The notes below the pieces were generated by a model. It was not told the origin of the DNA. It ran no database searches and saw nothing but the letters and a program-made list of their open reading frames with translations. Made by a program: the position numbers and the translations under genes. Positions 1-64,000 of a DNA stretch of 64,000 nt are shown piece by piece. The stretch is from Candidatus Oxydemutatoraceae bacterium. Lineage in GTDB: Bacteria; Pseudomonadota; Gammaproteobacteria; Poriferisulfidales; Oxydemutatoraceae. The stretch is taken from contig CBDCOZ010000003.1 of the NCBI GenBank assembly GCA_965220085.1, forward strand, positions 864,001 to 928,000, in the 5' to 3' direction. Each line of letters starts with the position of its first letter. Positions within the stretch are counted from its first letter, which is position 1.

Positions 1-138
1 ATCAGAATATCCTTGAATGGTTTTGTCCGTGTCCGCCATCTCAAGCCGCTTCTCGGCAAGGCAACCGTATTGCTCGTCAATTTCTATGCCGACATAGTTC
101 CTCCCCAGTTTTTTGGCCACAACCGATGTGGCGCCGGA
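1..138 (-). pseudogene. C-terminal fragment of an N4/N6 site-specific DNA methyltransferase (runs off the window edge)
   Basis: Minus-strand frame reads SGATSVVAKKLGRNYVGIEIDEQYGCLAEKRLEMADTDKTIQGYSD, resembling the GSGTT..A.KLGR.Y.GIE SAM-binding tail of beta-class MTases; the expected upstream DPF motif is replaced by unrelated sequence, so it is 5'-truncated. Confidence 0.55.
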
Positions 139-290
139 TAATTCTGTGTTATCGCAAAATCTGCCGCAAAGGGACGGGCGCGGCATATGGCATATTTTTG
201 CGGGGATGCAACCATATTTCATGCGCTTTGGTATAATGCGCTTGCTTATTTATTGGTAAGCCCCTTAACGATTAAGCAAAGATAACGATC

Positions 291-902
291 ATGAATTGCA
301 GATTATTAATGATTCCGGTACTGTTGCTGGCACAGCTGGCGGCGGCCGAAAGTAACGAAGATATTTATTCCAAGGTCGACACCTGCCTCGGTTGTCACGG
401 TGTTCCGTCCTATGCCAATGTCTACCCGAGTTATCATGTGCCCCGACTTGCGGGACAGCATGCCGAGTATCTGGCGGCGGCGTTGCGCGCCTACAAGAAT
501 AACGAACGCGATCATCCGACGATGCGCGCTCAGGCCAGCGGCATGAGCGAGCAAGATATTTTGGACATCGCGGCATATTTCTCCGCCCAGCCGGATGCCG
601 GCGATGACACGGCGGCAGTCAAGGCGCCGTCCTCGCGCCAAGATTTGCTCGCCGTCTGCGAGGCGTGTCACGGGCCGACCGGCAATAGCCCGTTGCCCGT
701 TAATCCGCGTATCGCCGGGCAACATCGCGATTACCTCTATCACGCCCTGATGTCCTATAAGAACGGCGCCAGAACCAACCCGATTATGGTCGGTATCGCC
801 GGCGCATTGACCGAGAACGATATGAAGGCGTTATCGGCATTCTTTGCCGCGAACTCGGGGCTCGGCACGATGGATGTCGGGCATTCGGCCCGCGCGCGTT
901 AA
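291..902 (+). CDS. Dihaem cytochrome c4/c553-type protein
   Basis: Signal peptide; two CxxCH motifs (CLGCH, CEACH), each followed by P.(L/I)AGQH..YL and a distal Met. Confidence 0.92.
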   Translation: MNCRLLMIPVLLLAQLAAAESNEDIYSKVDTCLGCHGVPSYANVYPSYHVPRLAGQHAEYLAAALRAYKNNERDHPTMRAQASGMSEQDILDIAAYFSAQPDAGDDTAAVKAPSSRQDLLAVCEACHGPTGNSPLPVNPRIAGQHRDYLYHALMSYKNGARTNPIMVGIAGALTENDMKALSAFFAANSGLGTMDVGHSARAR

Positions 903-940
903 AGCGCCGGGCGATTAGCCGAGAGCGTTCGCTTTGCGTT

Positions 941-1165
941 TTATTCGTCCGGCGTTTGGGCGACGATGGTCAATGCGTGCAACGCGCCGGTTTTGATCTC
1001 TTCCGTGACCGCGGCATACACCAACTGGTGACGTTTTACGGCGCTGAGATTGCGGAACCGCTCGCTGGTTATTTTGACTTCGTATTTTCTGTCGCCGCCG
1101 CTGACTGCAATGTCCGCTTTCGGAAACTGATTCGCGAGCAGTGTTTTGAGGTGTCGGTCATACAT
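941..1165 (-). CDS. BolA/IbaG family protein
   Basis: SERFRNLSAVKRHQLVYA...GALHALTI BolA motif; start moved to ATG 1165. Confidence 0.85.
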   Translation of the reverse strand: MYDRHLKTLLANQFPKADIAVSGGDRKYEVKITSERFRNLSAVKRHQLVYAAVTEEIKTGALHALTIVAQTPDE

Positions 1166-1208
1166 ACTGATATAATGATAACCTTTAATTGAGCGGAGAC
1201 TAAATAGG

Positions 1209-1961
1209 ATGATATTCCGGCAACTTTTTGAACCCACATCAAGCACTTATACCTACCTGATTGCCTGCCCCGATACGAGCCGGGCGGCGTTGATTGACCC
1301 GGTTCTGGAGACGTTTGATCGGGATATGCAAGTCGTTCGCGAACTCGGATTTCAACTCGCTTATACGATAGAGACGCATATCCATGCCGACCATATAACC
1401 AGCGCGCTGAAGCTCAAGGCATTGACCGGTTCGCAAATTGCCGGGCCGGCGATGGATGACCTGCTGTGTCGCGATGTCGGCCTGCGCGAAGGCGAAGCGC
1501 TGGCGGTCGGGAAAGTTGTGTTACACCCGCTCTTTACGCCGGGGCATACCGCCGCTCACCATGCTTATTTGATAGACGATAGCGCGCATAGCATGTTGTT
1601 TTCCGGAGACGCTTTGTTGATTGATGCGTGCGGGCGAACAGATTTTCAAGAGGGCGATGCCGGCACGCTTTATGATTCTATTCATCAGAAGTTTTATACG
1701 CTGCCCGACGACACGCTGGTGTATCCCGGGCACAACTATGACAAGCGTTGTTTGTCGAGTATCGGGCAGGAGAAATTGCGCAACCCGCGTCTGCGTCAAG
1801 GGATAGATCGCGAGCGGTTTGTGCGGATTATGGCCGAATTGGATTTGCCGTTGCCGGTCAAGATCGATTACGCCGTGCCCGGCAATGTGATGTGCGGCCA
1901 GTGCCCCGACAATTTGCCCGAGGGCGCGGTGCGGCTGTGCGAACCCCACGATCAGGGGTGA
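1209..1961 (+). CDS. Persulfide dioxygenase (ETHE1-like MBL-fold hydrolase)
   Basis: MIFRQLFEPTSSTYTYL, ETHIHADHIT, TPGHT, GDALLIDACGRTDFQEG, YPGH.Y, EKLRNPRL. Confidence 0.88.
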   Translation: MIFRQLFEPTSSTYTYLIACPDTSRAALIDPVLETFDRDMQVVRELGFQLAYTIETHIHADHITSALKLKALTGSQIAGPAMDDLLCRDVGLREGEALAVGKVVLHPLFTPGHTAAHHAYLIDDSAHSMLFSGDALLIDACGRTDFQEGDAGTLYDSIHQKFYTLPDDTLVYPGHNYDKRCLSSIGQEKLRNPRLRQGIDRERFVRIMAELDLPLPVKIDYAVPGNVMCGQCPDNLPEGAVRLCEPHDQG

Positions 1962-1977
1962 TGGTCGCCGCTGATTG

Positions 1978-2664
1978 TCACCGCTGATCGTCGCCGCCGA
2001 TGAGCGCGATGATCTCGCGCGCATGTTGGCGGACGGCCTCCATGCGGATAATCGGCACATCGGTTAACGCTTGCAGTTCTTGAAAGTTATCCGTGTCATC
2101 CGCCGCGTCCGCGGCTCGGGGCAAGCGGTTCAGTATGATCGCCAGCGTCTCAATGCCCAGAGCATCGGCCGCCATCAGGGACAGCAAGGTGTGGTTGATG
2201 CAACCGAGTTTGTCGGCCACGACGAGAAAAATCGGCAATCCGAGTTGGCGAATCAGATCGGCATTGGAGCGCTTGTCGGCAAGCGGTGACAACAAGCCGC
2301 CGGCGCCTTCGACGACGAGCGTTTCGTCATCGCGTTTGGCGCATACGGCGGCGAGATCGTCCGCTGTCATCGGTGTGTTTGCGAGTTTTGCGGCGTAGGC
2401 GGGGGAAGCCGCCGCGGCGAAGCGAAAGCCGCAAATTTGCTCGAGCGGCGGCGGATGTTTCATGGCCTTGGCCAGTTGCGTCGCATCGGCGGGCGTGAGC
2501 GCGCCGTCATCGTTTTGCCGGCAACCGCTCTCTGCCGGTTTGCGCGGCGCGGGGCGCAAGCCGTTTGCTTCCAGTATTTCGATTAGGCGGCCAGCAAATA
2601 TTGTTTTGCCAACACCTGTGTCAGTACCGGTGATAAACACCCCGTTATTGTCAGTATCGCGCAT
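1978..2664 (-). CDS. bioD: Dethiobiotin synthase
   Basis: FITGTDTGVGKT P-loop, KPAESG, VVEGAGG, LGCINHTLL. Confidence 0.95.
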   Translation of the reverse strand: MRDTDNNGVFITGTDTGVGKTIFAGRLIEILEANGLRPAPRKPAESGCRQNDDGALTPADATQLAKAMKHPPPLEQICGFRFAAAASPAYAAKLANTPMTADDLAAVCAKRDDETLVVEGAGGLLSPLADKRSNADLIRQLGLPIFLVVADKLGCINHTLLSLMAADALGIETLAIILNRLPRAADAADDTDNFQELQALTDVPIIRMEAVRQHAREIIALIGGDDQR

Positions 2665-2703
2665 TGTTGCTTGGAGAGAAGAATCAACTCCTTGTCGAAT
2701 AGT

Positions 2704-3621
2704 TTAAGATATTAACCGTGATTGTATTTCGCGATACTTTTGCGCCGTTGTATCGATGACTTCGGTTGGCAATGACGGCGGCGGCGGCGTTTTGTTCCAG
2801 TTCAGAGTTTCCAGATAATCTCTGAGAAATTGTTTGTCAAAGCTCGGAGGATTACTATCAGCAAATCGCAATTGCTGTTGCTGGCGCCATCTTTCGTATG
2901 AATTGGTATCCCAGAAGCGTGACGAATCAGGCGTAAGCACTTCGTCAATCAGCATTAGCTTGCCATCCGCATCAAGCCCGAACTCAAGTTTGGTATCAGC
3001 GATGATTATGCCTTTTTTATATGCGTATTCGGCACATTTGTCATAGATGAACAGGGCTTTCTCGCGCGCCTCCGCGGCCAGTTTCGGCCCTATCGTTTCG
3101 GCAACCGCTTCAAAGCTGATATTCACATCGTGTTCGCCTACGGCAGCTTTGGTTGACGGTGTGAAAATTGCCTGCGGCAGTTTGCTTGCCATCGTCAGTC
3201 GCTCCGGCAGTCGTATGCCGCAGACCGTGCCGTCGTGTTGGTAACTGTCCCAAGCGGAGCCGATGAGGTAACCGCGAACGATCGCTTCGATCGGCAAGGG
3301 CTTGGCTCTTTTGACAATCATGCTGCGCGCGGCGAGGGATTCGTCATCGGCAATCTCCGCAACGCAAGACGGGTCTATGTCGCTGCTGTGGTGATGTATG
3401 GTTTGTGATAAGTAGGCGAACCAGAACTGGCTGAGTTCATTTAGGATCTGCCCCTTGTCCGGGATGGCATCGTCCATGACGACATCAAATGCCGAAATCC
3501 GGTCGCTGGTGACGATCAGGAGATACTCCTCGTCTAAGGCGTAAACCTCTCTCACCTTGCCCTGATGCAACAAAGGCAGGGATTCAATTTGCGGCACGGC
3601 GGTGTTTAACGGAGTTGGCAT
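2704..3621 (-). CDS. purC: Phosphoribosylaminoimidazole-succinocarboxamide synthase
   Basis: [47 protein letters not shown]. Confidence 0.97.
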
Positions 3622-3694
3622 GGAAACATTCGTCAATTTATTTGCTAGAATAAACTATTCTACATTCAATTCGGAAATGATAAGAGGATTAGTG

Positions 3695-4198
3695 ATGAAT
3701 GACAAAGGCGGTTCGCCTCTTGTGGGCATCGTGATGGGCAGCAAAAGCGATTGGCCCGTTATGAGCCATGCGGCTAAGATGCTCGCGCAATTTGGCATTG
3801 CCCATGAGAAAAAGATTGTGTCGGCGCACCGTACGCCGGATCACATGTTCAAATATGCGAAACAGGCGAGCGAACGCGGCTTGCGTTGCATCATCGCCGG
3901 CGCCGGCGGCGCCGCCCACCTGCCGGGCATGATCGCTTCCTTGACGGCTTTGCCGGTGCTCGGCGTTCCGGTGCCGAGCAAACACCTCGGCGGCGAAGAC
4001 TCTCTCTTATCCATCGTGCAGATGCCCAAGGGGATTCCGGTGGCGACCTTTGCCATCGGCGAGGCGGGCGCGGCGAATGCCGGTTTGTTTGCGTGCGCGT
4101 TGCTCGCTGCGGAATCGGAAGACTTGCGGGGCGAGTTGGAAGCGTTTCGCCGCCGGCAACACGATGCCGTGATGGAGTCGGACCTTCCCGATGAATAA
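3695..4198 (+). CDS. purE: N5-CAIR mutase
   Basis: [43 protein letters not shown]. Confidence 0.97.
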
Positions 4199-4212
4199 AT
4201 ACTTTTGCGGAT

Positions 4213-5379
4213 TTGGCGAAGATGCGTCCGCATAAACCGTTGCTGCCCGGTTCTGCGCTCGGTGTTTTCGGCGGCGGACAACTGGGGCGGATGTTTGTCC
4301 TCGCCGCTAAAAAATTGGGTTACCGTACGGTGGTATTCGCTCCTGAACATAAAGATGACAGCCCCGCCGGCAAGGAATCCGATGAGTATATACCAGGGGA
4401 TTACTTTGACAGTGACGCATTGTCGGAATTTGCAGGCAAGTGTGACGCTGTTACGACCGAGTTTGAGAACGTTCCGGCGGCGGCGTATGAGGCGGTTTGC
4501 GAGCGGTTGCCGGTCAGCCCGTCTCCCGCCGCATTGCGGATCGCACAGGACCGCATCGCCGAAAAGCAATTTTTGACGGATGCGGGTATCGCGGTCGCGC
4601 CGTATGCGGCGGTGACCGCCGACAGCGATCTCGGCGACGCGCTGGGCGATATGGTCTGGCCGGCGATTATAAAGACCGCTCGCTTCGGTTATGACGGCAA
4701 AGGGCAGCGCGAAGTCTGCAACATACAAGAGGTCGCCGCTGCGATGGCGCAGACGGCGGCCGAGAGTTATGTGGTCGAGCAGGCGATCGATCTGAAAGCC
4801 GAGTTGTCCGTCATATTGGCGCGCTCTGCTAATGGCGAATGCGAGTTCTATCCGGCGGCCGATAACGAACACCGCAACGGCATCTTGCATATCAGTTCGG
4901 CGCCCTCATCGCTTGATCCCGAGGTTCATAGTGAAGCGAGAGTCATTGCTCGTAAGGTTGCCGACGCGCTGGATTACTGCGGGGTTCTGGCGATAGAGTT
5001 TTTTCTGAGCGCCGATGACAAACTGATGGCAAACGAGATAGCGCCCAGACCGCACAACAGCGGGCACTATACGATAGACGCCTGTGTGGCATCCCAATTT
5101 GAGCAACAAGCAAGAGCGATGTGCGGTTTGCCCGCCGCATCGGCGCGGCTTTTGACGCCGGCGGTGATGGTCAACCTGCTCGGCGATCTATGGCATGACG
5201 GCGCGCCCGATTGGGGGGAGTTGTTGACGCAGCCCGATGTCAGGTTGCATCTCTATGGCAAGAGCGAGGCGCGGCCCGGACGCAAGATGGGGCATTTTTG
5301 TGTCATTGGAAAAGATGGAGAAGATGTCGCGGCGCTGCGCCGGCGCGCTTCGCGGCTGTACCAAAGGCTGAGCAAATGA
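4213..5379 (+). CDS. purK: N5-CAIR synthase
   Basis: GGGQLGRM, TTEFENVP, GYDGKGQ, NEIAPRPHNSGH, RPGRKMGH; follows purE. Confidence 0.97.
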   Translation: MAKMRPHKPLLPGSALGVFGGGQLGRMFVLAAKKLGYRTVVFAPEHKDDSPAGKESDEYIPGDYFDSDALSEFAGKCDAVTTEFENVPAAAYEAVCERLPVSPSPAALRIAQDRIAEKQFLTDAGIAVAPYAAVTADSDLGDALGDMVWPAIIKTARFGYDGKGQREVCNIQEVAAAMAQTAAESYVVEQAIDLKAELSVILARSANGECEFYPAADNEHRNGILHISSAPSSLDPEVHSEARVIARKVADALDYCGVLAIEFFLSADDKLMANEIAPRPHNSGHYTIDACVASQFEQQARAMCGLPAASARLLTPAVMVNLLGDLWHDGAPDWGELLTQPDVRLHLYGKSEARPGRKMGHFCVIGKDGEDVAALRRRASRLYQRLSK

Positions 5380-6395
5380 TACAAACCCGCGCGTTTAGAA
5401 TTTACCAAGACGACCCGTTTCATGCCGGCTTTGAAGAGGTCACGCTTGCGAGTCCCGACGAGGGAGAGCTTGTTGTTGCAATCAATTATTCGGGAATTAA
5501 TTACAAAGACGCGTTAGCCGGCAGCGGCCGCGCAAAAATATTGAGGAAAAGTCCGTTGACCGGCGGCATAGACCTTGCCGGCAAAGTGACGGAGAGTCGG
5601 TCACCGGATTTTGCTGTCGGTGATTGGGTATTAGCCAACGGCAGCGGTCTGAGCGAGACGATTGACGGCGGCTATGCTTCGCATGCGAAGATTCCGGCAG
5701 CTATTGCAATTCCTATTCCGCCAAACCTTGATGCGCGCAGAGCCATGTTGATTGGCACGGCCGGATTTACCGCAGCCTTGTCTGTCATGCAGATGCTGCG
5801 CAACGGTCAAAGGCCGTCGGCGGGGGCGGTAGCGGTCACCGGGGCGAGCGGCGGTGTCGGCAGTTTTGCGGCACATCTTTTGGCGCAGTCGGGCTTTGAA
5901 GCAGTCGCCGTATCGCGCAAGGCATCCGACAACTCGCCGTCTGCAAAAGAAGCCGATGCGTATTTGCGCGACTTGGGAGCGAGCGAGGTGATCGCAGCGC
6001 TCAATGCGCCCGCCGGTGACTTGGCCAAGGCGACATGGGGCGGCGGCATCGATTGTCTTGGCGGCGAGCCGTTGGCGAATTTGATCAAGACGACGAAGCC
6101 GCAAGGGAATGTCGCCGCCGTCGGTTTGGCGCAATCCGCCGAGTTACATGGGAGCGTCCTGCCGTTTATCATCCGCGGTGTCAATCTGCTGGGAATCACA
6201 TCGGCAAATTGTCCGCCGGCTGTGAAGCGCGCGGTTTGGCAAGCTCTCGGCGGCGAACTGCGCCCGTCCGACGCTTGTTTTGCGGCGGTTTTGCAACAAG
6301 AGGTCGCGTTATCGGATGTCCCCGCGCACTTTGAGCGGGTCCTGGCGGGCGAGGTGCGCGGGCGTATTTTGGTTGATTGTCGGGCGGCTACGTGA
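5376..6395 (+). CDS. YhdH/AcuI family MDR oxidoreductase (acryloyl-CoA reductase-like)
   Basis: YSGINYKDALA, GIDLAG, IGTAGFTAALS, VTGASGGVGS, LPFIIRGVNLLGI; ATGA overlap with purK stop. Confidence 0.88.
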   Translation: MIQTRAFRIYQDDPFHAGFEEVTLASPDEGELVVAINYSGINYKDALAGSGRAKILRKSPLTGGIDLAGKVTESRSPDFAVGDWVLANGSGLSETIDGGYASHAKIPAAIAIPIPPNLDARRAMLIGTAGFTAALSVMQMLRNGQRPSAGAVAVTGASGGVGSFAAHLLAQSGFEAVAVSRKASDNSPSAKEADAYLRDLGASEVIAALNAPAGDLAKATWGGGIDCLGGEPLANLIKTTKPQGNVAAVGLAQSAELHGSVLPFIIRGVNLLGITSANCPPAVKRAVWQALGGELRPSDACFAAVLQQEVALSDVPAHFERVLAGEVRGRILVDCRAAT

Positions 6396-6476
6396 TGTTT
6401 GTCTGCCGGCGGAAATGCCCCGCGCGCTGCGGGCTATTGCCGTTCGGGGGCGTTTTGCTTTACACTATGACCTAGC

Positions 6477-7484
6477 GTGGAACAGGAAAACATAACAAAC
6501 ACTTCTCCATCCAGCCTTCAATTAGATTCCAAAGGCCGTCTCCGGCATTTTCTCGACATCGGCGGTCTCTCGCGCGAGCACTTGACACATATTCTTGACA
6601 CGGCGGAGTCGTTTGCCGTCGATGACAAAAAGGTCGTCAGAAAAGTGCCGTTGCTGCGCGGCAGGACCGTGGTCAATCTGTTCTTTGAATCCAGCACCCG
6701 CACGCGTTCCACTTTTGAGTTGGCCGCAAAACGTCTTTCCGCGGATGTGCTGAACCTGAATATCGGCACCGCGGCGGTGCAAAAGGGCGAGTCGTTGCTG
6801 GACACGCTGAAAAACATGCAAGCGATGTCGGTCGATATGTTTGTCGTGCGTCACAGCGACAGCGGCGCCGCGCAATTCATCGCGCAACATACCGCCGCGG
6901 GCGTGGCGGTCGTCAATGCCGGCGACGGCGGTCACGCGCATCCGACGCAAGCCATGCTGGATATGTTTACCATCCGCCAACACAAAAAAGATTTTGCCGG
7001 TCTGCGGGTGGCCATCGTGGGGGACATACGCCATTCCCGGGTCGCGCGTTCGCAGATTGCCGCCTTGCGGATACTCGGTGTCAAAGACATTCGCCTAATC
7101 GCTCCCAAGACGCTGATCCCTTACGGCATTGAAGAGGCGCGCGCGCGGGTTTGTTGCGACAGCGCGGAAGGGCTTGTCGATGCCGATGTGGTCATCATGT
7201 TGCGCTTGCAGACCGAACGCATGCGCGGCGGCTTTTTGCCGAGTGCGAACGAATATTACCGTTACTACGGTTTGAATGCGAGGCGTCTTGCGTTGGCCAA
7301 GCCGGATGCCATCGTCATGCACCCGGGGCCGATCAACCGCGAAGTGGAGATCAGTTCGCTGGTCGCCGACGGCGAGCAGTCGGTAATCTTAGAGCAAGTG
7401 ACCTATGGCATCGCGGTCAGGATGGCGGTGATGTCGTTGGTTGTCAGCGGTCAGCGGGCGGCGGATAGCGGGGAAGAGATGTGA
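6477..7484 (+). CDS. pyrB: Aspartate carbamoyltransferase catalytic subunit
   Basis: [40 protein letters not shown]. Confidence 0.97.
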
Positions 7485-8752
7485 GTATTTTGTTGCGTCA
7501 AGTGCGGCTGTATGGCGCTCGGCAAGCGCGGCCTTTGGACATTGCGATTGAGGGCGGCAAGATTATCGCCGTCGGGCAGGCGCCGCCGGCGTTTTGCCCG
7601 CAACGAACTATTGAGGCGCAAGGTATGTTCGCTATTCCGGGTATCGTGGATATGGGGGCGTATATGCGCGAGCCGGGGTATGAGCATAAGGCGACGATCG
7701 CTTCGGAGAGCAAGGCGGCGGTTGCCGGCGGAGTGACGACATTGGTCTGCATGCCGCAGACCCGTCCGGTGGTTGATTCTCCGACGACGGTCGAGTTGAT
7801 ACGCAACCGCGCTATCGCGGCGAACTTGTGCCGGGCGCTTATCGTCGGGGCGGCCACAAAAGGCTTGCGGGGAGAAGAACTGAGCGAGATGGGCGCGTTG
7901 AAAGAAGAAGGTTGTATCGCGGTCGGCAACTTGTTCAATCCGTTTGCCGAGCCGGCGATGTTAAAGCGAGTCCTTGAATATGCTTCGGGGTTTGGTCTGC
8001 CGGTGTTCTTCCATCCGCAAGATGCGTCGCTTGCGGGCAATGGCTGCGCCCACGACGGCGCGATAGCCACCCGCTTGGGCTTGACCGGCATTCCGATATC
8101 CGCCGAAACCGCCGCTTTGAGCCAGTGCCTGGCTCTGGTTGAGGATACCGGCGCTGCGGTGCATTTTTGTCGCCTATCTTGCGCGCGTTCGGTGGAGTTG
8201 TTGCGCGCGGCTCGGAACAGCGGTTTGCCGGTCAGCGCCGATGTCGCGATCCATCAGTTGCTGTTGACGGAAGCAAACTTGACAGACTTTGATTCCAATT
8301 ATCATGTGTTGCCTCCTCTGCGCAGCGAGGACGACCGCTTGGCGTTGCTTGAAGGTCTTAACGAAGGCGTCATCGATGCGATTTGTTCCGATCATCAGCC
8401 GCACGATATCGGTTCTAAGTTGGCGCCGTTCCCGTCCAGCGCGCCCGGGGTTTCGGCGCTGGAAACCGTGTTGCCTCTGGTGTTGCGGCTGGTCGCTGAC
8501 GGCGCGCTGAGCGCGCCGATCGCGTTGCAAAGAATCACTTCTTCCCCGGCCAAAATCCTGGGGATTGAGGCCGGGCGCATAGCGGCGGGCGCGCCCGCTG
8601 ATCTGTGTCTCTTTCGCCCCGATGAGGCGTGGGAACTGTCCGCGCAGACGATGCATAGCAGCGGTTTGAATACGCCTTTTTATGGCCGGCGTTTTTCGGG
8701 ACGCGCGCGCCTGACGATATGCGACGGGAAGCCGGTGTATGAAGCGCGGTAG
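7481..8752 (+). CDS. pyrC: Dihydroorotase-like protein, probably the inactive PyrC' (ATCase-associated)
   Basis: DHOase fold motifs (REPG, GGVTT, SDHQPH), but the metal-binding HxH is replaced ([10 protein letters not shown]); coupled to pyrB. Confidence 0.85.
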
Positions 8753-9605
8753 CATTTTTCTTGAACAAGCGCGTGTTGTTTCGCAGCGCGCTTTTGCCGG
8801 CGAACAATATGTCTTGAAGTTGCATGCGCCGCGCATAGCGGCGACAGCGGCGGCCGGTCAATTTATCCATGTTCGCTGCGGTGATGAGATACCTTTGCGG
8901 CGGCCGTATTCGCTCATGTCGGCGGATCAAGACGGCACGGCGGAGATATTGTATAAGGCTTCCGGCGCGGGCAGTCGCTTGCTCTCGGCGAAGTCGGCGG
9001 CGGATGAATTGAGCTGTTTGGGGCCGATAGGCAATGGTTTTGAATTGCATCCGAAGCGTCCATATGTATTGCTCATAGGCGGCGGTGTGGGCATTCCGCC
9101 GATGATATTTCTGGCACAAAGCGCGCACGGATGCGGCGGCTATCGCCCGATCGTGATGGCAGGGTCCGAGTTGCCTTTCCCTTTTGATCTGATGCCTTCT
9201 GCGTTGGCGGTTGCCGGTTGCGAGCCCGCCGCTATGACGATACGCTCGCTTGAGCAAGCGGCCATACCCGCCCGTCTTGCGAGTCGGCAAGGTTTCGCCG
9301 GCTGCTATGACGGCTATGTTGACGGCCTGGCGCGGCAATGGCTGAACGCAACCGATGCCCCCGCGGAGCAAATAGAACTCTTTGCTTGTGGTCCGCCGGC
9401 GATGCTGATGAGTGTCGGTCGCTTGGCGGCCGATTTTAATCTGCCGTGTCAGTTGGCTGTGGAAGAATATATGGCTTGTGCTGTCGGCGGTTGCGCGGGT
9501 TGCACGATTCCGGTTGTCAGTCGGGGGCGCAAAGCGATGCGGCGGGTTTGTGTTGACGGCCCCGTATTCTATGCGCACGAAGTGTTTCCAGACCTGTTTA
9601 AGTGA
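8739..9605 (+). CDS. pyrK: Dihydroorotate dehydrogenase electron-transfer subunit
   Basis: LRRPYS, GGGVGIPP, ACGPPAML, MACAVGGCAGC...RVCVDGPVF 2Fe-2S motif. Confidence 0.9.
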   Translation: MKRGSIFLEQARVVSQRAFAGEQYVLKLHAPRIAATAAAGQFIHVRCGDEIPLRRPYSLMSADQDGTAEILYKASGAGSRLLSAKSAADELSCLGPIGNGFELHPKRPYVLLIGGGVGIPPMIFLAQSAHGCGGYRPIVMAGSELPFPFDLMPSALAVAGCEPAAMTIRSLEQAAIPARLASRQGFAGCYDGYVDGLARQWLNATDAPAEQIELFACGPPAMLMSVGRLAADFNLPCQLAVEEYMACAVGGCAGCTIPVVSRGRKAMRRVCVDGPVFYAHEVFPDLFK

Positions 9606-10291
9606 TTGATTTGACGGATAATTTTGAGCGGGCGCGATGCCGGATTGCGGATGCTCAAAGGCGTTTTGGTCGCAAGCCGGGCAGCGTCAGCCTGCTGGCG
9701 GTCAGCAAATTTCACGGTGTCGATGCCGTCGCCGCCGCGGTCGCCGCGGGGCAACGGTGTTTTGCGGAGAATTATCTGCAAGAACTGCGGAGCAAATCCG
9801 CGGCGCTGACAGAGTTGTTTCCGGACACATCTATCGCGTGGCACTTTACCGGAAAGATTCAGAGCAAGAAAGCGCGCGGCATTGCAACATTATGCGATTG
9901 GGCGCATAGCGTCGATCGCATAGAGGTTGCGCGCAAGTTGAGCGAATGCCGCAGCGCCGCGCGCCCTTTGAATGTTTGTATCCAAGTCAATCTTGATAAC
10001 GAGGAAGGCAAGTCGGGCGCGCTGCCGGATGATCTGGAAGCGTTGGTTCGTGAGACCGCAACCTTGCCAAACCTCTGCGCGCGCGGATTGATGGCGATTC
10101 CCAAGCCGCGACAAAGGTTTGCCGGTCAGCGCGAGAGCTTCGCAAGGTTGCGCAAGCTGTTTGCCGCCCTGCAACCGGGCAACCCGTCGTGGGATACGTT
10201 GTCCATGGGTATGAGCGCGGATTTTGAAGCGGCGATTGCCGAAGGGGCGACGATAGTCAGGGTCGGAACGGCGTTATTTGGTCAGCGCTGA
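9602..10291 (+). CDS. yggS: PLP homeostasis protein YggS
   Basis: LLAVSK, ENYLQE, WHFTG.IQS, LSMGMSADFE.AI.EGATIVRVGTALFG. Confidence 0.95.
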   Translation: MIDLTDNFERARCRIADAQRRFGRKPGSVSLLAVSKFHGVDAVAAAVAAGQRCFAENYLQELRSKSAALTELFPDTSIAWHFTGKIQSKKARGIATLCDWAHSVDRIEVARKLSECRSAARPLNVCIQVNLDNEEGKSGALPDDLEALVRETATLPNLCARGLMAIPKPRQRFAGQRESFARLRKLFAALQPGNPSWDTLSMGMSADFEAAIAEGATIVRVGTALFGQR

Positions 10292-10355
10292 GTCGCAAGC
10301 GCTTGCAGTACCGCGCATGCATTGAGCGCTTGTGCTTGCGCTTGTCGCAAGGCGC

Positions 10356-10628
10356 TTAGAATAACCTCTTGCGGATGATGATGCCGGCCGTCATGTTCTT
10401 GAGCAGCGACAGCGTCGTATGCCATACCGAGTCGGTTTCGTTGAGCAAAGCCGCAAAGTCATCCCCAAGCGCGTTTGCCAGCTCTTTCACACGTCCTGCT
10501 CGCAACGTGCGCGGCGGGTGTTCGGATGACTTGTTCGGCAAATCTTCTTCCAGCCATAGCAAGCACATTTCTATTTTGAACAGTGTTGCAAGAGTCTCTT
10601 GTATGGGCGGAGACATAGTATTTGCCAT
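10356..10628 (-). CDS. Hypothetical protein (~90 aa)
   Basis: ORF starts 1 nt after the pyrR stop and fills the gap to yggS; no motif recognised. Confidence 0.4.
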   Translation of the reverse strand: MANTMSPPIQETLATLFKIEMCLLWLEEDLPNKSSEHPPRTLRAGRVKELANALGDDFAALLNETDSVWHTTLSLLKNMTAGIIIRKRLF

Positions 10629-10629
10629 G

Positions 10630-11151
10630 TCAATTCGCGCCGTCGTCATCGGCTTTGATGATTTCAATGCCGAGCCGGTCGGGCCCGCGCAACTTGATTT
10701 GTTCGTCGCGGCCGAGGGTTATATCGGCGCCGCGGATATCGGCGGCGACCGGCATTTCCCGTCCCCTGCGGTTAATGAGCACGGCGAGGGTAATCGCGGC
10801 GGGACGTCCGTAGTCGGCGATTTCATTGAGCGCCGCGCAGATGGTGCGTCCCGTATGCAATACGTCATCGACGAGAATGATATGTTGATTGTTGAGGTCG
10901 CTTTTTATGACGGACGGTTTGACCCGGGGATATAACCCGATACGGCTGAAATCGTCGCGATAGAAGTTAATGTCCAGGATGCCCGGTTCTTTTTTCAGTC
11001 CCAATTCCCGATGCAGTCGCTGCGCAATCCATACCCCTCCGGTGCGGATGCCAATCATGACCGGGTCCGCAGCCGAGAGTTTCCGTTCGGCCATCAGCGA
11101 CCGCAGATCGCCCGCCATTTTTTCAATGAGTTCTTCGGCTTGTGTATTCAT
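10630..11151 (-). CDS. pyrR: Bifunctional pyr regulator/uracil phosphoribosyltransferase
   Basis: GIRTGG, LDINFYRDD, IILVDDVLHTGRT, RRGREMPV. Confidence 0.92.
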   Translation of the reverse strand: MNTQAEELIEKMAGDLRSLMAERKLSAADPVMIGIRTGGVWIAQRLHRELGLKKEPGILDINFYRDDFSRIGLYPRVKPSVIKSDLNNQHIILVDDVLHTGRTICAALNEIADYGRPAAITLAVLINRRGREMPVAADIRGADITLGRDEQIKLRGPDRLGIEIIKADDDGAN

Positions 11152-11588
11152 CTGTTTTTTTTGCGCCGGGCGCTATGCAGCCAGGATTCAAGTATCAGGC
11201 ACGCCGCAATTTTGTCTATGTCGGCTTTTTCGATTTTATCACGCAGCTTATTTTGCCGTTGTCGCTTCAGAATACTTTTTGCTTCGCAGGAGGAGTACGC
11301 TTCGTCCGTCGCGACTACCGGCAGGTCAAATTGTTTTTTGAGATACGCGCTAAAGCGGCTGATTCCGTCGAGTAGCGCGGGCGGCGAATCATCGGCGGGG
11401 CGGCCGACAACGATCGTTTGCGGTTGCCAGCGGTCTATCAACCGCGCTATTTGCCCGTGTTCGGGCGCGCCTCTGTGACAGCGCAAGGTCGTCAACGGGT
11501 GCGGGATAGCGGTTTCCAGATTTGCCATCGCCACTCCGATGCGGGCGAGTCCGAAGTCAAAGCATAAGACATTGCCTGTGTCTGTCAT
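11148..11588 (-). CDS. yqgF: YqgF/RuvX pre-16S rRNA nuclease
   Basis: LCFDFGLARIGVA, DE.YSS, IDKIAACLILE. Confidence 0.92.
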   Translation of the reverse strand: MTDTGNVLCFDFGLARIGVAMANLETAIPHPLTTLRCHRGAPEHGQIARLIDRWQPQTIVVGRPADDSPPALLDGISRFSAYLKKQFDLPVVATDEAYSSCEAKSILKRQRQNKLRDKIEKADIDKIAACLILESWLHSARRKKNR

Positions 11589-12562
11589 TTTTTGAGCAGG
11601 TCCGAGATGGCCGCTATGACATCGGCGCAGACATCGCATCCGGTAGCGGCGGTAATCTCTCTGGCGCACGTGGGGCTGGTGACATTGATCTCGGTCAACT
11701 TTCCGTCTATGACATCAATGCCGACAAAAAGCAAACCGAGTTCTTTTAGCCGCGGGGCGATCGTTTGGCATATGTCGCGATCGCGCGCGGTCAGTTCGAC
11801 GACTTCCCCGCGCCCGCCGGCGGCGAGGTTGGCGCGCAATTCGCCCGCCTTGGGAATACGGTTCAGCGCATAGGGCACGGGGTTGCCGTTAATCAGGAGT
11901 ATGCGCTTGTCGCCTTTGTGGTATCCGGCTATCAATCGTTGCATCATCACGCTGCGTGTTTCGTTGCGGCACATATCGGCAATCAGATGAGACGCATTGG
12001 CGTCGTCGCTTTTGATTCGAAACACAGAATGTCCTCCCATGTTATCCAGCGGTTTGATGACCGTATCTTTGTGCGCATGAAGAAATGCGCGCAATTGTGC
12101 CGCGCTCCTGCTAACGATTGTCGGCGCCGACAACTGCGGGAATTCCTGTGTCAATATCTTCTCGTTCGCCGACAGGATGCCGGTCGGGTTGTTGACGACC
12201 GGACAATTCGCGCGCATGGCATATTCCAGTATCCGGCACGTGTAGAGATACTCGGTATCCACCGGGGGGTCTTTGCGCATCAGGATGACATCTTGAGAGC
12301 TCAGTTCAAGTTTTTGCCGGTCGCCGAAACAGAACCAACTGTTCGTGTCCAAAGAGACTTCGAGCGGCCGCGCATATCCGAACGCCCGCCCGCTGTCCAA
12401 ATATAACTCTTGATAATCAAAATAGAATAACCGCCAGCCCCTTTGCCGGGCGGCGAACAGCAACCCCAGCGTCGTGTCTTTTTGCGGGCGGATGTCTTCG
12501 ATCGGGTCCATGATGACACCGAGCAAAGGTTTGTGGCGATTGTCGTTTGGCATGGCGGTCAT
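11585..12562 (-). CDS. gshB: Glutathione synthetase
   Basis: VIMDPI, KDTT, MRKDPP, RANLAAGG, GIDVIDGKLTEINVTSPTC. Confidence 0.96.
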   Translation of the reverse strand: MTAMPNDNRHKPLLGVIMDPIEDIRPQKDTTLGLLFAARQRGWRLFYFDYQELYLDSGRAFGYARPLEVSLDTNSWFCFGDRQKLELSSQDVILMRKDPPVDTEYLYTCRILEYAMRANCPVVNNPTGILSANEKILTQEFPQLSAPTIVSRSAAQLRAFLHAHKDTVIKPLDNMGGHSVFRIKSDDANASHLIADMCRNETRSVMMQRLIAGYHKGDKRILLINGNPVPYALNRIPKAGELRANLAAGGRGEVVELTARDRDICQTIAPRLKELGLLFVGIDVIDGKLTEINVTSPTCAREITAATGCDVCADVIAAISDLLKK

Positions 12563-12621
12563 TTTAACCCAAGCGAGCGATTCGGCGCCGGAATGCTTTG
12601 CGGTTTTGGTAGAATGAGTCA

Positions 12622-14412
12622 ATGAATCATCTGCGAAATTTCTCAATCATTGCGCATATCGACCACGGCAAATCAACCCTTGCCGATCGTTTTATCGAGC
12701 TGTGCGGCGGCTTGAACAAACGCCAGATGAGCAATCAGGTTCTGGATTCTATGGACATAGAGCGCGAGCGCGGGATTACGATCAAAGCGCAGGCCGTGAT
12801 GCTTGAGTATCGGGCAAAAGACAATGCGATGTATCGGCTCAACATGATCGATACGCCGGGGCATGTTGATTTCGGCTACGAAGTGTCCCGTTCGTTGGCG
12901 GCTTGCGACGGCGCGTTGCTCGTCGTCGATGCATCGCAGGGAGTCGAAGCGCAAAGCATCGCCAATTGTTGGCAGGCGGTCGAGCAAGGGCTGGAGATTC
13001 TGCCGGTGCTGAATAAGATCGATCTGCCGGCGGCGGATCCGGAGCGGGTGAAGCGGGAGATAGAAGATTTGATCGGGGCGGATGTCGCCAATACGAGTTT
13101 GGTCAGCGCCAAGACCGGAGAAGGGGTGGGCGATTTGCTGGAGAGGATTGTGACGCGCATCCCCTCGCCGCAAGGCAATGCCGAAGGCGAGCTGAGGGCA
13201 TTGATCGTGGACTCCTGGTTTGACAGTTATGTCGGCGTTGTGATGTTGGTGCGCGTCGTCGACGGCGCGCTCGGCAAAGGAGAGCGCTTCGTCACGATGG
13301 CGCGCAAGACCAAGCGCCGTGTCGAGAGTCTCGGTGTGTTTACGCCCGAAGCCGTCGGTCGGGAGCGGCTGTGCGCGGGCGAGGTGGGCTTTGTCATCGC
13401 CGGCATCAAAGATATCAGCGTGGTCGCGGTCGGCGATACGCTGACCCGCGCCGATGCGCCGGCGGCTGCGCCGTTGCCGGGTTTCAAAACGATTCAGCCG
13501 CGGGTGTTTGCCGGATTCTATCCGAGCGATTCCGACGATTACAAAATCTTGCGCGATGCCTTGGGCAAACTGAGCCTGAATGACGCGTCTTTTAGTTACG
13601 AGGCCGAGACCTCGCAAGCCTTGGGCTTTGGTTTCCGTTGCGGTTTTCTCGGCATGCTGCATATGGAAGTCATACAAGACCGTCTTGAACGCGAGTACGG
13701 CAATTCGCTGGTGACCACCGCGCCGTCGGTCGTGTATCGCGCGCGCCTGACGGATGGCACGAGTATCCGCATCCGGAATCCGAATGAGTTGCCGCCGGCC
13801 AATACAATCCGCGAGATAGAAGAGCCGATGATCGCGGCGACCATTCTGACGCCGCAGGATTCTGTCGGCAAGGTGATGCGCTTGTGTATGGAAAGGCGCG
13901 GCGCGCAAAAGCATATCCGCTACGCCGGCAATCAGGTTTCGATAGATTTTGAGTTGCCGTTCAACGAAGTGGTGTTTGATTTTTTTGATCAATTGAAATC
14001 CTTGTCTCACGGTTATGCATCGTTTGACTATCAGATGTCCGGCTACCGTCCCGCGCCGTTGGTCAGGTTGGACATATTGATCAACGGCGAGGCGGTGGAC
14101 GCTTTGTCCGTTATCGCGCACAAGGACAAAGCGCAAACGATCGGCCGGGCGCTGGTTGAAAAGATGTCCGAAGCGATACCGCGGCAGATGTTTGATGTCG
14201 CGATTCAAGCCGCGATCGGATCGCGTGTCATTGCGCGGGCGACCACTCGCGCCTTGCGCAAAAACGTGACCGCAAAATGTTACGGCGGCGACATAACCCG
14301 CAAGCGCAAACTGTTAGAGAAACAAAAGGCCGGCAAAAAACGGATGAAGCAAGTCGGCAAGGTCGCCGTGCCGCAGGAAGCGTTTCTGGCGATATTGAAA
14401 GTGAATAAGTAG
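12622..14412 (+). CDS. lepA: Elongation factor 4
   Basis: [46 protein letters not shown]. Confidence 0.99.
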
Positions 14413-14416
14413 ACAG

Positions 14417-15325
14417 ATGTGTCGCATAACCGTTCTGTTGGTATCGCTGCTGTGGTGTTCTGCGCTGATGGCCGATGTGTTGGTTGTCACATTGCTCGGC
14501 ACGGGGACGCCGCGCCCGCAACCCGATCAGGGCAGTCAGGCGATATTGATTGAAGCGGGCAATCAGAAGTTGTTGTTTGATGCCGGCAGAGGCTCGGCGC
14601 AGCAATACATGCGGCTCGGCGCGGACTTTGCCGATTTGGACAAAGTATTTCTGACGCACTTGCATTATGACCATATCATCGGCTTGCCCGATGTGCTCTT
14701 GTCGGGCTGGCTCTTTCAAAGACGCTCGCCGCTGCAAGTGTGGGGAGGATACGGGGTCGCCGAGCATCTGGAACATATTGAGAAGGCCTACCGCGCCGAC
14801 ATAACTTGGCGCAGTCAACATTCCGCTTTGCCGACTCAGGCCGCCCGCTTTGTTCCTCGCGAAATCAAAGAGGCGGGTGTCGTCTATTCTCACGACGGGC
14901 TGAAAGTGACCGCTTTTCCGGTGGATCACAGTCCGGTCGAGCACGCTTTCGGTTACCGCATAGATTATCGCACACGCTCGGCGGTGATTTCCGGCGATAC
15001 GCGTTATTCCGATGCGCTGGTTGCGCATTCAAAGTCGGTCGATCTGCTGATTCACGAGTTTGCGGCGGTATCCGAGCCGTTGCGCCGCGCCAACAAGCGC
15101 TTGCAACGCGTGTACGATTACCATACGACCCCCGAGAGTTTGTTGCGAGTCGTCAAGCAGACAAAGCCTCGTTTGACCGTGCTGGTACACCGGCTCATCT
15201 TCGGTTTGAAGCCCGATGCGGTATTGCGCGACCTGCGCGATGCTTATGACGGCGAGATAATTTTTGGCAACGATCTGGATGCGTTTGATGTCGGCGATGG
15301 AATCAGAGCATACAGACGGGATTAG
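14417..15325 (+). CDS. Secreted MBL-fold hydrolase (RNase Z/arylsulfatase-like)
   Basis: Signal peptide; TLLGTGTP, DAGRG, FLTHLHYDH, VISGDT, LIHE, YHTTP. Confidence 0.8.
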   Translation: MCRITVLLVSLLWCSALMADVLVVTLLGTGTPRPQPDQGSQAILIEAGNQKLLFDAGRGSAQQYMRLGADFADLDKVFLTHLHYDHIIGLPDVLLSGWLFQRRSPLQVWGGYGVAEHLEHIEKAYRADITWRSQHSALPTQAARFVPREIKEAGVVYSHDGLKVTAFPVDHSPVEHAFGYRIDYRTRSAVISGDTRYSDALVAHSKSVDLLIHEFAAVSEPLRRANKRLQRVYDYHTTPESLLRVVKQTKPRLTVLVHRLIFGLKPDAVLRDLRDAYDGEIIFGNDLDAFDVGDGIRAYRRD

Positions 15326-15334
15326 GGGCGCGGC

Positions 15335-16171
15335 ATGGCGCGGCTAGACGTATCACGCCCGCGGCTGATGGGCATACTCAATCTGACGCCGGATAGCTTT
15401 TCCGACGGCGGGGCTTTTAGCGGAATCGATGCGGCTCTGGCGCGGGTCGATGAGATGCTCGAGCAGGGGGCCGATATGATCGATGTCGGAGGAGAGTCGA
15501 CCCGCCCGCAGTCACAGCGCGTTCCGGCAGCGGAGCAGATACGGCGGATATGCGAGCCGATTGCGGCGATTACACAACGTCATCCGGATCTGTTGGTCAG
15601 CGCGGATACGACGCTTGCCGCGGTGGCCGCCGCCGCGTTTGATGCCGGCGCCGGCATGCTCAATGATATTTCCGCATTGCGCGATGACCCCGCGATGATC
15701 GGGTGGCTTGTCAAAAACGAGGCGCCGGTATGCTTGATGCATATGCAAGGCGCGCCGCAAACGATGCAAGACGCGCCGCGCTATGAGGATGTCGTCGCGG
15801 AAGTGTGCGCATTTCTGACCGAGCGCGCGCAGTTTGCCGAACAGAGCGGCGTGGCAAAAGAGCGTATCCTGATCGATCCCGGCATCGGCTTCGGCAAGAC
15901 AACCGAGCACAATCTGACGTTGATCGCGGCGCTGGATAAAATCGCGGCGCTCGGATGGCCGGTGTTGCTGGGCGCCAGTCGGAAACGTTTCATGGGACAT
16001 TTTTGCAAGGCTGATACGCCCGTCCGACGGGTGCCGGCGAGTTGTGCGACGACCGTGCTCGGCGCACTTGCGGGGGTGTCGGTGTTTCGGGCGCACGATG
16101 TCTGGCAACACCGTCAGGTGCTGGATTTGCTTGCGCGCGCCTTCCCCGAGGCGGACGGGCCGAAGCGTTAA
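15335..16171 (+). CDS. folP: Dihydropteroate synthase
   Basis: MGILNLTPDSFSDGG, DVGGESTRP, DPGIGFGK, GASRKRF, RAHDV. Confidence 0.97.
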   Translation: MARLDVSRPRLMGILNLTPDSFSDGGAFSGIDAALARVDEMLEQGADMIDVGGESTRPQSQRVPAAEQIRRICEPIAAITQRHPDLLVSADTTLAAVAAAAFDAGAGMLNDISALRDDPAMIGWLVKNEAPVCLMHMQGAPQTMQDAPRYEDVVAEVCAFLTERAQFAEQSGVAKERILIDPGIGFGKTTEHNLTLIAALDKIAALGWPVLLGASRKRFMGHFCKADTPVRRVPASCATTVLGALAGVSVFRAHDVWQHRQVLDLLARAFPEADGPKR

Positions 16172-16181
16172 TCCGGCGATG

Positions 16182-16823
16182 TTATGCCGCTTGCCGCGAG
16201 AGGTAGCGGCGAACCGCCGCCGCCGGATCAGCGCGCGCCAGAATTCCCGATGCGGCCGCGATCATGGTCACGCCGCAATCGAATACGCTCGCCGCGTGTT
16301 GCGCGGAGATTCCGCCGACGGCGCATACCGGTTTCTCAATGCGTCGGGCGTAATGGCGCAACGTGTTTAACGCGATCGGCGTTGCGCCCGGTTTGGTCGG
16401 CGAGTCAAACACCGCGCCGAATGAGACATAATCGGCGCCGTCCCGACACGCTTGTTGCGCGCATTCAAGCGAGGCATAGCACGAGGCGCCGATGATGGCG
16501 TGTTTGCCGAGCAGCCCGCGGGCTTTGTCAATCGGCATGTCTTCCCGTCCCAGATGCGCGCCGGCGGCGCCGACCGCGCGCGCGATGTCGACATCATCGT
16601 TGATCAGCAGGGGCACTTCCAAGCGCGAACACAGCGCTTGCAATGCTTCGGCGGCGCGGAGCTTGTCGTCAAACGATGAGCGCTTGTCGCGGAACTGAAT
16701 CAGTCCGACCCCCGCTGTGACGACCGACCGAATAACCTGTGTTTGTGTGGCGGCAGACAGGCAATGTGTGTCGGCAATCAAACACAGCTTGGGCAAACTA
16801 TGTTTTTTCTGAGAAGCGCTCAT
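16182..16823 (-). CDS. thiE: Thiamine-phosphate synthase
   Basis: QFRDK, LLINDD, GAHLG.ED, GASCY, SPTKP, AVGGI. Confidence 0.93.
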   Translation of the reverse strand: MSASQKKHSLPKLCLIADTHCLSAATQTQVIRSVVTAGVGLIQFRDKRSSFDDKLRAAEALQALCSRLEVPLLINDDVDIARAVGAAGAHLGREDMPIDKARGLLGKHAIIGASCYASLECAQQACRDGADYVSFGAVFDSPTKPGATPIALNTLRHYARRIEKPVCAVGGISAQHAASVFDCGVTMIAAASGILARADPAAAVRRYLSRQAA

Positions 16824-17586
16824 CGTATGTTTTCACGGCTGCGACGGCATGCAGATAGCAATACGTAAACTCAACGGCTTCGGCGGCGGCGGCAACGGTC
16901 GTGCGGTCGGCGGCGAGGAAGCAGGCAATGGCGGCGGCCAAAGCGCAACCGCTGCCGTGGTAGCGTCCCGGCAGACGCTTACAAGCGATAGGCAGCGGGC
17001 TTTGGCGGCGGCGATAGAGTTTGTGTGTCAGCGTGTCGGCGCTTTTTTCTTCGCCGGTGATCAGCGCCGCTTCGCATCCTTGTGTCAACATCTCGCTCGC
17101 TATATCGCCCGCATCCGCGGCATCCGGGACGAGTCGTTGCGCTTCGGCGAGGTTGGGTGTTGCGATTGTCGCAAGCGGCAGCAGGCGATCAAACAACGCG
17201 GCGATCGTCGCATCATCGCAAAATTGATAACCGTTGCCGGAGCGGATAACCGGGTCCAGCACCACGCGCATATCGGGATGCACACAGAGCTTGTCATGCA
17301 ATTTGTCGGCGAGGATATCGATTAATCCGCTGTCCGGAATCAGCCCGATCTTGAGCGCATCGATTTCATAGCTTGTCATCAGCGTGTCGAGTTGGCTTGC
17401 AAACAATGCCGGATCGACCGGCGCACATTGCTCGACGACACATTCGTTTTGCACCGTGTGGCAACTTAAGGCCCCGAGTATCCGGCAGTTTAGCGAAACA
17501 GCGACTCGGGCATCGGCAATCAGTCCGGCGCCGCCGCCGGGGTCAAGCCCCGATACAAACAAAATGGTTGGCTGAGAATTTTCCAT
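16798..17586 (-). CDS. thiD: Hydroxymethylpyrimidine/phosphomethylpyrimidine kinase
   Basis: [40 protein letters not shown]. Confidence 0.9.
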
Positions 17587-17639
17587 TGCCGCAAATGGTC
17601 ATTATAATATCTCTTTTCATACTTGAATGGTTTATGCAT

Positions 17640-17810
17640 ATGGAATACAAGCGATATATATGCGTCGTGTGCGGATGGACATATGACGAAGAAAAGGGCG
17701 CGCCGGAAGACGGCATCGCGCCCGGCACAAAGTGGGAAGATGTTCCGCCCGGCTGGAGTTGCCCCGACTGCGGCGCTTCAAAGGACGACTTTGAGATGGC
17801 AGAGATATGA
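17640..17810 (+). CDS. Rubredoxin
   Basis: [12 protein letters not shown]...[16 protein letters not shown]. Confidence 0.95.
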
Positions 17811-17838
17811 GCGCCTTGGTGTCGCGGGGGAGCGTCCG

Positions 17839-18783
17839 ATGTCTGTCTTAGTCTGCGGTTCGGTCGCATACGATAACATTATGGTCTTTGACGACCGTTT
17901 CAAAAATCATATCCTGCCCGATCAGATTCACATCCTGAATGTCTCCTTTCTGGTTCCCAAGATGCGTCAACAGTATGGCGGTTGCGCCGGTAACATCGTC
18001 TATGGCCTGAGTTTGCTTGGTTGCGAAGCGCATGCGATGGCGACGGTCGGCAAAGATTTTTCCGCCTATGCGCGGTGGTTGGAGAGCAGGGGTATCAGCC
18101 GCAAGTATTTGCGTGTCATTGAAGACGAGCATACCGCGCAGGCATTCATCATTACCGATCTGGACGATAACCAGATCATCGCTTTTCATCCCGGCGCGAT
18201 GAACCGTTGCCACGTCAACACGGTGCCAAAGGATGCCGCTATCCGCATCGGGCTGATTTCGCCCGAGGGCCGGGAGGGGATGCTCGCCCACGCCGAACAG
18301 TTTGCCGAAGCGGGGGTTCCGATTTTCTTTGATCCGGGGCAGGGCTTGTCGATGTTTGACGGCGCGGAACTGAATACATTTATCGACAGGGCCGATTGGA
18401 TCGCTTGCAATGATTACGAGGCGCGGATTCTTTGCGAGCGCACCGGCGAAACATTAGAGCGGTTGGCCAAGAGGGTGCGCGCCTTGATCGTCACATTGGG
18501 CGGCAAGGGCTCCAGAATCTATCATGCCGGCGGTGTGGCGGAAATACCCGTGGCACAGCCGGAGGCGATTCGTGATCCGACCGGTTGCGGCGATGCCTAT
18601 CGCGCCGGCTTGATCTATGGTCTTGCCAATGACATCGATTGGGAGACGACCGGGCGCATCGCCTCGTTGATGGGGGCTTTCAAAGTCGAATGTTCCGGCG
18701 GGCAGGGCTATCGCTTTGCCGTTGCCGAATTCGGCGAGCGTTATGAGAAGGCCTTCAAGCGTTCGCTCGGCATCAGTCTGTAA
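17839..18783 (+). CDS. PfkB-family carbohydrate/nucleoside (adenosine-like) kinase
   Basis: GSVAYDNIM, GGCAGNI, FDPGQ, DPTGCGDAYRAG. Confidence 0.9.
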   Translation: MSVLVCGSVAYDNIMVFDDRFKNHILPDQIHILNVSFLVPKMRQQYGGCAGNIVYGLSLLGCEAHAMATVGKDFSAYARWLESRGISRKYLRVIEDEHTAQAFIITDLDDNQIIAFHPGAMNRCHVNTVPKDAAIRIGLISPEGREGMLAHAEQFAEAGVPIFFDPGQGLSMFDGAELNTFIDRADWIACNDYEARILCERTGETLERLAKRVRALIVTLGGKGSRIYHAGGVAEIPVAQPEAIRDPTGCGDAYRAGLIYGLANDIDWETTGRIASLMGAFKVECSGGQGYRFAVAEFGERYEKAFKRSLGISL

Positions 18784-18784
18784 G

Positions 18785-19441
18785 CTATGGAACGGAAATC
18801 ATCCGCCAATCATATCGCGCGGCTTCTTTGACCAATCGCGCATCGCCGTTTACCACAACCGCATTATCGGCCCACTTGAGTGTCGCGAGGTCGTTGATGG
18901 AGTCGCTGTAAAACCAACTTTGGTCGTAGTTCGGTTTGTGCTCTTTTAACCATTGCTCAAGCCGTCGCAGTTTGCCTTCCGCAAAGCACGGGATGCCCGT
19001 TACCCGGCCGCTGAATTTGCCGCCGCTGTCGGTCTCGGCTTGGGTCGCGATGACGTGTTCGATGTCAAACAATCGGGCGATGGGTTTGACCAGAAAATCA
19101 ATCGTGGAACTGATGACGATGACATGATCGCCTTTGTCCGTGTGGGCGGCGACCAATTGCTTTGCTTGGGGCGTGACCATCGGCAGGATTTTCGTGTCTA
19201 TGAAAGCCCGCCGCCATGACAGCAACCGCTGTGTGTCGTTTTCCGCAAGCGCCTTGAGCACAAACCGGAGATAGGCGTTGATATCCAAGCGCGCGGCGCA
19301 ATAGTCGGCGTAGAACCGCTGATTCTCTTGTTTGTATTGCGCGGCGTCCGTCGCGCCGATTTCGCACAGGTAGTTGCCCCACTCATAATCGCTGTCGCCG
19401 GCGAGCAGGGTGTTGTCAAGGTCAAAGAGGGCCAAATCCAT
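18785..19441 (-). CDS. HAD-IB family phosphatase (SerB/histidinol-phosphatase-like)
   Basis: LALFDLDNTLL.GDSD, CFAEGK, FYSDSINDL. Confidence 0.88.
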   Translation of the reverse strand: MDLALFDLDNTLLAGDSDYEWGNYLCEIGATDAAQYKQENQRFYADYCAARLDINAYLRFVLKALAENDTQRLLSWRRAFIDTKILPMVTPQAKQLVAAHTDKGDHVIVISSTIDFLVKPIARLFDIEHVIATQAETDSGGKFSGRVTGIPCFAEGKLRRLEQWLKEHKPNYDQSWFYSDSINDLATLKWADNAVVVNGDARLVKEAARYDWRMISVP

Positions 19442-19485
19442 ATCTGTCTCTCGCGGTCAGCGGGTTTGTCGGGCGCGGCTTGTTC

Positions 19486-19950
19486 TCAAAAGGGTCGCAA
19501 CACCGCCAGCCAGATGATGACGATCAATGCGACAGTCGGTATTTCATTAAACCATCGATACCACACATGGCTGTGCGTATTGGCATCGTTGTCAAATGCT
19601 CTGAGCAATGACAAACACCAAATGTGAAATGCCGCCAACAGAGCGATGACGAACAGTTTTATGCCCAGCCACACGGGCATCCCGATCCCCCATGTCGGCG
19701 ATAGCATACAGAGCCCGAAGACGATGGTCAGGATCGCGCCCGGAGTCATGATGCCCCAAAACAGTTTTCGTTCCATGATCTTGAAACGCGCATTGCCTTC
19801 GGCATCGGCAGTCTGGGCGTGGTAGACAAACAGGCGCGGCAAGTAGAACAGGCCCGCAAACCAAGCGACCATGAACATCAGATGCAAGGCTTTGAGCCAG
19901 AGAAATATGGAATCCCGCATATTGAAATAAAGATTTTGTGCCGAACCCAT
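19486..19950 (-). CDS. hemJ: Protoporphyrinogen oxidase HemJ
   Basis: KALHL...WFAGLFYLPRLFVYH, MERKL, RWFNEIP, RPF. Confidence 0.93.
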   Translation of the reverse strand: MGSAQNLYFNMRDSIFLWLKALHLMFMVAWFAGLFYLPRLFVYHAQTADAEGNARFKIMERKLFWGIMTPGAILTIVFGLCMLSPTWGIGMPVWLGIKLFVIALLAAFHIWCLSLLRAFDNDANTHSHVWYRWFNEIPTVALIVIIWLAVLRPF

Positions 19951-20006
19951 AGTATGTCCGAAGCCGGCATTTTGTCAAAACCAACTTGAGGGTAAACTAT
20001 TCGGTT

Positions 20007-21032
20007 ATGATTTCTGCAACAATAGTGGGGGGCACCGGCTATACGGGCGCCGAGTTGATTCGTTTGTTATTAGCGCACCCGCGGGTTGCGTTAAAGCGCG
20101 TTGTCTCCAAAAGTTGCGGCGGCAAGAGGATCGGGGAAGTATTGCCCCATCTGGCCGCCCGCACCGATATGGTTTTCAGCGCTGATATCGGCAACCCTGC
20201 GGATAGCGACATCGTGTTTTTTGCGACCCCTAACGGCGCCGCTATGACCCAAGCCGAGTCTCTCCTTGACGCGGGCGCGCGGGTGATTGATCTCGCCGCC
20301 GATTTCAGGTTGGCCGATGCGGCGCAGTGGAAAGAATGGTATGGCACCGAGCATAGTTGTCCGCAACTGCTGGCGCGGGCTGTTTACGGGCTTCCGGAAT
20401 ATTACCGCGAGCAAATCAAGCGGGCGCAGTTAATCGCCAACCCGGGCTGTTATCCGACTACGGTCATCCTCGGCTTCGGGCCGTTGCTCAAAGCAAAGCT
20501 TATTGAAACAAATTGCTTGATTGCGGATTGCAAGTCCGGTATCAGCGGCGCCGGGCGCAGCGCTGTTACCGAGTTGTCGTATGCCGAATGCAGCGAGAAT
20601 TTCAGAGCATATAAAGCGGATGCGCACCGTCATTGGCCCGAAATCAAGAATCAGTTAGAGCGGGTCGCAGGCCCCGCAGATCTCTCGTTTACGCCGCATC
20701 TGCTGCCGATTATCAGGGGAATGTACTCAAGTTTGCATTTCAAAACCGCCGCGTCGCGGGACACGTTACAAGATTGTTTTGAGCGGGCGTATCAAGACGA
20801 ACCGTTTGTCAAAGTGATGAGCGAGGGGATGATTCCGCAAACTCGGTTTGTCAACGGCAGCAACTATTGCCTTATTTCGGCACACAAACAACGCGGCAGC
20901 GGCTTCGCAAAGGTATTGGTCGCTATCGATAATCTGATGAAGGGCGCTGCGGGGCAGGCGGTGCAGAATATGAATTTAATGTGCGCGCTGGATGAGCGCA
21001 TGGGGCTGGAAGCGATTCCCGTTCTGCCTTGA
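20007..21032 (+). CDS. argC: N-acetyl-gamma-glutamyl-phosphate reductase
   Basis: GGTGYTGAEL, IANPGCYPT, KSGISGAGR, IDNLMKGAAGQA. Confidence 0.97.
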   Translation: MISATIVGGTGYTGAELIRLLLAHPRVALKRVVSKSCGGKRIGEVLPHLAARTDMVFSADIGNPADSDIVFFATPNGAAMTQAESLLDAGARVIDLAADFRLADAAQWKEWYGTEHSCPQLLARAVYGLPEYYREQIKRAQLIANPGCYPTTVILGFGPLLKAKLIETNCLIADCKSGISGAGRSAVTELSYAECSENFRAYKADAHRHWPEIKNQLERVAGPADLSFTPHLLPIIRGMYSSLHFKTAASRDTLQDCFERAYQDEPFVKVMSEGMIPQTRFVNGSNYCLISAHKQRGSGFAKVLVAIDNLMKGAAGQAVQNMNLMCALDERMGLEAIPVLP

Positions 21033-21042
21033 TTGTTTGCGC

Positions 21043-21774
21043 ATGCGAACAGGGACTCTCTATAAATTCTTCTATTCGATACGCTTGAGCATATTTTACT
21101 TGAGCAAACACAAGTGGGTCGTCGCCGGTTTGGCAGGCGGGCTGTTTGTGTTGTGGGGCGCGATGTTCTATCTGTTCGGTCAGGCGAGCGTGCGTCATCA
21201 GATACGGCTGATCTATGCCGATACGATCGGCTTGTCTCAGAGCGGCGCCGACAGCCATGACGTTATCGCGCATATCAAGATGATTGCGACCCAAGCCAAA
21301 GTGGCCGAGGAGACGATCAAGGGGTTGCGCGAGACCTTGGCGAGCAAGGAACACGATGTCTCCGAACTGCGGGAACAGATTTATTTCTATCGCGCTATCG
21401 TCGCGCCGGAAGAGACAGACAAAGAGCTATCCGTCCTGTCGGTGCGGCTCGGCTATCCCGCGGAAGACGGAAAATTTCCGTTTGAACTCGTGTTACGCAA
21501 GACCGATAGCCCCGATACTCTGGCAAAAGGGCGCGTAAAAATCACGTTGCTCGATGGGGACGGCGAGGCGTCCCGGCGTTTGCCGATGAAGTCGTTCTAT
21601 CAGGGGGACGAACGCTTTTCTTTCAAGTATTTCCAACAGTTGCGCGGCAAAATTATGGTGCCGGACGGTTTTTCTCCGGTCAGGGTTGAGGCGGTCGTGT
21701 TGTCGGCCGGGCGGAGCGAGATAAAAAAACTCTGGTATTGGGGCGATCTGCTGAGCGGAGTGCACGCCTATTAA
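21043..21774 (+). CDS. Membrane-anchored coiled-coil hypothetical protein (DUF6776-like)
   Basis: One TM helix, coiled coil ending ..FYRAIVAPE, C-terminal FSFKYFQQL.G...P.GF.P. Confidence 0.65.
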   Translation: MRTGTLYKFFYSIRLSIFYLSKHKWVVAGLAGGLFVLWGAMFYLFGQASVRHQIRLIYADTIGLSQSGADSHDVIAHIKMIATQAKVAEETIKGLRETLASKEHDVSELREQIYFYRAIVAPEETDKELSVLSVRLGYPAEDGKFPFELVLRKTDSPDTLAKGRVKITLLDGDGEASRRLPMKSFYQGDERFSFKYFQQLRGKIMVPDGFSPVRVEAVVLSAGRSEIKKLWYWGDLLSGVHAY

Positions 21775-21785
21775 CTGTCGCGCTG

Positions 21786-22481
21786 TCAGATAGGCAGAAA
21801 AATGCTCGCCGCGCCGCGCAAGGTTTTGTTGATGACCCGATTGGTGCGGTCAGAGACGACAAGCGCGATGAGTTCTTGTATCGCCGTCGCTTTGTCGATC
21901 AATGTATAGACTCCGTTGGGGTTGCTTTCGTCATCGGCAATGATCGGGTTGCTTCCGCCTTGCTTGAGCAGCGCGCGGCGGAGGGCCTGCAGATTGACGC
22001 TGCTGTCGTATATTTTTTGCGGATCAAGCGAGTCAAAGAAGTAGAACTCTTTTTGGTTGTTGTAAGAATTGTCGATCATGCTGGTCACGCCGAGCATCAA
22101 CGCGAATACTCTGTCGCCGCGGTAGCGGCGATTGAATGCCAATTTGATCGCTTCAATTCCCTGTCTGTTATGAAGCTCTGCGTAAGCGATCGCGGCGGGA
22201 TATTCCATAATCTGCGTCACCCGTGTCTGCAAATCCATGTGGCTCACTTTTTTCAATTCCCGGGGATTCAAGCGATACAATTCCAAGGTCAGTTGCAACA
22301 GTTGGTTATTCAGATTTGCCAGCGCGATCTCCGCTACGGTATCAATATTGGTCTTGGCAATATTGCCTGCCGGACTTCCGACCGAGTTACAAGCGGTCGT
22401 CAAGGCGGCTATGACCGTGACAAGACATAAGAAAAAGGCTTTAATCCGCATGACAGGCCTATTATAATGAAAATTGTTCAA
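21786..22481 (-). CDS. Hypothetical lipoprotein
   Basis: Lipobox-like LTTAC after a hydrophobic stretch; LYRLNPREL motif; start uncertain. Confidence 0.6.
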   Translation of the reverse strand: MNNFHYNRPVMRIKAFFLCLVTVIAALTTACNSVGSPAGNIAKTNIDTVAEIALANLNNQLLQLTLELYRLNPRELKKVSHMDLQTRVTQIMEYPAAIAYAELHNRQGIEAIKLAFNRRYRGDRVFALMLGVTSMIDNSYNNQKEFYFFDSLDPQKIYDSSVNLQALRRALLKQGGSNPIIADDESNPNGVYTLIDKATAIQELIALVVSDRTNRVINKTLRGAASIFLPI

Positions 22482-22868
22482 CTATTTTTTTTTCTGATGA
22501 AAGCATTGGTATTAGTCGCCCACGGCAGCCGCTTGGATGCCGCCAACCGAGAGATCGTCCGTTTGCTCGGGCCGTTGCGGGACAAAGCGGGAGACGACTT
22601 TGATCGCGTCATGGCGGCCTTTTTGGAACTCGCCGAGCCCTCCATACCGAATGCGATTCAGCAGTGCGTTGATAACGGCGCCAAAGAGATTATCTTGTTG
22701 CCGTATTTTCTGGCCAGCGGAAAGCATGTGACGAGCGATATCCCGGCGGCGGCGGATAAAAAGCGCGCGCAATATCCGCATGTCAATATTCGCTTGCTCG
22801 ATTATTTCGGCAAATCGCCGCAGATGACCGACATGCTTTTGAGCCACCTGTATAACCGAAGCATATGA
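22467..22868 (+). CDS. CbiX/SirB-type sirohydrochlorin chelatase (small form)
   Basis: LVAHGSR, AFLELAEPSI, PYFLASGKHV..DIP. Confidence 0.9.
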   Translation: MKIVQLFFFLMKALVLVAHGSRLDAANREIVRLLGPLRDKAGDDFDRVMAAFLELAEPSIPNAIQQCVDNGAKEIILLPYFLASGKHVTSDIPAAADKKRAQYPHVNIRLLDYFGKSPQMTDMLLSHLYNRSI

Positions 22869-23275
22869 GCAAACCGGAGCGGTCACGCGATATTTCTCCG
22901 GTCAGGCGCCGGTTGCTTTTGCTGTCCGGTCATATCTGCGCCGGCTTGGGCGCAGTCGCCTTGATTCTGCCGATTATTCCGACTTCCCCCTTCCTGATTC
23001 TGGCGGCCGCTTGTTATGCGCGCTCATCGGAAAAGTTTTATAATATGCTGATAAAAAACAAATACTTCGGCGCTGATATTCTGCGTTGGGAAAGAGAGCG
23101 GTGTATGAGAAAACAGGTTAAACTGCGCGCCATGCTGTTGATAGCGGTCGTTTTTTCAATCAGCGCGTTTTTGTTTTTGCAAGCGGGCGTTGCTCGCGCC
23201 CTGATGCTTTCTACGGGGCTGCTTATCATCATTTTTTTATATTCTGTGCCGACTTGTCATCATGACCCAAGCTAA
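22865..23275 (+). CDS. YbaN/DUF454 inner-membrane protein
   Basis: ILPIIPTSPFLILAAACYARSS, KYFG. Confidence 0.85.
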   Translation: MSKPERSRDISPVRRRLLLLSGHICAGLGAVALILPIIPTSPFLILAAACYARSSEKFYNMLIKNKYFGADILRWERERCMRKQVKLRAMLLIAVVFSISAFLFLQAGVARALMLSTGLLIIIFLYSVPTCHHDPS

Positions 23276-24416
23276 AACTTCCCCGATACCTCCGGCGACC
23301 AAGTTTATTCGTCTGAGCGGCGATTACGGCACCAGCCAGTTTATTATGCGCAAGGGCGGAGCGCTGCCCGAGGTGGTCATCGCGTATGAGACCTGGGGCC
23401 GGTTATCGCCTAATCAGGATAATGTCGTATTGATATTTACCGGGCTCTCGCCGTCGGCGCACGCGGCGTCATCGCGGCAAGACCCAAGCGCCGGTTGGTG
23501 GGAAATGATGATAGGTCCCGGCAAAGCCATTGATACCGACCGGTTTTATGTCGTGTGCGTTAATTCTTTGGGCAGTTGCTTTGGTTCCACTTCGCCGGGC
23601 TCTATCAACCCGCAGACCGGCAAACCGTATAACCTGTCTTTTCCCGAGTTGACGATAGAAGATATCGCCAAAGCCGGCCACCACGCGCTCAACGATCTCG
23701 GAATTACCCATCTGTTTGCGGTGGTCGGGGGTTCTATGGGCGGCATGAGCGCGCTCGCGTATGCGCTGCAATACCCCGCGGAAGTCGATTATCTCGTATG
23801 CATTTCGGCGGCATCGAGAGCGCTGGCGTTTACCATCGCCATACGTTCTTTGCAACGCGAAATGATTCGCTGCGATCCGCTTTGGAAGAACGGAGATTAT
23901 TGCGGCGATGAGGAACCTTATTGCGGCATGATTTTGGCGCGCAAACTGGGGCTGATGTCTTATCGCGCGGCCAACGAATGGCGCGATCGCTTTGACCGGC
24001 GGCGTGTCGCGGCCGAGAGACGCAGCGGCAACCCGTTCGCGATGGAATTTGAAATTGAGTCTTATTTGGATTACAACGCAAAGAAATTTGTTTATTCGTT
24101 CGATGCGAATAGCTACCTCTATTTGTCGCGCGCGCTGGATTTGTTTGATGTGGCCGACCACGGCGGCTCTATCAATGCCGGTCTCGCGCGGATCCACGCC
24201 AAGCGCTCGCTGTTGATTGGGGTGAAGACCGATATATTATTTCCCGTCTATCAGCAGGCCGAACTTGCCAACGGGCTGAAGAAAGCGGGGCGGGAAGTCA
24301 TCTATAAGGAACTGGATTCTATCTATGGTCACGATTCTTTTTTAATCGATGAAGAGCGCTTTTCGCCGGCGGTCGGCGCGTTTTTATCTCAGGCGTTTGC
24401 GGAGGAGAGCGGTTGA
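23262..24416 (+). CDS. metX: MetX-family homoserine/serine O-acyltransferase
   Basis: AYETWG.L, GWWE.MIGPGK.IDT, GGSMGGM nucleophile elbow, FDANSYL, GHDSFL. Confidence 0.9.
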   Translation: MTQAKTSPIPPATKFIRLSGDYGTSQFIMRKGGALPEVVIAYETWGRLSPNQDNVVLIFTGLSPSAHAASSRQDPSAGWWEMMIGPGKAIDTDRFYVVCVNSLGSCFGSTSPGSINPQTGKPYNLSFPELTIEDIAKAGHHALNDLGITHLFAVVGGSMGGMSALAYALQYPAEVDYLVCISAASRALAFTIAIRSLQREMIRCDPLWKNGDYCGDEEPYCGMILARKLGLMSYRAANEWRDRFDRRRVAAERRSGNPFAMEFEIESYLDYNAKKFVYSFDANSYLYLSRALDLFDVADHGGSINAGLARIHAKRSLLIGVKTDILFPVYQQAELANGLKKAGREVIYKELDSIYGHDSFLIDEERFSPAVGAFLSQAFAEESG

Positions 24417-24420
24417 TCGC

Positions 24421-25737
24421 TCAGCGCTTGTCTATCGGGACATAGTTTCTTTCGTGCTCGCCCGTGTACAGTTGGCGCGGCCGTCCGATACGCGCATATT
24501 TGTCGGACATCATCTCATTCCAGTGGCTGATCCAGCCGCACACGCGTGACAGCGCAAAGATAGCGGTGAACATCTCGCTTGGCAGATTCATCACTTTGAA
24601 GATGATACCGGAGTAGAAATCCACATTCGGGTAGAGCTTGCGGGCGATAAAGTATTCGTCTTCCAGCGCAAACTTCTCAAGTGAGATCGCCGTCTCCAGC
24701 AGGTCTTTGTTCGGGTTGTCGGGCTCCAATTCCCGCAGCAAATCGTGACACGCTTGATGAATGATCTTGGCCCTCGGGTCATAATTCTTGTAGATTCTGT
24801 GACCGAAGCCCATCAATCTGAAATGGTCGTCTTTGTCTTTGGCGCGCTCTATGTAGTGTGTCACCGACTTCCCCGAATCAACGATCGAGCTCAGCATATT
24901 GATAACCGCTTCATTGGCGCCGCCGTGCGCCGGTCCCCATAGCGATGTGACACCCGCTGCCAGCGCCGCATAGGGGTTGGTCTCGGTGCTGCCGCTTAGG
25001 CGAACGGTCGAGGTCGATGCATTTTGCTCGTGGTCGGCGTGCAGGATCAAAATGAGATCCAACGCTTTTGTGACTTTTTGCTTAAACCGGGGGTTGGCAT
25101 CGAGGCGGTCAAAGCTCATCTGTAAGAAATTATCCGCATACGACAGTTCGGGTTGCGGCTGTTTGAAGGTTTGGCCCGAGTGGTAGCGGAATATCCAGGC
25201 GATAAGGATTGCCGTCTTGGCAATCACACGGTGCGCTGCCAACTCGCGATCGGCGGGGTTATGGATGTCGACTGCTTCCTGATACAAGGCCGATAAATAT
25301 GTCAGTCCGGCCATCAACAGAGCCATCGGATGGTGCGACCGATCGAAACCGCTCAACAGACGTTCAATCGCTTTTTGATCCAAGGTCGCTTGTTCTCGCA
25401 GCGACCGTATGAAACGTTCCAACTGATCGGATTCCGGCAGTTCGCCGTAAAAGAGCAGATAGCAGACTTCTTCAAAGTTGCTGTGCTCGGCAAGTTGCTC
25501 GACCGGATAACCGCGATATTTCAGTTCTCCTTTTTCGCCGTTGATGTAAGTGATTTTGCTCTCGCAACTGGCGGTCGAGACAAAACCCGGGTCAAAGGTA
25601 AAGTATCCCGTTTCTTTGTGCATGGAGCGAATGTCCACAATATCCGCTCCTTCCGTCGATTGCATAACGGGCAGGGCGATGTCCTTCCCGGTTTCGGGAA
25701 TAGTTAACTTAACCTGTTTGCCAGTTTCTTTTTTCAC
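24421..25737 (-). CDS. gltA: Type II citrate synthase
   Basis: DPGF.STASC.SKITYI, HADHEQNASTST, GPAHGGANE, GFGHRIY, YPNVDFYSG; GTG start inferred. Confidence 0.97.
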   Translation of the reverse strand: MKKETGKQVKLTIPETGKDIALPVMQSTEGADIVDIRSMHKETGYFTFDPGFVSTASCESKITYINGEKGELKYRGYPVEQLAEHSNFEEVCYLLFYGELPESDQLERFIRSLREQATLDQKAIERLLSGFDRSHHPMALLMAGLTYLSALYQEAVDIHNPADRELAAHRVIAKTAILIAWIFRYHSGQTFKQPQPELSYADNFLQMSFDRLDANPRFKQKVTKALDLILILHADHEQNASTSTVRLSGSTETNPYAALAAGVTSLWGPAHGGANEAVINMLSSIVDSGKSVTHYIERAKDKDDHFRLMGFGHRIYKNYDPRAKIIHQACHDLLRELEPDNPNKDLLETAISLEKFALEDEYFIARKLYPNVDFYSGIIFKVMNLPSEMFTAIFALSRVCGWISHWNEMMSDKYARIGRPRQLYTGEHERNYVPIDKR

Positions 25738-25866
25738 TTGCCGGGTTTGTATTGCTGTTATACTAATGCCGCTGTTCGGCGTTGGGGCGAGCAATTATAG
25801 CAGACTTTGGTTGCTATGGGCATTGAGCCGTATTCGGCATCTGCGCCCTGTGATTGACCCGTATTG

Positions 25867-25894
25867 TGGACAGCCCGTTATATATTGTTATAAT
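25867..25894 (+). promoter_or_regulatory. Putative sigma70 promoter of the hflKC operon
   Basis: TGGACA-16 bp-TATAAT with extended -10 TGn, 50 bp upstream of hflK. Confidence 0.5.
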
Positions 25895-25943
25895 CAGGAA
25901 CCGTTACAACGATAACTAAAGATAAACTTGATTCTACAAACTC

Positions 25944-27110
25944 ATGTCTTGGAACCAGTCTGACAAGAACCGACAAAATTCATGGAATCGCTCATCGGAT
26001 GAGCAGCCGCCGGATTTGACCGAATTATTTAAAAAGATGTCCGGCGGCTTTGCCGGCGGCAAAGGCTCTATGTTCGGTTCTTTTAATCCGCTCTTCTTGC
26101 TGATTATCTTGCTGGCGCTGTGGGGGCTTTCCGGCATCTATATCATCACCGAAGGAAAGCGCGGAGTCGAGTTGCGCTTCGGCGCGTACTCGGAGACCAC
26201 GTTGCCGGGGCCGCACTGGCATATCCCGTACCCGATCGAGTCGGTTGAAAAAGTCGATGTGGACAGAATTCGCTCGGCTCAGAATAAGTCATCCATGCTG
26301 ACGCAGGATGAGAATATCGTAGAGGTTGAGTTGGCGGTACAGTATCGGGTCAAGGATGCGGCCGATTACCTGTTCAATATCCGCTTCCCCGACACAGAAG
26401 GGGCGGTCAATCAGGCGCAGGGGACCTTGTTTCAGGTGATGGAGAGCGCATTGCGCGAAGTGGTCGGCAAAAGCAAGATGGACTTTATTTTGGGCGAGGG
26501 ACGCGCTGAGATTGCGGCGAATATCAAAAGCACGATGACCGATATTCTTGACAGTTACAAGTCCGGCATGGAGGTGGTCACCGTGAACCTGCAGCAGTCG
26601 CAGCCGCCCGAAGCGGTGCAGGGCGCGTTTGCCGATGCGATCAAGGCGCGCGAAGATCAGGTGCGATTTGTGAACGAAGCCGAAGCGTATGCCAACGGCG
26701 TATTGCCGAAGGCGCGCGGCGATGCGGCAAGGATGATTCAGGCGGCCAATGCTTATTACGACAGGGTCGTGAATAACTCGTTAGGCGAGGCGGACCGCTT
26801 TTCGCAACTGTATGAAGAGTATCGCAAGATGCCGGATATCACACGCCGTCGGCTCTACATCGAAGCGGTAGAATCTGTGTTATCGCGCACCAACAAAGTG
26901 ATAGTGGATGTGGACGAAGGCAGCAATGTGTTTTATCTGCCGCTGGACCGCATCATAAAGGATGCCGGCAAGCGGCGCACGATGGGCGAAGACGGAGATT
27001 ATCCGGATATTGACAGCAATAATACCGACACCGGCAGCGGCTTGAAGGATAAATTGACGGGCAACCAGAAGCGCAGCGGCAGATTTTCACGGGGGAGCAA
27101 TGCGAACTAA
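25944..27110 (+). CDS. hflK: FtsH modulator HflK
   Basis: PPDL, MLTQDENIV, VQGAFADAIKARED, NVFYLPLD. Confidence 0.96.
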   Translation: MSWNQSDKNRQNSWNRSSDEQPPDLTELFKKMSGGFAGGKGSMFGSFNPLFLLIILLALWGLSGIYIITEGKRGVELRFGAYSETTLPGPHWHIPYPIESVEKVDVDRIRSAQNKSSMLTQDENIVEVELAVQYRVKDAADYLFNIRFPDTEGAVNQAQGTLFQVMESALREVVGKSKMDFILGEGRAEIAANIKSTMTDILDSYKSGMEVVTVNLQQSQPPEAVQGAFADAIKAREDQVRFVNEAEAYANGVLPKARGDAARMIQAANAYYDRVVNNSLGEADRFSQLYEEYRKMPDITRRRLYIEAVESVLSRTNKVIVDVDEGSNVFYLPLDRIIKDAGKRRTMGEDGDYPDIDSNNTDTGSGLKDKLTGNQKRSGRFSRGSNAN

Positions 27111-27963
27111 AGCGCCTATTATTATTCTGGTCGTCCTGCTGCTGATTGCTTACAACTCGGTGTTCATCATCGATCAGCGGGAGAGAATCCTGCTGTTTAG
27201 GCTCGGCGAAGTCATCAATGCGGATTTGGCTCCCGGTCTGCACTTCAAATACCCGGTGGTCAATAATATTCAGCGCTTTGACTCGCGAATATCCACGTTG
27301 AACGCCCGCCCCGAGAGCTTTTTGACGGTGGAGAAAAAGAACGTAACGGTCGACTTTTTTGTGCAATGGCGGATACGCGATGTCGCCCAATATTATCGGG
27401 CGACCCGCGGCGACCCGCGTAATGCGGAGAACCGTCTGTCGCAAATCATGAAAGACGGCTTGCGTAACGAGTTTGGCAAACGCACGATCAAACAAGCGGT
27501 TTCCGGCGAGCGCAGCGAGATTATGGATATTTTGCGCGTCAGGACGAATTCGCTTGCCGAGGATTTGGGGGTTGAAATCGTCGATGTAAGAGTCAGCCGC
27601 ATAGACCTTCCCGATGATGTCAGCGGCGCGGTATACGGGCGCATGAGGACCGAGCGGAATCGTGTCGCGCGCGAGTTGCGGGCAAAAGGGATGGAAGATG
27701 CCGAGAAGATTCGCGCCAAGGCTGATCGCGACCGGGTCGCCATTATCGCCGAAGCATATAAGGACTCGGAGATCAAACGAGGGGAGGGGGATGCGATTGC
27801 GGCAAAGACCTATGCGGAGGCATATAAGCAAGATTCCGAGTTCTATTCTTTCTTACGCAGCATAGAGGCTTATAAGAGGGCATTTGATAATTACGATACC
27901 TTTGTTCTTGAGCCCGATTCCGAATTCTTTAATTATTTCAATTCAGAAAAGCCGGGTGAATAA
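27100..27963 (+). CDS. hflC: FtsH modulator HflC
   Basis: PGLHFK.P, RIDLP, RM.TER, RGEGDA, PDSEFF.YF. Confidence 0.96.
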   Translation: MRTKAPIIILVVLLLIAYNSVFIIDQRERILLFRLGEVINADLAPGLHFKYPVVNNIQRFDSRISTLNARPESFLTVEKKNVTVDFFVQWRIRDVAQYYRATRGDPRNAENRLSQIMKDGLRNEFGKRTIKQAVSGERSEIMDILRVRTNSLAEDLGVEIVDVRVSRIDLPDDVSGAVYGRMRTERNRVARELRAKGMEDAEKIRAKADRDRVAIIAEAYKDSEIKRGEGDAIAAKTYAEAYKQDSEFYSFLRSIEAYKRAFDNYDTFVLEPDSEFFNYFNSEKPGE

Positions 27964-28026
27964 GCGCCAAAGACTCTCGGGTCTTTCCGAGTGACCGACT
28001 GACGCCCCGTCCCGCAAGTTCCGCCT

Positions 28027-28212
28027 ATGAGATGGATTGACTTTATAACCGCCGTGGGTCTGCTGATGGTTATAGAAGGGATATTGCCGTTTTTGAGTCC
28101 CGATAAGATGCGCGCATGCAGCAAGGTTGTTTCCGGCATGTCCGACCGCGCTTTGCGCGTGATGGGCGCGGTTCTGATGGCGGCGGGGATATTGGTCATT
28201 TATCTTGTATGA
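28027..28212 (+). CDS. DUF2065 (YjeT) family membrane protein
   Basis: A.GL..V.EG..PF.SP, LR..G; conserved position between hflC and hisZ. Confidence 0.85.
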   Translation: MRWIDFITAVGLLMVIEGILPFLSPDKMRACSKVVSGMSDRALRVMGAVLMAAGILVIYLV

Positions 28213-28228
28213 CGGCGGCATAAAACAA

Positions 28229-29410
28229 ATGGACGAATTTGACAAATGGTTATTGCCGGAAGGCATCGACGAAGTCTTGCCGCAAGAAGCGATTCGGCTC
28301 GAAGGCATTCGTCGTCGTATCTTGGATTTGTTCGCAAGTTGGGGCTACCGGATTATCATCTCGCCGTTAGCCGAGCACCTGGAGTCATTCTTGCTCGATG
28401 ACAAGGATGACTTGCAAATACAGACCTTCAAATTGACCGATCAGTTGAGCGGCAGAATGCTCGGTGTGCGTCCCGACATGACGCCGCAAATCGCGCGTAT
28501 GGACGCGCATTCTCTGCGCGAAAACAGCATCAACCGCCTTTGTTATGTCGGGCAAACGCTCAATACGCGACCATCGGGCGCCGGACAGTCGCGCTCGCCG
28601 TTGCAGATTGGCGCCGAAATATACGGCCACAAGGGGGTCGGCAGCAATGCCGAGGCGTTGCGTCTGATGATTGAAATGTTTCGCGCGCTTGAGGTCGAAG
28701 ACGCGCACATCGTATTGGGACATGTCGGGATTTATTCCGCGCTGACAGAGAGAGCGGCTCTCGATGCGAGGCAACGCCAAAGGTTGACCGATTTGATGCG
28801 CACGAAGTCCAAGAAAGAGGCACAGAGTTACCTCGCGGCCTGTGAGATATCCCAAGAGAACCGCCGGCTGTTGGTTGACTTGATAGATTTTTACGGCGAG
28901 TTGTCGCTGTTGCCCGAAGCGAGACGGCGATATGCCGGCATTGCGCCGGCCATCGACATGTCGCTTGACGAGATTGACCTCACCGCAAAGATGATTGCGT
29001 CCGACGGCATAACCGTGCACTGCGATTTCTTGGAAGCGCCCGGCTATCACTACGAGGACGGCTTGGTGTTTGCCGCATTCACATCCGGTATCGGACAGGA
29101 AATAGCCCGCGGCGGGCGTTATGACGGCATCGGCAAGGTCTTCGGACGCGCGCGTCCGGGTATCGGTTTCAGCAGCGATTTGAAATTGCTTGCTAGGGTC
29201 GCCGGCGGCGACAAAGGGTCGGCGGGCAATGAGACATTGGTTTATGCGCCGCTCGATGCCGATGCGAATTTGGCGGCAAAGATTTCTCACATGCGGCGAT
29301 CGGGCGAGCGTGTCATTATTCAATTGGATGACGATGATCGGCCCGATAAGCACGGTTGCACCCATATTCTTTGTCAAGAAAACGGCGGCTGGCGCGTCAA
29401 AGCATTATGA
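28229..29410 (+). CDS. hisZ: ATP phosphoribosyltransferase regulatory subunit
   Basis: WLLPEGI.EVLP, D.LSGR.LGVRPD.TPQ.AR, Q.GAE.YG, GGRYD, FGRARP. Confidence 0.95.
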   Translation: MDEFDKWLLPEGIDEVLPQEAIRLEGIRRRILDLFASWGYRIIISPLAEHLESFLLDDKDDLQIQTFKLTDQLSGRMLGVRPDMTPQIARMDAHSLRENSINRLCYVGQTLNTRPSGAGQSRSPLQIGAEIYGHKGVGSNAEALRLMIEMFRALEVEDAHIVLGHVGIYSALTERAALDARQRQRLTDLMRTKSKKEAQSYLAACEISQENRRLLVDLIDFYGELSLLPEARRRYAGIAPAIDMSLDEIDLTAKMIASDGITVHCDFLEAPGYHYEDGLVFAAFTSGIGQEIARGGRYDGIGKVFGRARPGIGFSSDLKLLARVAGGDKGSAGNETLVYAPLDADANLAAKISHMRRSGERVIIQLDDDDRPDKHGCTHILCQENGGWRVKAL

Positions 29411-30660
29411 GCAGTATTGCTATTGTCGGCTTGCAATGGGGGGACGAAGGCAAGGGGAAGATTGTCGATCTCCTGTCTGACAAAACCGATGCCGTCGCGC
29501 GTTTTCAAGGCGGTCATAATGCCGGGCACACGATCATAGTCAACGGTCAGAAGCAAGTATTGCACCTCATTCCGTCGGGTGTCTTGCGTCCGAACGCAGA
29601 GTGCCTGATCGGCAGCGGGGTGGTTCTGTCTATTCCGGCGCTGATAGAAGAGATTGATTCGCTCGCGCAATGCGGCATTGATATCGTTCCGCGCCTTAAA
29701 ATTTCTCCGCTCTGTCCGCTGATTTTTACGAGTCATTGCCAGTTAGACGCAATCAACGAAACGATGCTATGCGGTCGCGCTATCGGCACGACGGGCAGGG
29801 GGATTGGCCCGGCTTATGAGGATCAAGTCGGGCGCCGCGCATTGCGCTTGCACGAGTTGCGCAATCCCGACGCATTTTCCGACAGGATCCAAGAACTATT
29901 CAAACGCCATAATTTGATTCTTGAAGAGTGCGGTCACGCCGCGATGGACTGGCACCCCGATTATGACTTTGCTATGCAGAATCGGGATTTGCTGATACGG
30001 ATGATGTGCCCGATAACGGACAGACTCAAGCAGCTTCAAGGCGAGGGAAAAAACATACTATTTGAGGGGGCGCAAGGCGCGATGTTAGATGTGGATCACG
30101 GCACCTACCCTTACGTCACGTCATCGCATACGCTTGCCGGGCACATCGCTTGCGGCGCCGGCTTCCCGGTGCGTTCGTTGCGGCACATTGTCGGTATCTG
30201 CAAAGCGTATACGACACGCGTTGGCAACGGCCCTTTCCCGACCGAAGAGCGGGGCGCCACAGGCGAGCATTTGGCACAGCGCGGCAACGAGTTTGGCGCG
30301 ACGACCGGCCGTCTTCGCCGCTGTGGCTGGCTGGATTTGGCCATGTTGCGCAAGATGGCATGGCTCAATGATGCGGATACTTTGTGCCTTACGAAACTGG
30401 ATGTTTTGACCGGACTGGATCGTGTGCGTGTGTGCAAATCCTACAAAGACGAGTCGCTGCCGTTTGCCGAGTGTGAGCCGGAGTATATTGAATTTGACGG
30501 CTGGAGCGAAGCGCTATCGGGCATCGATCAATACGACGGCTTGCCGCTTGCGGTGCGCAAGTATATCGAATATATCGAGCGCGAAGTCGGCGTATCGGTC
30601 GCGGTCATCTCTACCGGGCCGGGCCGCGAAGAAAACATTATCCGCTCGAATATTTTTTAG
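29407..30660 (+). CDS. purA: Adenylosuccinate synthetase
   Basis: QWGDEGKGK, GGHNAGHT, GIGPAY, GTYPYVTSS, EFGATTGR.RRCGW. Confidence 0.98.
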   Translation: MSSIAIVGLQWGDEGKGKIVDLLSDKTDAVARFQGGHNAGHTIIVNGQKQVLHLIPSGVLRPNAECLIGSGVVLSIPALIEEIDSLAQCGIDIVPRLKISPLCPLIFTSHCQLDAINETMLCGRAIGTTGRGIGPAYEDQVGRRALRLHELRNPDAFSDRIQELFKRHNLILEECGHAAMDWHPDYDFAMQNRDLLIRMMCPITDRLKQLQGEGKNILFEGAQGAMLDVDHGTYPYVTSSHTLAGHIACGAGFPVRSLRHIVGICKAYTTRVGNGPFPTEERGATGEHLAQRGNEFGATTGRLRRCGWLDLAMLRKMAWLNDADTLCLTKLDVLTGLDRVRVCKSYKDESLPFAECEPEYIEFDGWSEALSGIDQYDGLPLAVRKYIEYIEREVGVSVAVISTGPGREENIIRSNIF

Positions 30661-31550
30661 GCCACGCGGTCGGCGGACGGCTTGCCGTCAAGCCGCGCGC
30701 GGAGGTTCTCAAGCGCTCGCCTGCCCATGGCAATACGGGTTTCTTCGGATGCGTTGCCCAAGCATATCGAATATATCGAGCGCGAAGTCGGCGTATCGGT
30801 CGCGGTCATCTCTGCCGGGCCGCGAAGAAAACATTATCCGCTCGAATATTTTTTAGGCCACGCGGTCGGCGGGCGGCTTGCCGTCAAGCCGCGCGCGGAG
30901 GTTCTCAAGCGCTCGCCTGCCCATGGCAATACGGGTTTCTTCGGATGCGCTGCCCAAGCATATTGAATATATCGAGCGCGAAGTCGGCGTATCGGTCGCG
31001 GTCATCTCTGCCGGGCCGCGAAGAAAACATTATCCGCTCGAATATTTTTTAGGCCACGCGGTCGGCGGACGGCTTGCCGTCAAGCCGCGCGCGGAGGTTC
31101 TCAAGCGCTCGCCTGCCCATGGCAATACGGGTTTCTTCGGATGCGCTGCCTAAGCATATCGAATATATCGAGCGCGAAGTCGGCGTATCGGTCGCGGTCA
31201 TCTCTGCCGGGCCGCGAAGAAAACATTATCCGTTCGGATATCTTTTAGGCCACGCGGTCGGCGGGCGGCTTGCCGTCAAGCCGCGCGCGGAGGTTCTCAA
31301 GCGCTCGCCTGCCCATGGCAATACGGGTTTCTTCGGATGCGCTCCCAAGCATATCGAATATATCGAGCGCGAAGTCGGCGTATCGGTCGCGGGCATCTCT
31401 GCCGGGCCGGGCCGCGAAGAAAACATTATCCGTTCGGATATCTTTTAGGCCACGCGGTCGGCGGGCGGCTTGCCGTCAAGCCACGCGCGGAGGTTCTCAA
31501 GCGCTCGCCTGCCCATGGCAATACGGGTTTCTTCGGATGCGCTGCCCAAG
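30558..31550. repeat. Five tandem units of 195-201 bp, each the purA 3' end joined to the 3' end of the convergent dehydrogenase gene
   Basis: Unit starts at about 30558, 30759, 30955, 31151 and 31346; copies differ by SNPs and a 5-bp indel. Confidence 0.95.
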
Positions 31551-32425
31551 TGCGGCAACAAAACGACATTTTCAAGTTCAAGGAAGCCGGGGTTCAGTCG
31601 CGGCTCGTTTTCATAGACATCGAGCCCGGCGCCGCGAATGACGCCGGTTTTTAACGCCGTAATCAAAGCATCGTTGTTTATGACATCGCCGCGCGCGGTA
31701 TTAATCAGATACGCGCCGGCTTTCATACAAGCGAGCTGCGGTTCGCCGATCAAATGGTATGTTTCCTTGCCGCCGGGACAATGGATAGAAACAAAGTCCG
31801 ATGTCTGTAACAACTCTTCCAGCCTATCGCAACGCTTTGCGTCGACCGCTTTCACCGCATCCTCCGGAACATCATAGGGGTTATAGAACGCAATATTCAT
31901 GTCAAAGCCGAAGCGCGCTTTGCGCGCCATTGCGTATGCAATCCGTCCGAAGCCTATCAACCCCAGCGTTTTCCCCGTAACTTTGGTACCGACCATATGG
32001 GTAGGGCGCCAACCCGTCCATTCGCCGTTGCGCAGATGACGTTCTCCTTCGCCCGCGCGGCGCGCGATCATCATCATCAACGTCATCGCGATATCGGCGG
32101 TGCAGTCGGTCAACACTTCGGGCGTATTCGTGACGACGAGCTCGGCCTTCTTAGCCGCGTCCAGATCGATGTGATTGAAGCCGACGCCGAAGTTGCCGAG
32201 GAAGCGGCAACGCATGTTATCGATGCCGAGTGTTTCGGCATCTATCGGATCGGTCACAGTAGGGAGCACGCAATCCGCTTCCCGCAACGCGGCTTGCAAT
32301 TCCTCCTTTGTCATAGGGCGGTCGGCCGTATTTAAAGACACATCGCCGCACATCTCCCGCAGTTCTTTTTCCACCGTCTCCGGCCACTTGCGCGTGACGA
32401 TGATGCGTTGTTCGTTTTTGCTCAT
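31445..32425 (-). CDS. D-2-hydroxyacid dehydrogenase (glyoxylate/hydroxypyruvate reductase)
   Basis: GVGFNHID, NTP.VLT..TAD, G.IGFGRI, INTARG, GLDVYE.EP, LPHLGSA; last gene of the serine-cycle cluster. Confidence 0.93.
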   Translation of the reverse strand: MSKNEQRIIVTRKWPETVEKELREMCGDVSLNTADRPMTKEELQAALREADCVLPTVTDPIDAETLGIDNMRCRFLGNFGVGFNHIDLDAAKKAELVVTNTPEVLTDCTADIAMTLMMMIARRAGEGERHLRNGEWTGWRPTHMVGTKVTGKTLGLIGFGRIAYAMARKARFGFDMNIAFYNPYDVPEDAVKAVDAKRCDRLEELLQTSDFVSIHCPGGKETYHLIGEPQLACMKAGAYLINTARGDVINNDALITALKTGVIRGAGLDVYENEPRLNPGFLELENVVLLPHLGSASEETRIAMGRRALENLRAWLDGKPPADRVA

Positions 32426-32447
32426 AAGATATATCCCCGTTTTGATT

Positions 32448-33335
32448 TTATAGTTTTCCAAGCGCTTGCGCCATCGTTGAGCCGAGCTCCGATGGCGTCG
32501 CGGCTATCGTCACACCGGCATCCTTGAGTATTTCCGCTTTCTCGGCGGCGCTTTCGCCTTTGCCGCTGACAATCGCTCCGGCGTGTCCCATACGGCGTCC
32601 TTTGGGCGCCGTTAATCCGGCGATATAACTGACCACCGGTTTTTCCATATGTTGCTTTATGAACTCGGCCGCTTCGGCTTCTTGAGGGCCTCCGATCTCG
32701 CCGATCATCATCACCGCTTTGGTTTCGGAATCGCCTTCAAATAACTCGAGTATATCGCGGTGGGAGCTGCCGTTAATCGGGTCTCCGCCGATGCCGACGC
32801 TGGTTGTAATACCGATGCCGGCGTCTTTCATCTGCGATGCCGCTTCGTAGCCGAGTGTCCCCGATCGGGCGACTACCCCGACATCGCCGGGCATATAGAT
32901 GTGCCCCGGCATAATCCCGAGCATCGCCTTGCCGGGGCTGATTGTGCCGGCGCAGTTCGGCCCGGTCAATACCATCTTATTCTCCCGCTTATAGCGCCGC
33001 ATAAAGCGTTTCACACGCATCATATCGAGCGCCGGAATGCCGTCGGTGATAGAAACACAATAAGAAATCCCGGCATCGGCGGCTTCCATAATGGAGTCGC
33101 CCGCGGCGGGCGGCGGGACGAAGACGATGCTCGCCTCCGCGCCGGTGCGCTCAATGGCTTCCTTGACGGTATTAAATACCGGCTTGCCAAGATGCGTCAT
33201 GCCGCCTTTGCCCGGCGTGACGCCGCCGACGATATTGGTGCCATACTCTATCATCTCTTGCGCATGGAAAGTGCCGATGCGTCCGGTGAACCCTTGGACG
33301 ATAACTTTGGTTTTTTCGTTTAATAAAATTGCCAT
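32448..33335 (-). CDS. mtkB: Malate--CoA ligase alpha subunit (SucD-like)
   Basis: VQGFTG, GVTPGKGG, GPNCAG, SGTLGYE, RRMGHAGA; context next to mcl and sga favours Mtk over Suc. Confidence 0.8.
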   Translation of the reverse strand: MAILLNEKTKVIVQGFTGRIGTFHAQEMIEYGTNIVGGVTPGKGGMTHLGKPVFNTVKEAIERTGAEASIVFVPPPAAGDSIMEAADAGISYCVSITDGIPALDMMRVKRFMRRYKRENKMVLTGPNCAGTISPGKAMLGIMPGHIYMPGDVGVVARSGTLGYEAASQMKDAGIGITTSVGIGGDPINGSSHRDILELFEGDSETKAVMMIGEIGGPQEAEAAEFIKQHMEKPVVSYIAGLTAPKGRRMGHAGAIVSGKGESAAEKAEILKDAGVTIAATPSELGSTMAQALGKL

Positions 33336-33362
33336 AATGTCTGCCTGTCTGCTTGCTTGGGT

Positions 33363-34529
33363 TTATTTCTGTGCTAAGGCGACCACCTGTTCGGCGGCCT
33401 CGCCGAGGGTGTTTGCCGAGACGATGGGCAGGTCGCTTTCTTCAAGCATCTTGCGGCCTTCTTCCACATTGGTGCCGGAGAGCCTGACGACCAGCGGCAC
33501 TTTCAAGTCCAGCGAGCGCACCGCTTTGATCACCCCTTCGGCAATCCAGTCGCAGCGGTTGATGCCCGCATAGATATTCACCAGCATCGCCTTCACGTTG
33601 CTGTCTTCCAGCACGAGCTCAAACGCTTTTGCCACCCTTTCGGGCGATGCGCCGCCGCCGATATCCAGGAAGTTAGCCGGATCGCCGCCGGCGTGTTTGA
33701 TCATGTCCATCGTCGCCATCGCCAGTCCGGCGCCGTTGATCATGCAACCGATATTTCCGTCCAAGCCGACATAACTCAGGTCGTGATCGGAGGCCCGTGT
33801 CTCGCGCGGGTCTTCTTGCGACTTGTCGCGCATTTCGGCGATGTTCGGATGCTTATACAATGCGTTGTCATCGACTTGAATTTTCCCGTCCAAAGCGATC
33901 AGCGCATCTTCTTGTTTGGTAATCACAAGCGGATTGATCTCAACCAGACTGGCGTCCGAGTCAATCAATACCCGATAGCAACCGATAAAGGCGCGCATCG
34001 CATCTTTGATCAGATGGTTTGGGATATTGAGCCGGAAGGCCAACTCGCGCGCCTGAAAATCTTGCAGTTCAACCGCCGGGTCAATCGGTATGCGGATGAC
34101 GGACTCGGGGCAGGTTGCCGCAACTTCTTCAATCGCCATGCCGCCCTCGGAAGATGCGACGACCGTGATCTGCTCGCTGGCCCGATCCAGCACCATCGCA
34201 AGATATATCTCGCGCCCGATGTCGGTGCCGGCCTCTACATATACTTTCTCAACGATCTTGCCTTGCGGGCCGGTTTGAACCGTGACCAGTCTGGTTCCGA
34301 TCAACTCATTGGTCGCTTTTGCGATTTCTTCTTCGTTGGCGCACACCTTGACCCCTCCGGCTTTGCCTCTCGCGCCGGAGTGTACCTGCGCTTTGACAAC
34401 GCAGGTCGGGGTGCCGATTTCGTTGTAATAACGAACCGCTTGGTCGGGGCTGTACGCGAGCTTGCCGGGGCTGATATTGATGCCGTAGTTGCTCAGTATC
34501 TCTTTGGCCTGATACTCATGAATATCCAT
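33363..34529 (-). CDS. mtkA: Malate--CoA ligase beta subunit (SucC-like)
   Basis: MDIHEYQAK, KAQVHSGARGKAGG, RDKSQEDPRE, NGAGLAMATMD, AGINRCDW. Confidence 0.85.
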   Translation of the reverse strand: MDIHEYQAKEILSNYGINISPGKLAYSPDQAVRYYNEIGTPTCVVKAQVHSGARGKAGGVKVCANEEEIAKATNELIGTRLVTVQTGPQGKIVEKVYVEAGTDIGREIYLAMVLDRASEQITVVASSEGGMAIEEVAATCPESVIRIPIDPAVELQDFQARELAFRLNIPNHLIKDAMRAFIGCYRVLIDSDASLVEINPLVITKQEDALIALDGKIQVDDNALYKHPNIAEMRDKSQEDPRETRASDHDLSYVGLDGNIGCMINGAGLAMATMDMIKHAGGDPANFLDIGGGASPERVAKAFELVLEDSNVKAMLVNIYAGINRCDWIAEGVIKAVRSLDLKVPLVVRLSGTNVEEGRKMLEESDLPIVSANTLGEAAEQVVALAQK

Positions 34530-34551
34530 CTGTCTCCCTCCGTAACAGTGT

Positions 34552-35502
34552 TCAGGACTTCTTGCGCGCGTCGATCGCCTCGGCGATACGGACGATGTTT
34601 TGTGCCATCCTGGCCGATGCGGCATCGATCATCTTGCCATCCAAAGACGCGGCGCCGCGATTTTCACGCGCCGCCTTATCCAACTCCGCAAGAATCCGCT
34701 TGGCTTTTGCGGTTTCCTCGGCTGGCGGCGAAAACACCTCGTTTGCGAGCGCAATCTGCGCCGGATGAATCGCCCATTTCCCCTCGATGCCGAGCGTGGC
34801 CGCGCGCTTCGCCGAAAGCGTATATCCTTCCGCGTCCCTGAAATCGCCGAACGGCCCGTCGATCGGGCGCAAACCATAGGCGCGACAGGCGACTGTCATG
34901 CGTGTGAGCGCCGCATGCCACTGGTCGCCCGGATAATCCGGGTTCAAGCCGCCGATGCCGGTGGTACGGGCGCGATTGCTCGCGGCATAATCGGCGACCC
35001 CGAAGTGCAACGCTTCAAGGCGCGACTTTGAACACATCGCGATCTGTTCCGCGTTGGCCATGCCCAGCGCGGTTTCGATCAGCGCTTCAAGCCCGATGCG
35101 GTGTTTGATCTTGCAGGACTCCTCGATTTGCGCGACCATCACTTCCACCGCATAGATATCGGCGGGGACGCCGACTTTCGGAATCAAAATGGTATTGAGG
35201 TGCCGCCCCGCTTGTTCGACGACATCCACGACATCGCGATACATATAGTGGGTATCCAAGCCGTTGATGCGCACCGAAACGGTCTTGCCGGCGCCTTTCC
35301 AATCAAGGCTGTTCAGCGCTTCGATGATGTTTTTACGCGCTTGCAGTTTGTTATCCGGCGCGACGGCATCTTCAAGGTCAAGGAAAACGTAATCGGCATC
35401 GCAAACGAGCGCTTTCTCGATCATACTCGGGCTGGAGCCGGGCACGGCCAACTCGCTGCGCTGAAGGCGATGGGTCGCCGGTTCAAATTGTGTGTAACTC
35501 AT
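34552..35502 (-). CDS. mcl: Malyl-CoA lyase
   Basis: RLQRSELAVPGS, DLEDAV, RINGLDTHYMYRDV, HFGVADYAAS, GKWAIHP. Confidence 0.9.
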   Translation of the reverse strand: MSYTQFEPATHRLQRSELAVPGSSPSMIEKALVCDADYVFLDLEDAVAPDNKLQARKNIIEALNSLDWKGAGKTVSVRINGLDTHYMYRDVVDVVEQAGRHLNTILIPKVGVPADIYAVEVMVAQIEESCKIKHRIGLEALIETALGMANAEQIAMCSKSRLEALHFGVADYAASNRARTTGIGGLNPDYPGDQWHAALTRMTVACRAYGLRPIDGPFGDFRDAEGYTLSAKRAATLGIEGKWAIHPAQIALANEVFSPPAEETAKAKRILAELDKAARENRGAASLDGKMIDAASARMAQNIVRIAEAIDARKKS

Positions 35503-35519
35503 GTTCTTATGCCTGCCTG

Positions 35520-36776
35520 TTAACGACGAACGATAGCCGACTTTTTGCCGCTTGCTTTTTTCTTTGCCGCTTTCGGTTTCTCGGTCGTCAGTTTGATTTT
35601 CAGCGGCGCCGCGGTTTGCCGGAAGTGCTCGGCTGCCGCCCCGACGCCTTTGCCCATGGCAATCGGCACACCCGCATCGCGCAAAGCCATCTCAGTACCC
35701 GCCAATGCGGCCAGAATAGATGTCTCGTTGTGGTCGCCCAAGTGTCCGATTCTAAAGGCTTTGCCCGCCAGTACGGACAGGCCCGCGCCCAAGGAGATAT
35801 TGTAGCGATGGTAAGCGATGTTGATGACATCGCGCGCATCGCACCCCTTGGGCACATAGATCGCGCTGACGGTATCCGAGCAGAACTTCGGCGCCGCCGC
35901 AACCAGCTTCAACTTCCACGCTTTGACCGCGCAACGAACGCCCTCGGCCAAGCGATGATGGCGTTTGAATATATTTGCCAGACCTTCCTCTTCCAGAATA
36001 ATTTCCAGCGATCGCTTGAGACCGTACAAAAGCGGTATTGAAGGAGTGTAAGGGAAGAAGCCGTCGGCGTTGGCATTGATGTGGTCTTGTATGTCAAGGA
36101 AGCAACGGGCGCATTTTGCTCGCTGGCGCGCCCGCAGAGCCTTGGCGCTAAAACCCAACAACGCCATGCCCGCCGGCAACATAAAGCCTTTTTGCGATCC
36201 GCTGACGACAACATCGACCTTCCACGCATCCATATTGAAATCAATGCTGGCGACAGAGCTGACCCCGTCAACATAAAGCATCGCCGGATGCTTCGCCTGA
36301 TCCATCGCTTTGCGCAAGCCGGCGATGTCGCTGGTTACGCCGGTCGCGGTTTCATTGTGGCATACCACAACCCCTTTGATTTCATGCTTTTTGTCCTCCG
36401 CAAGCCGTTTCTTAAACTGCGCGACCGGCGCGCCCTCGCCCCACGGCACATCGATCGTTTCGACTTCAAGCCCGATGCGTGTCGCCAAGTCCCACCACAA
36501 GTGGCTGAACTGACCAAAGCGCGAGGTCAGGATTTTGTCGCCGGGCGACAGCGTGTTGGCAAGCGCGACTTCCCACCCGGCGGTGCCGGTTGCCGGAAAG
36601 ATAAACGACCGACCGCTTTTGGTCTTGAAAACCTTGTTTAAATTTTTGAACAAAGGCTTGGTCAGTTTATGGAAGTCGGGACGACGATGGTCCTCTTGAG
36701 GCACATTCATCGCGTTTTGGATGCTTGCCGGGACATTCGTCGGTCCCGGCACGAAAAGAAAGTTACGTCCTGGCAT
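35520..36776 (-). CDS. sgaA: Serine--glyoxylate aminotransferase
   Basis: GRNFLFVPGPTN, HNETATGV, DGVSS, SGSQKG, PYTP, FRIGHLG. Confidence 0.9.
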   Translation of the reverse strand: MPGRNFLFVPGPTNVPASIQNAMNVPQEDHRRPDFHKLTKPLFKNLNKVFKTKSGRSFIFPATGTAGWEVALANTLSPGDKILTSRFGQFSHLWWDLATRIGLEVETIDVPWGEGAPVAQFKKRLAEDKKHEIKGVVVCHNETATGVTSDIAGLRKAMDQAKHPAMLYVDGVSSVASIDFNMDAWKVDVVVSGSQKGFMLPAGMALLGFSAKALRARQRAKCARCFLDIQDHINANADGFFPYTPSIPLLYGLKRSLEIILEEEGLANIFKRHHRLAEGVRCAVKAWKLKLVAAAPKFCSDTVSAIYVPKGCDARDVINIAYHRYNISLGAGLSVLAGKAFRIGHLGDHNETSILAALAGTEMALRDAGVPIAMGKGVGAAAEHFRQTAAPLKIKLTTEKPKAAKKKASGKKSAIVRR

Positions 36777-36948
36777 AGTCTTTACCCTTAATAAAATTGT
36801 TGATTGTTAAATACGTATTTTGTTCTTGCTATGAAGCGCAAATCGGGTCTGATTTGCAACAAGCGCCATATTATACCCGTTTGCTCCCGTTGCGCCAAAG
36901 TATGTGTTTTGGCGGCAACCGACCCGCAAAGGGAGCGTGTGGCGGGCG

Positions 36949-38223
36949 TTATCGCAACGGGCCTTCCAGGAAGAGGCGCAGCCGCAAGCGCAAGCTGCTG
37001 GGCACAACACGGGCGGCGGCGGAGCAGAGCATCTCGCTGACCGGCATCGCGTGGCTGTCCATGAAACTTACGCAGACCCTTATGTATTGTCCCACCTGTG
37101 CCCGGCCGGGGGTGAATATGGATACGTTGGTGGTGGCGGTGGCGCCGGGGATGGCGGAGTAGTCGCCGTCCTTTGGCGCGCCGGAAGCCGGGGCGGCGGC
37201 CTGTTGCCATTGCCACCTCAGGGTAGTTCGGTCTATGCCGTTGGGTTCGGTTATGCCTGCTGTGACGGTAGACAGCCGGGTTCCCTCGGCGTAGGTCGGG
37301 TTCTGGTCGGTGATGGCCGGGGCTATGGAGGGGCCGCCAGTGGCAGCGACTTGGGCCTCTGCTACCAGACGAATGTTGATAGCCGCCGCCTGGGCGCTGG
37401 TTTTGTTGTCGGTGCCATCGCTGCCATCGTCCACCACATGGAAGTTGAAAGAAGTATAAGTGTCGTCAGGGTCGTCAGGGTCGCTGGGATCCTGGCCCGG
37501 TACCGGGTAATAGGTCAGTTCACCAGCGGCCAGTTGGGCCACAGTTATTTCCATTGTGGGAGCATCGGCGGTAGTCAGGGGTGTGCCATCCAAGGCTATG
37601 GTGCCGCGGAATGGCACGGATTGCACGATGACAGCAGCCAGCATATCTCCATCGGCGGCATCGGTAAACGGAAAGTCGGTTGCCTTAAATATGTATGGAT
37701 TGGCGGCATTGGCGTTGACATTCACCGTGAGCGGATTTGTGAGCAAACTTACTGCCTCTGGCTTGTCATTGATGTTGGCCACAGCGGTGGCTATCTGCAG
37801 GCATCGCATCTCCGAGTTGGGGGTGGCGGCCATATCCATGAACGATGCGCAGACCTGCAGAAACTTGCCCACCTCATCATCGCCCGGAGTGAAAGCGGCA
37901 TTGGTCGCATCGGTGATGTCGGTGTAAGTACCGCCATTGGTGTCGGCCGCGCTCCACTGCCAACTGAAAGTGCCCAGGCCATCGGCATCGTCTATGGCGG
38001 TGTTCCCGCTGCCGCCGTTGGCGGTGATGACGGAGTCTTCAGTGGGAACGTTTATGCCGCTGGCGTAGGTAACCCCCGGCATGCCGGTGGCATTGCTCTG
38101 CGCTTGAGCCTGAGCGGATACGATGAAAAGCGCGAGCAACAAGAGCGACCGGAGGCCGCACCCGCTTAACTCAATGCGGAGGGGGGGGGGGGGGGGGGGG
38201 GGGGGGAACTTAGGCACGAACAT
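36949..38223 (-). CDS. Secreted modular Ig/cadherin-like protein (adhesin-like 1; A-B-A) ending LRLRLRLFLEGPLR
   Basis: Poly-Pro leader plus signal peptide (AQAQAQ); Cys-paired WQW...FTP...VG.FL.VC.SF.D modules and an N.NDxP...D.DGD...YYP module; conserved C-terminal tag. Confidence 0.85.
   Translation of the reverse strand: MFVPKFPPPPPPPPLRIELSGCGLRSLLLLALFIVSAQAQAQSNATGMPGVTYASGINVPTEDSVITANGGSGNTAIDDADGLGTFSWQWSAADTNGGTYTDITDATNAAFTPGDDEVGKFLQVCASFMDMAATPNSEMRCLQIATAVANINDKPEAVSLLTNPLTVNVNANAANPYIFKATDFPFTDAADGDMLAAVIVQSVPFRGTIALDGTPLTTADAPTMEITVAQLAAGELTYYPVPGQDPSDPDDPDDTYTSFNFHVVDDGSDGTDNKTSAQAAAINIRLVAEAQVAATGGPSIAPAITDQNPTYAEGTRLSTVTAGITEPNGIDRTTLRWQWQQAAAPASGAPKDGDYSAIPGATATTNVSIFTPGRAQVGQYIRVCVSFMDSHAMPVSEMLCSAAARVVPSSLRLRLRLFLEGPLR
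38181..38206. repeat. G26 homopolymer (poly-C on the coding strand) in codons 6-15 of adhesin-like 1
   Basis: Counted directly; the frame is open as assembled. Confidence 0.9.
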
Positions 38224-38269
38224 TATCAAATACTCTCATGAAGCGCATTATCAAGTGCGGGTTTTATGA

Positions 38270-39244
38270 TCACTTCTCGGCGGCGGGCATTGCCAGACAT
38301 TTGCGCACCGACTGTTCGACTTTCAAGGTGGGCTGCCAGCCGAGCATGCGTTGCGCTTTGCCGACATCGGGGATGCGCACCCGCACATCGTCGTCGTACG
38401 ATTTGGTCGTCGCAAATTGCAACGGCGGCGTGTTGTCGGGAAGCAGTTTGAGGTCTATGGCGGTCTCGTGAATCAGGTTTGCCAATTGTTTCATGCTGAT
38501 CGGTTGCGGGTTGCCGAGGTTAAATGTGCCGTTTTGCGCCGTTTCGGCAAACGAGTGTTGCGCGATTCCCCGCGCCACATCGCCGATCCATGTGAAGCAA
38601 CGAATTTGTTCGCCGTCTCCGATCAGCGGCAGCGTCGGCTGCTTGTCCGTGACGATGGCCTTGATGAAGTCGGCGAACACATGGCTGATGCCTTGCTCGT
38701 CTTCGCCTTTTTCATGCGGCGTGATGATATTGAACGGACGCCAGATGTAATATTTCATGTCGTATTGTTTGGCAAACGCGCGCGCCAAGCGTTCGCCGGT
38801 GAGTTTGCTCAAGCCGTATTCGGTCGCCGGAATTAACGACTCATCGGCATCTTCCTCCTTGCTGGGATGGGTTTGGCAACGCTCATAAACCATGGAAGAA
38901 CTGATATATGCGATGTGCCGGACTTGCTTGCGATGCATTGCCCACAGTATGTTTTGCATCAGGGTGATATCTTTGGCCAAGATGTCCGCCGGATATTTGT
39001 GGAACCCTCCGACGCCATAAATGAGCGCGGCGGCTTGCACTACGCCGTCGACATCACACATCAATTCGTCGCAAAACCCGGCGTCGGTCAAATCGCCGCA
39101 AATGAATTCGTAGTCGCGCGCGCGATCAATTTTTCCGTAGCGGGCAAAATTATCGACGCCCTTGATGTCGTGGCCTTGTTGTTGCAGCAACGGTATCACC
39201 CATTGCATCAGGGACCCTTCGCTGCCCGTAACCAGTAGCTTCAT
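38270..39244 (-). CDS. NAD-dependent nucleotide-sugar epimerase/dehydratase
   Basis: LLVTGSEG, ISSSMVYE, YGLSK, RPFN, GDGEQIRCFT. Confidence 0.9.
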   Translation of the reverse strand: MKLLVTGSEGSLMQWVIPLLQQQGHDIKGVDNFARYGKIDRARDYEFICGDLTDAGFCDELMCDVDGVVQAAALIYGVGGFHKYPADILAKDITLMQNILWAMHRKQVRHIAYISSSMVYERCQTHPSKEEDADESLIPATEYGLSKLTGERLARAFAKQYDMKYYIWRPFNIITPHEKGEDEQGISHVFADFIKAIVTDKQPTLPLIGDGEQIRCFTWIGDVARGIAQHSFAETAQNGTFNLGNPQPISMKQLANLIHETAIDLKLLPDNTPPLQFATTKSYDDDVRVRIPDVGKAQRMLGWQPTLKVEQSVRKCLAMPAAEK

Positions 39245-39280
39245 CGTTTTCCTCCGTGTTGTGAGAACATAGGCGCAAGC

Positions 39281-40081
39281 TCAGACCGTTGTCTCATAGC
39301 GGTCGTTGTCTTCCAGAATCGCCTTGAACAGTCGCGCATCAAGGCCCAGCCTTTCGCACAGCTTTGCCAGAGCGACGGTATCTTTGGGCAGGCAGGCGCC
39401 GCCGAATCCGCGCAGGTTCTCGTTGCAATCCAGATATTTGTCAAAGATGTGGTTGCGCCGCACCATCGCGTCTTTGATAACGGAGTAGTTGATATCAAGT
39501 TGCCGGCAGATCTCATAGAAATTATTGGCAAAGGTAATTAACATCGCGTTGTATGCATTGTTGAAGTATTTCGCCAGTTCCGCTTCGGTCGGGCTCATGC
39601 GGCAAAACGCATGCGGGAAATGTCCGTGCGATGCCTTGATCAATTCATAGTCTTCGTCGGAGTCGGTGCCGATGATGCAGAGGTCGTGATTGTCGGTGAA
39701 ATCGGCGATGGCGACGCGCTCGCGCAAGAACTCGGGCACATGGGCGATACGGGCTTGCGGGTATCGTTTTTGCAACTTGGCAACCGTGCCGGGTTCGATC
39801 GTAGACTTGATCACGATAACGCCCGGATAGTCGCGCTGGACCAAATCAGCGACAACGCTCTCGGTGATAGCGGTATCACAGGAGTTGTCGGCGGCGGGCG
39901 GAGTCGGCACGCATAAATATGCCAACTGTGTGTCCAGCACATCGTCTATCGTTGTGTCCAGCGCAATATCGTGCGCCTTGACGGTGTGCCCCAGCTTGCT
40001 CAGTCCGTGGCGCACTGCGCCGCCGACCACCCCGATGCCAATGATGCCGACCCGCATCGTTTGTTGTTGTTTCATTGCCAA
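39281..40081 (-). CDS. UDP-glucose/GDP-mannose dehydrogenase family protein (short form)
   Basis: GIIGIGVVG, CVPTP, IKST, PEFLRE, AELAKY..N, GFGGACLPKD; lacks the C-terminal domain. Confidence 0.85.
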   Translation of the reverse strand: MAMKQQQTMRVGIIGIGVVGGAVRHGLSKLGHTVKAHDIALDTTIDDVLDTQLAYLCVPTPPAADNSCDTAITESVVADLVQRDYPGVIVIKSTIEPGTVAKLQKRYPQARIAHVPEFLRERVAIADFTDNHDLCIIGTDSDEDYELIKASHGHFPHAFCRMSPTEAELAKYFNNAYNAMLITFANNFYEICRQLDINYSVIKDAMVRRNHIFDKYLDCNENLRGFGGACLPKDTVALAKLCERLGLDARLFKAILEDNDRYETTV

Positions 40082-40200
40082 TGCCTTTGGAGAATTAAGA
40101 TGTTCATGCGTAAGTATACCCTAGAATTCCCTAGGATTCGGATTCCAAGCAAAGAGCGACAGAACCCGGCAGCGGAAAGCGGAGCATTTTGAACGATGCT

Positions 40201-40719
40201 TTAGCGCGTATCGGCGGGGCAACCGCGGGCCAACTCAAGCAAGCCGACGATCGCTTGGTACTCGGCTTGGCTGCGCACCGCCTCTCTGTCGCCGCCGAAG
40301 CGAAACACCTCGGCAGCGACGGGCTTGCCGGCGATTGCCCACGCCAGCCAGACGGTGCCGACAGGCTTGTCGCTGCTGCCGCCGTCGGGGCCTGCGATAC
40401 CGCTGACAGCCACGCCGAGATCGGCGCCGGTTGCGGTCAGCACGCCTGTGACCATCTGTTTGACGACTGGCTCGCTGACAGCGCCGAACTCTTGCAAAGA
40501 GCGCTCGCTGACGCCCAGCAGTTCGTGTTTGATACGATTGGAGTATGAAATGACGCCGCCGACATACCACCGCGAGGAGCCGGCAACGCTGCTCAGCAAG
40601 CGTCCTATGCCGCCGCCGGTGCAAGATTCGGCGCTGGCAATACGCAACGATTTCCCTTCGGCCTCGTCGGCCAAAGAGCGAATAGCGGCTAATATCTCCG
40701 CAGTTTTCGGGTTCATCAT
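40201..40719 (-). CDS. pncC: CinA/PncC NMN deamidase
   Basis: AESCTGG, GSS, YSN..K, GAVSE, SGIAGPDGGS..KPVGTVW. Confidence 0.92.
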   Translation of the reverse strand: MMNPKTAEILAAIRSLADEAEGKSLRIASAESCTGGGIGRLLSSVAGSSRWYVGGVISYSNRIKHELLGVSERSLQEFGAVSEPVVKQMVTGVLTATGADLGVAVSGIAGPDGGSSDKPVGTVWLAWAIAGKPVAAEVFRFGGDREAVRSQAEYQAIVGLLELARGCPADTR

Positions 40720-40765
40720 GTGCGCCTCCCTATGTGGCCTCCCGGTCATGATATTACGCCACACT

Positions 40766-40793
40766 TTGACCCCAAGGGCAAAGTGTTTATAAT
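40766..40793 (+). promoter_or_regulatory. Putative sigma70 promoter of the rpsP operon
   Basis: TTGACC-16 bp-TATAAT, 30 bp upstream of rpsP. Confidence 0.6.
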
Positions 40794-40822
40794 GTGCCCT
40801 CATTTTTGATGAGGGCTTCTAC

Positions 40823-41638
40823 ATGGTTGTAATACGACTAGCGTGCGGCGGTTCCCGTAAGCGTCCGTTCTATAACATCGTTGTCACCGACTCGCGGCGA
40901 CCGCGCGACAGCGGCTATCTTGAGCGCATCGGCTATTTTAATCCGCGCGCGACGGATGAGGAAACATATATTGAACTGAATCGCGAGAGGATGGATTACT
41001 GGGTCGGCCAAGGCGCCAAGATTTCCGATCGCGTCAGCACATTGAGCAAGCGAGCCGCCAAGCCGCGCGACGAACAAAAGCCGCAAAAGAGCGCGACAGT
41101 GCGCAAACCGAAACAAGCGACGCACGATGAAATAATCGATGTGGTCGCCAAGAAAGCGGTGGTGGCCGAGCAACAGAGCGCTGCCGCCGCAGACAAGTCC
41201 GCCGCGCCGAAGAACGTTGCCGGCGCAGACAAGCCCGCCGCGCCGAAGAGCGTTGCCGGCGAAGCCAAGCCCGCCGCGCCGAAGAGCGTTGCCGGCGAAG
41301 ACAAGCCCGCCGCGCCGAAGAGCGTTGCCGGCGAAGCCAAGCCCGCCGCGCCGAAGAGCGTTGCCGGCGAAGCCAAGCCCGCCGCGCCGAAGAGCGCTGC
41401 CGGCGCAGCCAAGCCCGCCGCACCGAAGAGCGTTGCCGGCGCAGACAAGCCCGCCGCGCCGAAGAGCGTTGCCGGCGAAGCCAAGCCCGCCGCGCCGAAG
41501 AGCGTTGCCGGCGAAGCCAAGCCCGCCGCGCCGAAGAGCGTTGCCGGCGCAGACAAGCCCGGCACAGCACAAGCCGATGATACGACCCCGGACAAGCAAG
41601 GCGCCGACGCTGCCGCCGCCGAGAAGTCAGACGCCTGA
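40823..41638 (+). CDS. rpsP: 30S ribosomal protein S16 with long repetitive C-terminal extension
   Basis: MVVIRLA.GG..KRPFY.IVV.DSR..RD...ERIG.FNP; followed by rimM-trmD-rplS. Confidence 0.95.
   Translation: MVVIRLACGGSRKRPFYNIVVTDSRRPRDSGYLERIGYFNPRATDEETYIELNRERMDYWVGQGAKISDRVSTLSKRAAKPRDEQKPQKSATVRKPKQATHDEIIDVVAKKAVVAEQQSAAAADKSAAPKNVAGADKPAAPKSVAGEAKPAAPKSVAGEDKPAAPKSVAGEAKPAAPKSVAGEAKPAAPKSAAGAAKPAAPKSVAGADKPAAPKSVAGEAKPAAPKSVAGEAKPAAPKSVAGADKPGTAQADDTTPDKQGADAAAAEKSDA
41189..41560 (+). repeat. Ten 36-bp tandem repeats plus a partial copy inside rpsP, (A/E)(D/A)KPAAPKSVAG
   Basis: Direct reading of DNA and protein. Confidence 0.95.
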
Positions 41639-41678
41639 TCCTTCTCCCGCCTGTCGGTGTGCCGACAATTCCCGAACC

Positions 41679-42185
41679 ATGGATGATATCGTCATAGGGC
41701 GCATAGTCGGCGTATCCGGCTGTGGCGGGCATGTCAAAGTGATTTCCTTTACAGAGCCCAGAGATAATTTTTTGCAATTCAAGTCGTGGCTGGTCGGTCG
41801 CGAGGCCAAACCGTATGCGGTGCTCGATGTGAAGCGCAAAGGGCGCGGTATCGCCGCCCGCCTTGACGGGGTGAACGATCGCGACCGGGCCGCTGCCATG
41901 ATGGATTCCCAAATCGCGATTAAGCGGGAATGGTTGGGCGCGTTGCCGCGCGGCGAATACTATTGGTTTGAATTGACAGGCTTGCGGGTATTCAACCAAG
42001 ACGGCGCAGAGCTGGGGGCGATCACCAAGTTACTTGAGACCGGCGCGAACGATGTGTTGGTCGTCGAGGGACAAGGGCCGCGCTACCTGATTCCTTATGT
42101 TCGGGATACGGTGGTTACGGCGGTGGATTGCGAACGGCGGCGGATGCGTGTCAAGTGGAACCGCGAATGGCGCGATGCGGGTTGA
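41679..42185 (+). CDS. rimM: Ribosome maturation factor RimM
   Basis: VIGRI.G..G..G.VKV.SFT, GEYYW.EL.G, ETGANDVLVV, LIPY. Confidence 0.95.
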   Translation: MDDIVIGRIVGVSGCGGHVKVISFTEPRDNFLQFKSWLVGREAKPYAVLDVKRKGRGIAARLDGVNDRDRAAAMMDSQIAIKREWLGALPRGEYYWFELTGLRVFNQDGAELGAITKLLETGANDVLVVEGQGPRYLIPYVRDTVVTAVDCERRRMRVKWNREWRDAG

Positions 42186-42936
42186 TATTGTCAGTTTGTT
42201 TCCCGACATGATCGGCGCTTTGAGTCGGGGCGGAGTGGTCGGTCGCGCGCTTGAGCGCGGAGTCATACGCCTGAAGACATGGAACCCGCGCGACTATGCC
42301 AAAGGGACCTATGCCGCAACCGACGACCGCCCTTACGGAGGCGGGCCGGGCATGGTCATGATGGCGGAACCGACGGTCAAGGCCATTCGCGCCGCGCGCG
42401 CCGCCCGCGGCAATCGGCCTGCGGTTGTTTATATGACCCCGCAAGGAAAGCCGCTCACCCAAGCCACGGTCAATCGCTTGGCCGATTCGGGCGATTTGAT
42501 CATTCTTTGCGGGCGCTATGAAGGGATTGACGAGCGCATTGTGGAACTGGAGGTGGACGAGGAATGCTCGCTTGGCGACTACGTAATCAGCGGCGGCGAG
42601 TTGGCCGCCATGGTGCTGGCGGATGCAATTGCCAGACAATGTGGTACTGTAGTGGGAGACGCCGACTCGGTGCGGGAAGATTCGTTTATGACTGGACTTT
42701 TAGATTGGCCGCATTATACTCGTCCGCCCGAATACGAAGGTTTGTCGGTACCGCAAGCGTTGCGCAGCGGCGACCACGAGAAGATTAGACGCTGGCGGCT
42801 GGGGCAATCTTTGCTCAGAACGCGCAACAGGCGCCCCGATTTGTTTGAGAAGAGGCGGCTAAGCGAAGAAGAGCAAGCGTTGCTCGAGCGTTGCTTGCGG
42901 GAAACAAAGCATGACATGGAAAAAAAAGATGAGTAA
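42175..42936 (+). CDS. trmD: tRNA (guanine-N1)-methyltransferase
   Basis: [40 protein letters not shown]. Confidence 0.97.
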
Positions 42937-43282
42937 CTTGATTTCACAACTTGAAGCACAAAGCATAAACAAAGATATTCCGCGGTTTGCCGCGGGCGAT
43001 ACCGTCGTTGTGGCGGTCAAGGTAAAGGAAGGCGGGCGCATAAGGTTGCAGACCTTTGAAGGGATCGTGATCGCGAAGCGCAACCGCGGATTGAATTCTT
43101 CTTTTACCGTCAGAAAAATATCTCACGGCGAAGGGGTCGAGCGGACATTTCAAACCCACAGCCCCCTGATCGACCGCATCGACGTGAAAAGACGCGGCAA
43201 GGTGCGGCGGGCAAAATTGTATTATTTGCGCCAGCGCAGCGGCCGCGGCGCGCGGGTAAAAGAAAAACTTGGCAACGAGTAA
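42929..43282 (+). CDS. rplS: 50S ribosomal protein L19
   Basis: [37 protein letters not shown]. Confidence 0.98.
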
Positions 43283-43308
43283 AAGAGCCGTCCGAATCAA
43301 TGCTCGGC

Positions 43309-43382
43309 GCGGGCGTCGTATAGTGGCATTACCCCGGCTTCCCAAGCCGGAGAGGAGGGTTCGATTCCCTTCGCCCGCTCCA
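43309..43382 (+). tRNA. tRNA-Gly (anticodon CCC)
   Basis: GCGGGCG/CGCCCGC acceptor stem, CCGGC-TT-CCC-AA-GCCGG anticodon arm, GGTTCGATT T-loop, CCA end. Confidence 0.97.
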
Positions 43383-43396
43383 ATCCCGTCTCCCCG

Positions 43397-44416
43397 ATGA
43401 TGCCTGCCCGGCCAAAAGACACGTTGCAACGTCCGCTTCGGGACTTGCGGATATCGGTGACCGACCGTTGTAACTTCCGTTGCAATTATTGCATGCCCGC
43501 GGACATATTCAACAGCGACCACAAGTTTCTGCAACGCGCGGAATTGCTCGGCTTTGAAGAAATACTGCGCGTCATCTCTTTGCTGGCAAAACTCGGCGTA
43601 AAAAAAGTGCGTCTCACGGGCGGCGAACCTTTAATCCGTCAAAACATCGATGCGCTGATCAAAGAGATCAGCCGACTGGGCGCCATCGAAGATATCAGCA
43701 TGACGACCAACGCATCATTGCTCGATGCAAAGATGGCGCGGCGCTTAAAAGACGCCGGGCTGTCGCGGATTACCGTCAGTCTGGATGCGCTGGATAACGA
43801 TGTGTTCCAAGCGCTGAATGGCGTCGCCATCCCGGTGACCCAAGCGCTTGCCGGGATAGACAACGCGCTCGCCGCCGGCTTCTCGCCGCTCAAGGTCAAT
43901 GCGGTCGTGAAGAGAGGGAGCAACGACGGCGAGGTGATGCCTTTGGCGCGACACTTTCGCCATAGCGACTGCATTCTGCGCTTTATCGAATACATGGATG
44001 TCGGCGCGACTAACGAGTGGAGGTTGGACGAGGTCGTGCCCGGCGCGGAGCTGATTGAAATGATCGATGCGGAGTTCCCGCTTGAGCCGATCGAAGCGAA
44101 CTACCGGGGAGAAGTCGCCAAGCGCTGGCGTTATCGGGATGGCGGCGGCGAGATCGGCATCATCGCATCGGTTACGCAACCGTTCTGTCACGATTGCGCG
44201 CGACTCAGGATGTCGGCAAAAGGAGAGTTATACGCCTGCCTCTTTGCCGAAACAGGACACGACTTGCGGAGTCTGTTGCGCAGCGGCAAGAGCGATGACG
44301 AGATCGTCCGATGGCTGCAAGATGTGTGGCGCAAGCGCAACGACCGCTACTCCGAAGAGCGCACCCAACAAGCGCAGCGGTTGCGCAAGGTGGAAATGTC
44401 CTATATCGGCGGTTGA
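43397..44416 (+). CDS. moaA: GTP 3',8-cyclase
   Basis: LRISVTDRCNFRCNYCMP, RFIEYM, FC.DC.R.R...G..Y.CL, MSYIGG. Confidence 0.97.
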   Translation: MMPARPKDTLQRPLRDLRISVTDRCNFRCNYCMPADIFNSDHKFLQRAELLGFEEILRVISLLAKLGVKKVRLTGGEPLIRQNIDALIKEISRLGAIEDISMTTNASLLDAKMARRLKDAGLSRITVSLDALDNDVFQALNGVAIPVTQALAGIDNALAAGFSPLKVNAVVKRGSNDGEVMPLARHFRHSDCILRFIEYMDVGATNEWRLDEVVPGAELIEMIDAEFPLEPIEANYRGEVAKRWRYRDGGGEIGIIASVTQPFCHDCARLRMSAKGELYACLFAETGHDLRSLLRSGKSDDEIVRWLQDVWRKRNDRYSEERTQQAQRLRKVEMSYIGG

Positions 44417-44485
44417 TCTTTTGCCCCTAAGGTATCCGGCGGCGCAGAAGGGCAGCGTTGCGGAGCGCACACAGGATGAGACGGG

Positions 44486-44574
44486 GCGCATCATGCCAAA
44501 CCAGAGCAATGCTTCTTGGGTATTCTTTATCAGGGTAACCCTTCCCGCTTTGCATGTGTTTTGGCATCATACGC
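44486..44574. mobile_element. Putative ~89-bp MITE-like element with imperfect terminal inverted repeats
   Basis: Left GCGCATCATGCCAAACCAGAGCA versus reverse complement of right end GCGTATGATGCCAAAACACATGCA; same core as the IS481-like ends at 51.6-58.6 kb. Confidence 0.45.
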
Positions 44575-44655
44575 ATTTTTCATTTCCGCGCTGTCATATC
44601 CCCCACGCTGTGATTAGTCGCCGCGCCCGAAGGCAACCGCAAACAGGGAAAAATC

Positions 44656-44900
44656 ATGAAACGAAAAAAACCAAATGGAAGCGCTGATGCTCTTGCCAAT
44701 GCTTTTAGAGATGTAATTGAGGAAGCGACCGCCCCTTTGAAGGAAGGGCATGAGATTCTTTTGGAAGAAATTATCGGAGCCAAAGCGTCCATTGAGCCCA
44801 TTGAAAAAACATGAAAACGGAACGGCAAAACAACAGCGTCCAATTTCGTGAAATCAACAAAAGGTTGGGCAAGATTGAAAAGCGAGCAAGCAACTTATAA
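44656..44900 (+). pseudogene. Small hypothetical gene, possibly frameshifted at an A6 run
   Basis: 52-aa ORF 44656-44814 overlaps a 29-aa ORF 44811-44900 (MKTERQ...FREINKRLGKIEKR); one extra A would fuse them. Confidence 0.35.
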
Positions 44901-44926
44901 CCAACCCTCACGAGGAGCGCCGACTG

Positions 44927-45474
44927 GCGCGCGCTATCGCAACGGCCCTTCGAGGAAGAGACGCAAGCGCTCCGCCAAGTGGCAAGCGCCAATCGATAGT
45001 TTGCCGTCATAGCCGCGCTGTCACACCGCGCGGATTCAATGCAGTGCGCCGCGCCATATTGCTTTGCCGAGTCGGCAATGCAGGCAATCAAGTTGCGCGC
45101 GCTATCGCAACGGTCCTTCGAGGAAGAGACGCAAGCGCTCCGCCAAGTGGCAAGCGCCAATCGATAGTTTGCCGTCATAGCCGCGCTGTCACACCGCGCG
45201 GATTCAATGCAGTGCGCCGCGCCATATTGCTTTGCCGAGTCGGCAATGCGGGCAATCAAGTTGCGCGCGCTATCGCAACGGTCCTTCGAGGAAGAGACGC
45301 AAGCGCTCCGCCAAGTGGCAAGCGCCAATCGATAGTTTGCCGTCATAGCCGCGCTGTCACACCGCGCGGATTCAATGCAGTGCGCCGCGCCATATTGCTT
45401 TGCCGAGTCGGCAATGCAGGCAATCAAGCTGTACGCGCTATCGTAGCGGTCCTTCGAGGAAGAGACGCAAGCGC
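44927..45474 (-). repeat. Three 168-bp tandem units downstream of adhesin-like 2, each carrying an orphan ...ERLRLFLEGPLR* coding copy
   Basis: Minus-strand TAG stops at 44934, 45102 and 45270, plus the gene's own stop at 45438, exactly 168 bp apart. Confidence 0.93.
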
Positions 45475-47021
45475 AAGCGCAGGCGCTCCACCAGGTTGAT
45501 GGTCATGGTGCACTCTTCGCTGTCTGCGCTGCCGGTGCCATCGATTACTCTGAAGGGGAAAGTGGCAAAGTTGGGGGTGACATCGTGGTTGCCCTCCGGG
45601 GGGTAATAGGTGAGCCGCGGTACTGAGCTCGTCGGGATTCTGGTGCCTCTGCTGATGGGCCTGGACCCGCCCTCAAGGTGCAAGGTGCCCTTGTCGGGGG
45701 CGGCTATGTTCAAGATGGCCAGTTTGTCGCCATCCTCGTCCATGAACGGGAAGTCGGAGACCTTGAAAAAGTATGGATTGGTCGCGGTTGCGGCGATGGA
45801 TACATTCACAGAGGCATCGGCGCAGGTAGGGGCGAAGTTGATATCGTTGACGCGGGTGGCGACGGAGCACAGCGGGCCCTCCACAGTCTCCGCCGTGGGG
45901 TGGCGGTCCCTGAAACTGGCGCAGACGCGGATGTACAGATTCACATGGGCTTGCCGGGGGGTGAATCTGTCCCCGCTCGCGCCGCTGATGGCGGCAAAGG
46001 GGTCATTGCCGGAGACGGATGACTGCCACTCCCACCTCAGGGTGTCGGCGTCTATGCCGTTGGGTTCGGTTATGCCTCTGGTGCTGGCGATCAGTTCGGT
46101 ATTCTGGTCGTAGGGAGTTCCGACGACGGAGTATGGCGTGGGGTTGCCGCTGGCGGCCACCTGGACGCTGCTGTCTGTTATGTTTATCGTCAGGGTGGCG
46201 GCATCGGCAGCTTCGTCGGCACGGCTGGAGCGCCCGCCATCATCCCGCACCCTGTATGTGAATGTGGCATAGCCTGCGCCGACGGTGGGGTTGGCATCCG
46301 GATAATATGCCAGAGAATCCACCTGGGTGATATTCAGAAAATTGTTGGCACGGACACATCTGGAGTTGGCAGTGCAATCAGTGCTGGGGGGCAAGCCATC
46401 CACCACCAATGTCAGAGTGCCGCGCGCGGGCGCCGACACTACGTAGATGCCATTGAGGGCATGGCCGTCCTCATCGGAAAAGGGGAAATCCGCTCGCGTG
46501 AACAGATAGGGGTCGGCGGAGCTGGCGATGTCCGGCACATTGACGTTGCTGTCGCCGCCGACGGGCCGGTCGATCACATTCACCACGGTGCCGATGCCCC
46601 GGCACCGGGTCTCGCTGTTGCCGGCGTCATCGTCAAAGGTGGCACAGACGCGGAGGAACTGGCCGACATGGACTTGCAGGGGTGTGAAGGTGGAAGCGGT
46701 GGCTCCGGCTATGGCGGAGTAGTCGCCGGCCGCCGGCGCGCCGGAGGCCGGGGCAACGGCCTGTTGCCAGGCCCAGGTGGGGGTGAATGTGGCGATGCCA
46801 TCGGGGTCGGTTATGCTGCCCTTAGTGGCGGTCAGCTGGCTGTCCTCATTGGGCCCTATACCGGGCCCTATCGCGGACTCCGACAGCATGGTCAGGTCGG
46901 TGCCGTCCGCCGCCGTCACCGCCGGCGCGCCGGTGGCGGGGCTGTTGGTCTGCGCCTGCAACTGACCGCATATGACAACAAGGGCGAGCAGGGCCAGCGG
47001 CAAGAGGCTAAGCCGCACCAT
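45438..47021 (-). CDS. Secreted modular Ig/cadherin-like protein (adhesin-like 2; A-B-A-B) ending LRLRLRLFLEGPLR
   Basis: Signal peptide (LQAQ); same modules as 36949-38223; true start may be ATG 47085, currently out of frame across the G tracts. Confidence 0.85.
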   Translation of the reverse strand: MVRLSLLPLALLALVVICGQLQAQTNSPATGAPAVTAADGTDLTMLSESAIGPGIGPNEDSQLTATKGSITDPDGIATFTPTWAWQQAVAPASGAPAAGDYSAIAGATASTFTPLQVHVGQFLRVCATFDDDAGNSETRCRGIGTVVNVIDRPVGGDSNVNVPDIASSADPYLFTRADFPFSDEDGHALNGIYVVSAPARGTLTLVVDGLPPSTDCTANSRCVRANNFLNITQVDSLAYYPDANPTVGAGYATFTYRVRDDGGRSSRADEAADAATLTINITDSSVQVAASGNPTPYSVVGTPYDQNTELIASTRGITEPNGIDADTLRWEWQSSVSGNDPFAAISGASGDRFTPRQAHVNLYIRVCASFRDRHPTAETVEGPLCSVATRVNDINFAPTCADASVNVSIAATATNPYFFKVSDFPFMDEDGDKLAILNIAAPDKGTLHLEGGSRPISRGTRIPTSSVPRLTYYPPEGNHDVTPNFATFPFRVIDGTGSADSEECTMTINLVERLRLRLRLFLEGPLR

Positions 47022-47038
47022 CGGATGCTTCCCGCACA

Positions 47039-47063
47039 GGGGAGGGGGGGGGGGTAGGGGGGG
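47039..47063. repeat. G4-A-G11-TA-G7 tract (poly-C on the coding strand) between upstream ATG 47085 and the adhesin-like 2 ORF
   Basis: Counted directly; ATG 47085 is 64 nt from ATG 47021 (one base out of frame). Confidence 0.85.
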
Positions 47064-47527
47064 TATTATAGACTTGTTTCTTCATAGTATTTCTCATCAT
47101 GGTATGTATCTCCTTTTCCGGTAAATGCAGTTGTGCAATGCGTACTACGCTATAAATAATCCACAAACAACTGAGTGTTGTTTGTGCTCCACAAACTGTT
47201 CATTGTTTCCCTCATTTAGCGTACTCTGCCACAAAATGCAGTCCTTTGCAAGCGTCGGTATCTCCTTCTGTCTAGCGAACGAATGCCGTACTATACCACA
47301 AAGTGCGAGTTATCCGCAATACCTTCAGGATTCTGTCTCACCCCTTGCACACCCTAGCATTTCCTTTCCCCGCTATGGCGGACGAACACTATTTATGCGG
47401 GGCATGGCGGTACGGCGGTATTGCTCGCCGCTCGCCCGAAAATGACGATGACACAGCGCTATTTCACAACGGCTCCCGTTGTCGCTCAAGCGGAATCCGC
47501 TATGTCCCGCCTTGAGATGTCCGGGTT

Positions 47528-47555
47528 TTGACATCAACCGCGCAGTTACTATAAT
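47528..47555 (+). promoter_or_regulatory. Sigma70 promoter upstream of the leuA leader
   Basis: TTGACA-16 bp-TATAAT, both hexamers perfect consensus. Confidence 0.75.
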
Positions 47556-47606
47556 GGCGCAATGAACAGAAAACGACATGACTGTTTCCAATCCTCACGG
47601 AGTGCG

Positions 47607-47651
47607 ATGCGCGCGCTTCGTTTGCAACTCTTTCTGCGACTGCCGCGCTGA
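47607..47651 (+). CDS. Putative leucine-rich leader peptide MRALRLQLFLRLPR
   Basis: GGAG SD; 5 of 14 codons Leu; lies between the promoter and the terminator ahead of leuA. Confidence 0.55.
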   Translation: MRALRLQLFLRLPR

Positions 47652-47705
47652 GCGGCGATTTTTGGCTGGCGAGCTTCGTACGCGTTCTTACATGCATTAC
47701 TTTAT

Positions 47706-47738
47706 AAGACCCTTGTTTTTTTAAGGTCTTCTTTTTTT
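47706..47738 (+). terminator. Intrinsic terminator/attenuator upstream of leuA
   Basis: AAGACC(C)TT ... AAGGTCTT stem followed by CTTTTTTT. Confidence 0.55.
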
Positions 47739-47751
47739 GGGGGTAAACAAA

Positions 47752-49296
47752 ATGGCAGCGGAAAAGAAATTGATTATATTTGATACGACATTGCGCGACG
47801 GCGAACAAAGTCCGGGCGCGTCAATGACCGAAGACGAAAAGGTGCGCATTGCAAAAGCGTTGGAAAAACTCGGCGCGGACGTGATAGAAGCCGGGTTTCC
47901 GGTCGCGAGTCCGGGGGATTTCAATGCGGTCGCGGCGGTCGCGGCGACCATCAACGACAGCATCGTATGCGGGCTTGCGCGCGCGCTGGACAAAGACATT
48001 GAGCAGGCCGCCGCCGCGCTGAAACCGGCGCGCGCCAAGCGCATTCACACTTTCATCGCAGCGTCTCCGATGCACATGGAGAAAAAGTTGCGGATGACGC
48101 CGCAACAGGTGCTTGAGCGGGCCGAAGCCGCGGTGCGCTTGGCGCGCAAGCACACCGACGATGTCGAGTTTTCGCCCGAAGACGCGGGGCGCTCCGAGGT
48201 CGATTTCCTGTGTCGTCTGATCGAGCGCGTCATCAAAGCCGGCGCGACGACGATCAACATCCCGGATACCGTGGGCTACAGCATGCCCGGTCAATTCGGC
48301 GAGTTAATCGCAACCCTGATCGCACAGGTGCCGAACTCCGACAAGGCCGTTTTCTCGGTGCACTGTCATAACGACTTGGGCCTTGCGGTGGCGAACTCTC
48401 TCAGCGCTGTCATGCGCGGCGCCGGACAGGTCGAGTGCACGATCAACGGCCTTGGCGAGCGCGCCGGCAATGCCGCGCTGGAGGAGATCGTCATGACGAT
48501 CAAAACACGGCCGGACATTTTTGACTGCGATGTCGCAATCGACACCACGCGGATTGTTCCGACCTCAAGGCTGGTATCGAGCATTACCGGATTTCCGGTG
48601 CAACCGAATAAGGCGATTGTCGGCGCCAACGCTTTTGCCCACGAGTCGGGCATACACCAGGACGGCGTGCTGAAGTTCCGGCAGACGTATGAGATCATGC
48701 GCGCCGAGGATGTCGGCTGGAAAGAGAACCGCATCGTGTTGGGCAAACATTCCGGACGCAATGCGTTTCAAGCGCGTCTGCGCGAACTCGGCGCGGAATT
48801 CAAGAGCGACGAGGAATTGGCGCGCGGGTTTGATGCGTTCAAGCGCCTTGCCGACAAGAAAGATGAAATCTACGACGAGGATTTGCAAGCCTTGGTGTCG
48901 GAGAGCGACAGTTTCAATCAGGACGAATTCTATCGCTTGTTGTCGCTGCATGTGGCGGCGGCAACCGATGCGACGCCCGATGCCGAGGTGTGTCTTGAAG
49001 TGGACGGCGCGCAAAAGACCGCGAATGCCAAAGGCGGCGGAGTGGTCGATGCCGCGTTCAAGGCGATCGAGACGGTCGTCGACAGCGGCGCCGAGTTGTT
49101 GCTCTATTCGGTGAACAACATCACTACCGGAACCGACTCGCAAGGCGAGGTGACGGTGCGCCTATCTCTAAACGGGCGCGTGGTAAACGGTCTGGGGGCG
49201 GACACCGATATTGTGATTGCCTCCAGCAAAGCCTATGTCAGCGCGTTGAACAAGTTGCATTGCAAAGCCGCCGTGGCGCAGCGCGAAGGGGTTTAG
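47752..49296 (+). CDS. leuA: 2-isopropylmalate synthase
   Basis: [35 protein letters not shown], regulatory domain. Confidence 0.97.
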
Positions 49297-49299
49297 CGA

Positions 49300-50037
49300 A
49301 TGCCCGACGGATTGCACTCGATGGATAAAAAGAAACTCGCTTGTCTGGAAGGCATGGGGATAGATGTGTATGTGCCGCGCGGCGCGAAGGCGGAGGATGC
49401 GGCAGACGAATCCGCTGTGAGCGCGCGACAAGCCGCGGCGGATCCCGCCGCCGCGGATGCAGCATCGAATGCCAACAGTTGGAACCTGTTGCAACAGGAG
49501 GTGCGCTCCTGCGCCAAGTGCGCCGAACTCGCATCCGCGCGAACGCAAACGGTGTTCGGGGTCGGCGATGTCAACGCCGAGTGGATGCTGATCGGCGAAG
49601 CGCCCGGCATGGAAGAAGATCGCCGCGGCGAACCTTTTGTCGGGCGCGCGGGGAAATTGCTGGACAAGATGCTGCTTGCCATCGGGCTTGACCGCAGTAC
49701 CGTTTATATCGCCAACATACTCAAGTGCAGGCCGCCGGAGAACCGCAACCCGCGGCCGGAGGAAGCGGAGAATTGCAGCGGCTACCTGCGGCGGCAAATC
49801 GCATTGGTAAAGCCGAAGATCATTCTCGCGCTGGGAGGCGTCGCGGCCTCCGCGCTGTTGGATGCGCAGACACCGGTAGGGCGGTTGCGCGGGCAAGAGC
49901 ACCGCTTGCCGGGCGGCGATATTCCGCTGGTCGTTACCTATCATCCGGCATATTTGCTGCGCTCGCCGAATCAAAAACGCGCGGCATGGGATGATTTGCA
50001 GTTTGCGTGTCGCGTAGCCGGGAGGGAATTGCCGTGA
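49300..50037 (+). CDS. Family-4 uracil-DNA glycosylase
   Basis: C..C.L, GEAPG.EED..G.PFVG.AG.LL, N.LKCRPP.NR.P, YHPAYLLR. Confidence 0.93.
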   Translation: MPDGLHSMDKKKLACLEGMGIDVYVPRGAKAEDAADESAVSARQAAADPAAADAASNANSWNLLQQEVRSCAKCAELASARTQTVFGVGDVNAEWMLIGEAPGMEEDRRGEPFVGRAGKLLDKMLLAIGLDRSTVYIANILKCRPPENRNPRPEEAENCSGYLRRQIALVKPKIILALGGVAASALLDAQTPVGRLRGQEHRLPGGDIPLVVTYHPAYLLRSPNQKRAAWDDLQFACRVAGRELP

Positions 50038-58644: not shown

Positions 58645-59406
58645 ATGAACCCGAACAAAAAAACAATCTCCGTTTGTATCTTCTGTGTGTTGGTCGCATC
58701 GTCTCCGCTTCTCATCGGCTGTGCTGCGACGTGCGCCGACATGAGCTACGAAGATGCCGCCGATCCGTGGCAAGGCATGAACCGAAAGGTCTTTGCGTTT
58801 AACGAGACGCTTGACTCGGTGACACTCAAGCCGGTCGCGAAAGGCTATCGTGAGTTGCCGTCTTTTATCCGCCATCGGATTTCAAATTTCTTCGCTAATC
58901 TCGGCGACCTGCCGAATGCCGCAAATAACTTTCTGCAAGCCAAGTTCGGCGATGCGGCGAGCGATGTGATGCGGTTTGTCGTCAATACCACCTTCGGCGT
59001 TTTGGGCATGTTTGATGTGGCGTCCGATATGGGGCTTGAGAAGCGCGATGAGGATTTCGGCCAAACCCTTGCCTGGTGGGGAGTCGGTTCCGGGCCGTAC
59101 CTGGTGGCGCCGATTCTTGGGCCCAGCACGGTGCGCGACCTCCCGAGCGCCTTTGCGGACTACCTGATGTCTCCCCTGAGTTATGTCAGCAATGTGCCTG
59201 TTCGCAATGTTTTGCGAGCGACCAATGCGGTTGAAGTCCGCAGCGACTTCTTGGCCAAAGAAGATGTGGTGCGCGAGATATCGCCGGATTTTTATTCGGC
59301 GGTCAAGTCTTTCTATCTCGATCGGCGCAAGGCGCAGGTCAACGATGGCAAAGATACGGATGAACTCGAAGACCTCTATGACGGGGTCAGCGATTTGAGC
59401 CGCTGA
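58645..59406 (+). CDS. mlaA: MlaA/VacJ lipoprotein
   Basis: Lipobox LIGC, DPW.GMNR..F.FN, RF..NTTFG..G..DVA, EDFGQTL..WG..SGPYLV.P.LGPST.RD. Confidence 0.93.
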   Translation: MNPNKKTISVCIFCVLVASSPLLIGCAATCADMSYEDAADPWQGMNRKVFAFNETLDSVTLKPVAKGYRELPSFIRHRISNFFANLGDLPNAANNFLQAKFGDAASDVMRFVVNTTFGVLGMFDVASDMGLEKRDEDFGQTLAWWGVGSGPYLVAPILGPSTVRDLPSAFADYLMSPLSYVSNVPVRNVLRATNAVEVRSDFLAKEDVVREISPDFYSAVKSFYLDRRKAQVNDGKDTDELEDLYDGVSDLSR

Positions 59407-59440
59407 ACAATATTTTTTCCTCACTTACTTCTGTTAAATT

Positions 59441-60010
59441 ATGAAAACTGACAACGACAAAGCGATACAAGAATTGGTTTCCAAACTGCTATGCGAACTC
59501 GGCGAAGACCCGGCGCGCGAGGGCTTGCTGGAGACCCCGCGCCGAGTGGCCAAGGCGCTGAAATTTTTAACCAGCGGCTACCGCATAGATATCAAGGACA
59601 TCCTGCGCAAAGCGATGTTTGATGTCCAGTGCGACGAGATGGTTATTGTCAAAGATATTGAGTTTTACTCTCTTTGCGAGCATCACATTTTGCCGATTAC
59701 CGGCAAGGCGCACATCGGTTATTTGCCCAATAAAAAGGTGGTCGGCCTGAGCAAGTTGGCGCGGGTTGTCGATGTCTATGCGCGGCGTCTGCAAGTGCAA
59801 GAGAGGATGACGAATCAGATTGCCAGCGACCTGATGAATATTCTCAATGCGCGCGGCGTCGGAGTGGTCGTTGAGGCGATACACTACTGCATGGTTATGC
59901 GCGGCGTGCAGAAGCAGAATAGCAAGACGGTGACCAGCGCGATGGTCGGTTCGTTCCGCGACGACCCGAGGACCCGCACCGAATTTATGGGGCTTATCAA
60001 GAGCGTCTGA
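59441..60010 (+). CDS. folE: GTP cyclohydrolase I
   Basis: [40 protein letters not shown]. Confidence 0.97.
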
Positions 60011-60088
60011 CTGTGATTGTCGGAGTGTTCTTTGCCGATACCCGCATAATGCGCAAAGCGGTCTATAATACATAACTCATCCCGGTAC

Positions 60089-60165
60089 GCGCCCGTAGCT
60101 CAGTTGGATAGAGTACCTGGCTACGAACCAGGCGGTCGGAGGTTCGAATCCTTCCGGGCGCGCCA
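60089..60165 (+). tRNA. tRNA-Arg (anticodon ACG)
   Basis: GCGCCCG/CGGGCGC acceptor stem, CCTGG-CT-ACG-AA-CCAGG anticodon arm, GGTTCGAATCC, CCA end. Confidence 0.97.
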
Positions 60166-60202
60166 GCAGATTGGAAAGATCGGGAATGCCGCGGGTCGCA
60201 AT

Positions 60203-60961
60203 ATGAGCATGAAGTTTTTTTTCACTCTGATCATCGTATCGATCGCCGGCTTCGCTCTGGCCGGCGATGCCTTTGACGATGCGTCGCGCGTGACGCGCGA
60301 TAGCTTGCGCGAATCCGCGGACTCACAGCTTTATATCAATGATTTGGATGACGAGACCGGGCGTTTGCTGGCGGAGTATCAAACGTTGCGCAAACAAAAT
60401 GCGGCGCTCTCGACATATGTCGAGCGGATGCAAACTTTGGTCGTCGATCAGAGACGGTCGCTGGACGCCCTGCGACAATCCATTGCGCGCGCCGGCAATA
60501 TCCGGCGCAGCGTGTTGCCGCTCGCCCACGAGATGGCCGGGGCTTTGCGAGAATTTGTGGCCGGGGACATGCCGTTTCGGCGACAACAGAGGCTCGAGGC
60601 CATCGACGATCTGCGCGTGATGCTGGATGATGCGGGCATCTCCGCCGCGCTCAAGTTCCAGCGTGTGCTGGAGATGTATGAGATCGAGCATGGCTACGGG
60701 CGGACGGCGGGAGTCTGGCGCGCGGCGGCGCCCGGCGGCGGCGATCAATTGGTCGATTTCTTGCGCATCGGTCGCAGCGCGCTGATATATCGCTATCCGG
60801 ATAAGAACAAAGCGATGGTCTGGAACAAGTCAAAAGAAGCATGGCAGCCGCTCGCCGACGAGTATGACCGTTATGTCCGGCGCGCGATGAGAATCGCGCG
60901 CCGCAATGCGGCGCCCGACTTGCTTGTCTTGCCGATGTTGCCGCCGCAGGCGGTCGAATAA
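60203..60961 (+). CDS. DUF3450 (TtpB-like) periplasmic protein
   Basis: Signal peptide, coiled coil, D.PF...R, KF.RVLE.Y.IE..YG, VDFLRIGR, APDLL.LP. Confidence 0.85.
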   Translation: MSMKFFFTLIIVSIAGFALAGDAFDDASRVTRDSLRESADSQLYINDLDDETGRLLAEYQTLRKQNAALSTYVERMQTLVVDQRRSLDALRQSIARAGNIRRSVLPLAHEMAGALREFVAGDMPFRRQQRLEAIDDLRVMLDDAGISAALKFQRVLEMYEIEHGYGRTAGVWRAAAPGGGDQLVDFLRIGRSALIYRYPDKNKAMVWNKSKEAWQPLADEYDRYVRRAMRIARRNAAPDLLVLPMLPPQAVE

Positions 60962-60963
60962 CG

Positions 60964-62313
60964 ATGATGTGCCGCGGCTTGTTTTTTGTTTTGTTCGCGC
61001 TGTGGTGCGCGGGCAGCGGCGCAGAAGATGCTTTGTCGGACCGGGCCGAGGCGGAAGCCGCCGCCAATGCGCGCATCGATGACGAACGAGAGCGCGAGTT
61101 TCTCCGACGCAAGGAGCGACAGGCCGAGACCTTGTCGCGCGAGCGGGAAACATTTGAGCGGCTGACCGCGCAGAGCGAAGAGTTGGAAGCGGAATTTGAA
61201 ACGAATCGCGCCAAATTAGCCGAGCTGGAGACCATTTACCGCCAGCGGGCCGGCGATTCCACCGAGGTCTTTGCGTTGGTCAGGCGCGGCGGCGCGGAAT
61301 TCAAAGCGAGTTTGGCCGAGTCGTTCATCGGCCTGTTGGCGGTCGATTGGCAACAGCGTATCGATGCGATCACCGACAAGGAGGAGGTGTTTGACGCGCA
61401 AAAGACGCGCGATTTCGGGCGGCTGATGCTTGAGGTGATGGCCTTGCAATCCGGCAGTTATCAAAAGCCGACGGACATCATACGCGCCGATGGGCGGGTG
61501 GAAACACGTCAGGCAGTGTTCGTGGGCGAGTTCAGCGCGATGGCCGACGGGCAATTCCTGAAGTATTTGCCGAATAACGGAATTCCGGCAATCGTGCCGC
61601 GTCAGCCGGCGGCGCGTTACCTCTCTGTCGCCGCCGAGCTCGCCGCGGGCACAGCGGTCGATGAGAACGGGTTTGTTGCCACGCCGATCGATGTGTCGCG
61701 CGGGACGATATTTTCTATTCTGGAGCAGTCGCCGAATATCATAGAGCGGGTCGGGCAGGGCGGTGTGATCGCGGCAGTGATTTTGATTCTGGGCGCGATT
61801 GGTTTTGCGCTGGTTATCGAGCGCTTGTTTGTGTTGGTACGCACCGAGAGGGCGGTGTCCGCGCAAAAGGATAATGCTGTCTGGTCGGATGACAATCCGC
61901 TCGGGCGGCTGATGAATGCCTGCAAAGGGACGGAGCTTGCCGACTGCGAGGAGATGGAGTTGCGTTTGCACGATGCGGTATTGCGAGAAACGCAGATGTT
62001 GGAGCGGGGGTTTGGCATCATCAAGGCGCTGGCTTCTATCGCTCCGCTGCTTGGCTTGCTCGGTACCGTGGTCGGAATGATAGAGACTTTTCAGGCGATC
62101 ACCCTGTTTGGCGCCGGTGACGCGCGGGTGATGGCCGGCGGCATCAGTCAGGCTCTGGTCACGACGATGCTGGGTCTGGGGGCGGCGATTCCGTTGCTGT
62201 TGCTCTATGTGATTGCGACCGGTCGCAGCCGCCGGATTCGTCAGATATTGGAACAGCAGAGCGCCGGCGTTCTGGTCGCGAGAATTTTGCCGAAAGCGGG
62301 GGACAAAGCGTGA
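60964..62313 (+). CDS. TtpC-like large MotA/TolQ/ExbB protein
   Basis: N-terminal coiled coil; APLLGLLGTV.GMI.TFQ.I, MAGGISQAL.TT. Confidence 0.9.
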   Translation: MMCRGLFFVLFALWCAGSGAEDALSDRAEAEAAANARIDDEREREFLRRKERQAETLSRERETFERLTAQSEELEAEFETNRAKLAELETIYRQRAGDSTEVFALVRRGGAEFKASLAESFIGLLAVDWQQRIDAITDKEEVFDAQKTRDFGRLMLEVMALQSGSYQKPTDIIRADGRVETRQAVFVGEFSAMADGQFLKYLPNNGIPAIVPRQPAARYLSVAAELAAGTAVDENGFVATPIDVSRGTIFSILEQSPNIIERVGQGGVIAAVILILGAIGFALVIERLFVLVRTERAVSAQKDNAVWSDDNPLGRLMNACKGTELADCEEMELRLHDAVLRETQMLERGFGIIKALASIAPLLGLLGTVVGMIETFQAITLFGAGDARVMAGGISQALVTTMLGLGAAIPLLLLYVIATGRSRRIRQILEQQSAGVLVARILPKAGDKA

Positions 62314-62894
62314 TGGCCGGCGATATATTTGCGCTATTGGTGTGGCCGATTGAAGAGTTGATCGACTTGGGCGGCGCGGTGTTGTTGCCGATCATGCTGG
62401 CGACCTTCGTCATGTGGGCGCTGATCAGCGAGCGTTATTGGTATCTCACTTCAACCTGTTGCCGGCTCTATGACGATTGCCTGAAAGCCGGCGAGCGGAT
62501 GAGGGCCGCTTGCTCTGAGCGGCCGATTGCCGCCCTGCGGATGCGGCGGATTTCCGAATTTCGCTTATCGGCGGCGCGCGGGCTTGAGATCATACAGAGT
62601 TTGGTACGGGCGAACATCCTGTTGGGTTTGTTTGGCACGGTGCTCGGCATGATAGAGGTGTTTGACGGTCTTGCCAGCAGCGGCGTAGGCGATGCGCGCG
62701 TTGTCACCGATGGCATCTTCAAAGCGATTATCCCGACGCTGGCGGGAATGGTCGCGTCTTTGTCGGGCTTTGTGTTTTCGATTGACTTGAAGCGTCGTTT
62801 TAGGGCGGTGACCGAACGGTTTGCGATGGATTTATACGGGCGAACGCATGTTGCGGGCGGCGGGAGCGCGGCGCCGACGGGGGCCGGGGCTTGA
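62310..62894 (+). CDS. exbB: ExbB proton channel
   Basis: LLGLFGTV.GMIEVF, GI.KA.IPT.AG. Confidence 0.85.
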   Translation: MMAGDIFALLVWPIEELIDLGGAVLLPIMLATFVMWALISERYWYLTSTCCRLYDDCLKAGERMRAACSERPIAALRMRRISEFRLSAARGLEIIQSLVRANILLGLFGTVLGMIEVFDGLASSGVGDARVVTDGIFKAIIPTLAGMVASLSGFVFSIDLKRRFRAVTERFAMDLYGRTHVAGGGSAAPTGAGA

Positions 62895-62895
62895 T

Positions 62896-63306
62896 ATGAG
62901 AAAACGATACGGCCAAGACGAGCGCGACGACGATCTGGACATCAACATGACCCCGATGTTGGATGTGATATTTATCCTGCTTATATTTTTTGTCGTCAGC
63001 GCATCCTTTGTCAAAGAAGCCGGCATCGCGGTCGATCGCCCGCAGTCCGACACGGCGGTGCGGCAGGATCAGGTCTCCGTCGTTGTCGCCATCAGCAGCG
63101 ATGGCGAGGTGTGGGTCAATCAGCGTCGTATCGACGCGCGCGCGGTCGCCGCCAATGTGGAACGCTTGCATCTGGAAAATCCGCAACTCTCGGTATTGGT
63201 GATGGCCGATCGCGCATCACAAAACGGCGTTCTGGTGAAAGTGTTGGACGGCATTCGCAAAGCCGGCGTTGAGAAGATTGCAATCGTCGCGAACCATGAC
63301 AGTTAG
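62896..63306 (+). CDS. exbD: ExbD
   Basis: INMTPMLDVIFILLIFFVV.ASF. Confidence 0.93.
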   Translation: MRKRYGQDERDDDLDINMTPMLDVIFILLIFFVVSASFVKEAGIAVDRPQSDTAVRQDQVSVVVAISSDGEVWVNQRRIDARAVAANVERLHLENPQLSVLVMADRASQNGVLVKVLDGIRKAGVEKIAIVANHDS

Positions 63307-63910
63307 ACATGCGGCGGCCTATCCGCTGCTGTTAGCGGTCGCGCTGTTGATCACCTGGTCTTTGTTTTTTCTGGTGTACCGGCTGACGGTATTTGAGGGG
63401 GCGGCGGAAGTCGGGGAGCCCAAGGTGTTTCCGATAGATTTTGTGGAAGTCGCCCGCGAATTGCCGGAAGAGCCCGAGCCGTTGCCGGAAAAACCCAAAC
63501 CGCAGGCGGCGCGACCGCAGATTCCGTCTATACAAAAATTTTCGCCGCCGATTCAACCGGCCCATCTGAGCGCCGATGGCGCGCTATTGTCAAACTTGAC
63601 CGGCTTGTTGACCGGATTGCCGGAGCCGGGTATCGGCGGCGAAGCGACTCCTATAGTCCGTGTCAGCCCGATTTACCCGGTATCCGCGGCGAGCCGGGGG
63701 GTTGAGGGGCGGGTCAGAATAGTGTTTGCCATCAACGAAGAAGGTTGGGTAGAGTCGCCCGAGGTGATCGAGTCCGAGCCCAGCGCGATTTTTAACCGTT
63801 CCGCCTTGCGCGCCGTTTCAAAGTGGCGCTATCGTCCGCAGATCACAGACGGTCGGGCGCAACGCCGCGAGGGGGTTGAGGTGATCATTGAATTTCGTTT
63901 GGATCAATGA
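63296..63910 (+). CDS. tonB: Energy transducer TonB
   Basis: TM anchor, Pro/Glu/Lys-rich linker, P.YP..A..RG.EG.V, F...A..AV.KWRY.P. Confidence 0.92.
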   Translation: MTVRHAAAYPLLLAVALLITWSLFFLVYRLTVFEGAAEVGEPKVFPIDFVEVARELPEEPEPLPEKPKPQAARPQIPSIQKFSPPIQPAHLSADGALLSNLTGLLTGLPEPGIGGEATPIVRVSPIYPVSAASRGVEGRVRIVFAINEEGWVESPEVIESEPSAIFNRSALRAVSKWRYRPQITDGRAQRREGVEVIIEFRLDQ

Positions 63911-64000
63911 TGACTGCTAGATCGGCTTGTCGGTTTTGCCGCATTGCTTCCGCCTTGGCGTTGCTCGTGTGCTCGCCAACTGTATTCGCGGCGCCGACCT
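63907..64000 (+). CDS. Partial secreted protein (probably TtpD/TPR by operon context)
   Basis: ATGA overlap with tonB; signal-peptide-like MMTARSACRFCRIASALALLVCSPTVFAAP; truncated by the window. Confidence 0.5.
   Translation, partial: MMTARSACRFCRIASALALLVCSPTVFAAPT

Follow-up and report, generated by a model that had tools for sequence, protein, structure and literature searches.

A minisatellite-type tandem array of a gene tail and its 3' flank in a Candidatus Oxydemutatoraceae bacterium, with a probable origin by slippage

Described systems closest to the array

The pilE/pilS system of Neisseria comprises silent partial gene copies with a conserved 3' repeat, which serve antigenic variation. 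REP and BIME elements are dispersed, imperfect extragenic palindromes, and enterobacterial arrays of extragenic palindromes act as transcript-end, insulator or mRNA-stabilising structures. The MIRU of mycobacteria are described as one dispersed and apparently mobile unit family, which inserts at start codons and has a coupled ORF (PMC12548453). Direct repeats of less than 200 bp that lie close together are reported to rearrange without RecA by replication slippage, which leads to deletion or expansion (Bzymek and Lovett 2001, cited in PMC7063769).

The array described here lies in a stretch of 64,000 nucleotides from a Candidatus Oxydemutatoraceae bacterium, the whole of which is called the window in the following; positions without a contig name refer to it. 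The array is located behind the gene P0001, the product of which ends in a short C-terminal tag. The features of the locus are given below.

44656..44900, plus strand: pair of small ORFs (52 aa and 29 aa) that overlap by ATGA and converge on the array, which lies 27 nt from the end of the second
44927..45474, minus strand: tandem array, 168 bp x 3.3 (Tandem Repeats Finder and repeat search)
45431-45474 (gene), 45263-45306, 45095-45138 and 44927-44970, minus strand: 44-nt tag segments
45307..45430, 45139-45262 and 44971-45094, minus strand: spacer copies of 124 nt each, read as the gene's native 3' flank
45400..45414, 45232-45246 and 45064-45078, no strand: palindrome TTGCCGAGTCGGCAA, one per spacer
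45270..45317, minus strand: orphan tag 1 (HLAERLRLFLEGPLR-TAG), with two LR pairs fewer than the gene tail
45102..45149, minus strand: orphan tag 2 (translation and tag search)
44934..44981, minus strand: orphan tag 3, the distal one, with the Gly codon GGG and not GGA, and unique sequence after it
45438..45482, minus strand: genuine C-terminal tag of 14 codons (LRLRLRLFLEGPLR) plus TAG (translation)
45438..47021, minus strand: tagged gene P0001, an ORF of 527 aa ending in VERLRLRLRLFLEGPLR-TAG
47041..47100, minus strand: upstream ATGs (47100, 47097, 47085) and a poly-C tract (C7 TA C10 T C4)

With the MIRU-VNTR loci the array shares its head-to-tail units of tens to hundreds of bases, and the arrays of this genome as a whole share with them the position at gene ends, which leaves the flanking genes intact, and the occurrence at many loci per genome. 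In contrast to MIRU, each array of the genome has its own unit made from local sequence, and the present one sits at a convergent junction. The full unit is restricted to this locus; elsewhere only its 44-nt tag part occurs, plus partial flank matches at three paralogue loci. Coupling of a unit ORF to the start of a following gene on the same strand is not seen either, the next genes (44656-44900) being on the other strand.

The likeness to pilE/pilS consists in promoterless tandem 3' fragments, which have a conserved 3' sequence in common with one expressed member of a large family of surface-protein genes. However, pilS copies carry a donated variable region, whereas the orphan tags hold only invariant 13-15 codons, and no variable coding sequence that could be donated was found in them. 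As in REP and BIME, palindrome-bearing units are repeated just past a stop codon, but the palindrome of the array has three copies genome-wide, all of them in the array, and no further one was found in the genome at up to 1 mismatch.

The tagged gene and its C-terminal tag

P0001 looks like a secreted Ig/cadherin-like protein with a signal-peptide-like N-terminus. Pfam reported Big_9 with 28.4 bits (cut-off 23.6), and Cadherin_5 stayed under its cut-off. The AlphaFold model (mean pLDDT 85.7) is all-beta with an N-terminal helix at residues 7-22, and its last strand comprises residues 504-511 (CTMTINLV). The tag (residues 512-527) has a pLDDT of about 48-57 and no secondary structure, and is according to the model a free tail beyond the last strand, outside the last domain.

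At E values up to 0.001, 57 homologues of P0001 were found. The tag is absent from the end of all 15 metagenome-derived homologues which were inspected. The leader, passenger and 'TMTINLV' end of P0001 are also present in metagenome homologues, and three of the 15 (P0027, P0032 and P0039) run on after this motif into a PF03797 barrel, as type Va autotransporters do. In contrast to these, P0001 ends 16 residues past 'TMTINLV', in the tag, and Pfam found no PF03797 barrel in it. We also looked for a stand-alone autotransporter barrel as a partner of the tag; the sole PF03797 match is sub-threshold (C2:34995-35321, 18.7 bits, cut-off 26). The tag does not resemble the tripartite sorting signals (LPXTG, PEP-CTERM, GlyGly-CTERM), as the tail ERLRLRLRLFLEGPLR has no hydrophobic span, and none of the NCBIfam sorting-signal models reached its cut-off for P0001 (E up to 1). 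A literature text search for 'FLEGPL' anywhere in a word found no paper.

In the 2.49-Mb genome the tag LRLRLFLEGPLR-stop terminates 192 ORFs of at least 100 aa, as counted by a strict six-frame search with 224 matches in total. Proteins of 15193, 14212, 13236 and 9776 aa are among them, and by a crude longest-ORF gene caller the tagged genes account for 154074 of the 743416 coded residues (20.7%). Over the last 12 codons of 165 tagged genes the mean entropies of codon positions 1, 2 and 3 are 0.40, 0.009 and 0.85. The variation of the tag is nearly all synonymous, which indicates selection on the peptide and not on the DNA. Judged by this codon pattern, we regard the tag as a real peptide signal. 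A degenerate 33-nt tag pattern had 136 matches in the source genome, a reversed control pattern had none, and 40 relatives from the same family and order gave 0 matches.

New kinds of passenger are rare, because 184 of the 190 tagged proteins share a single BLAST cluster. Two adjoining, tag-ended subtilases of 1356 and 2037 aa (Peptidase_S8 + Calx-beta) are encoded at G000:C1:155817-166492 (L080; G000 is the source genome), and these are the only clearly different passenger class found among the tagged proteins. Just past the stop of the tag, the bases of the motif CGCGAG are conserved in 59-78% of the 165 tagged genes. TAG is the stop codon of 100 of these 165 genes compared with 553 of 2095 genes overall. 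These regularities argue for a DNA- or RNA-level signal immediately beyond the peptide tag.

At the 5' end of P0001 the upstream ATGs have a good ribosome-binding site, and they are one base out of frame with the ATG of the ORF at 47021, from which they are separated by the poly-C tract. The tract looks like a slippage-prone on/off switch of the gene. A run of 26 G residues (38181-38206) is located at the 5' end of the other minus-strand tagged gene, 36949-38229.

Structure and surroundings of the array

Tandem Repeats Finder describes the array as 3.3 copies of a 168-bp period with 97% matches, 0% indels and a score of 1047, and the repeat search found in-register copies beginning at 44927, 45095 and 45263 (identity 100, 99 and 97%). 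The first-pass annotation had three 168-bp units following the stop of the gene. The array as such is confirmed, but its onset lies 37 nt inside the tagged gene (45438-45474). The first 44 nt of the unit correspond to the tag-coding end plus 7 bases beyond the stop, and the layout is a tag followed by three times a 124-nt spacer with a 44-nt tag, that is four tags, three of them orphan. Written as A-B-A-B-A-B-A, the array has a tag copy at both ends, the terminal one being 44 nt long. Its copies are contiguous and head-to-tail without unique spacers, and the unit is built from local sequence (44 nt around the gene's stop and 124 nt of flank), as is typical for minisatellites of the tandem-duplication or VNTR type.

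Translated on the minus strand in its own frame, the gene ends in ...TINLVERLRLRLRLFLEGPLR*, and three copies of ...*IRAV*QRGYDGKLSIGACHLAERLRLFLEGPLR* follow. The orphan tags are in the frame of the gene because 168 nt are 56 codons. In every orphan copy both upstream stops are TGA and the orphan terminates in TAG; its frame comprises 28 codons from the last TGA without any ATG, and the sole start-like codon is a TTG 14 codons before the end. The translation thus agrees with the earlier description of each unit (in-frame tag and TAG, two upstream TGA, no ATG), and the palindrome which had been noted in each unit was recovered at 45064, 45232 and 45400. Since 168 is divisible by 3, long ORFs also cross the array (44771-45427 on the minus and 45044-45499 on the plus strand). 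At domain level Pfam matched none of them (0 stretches); a single score for a whole protein, 24.0 bits for Methyltransf_15, is barely above the 22-bit cut-off.

The pair of small ORFs which converges on the array has a paralogue on the minus strand at G000:C3:1660857-1661090, with 85% and 79% identical proteins and 83% over 350 nt. Each pair converges on the end of a tagged gene, from which it is separated by a tandem array. Conservation is higher in the small-ORF block than in the gene tails (67%), and no Pfam family match was obtained for the pair.

The palindrome is perfect (7+1+7), occurs once per unit, and its three matches compare with 0.01 expected by chance in the window. Spacers with such a palindrome might act as transcript-end, insulator or mRNA-stabilising structures between the convergent units, a function that we consider unlikely. 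It would fit the regular palindrome and the convergent junction, where the stop of the other gene is only 27 nt away from the array, as well as the 74% conservation of the flank between paralogue loci. The flank at C3:702580 could likewise form a hairpin at the corresponding position (GCCGAG caa CTCGGC); the possible hairpins at the like place in the two flanks lie in different registers. The gene-array-small-ORF layout recurs at a second locus (C3:1659694 to 1661090), but there an unrelated 56-nt unit takes the place of the array. The RNA of the unit does not fold better than expected (z = 0.12), as 105 of 200 shuffled sequences reach an equal or better fold. The palindrome is found nowhere else in the genome and is therefore not a dispersed element. 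It is not followed by a T-run, and no intrinsic terminator (a G+C-rich hairpin with a T-run) or terminator-like site was detected in 44927-45474 on either strand. Rfam 15 gave 0 matches at E up to 1 within 44300-45700. With the searches for folds, Rfam families, terminators and Pfam domains all null, there is no functional sign in the unit.

As repeats often cause assembly errors and only one assembly exists, a single unit that was inflated or mis-joined has to be considered too. The word depth of the collapsed unit contig, 53.3 versus 18.2 for the flank (about 2.9x; run X1, perhaps the assembly's own data), makes such an artefact extremely improbable, and so do the specific bases at which the units can be distinguished and the hundreds of arrays with clean borders in the same genome. 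A unit-specific 33-mer had 0 matches in metagenome contigs.

In the relatives the gene order trmD-rplS-moaA is kept at 4 of 4 loci examined in genus g2. The DNA past moaA differs, with an AccI restriction-modification pair in G006 and a 490-aa ORF in G001. None of the relatives has the tagged gene or the tag, and the locus comparison is thus uninformative on the array itself. None of the relatives examined is of the same genus as the source genome, and the array of P0001 is known from one genome.

A paralogue that ends at C3:1618712 has a 3' flank (C3:1618690-1618612) to which the unit aligns with 74% over 88 nt (E 3e-7), and shorter spacer matches are present in the flanks that follow the tags at C3:702580 and C3:788738. 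Of all tag flanks, only those of the array locus, 1618712 and 702580 contain the exact 15-mer GCGCGGCTATGACGG. No passenger-like sequence was found between the tags of the array. To judge from these matches, the spacer is the native 3' flank of the gene and no relic of another gene. Its conservation of 74% between paralogues with proteins only about 40-59% identical could mean constraint.

The units had also been suggested to be scars of lost or amplified paralogues. If they were what remained of separate tandem paralogues with deleted bodies, one could refer to the tandem runs in which tagged genes often occur, and to the frameshifted passenger remains upstream of 2 of 14 solitary orphan tags elsewhere in the genome. 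At the array, however, identity among the three units is 97-100% across the full 168 nt including the spacer, the spacer consists of 3' flank instead of coding sequence, and nothing passenger-like separates the tags. We regard this origin as highly improbable here, and it is close to refuted for the array, while it does fit at least those 2 of the 14 solitary orphans. Of the alternative that paralogues were amplified, the amplification stands; what was amplified is the gene's own tail with its native 3' flank and not paralogues.

The flanks at 1618712 and 702580 contain a mutually homologous stretch (31/37) at the offset of the second tag of the array. At either end this stretch matches an end of the tag (TGCGCTTGCG and TTGGCGAT), and in between it is about 60% like the tag. 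Locus 702580 is in addition itself an old repeat of two copies, which agree at 40/44 positions, lie 148 nt apart and have their junction in the final 8 nt of the tag. The stretch is probably a decayed second tag, although it could be flank with microhomology. The tag-flank-tag layout probably predates the present array, because the paralogue flanks carry the tag-ended stretch and 702580 the two-copy repeat.

The orphans are nearest to the tag of their own gene (95% over 41 nt, next best 93%), and a 24-nt core, rare codons included, is common to both; in orphan tag 1 this core is identical to that of the gene. They lack the two LR pairs of the gene's tail and carry an upstream 'HLAER', which is closer to the tail of the 1618712 paralogue than to the 'NLVER' of their own gene. 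The 'HLAER' requires gene conversion or an older version of the tail, and the mosaic of orphans and gene would fit a local duplication followed by conversion.

Arrays and orphan tags across the genome

With Tandem Repeats Finder 286 arrays with a period of at least 40 nt were found genome-wide. Within single genes lie 126 of them, with a period divisible by 3 in 113; the other 160 touch gene ends or intergenic DNA. If a period of at least 100 and at least 93% matches are demanded, 89 arrays are left, 73 of which are not inside a single gene. Arrays across the stop codon were counted at 8 of 165 tagged and 93 of 1426 untagged genes (p = 0.50), using the gene calls of the crude longest-ORF caller that underlies all these array statistics. 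The array is thus not special to the tag, as spanning of the stop is no commoner in tagged than in untagged genes. The idea that the tag-coding DNA is a recombination anchor is partly supported, in that this DNA served as local homology in an array that runs from tag to tag.

The onset of the array falls within the last 44 nt of the gene in 7 of the 8 tagged cases and in 16 of the 93 untagged ones (Fisher p about 1e-4). A clustering of array borders in the tag was rejected as confounded, since most of the tagged arrays have units of 53-58 nt, about 5 of 8 are expected by chance from the unit lengths, and several of the arrays are related.

Two other long-period arrays of the window lie at gene junctions without the tag. 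At 30549-31550 a 196 x 5.1 array covers the ends of two convergent genes, purA and that of a 2-hydroxyacid dehydrogenase, and at 49937-50470 a 179 x 3.0 array extends from the end of a uracil-DNA glycosylase gene to the start of a GNAT acetyltransferase gene. Several short-period arrays (45-95 nt; 21/54/87 nt) at 51654-53897 are located in and before ORFs of repetitive LERMEAKFDDRFKE-type coiled-coil-like sequence, and adjoin an integrase-core fragment at 52581-53342.

The number of arrays per 200 kb sampled was 30 in the source genome, 4 in G001, 4 in G002, 5 in G003 and 14 in G005, so that the rate of the source genome is six to seven times that of three of the four relatives sampled. While recA, mutS and mutL are all present in the source genome, recJ (TIGR00644) was not found in it (99% complete). 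Among the relatives recJ was found in 0 of 4 genomes of the related genus g2 and 0 of 5 of g3, in 5 of 5 of g4, 3 of 3 of g5 and 1 of 1 of g6, three further genera of the family, and in 11 of 11 of the sister family f2. Loss of recJ as a sufficient cause of the arrays was discarded, as G001 and G002 without recJ have 4 and 4 arrays, and G003 and G005 with recJ have 5 and 14.

Orphan tags were also searched for in the rest of the genome, and others exist: 31 of the 224 tag matches lack a gene body (stop-to-stop frame <80 aa). Seventeen of these are tandem, i.e. within 400 nt downstream of another tag, and are distributed over 9 loci; for instance, the gene with its end at C3:514188 is followed by three, spaced 156 nt, and the gene with its end at C3:648944 by four, spaced 58 nt. 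The remaining 14 are solitary. Besides the two with frameshifted passenger remains upstream, two match only the intact neighbouring gene, and ten have nothing passenger-like within 1.2 kb. Arrays with units of 56-58 nt were seen behind other tagged genes (G000:C3:1659677-1660556, 648591-648970, 1577994-1578454 and 802696-802929). Their units repeat only the final tag codons, the stop and a GCGAGC...GCTCGC hairpin, in up to 15.9 copies.

The orphans had been proposed as spare 3' ends that could tag a newly acquired passenger. In a wider form, units of orphan tag and flank would be conversion donors that repair or spread an export tag, or ready 3' ends for new passengers. A tag that acts as peptide signal on 192 ORFs, that is found on at least one unrelated passenger class (the two subtilases), and that must have spread, given that relatives of the P0001 family have autotransporter barrels at its place, would suit such a role. 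So would the mosaic of an identical 24-nt core with differing edges, which fits gene conversion, and the 31 orphans across the genome. However, the orphans hold only the invariant tag and consequently no information to donate, they have no start codon and two in-frame stops upstream, and arrays are equally common at untagged gene ends. In addition, 184 of 190 tagged proteins belong to one cluster, and from one gene to another the tags share only about 80-93% over their 44 nt, which is poor homology for an exchange between loci. We consider donors of this kind to be quite unlikely, and the suggestion of spare 3' ends is not upheld for orphans which have neither start nor body nor variable part. 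The more far-reaching version, in which tag and flank modules multiplied by slippage form a working stock that keeps the 14-residue export or docking tag uniform and passes it on to new bodies, appears very unlikely to us. If it were true, it would explain how the tag took the place of autotransporter barrels in about 190 genes, which make up roughly a fifth of the coding capacity.

In the reading that we consider likely, the gene tail and its own 3' flank were duplicated in tandem, in the manner of a minisatellite, by slippage or unequal exchange, and the array is tolerated. Two 44-nt tag-coding copies, 168 bp apart behind the gene, would misalign during replication or sister-strand exchange; repeated rounds would lead to four tags and three spacers and would keep the copies near-identical. 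Misalignment between tag copies is suggested because such copies form both ends of the array. A duplication beyond the intact stop, in the convergent gap between tail-to-tail genes, would disrupt nothing, as the gene retains its own stop, and could therefore be tolerated. The slippage mechanism, the neutrality of the array and the time at which its first orphan tag arose are inferred. The 44-nt repeat with its distance of 168 bp is within the size and distance range reported for RecA-independent slippage (PMC7063769), a process which was measured on E. coli plasmids; at the array the mechanism is read from the product. Most likely the orphan tags are neither translated nor used, and the array is most likely a harmless by-product of slippage and not a store of spare gene ends.

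The array is thus of an ordinary kind, a minisatellite from a gene tail, in an unusual genome. As one more gene-end minisatellite it is by itself of little import. It is a clean marker locus for copy-number variation between hosts or populations of this uncultured bacterium, and it indicates that a very abundant C-terminal tag can, through its coding DNA, supply the short homology where rearrangements start.
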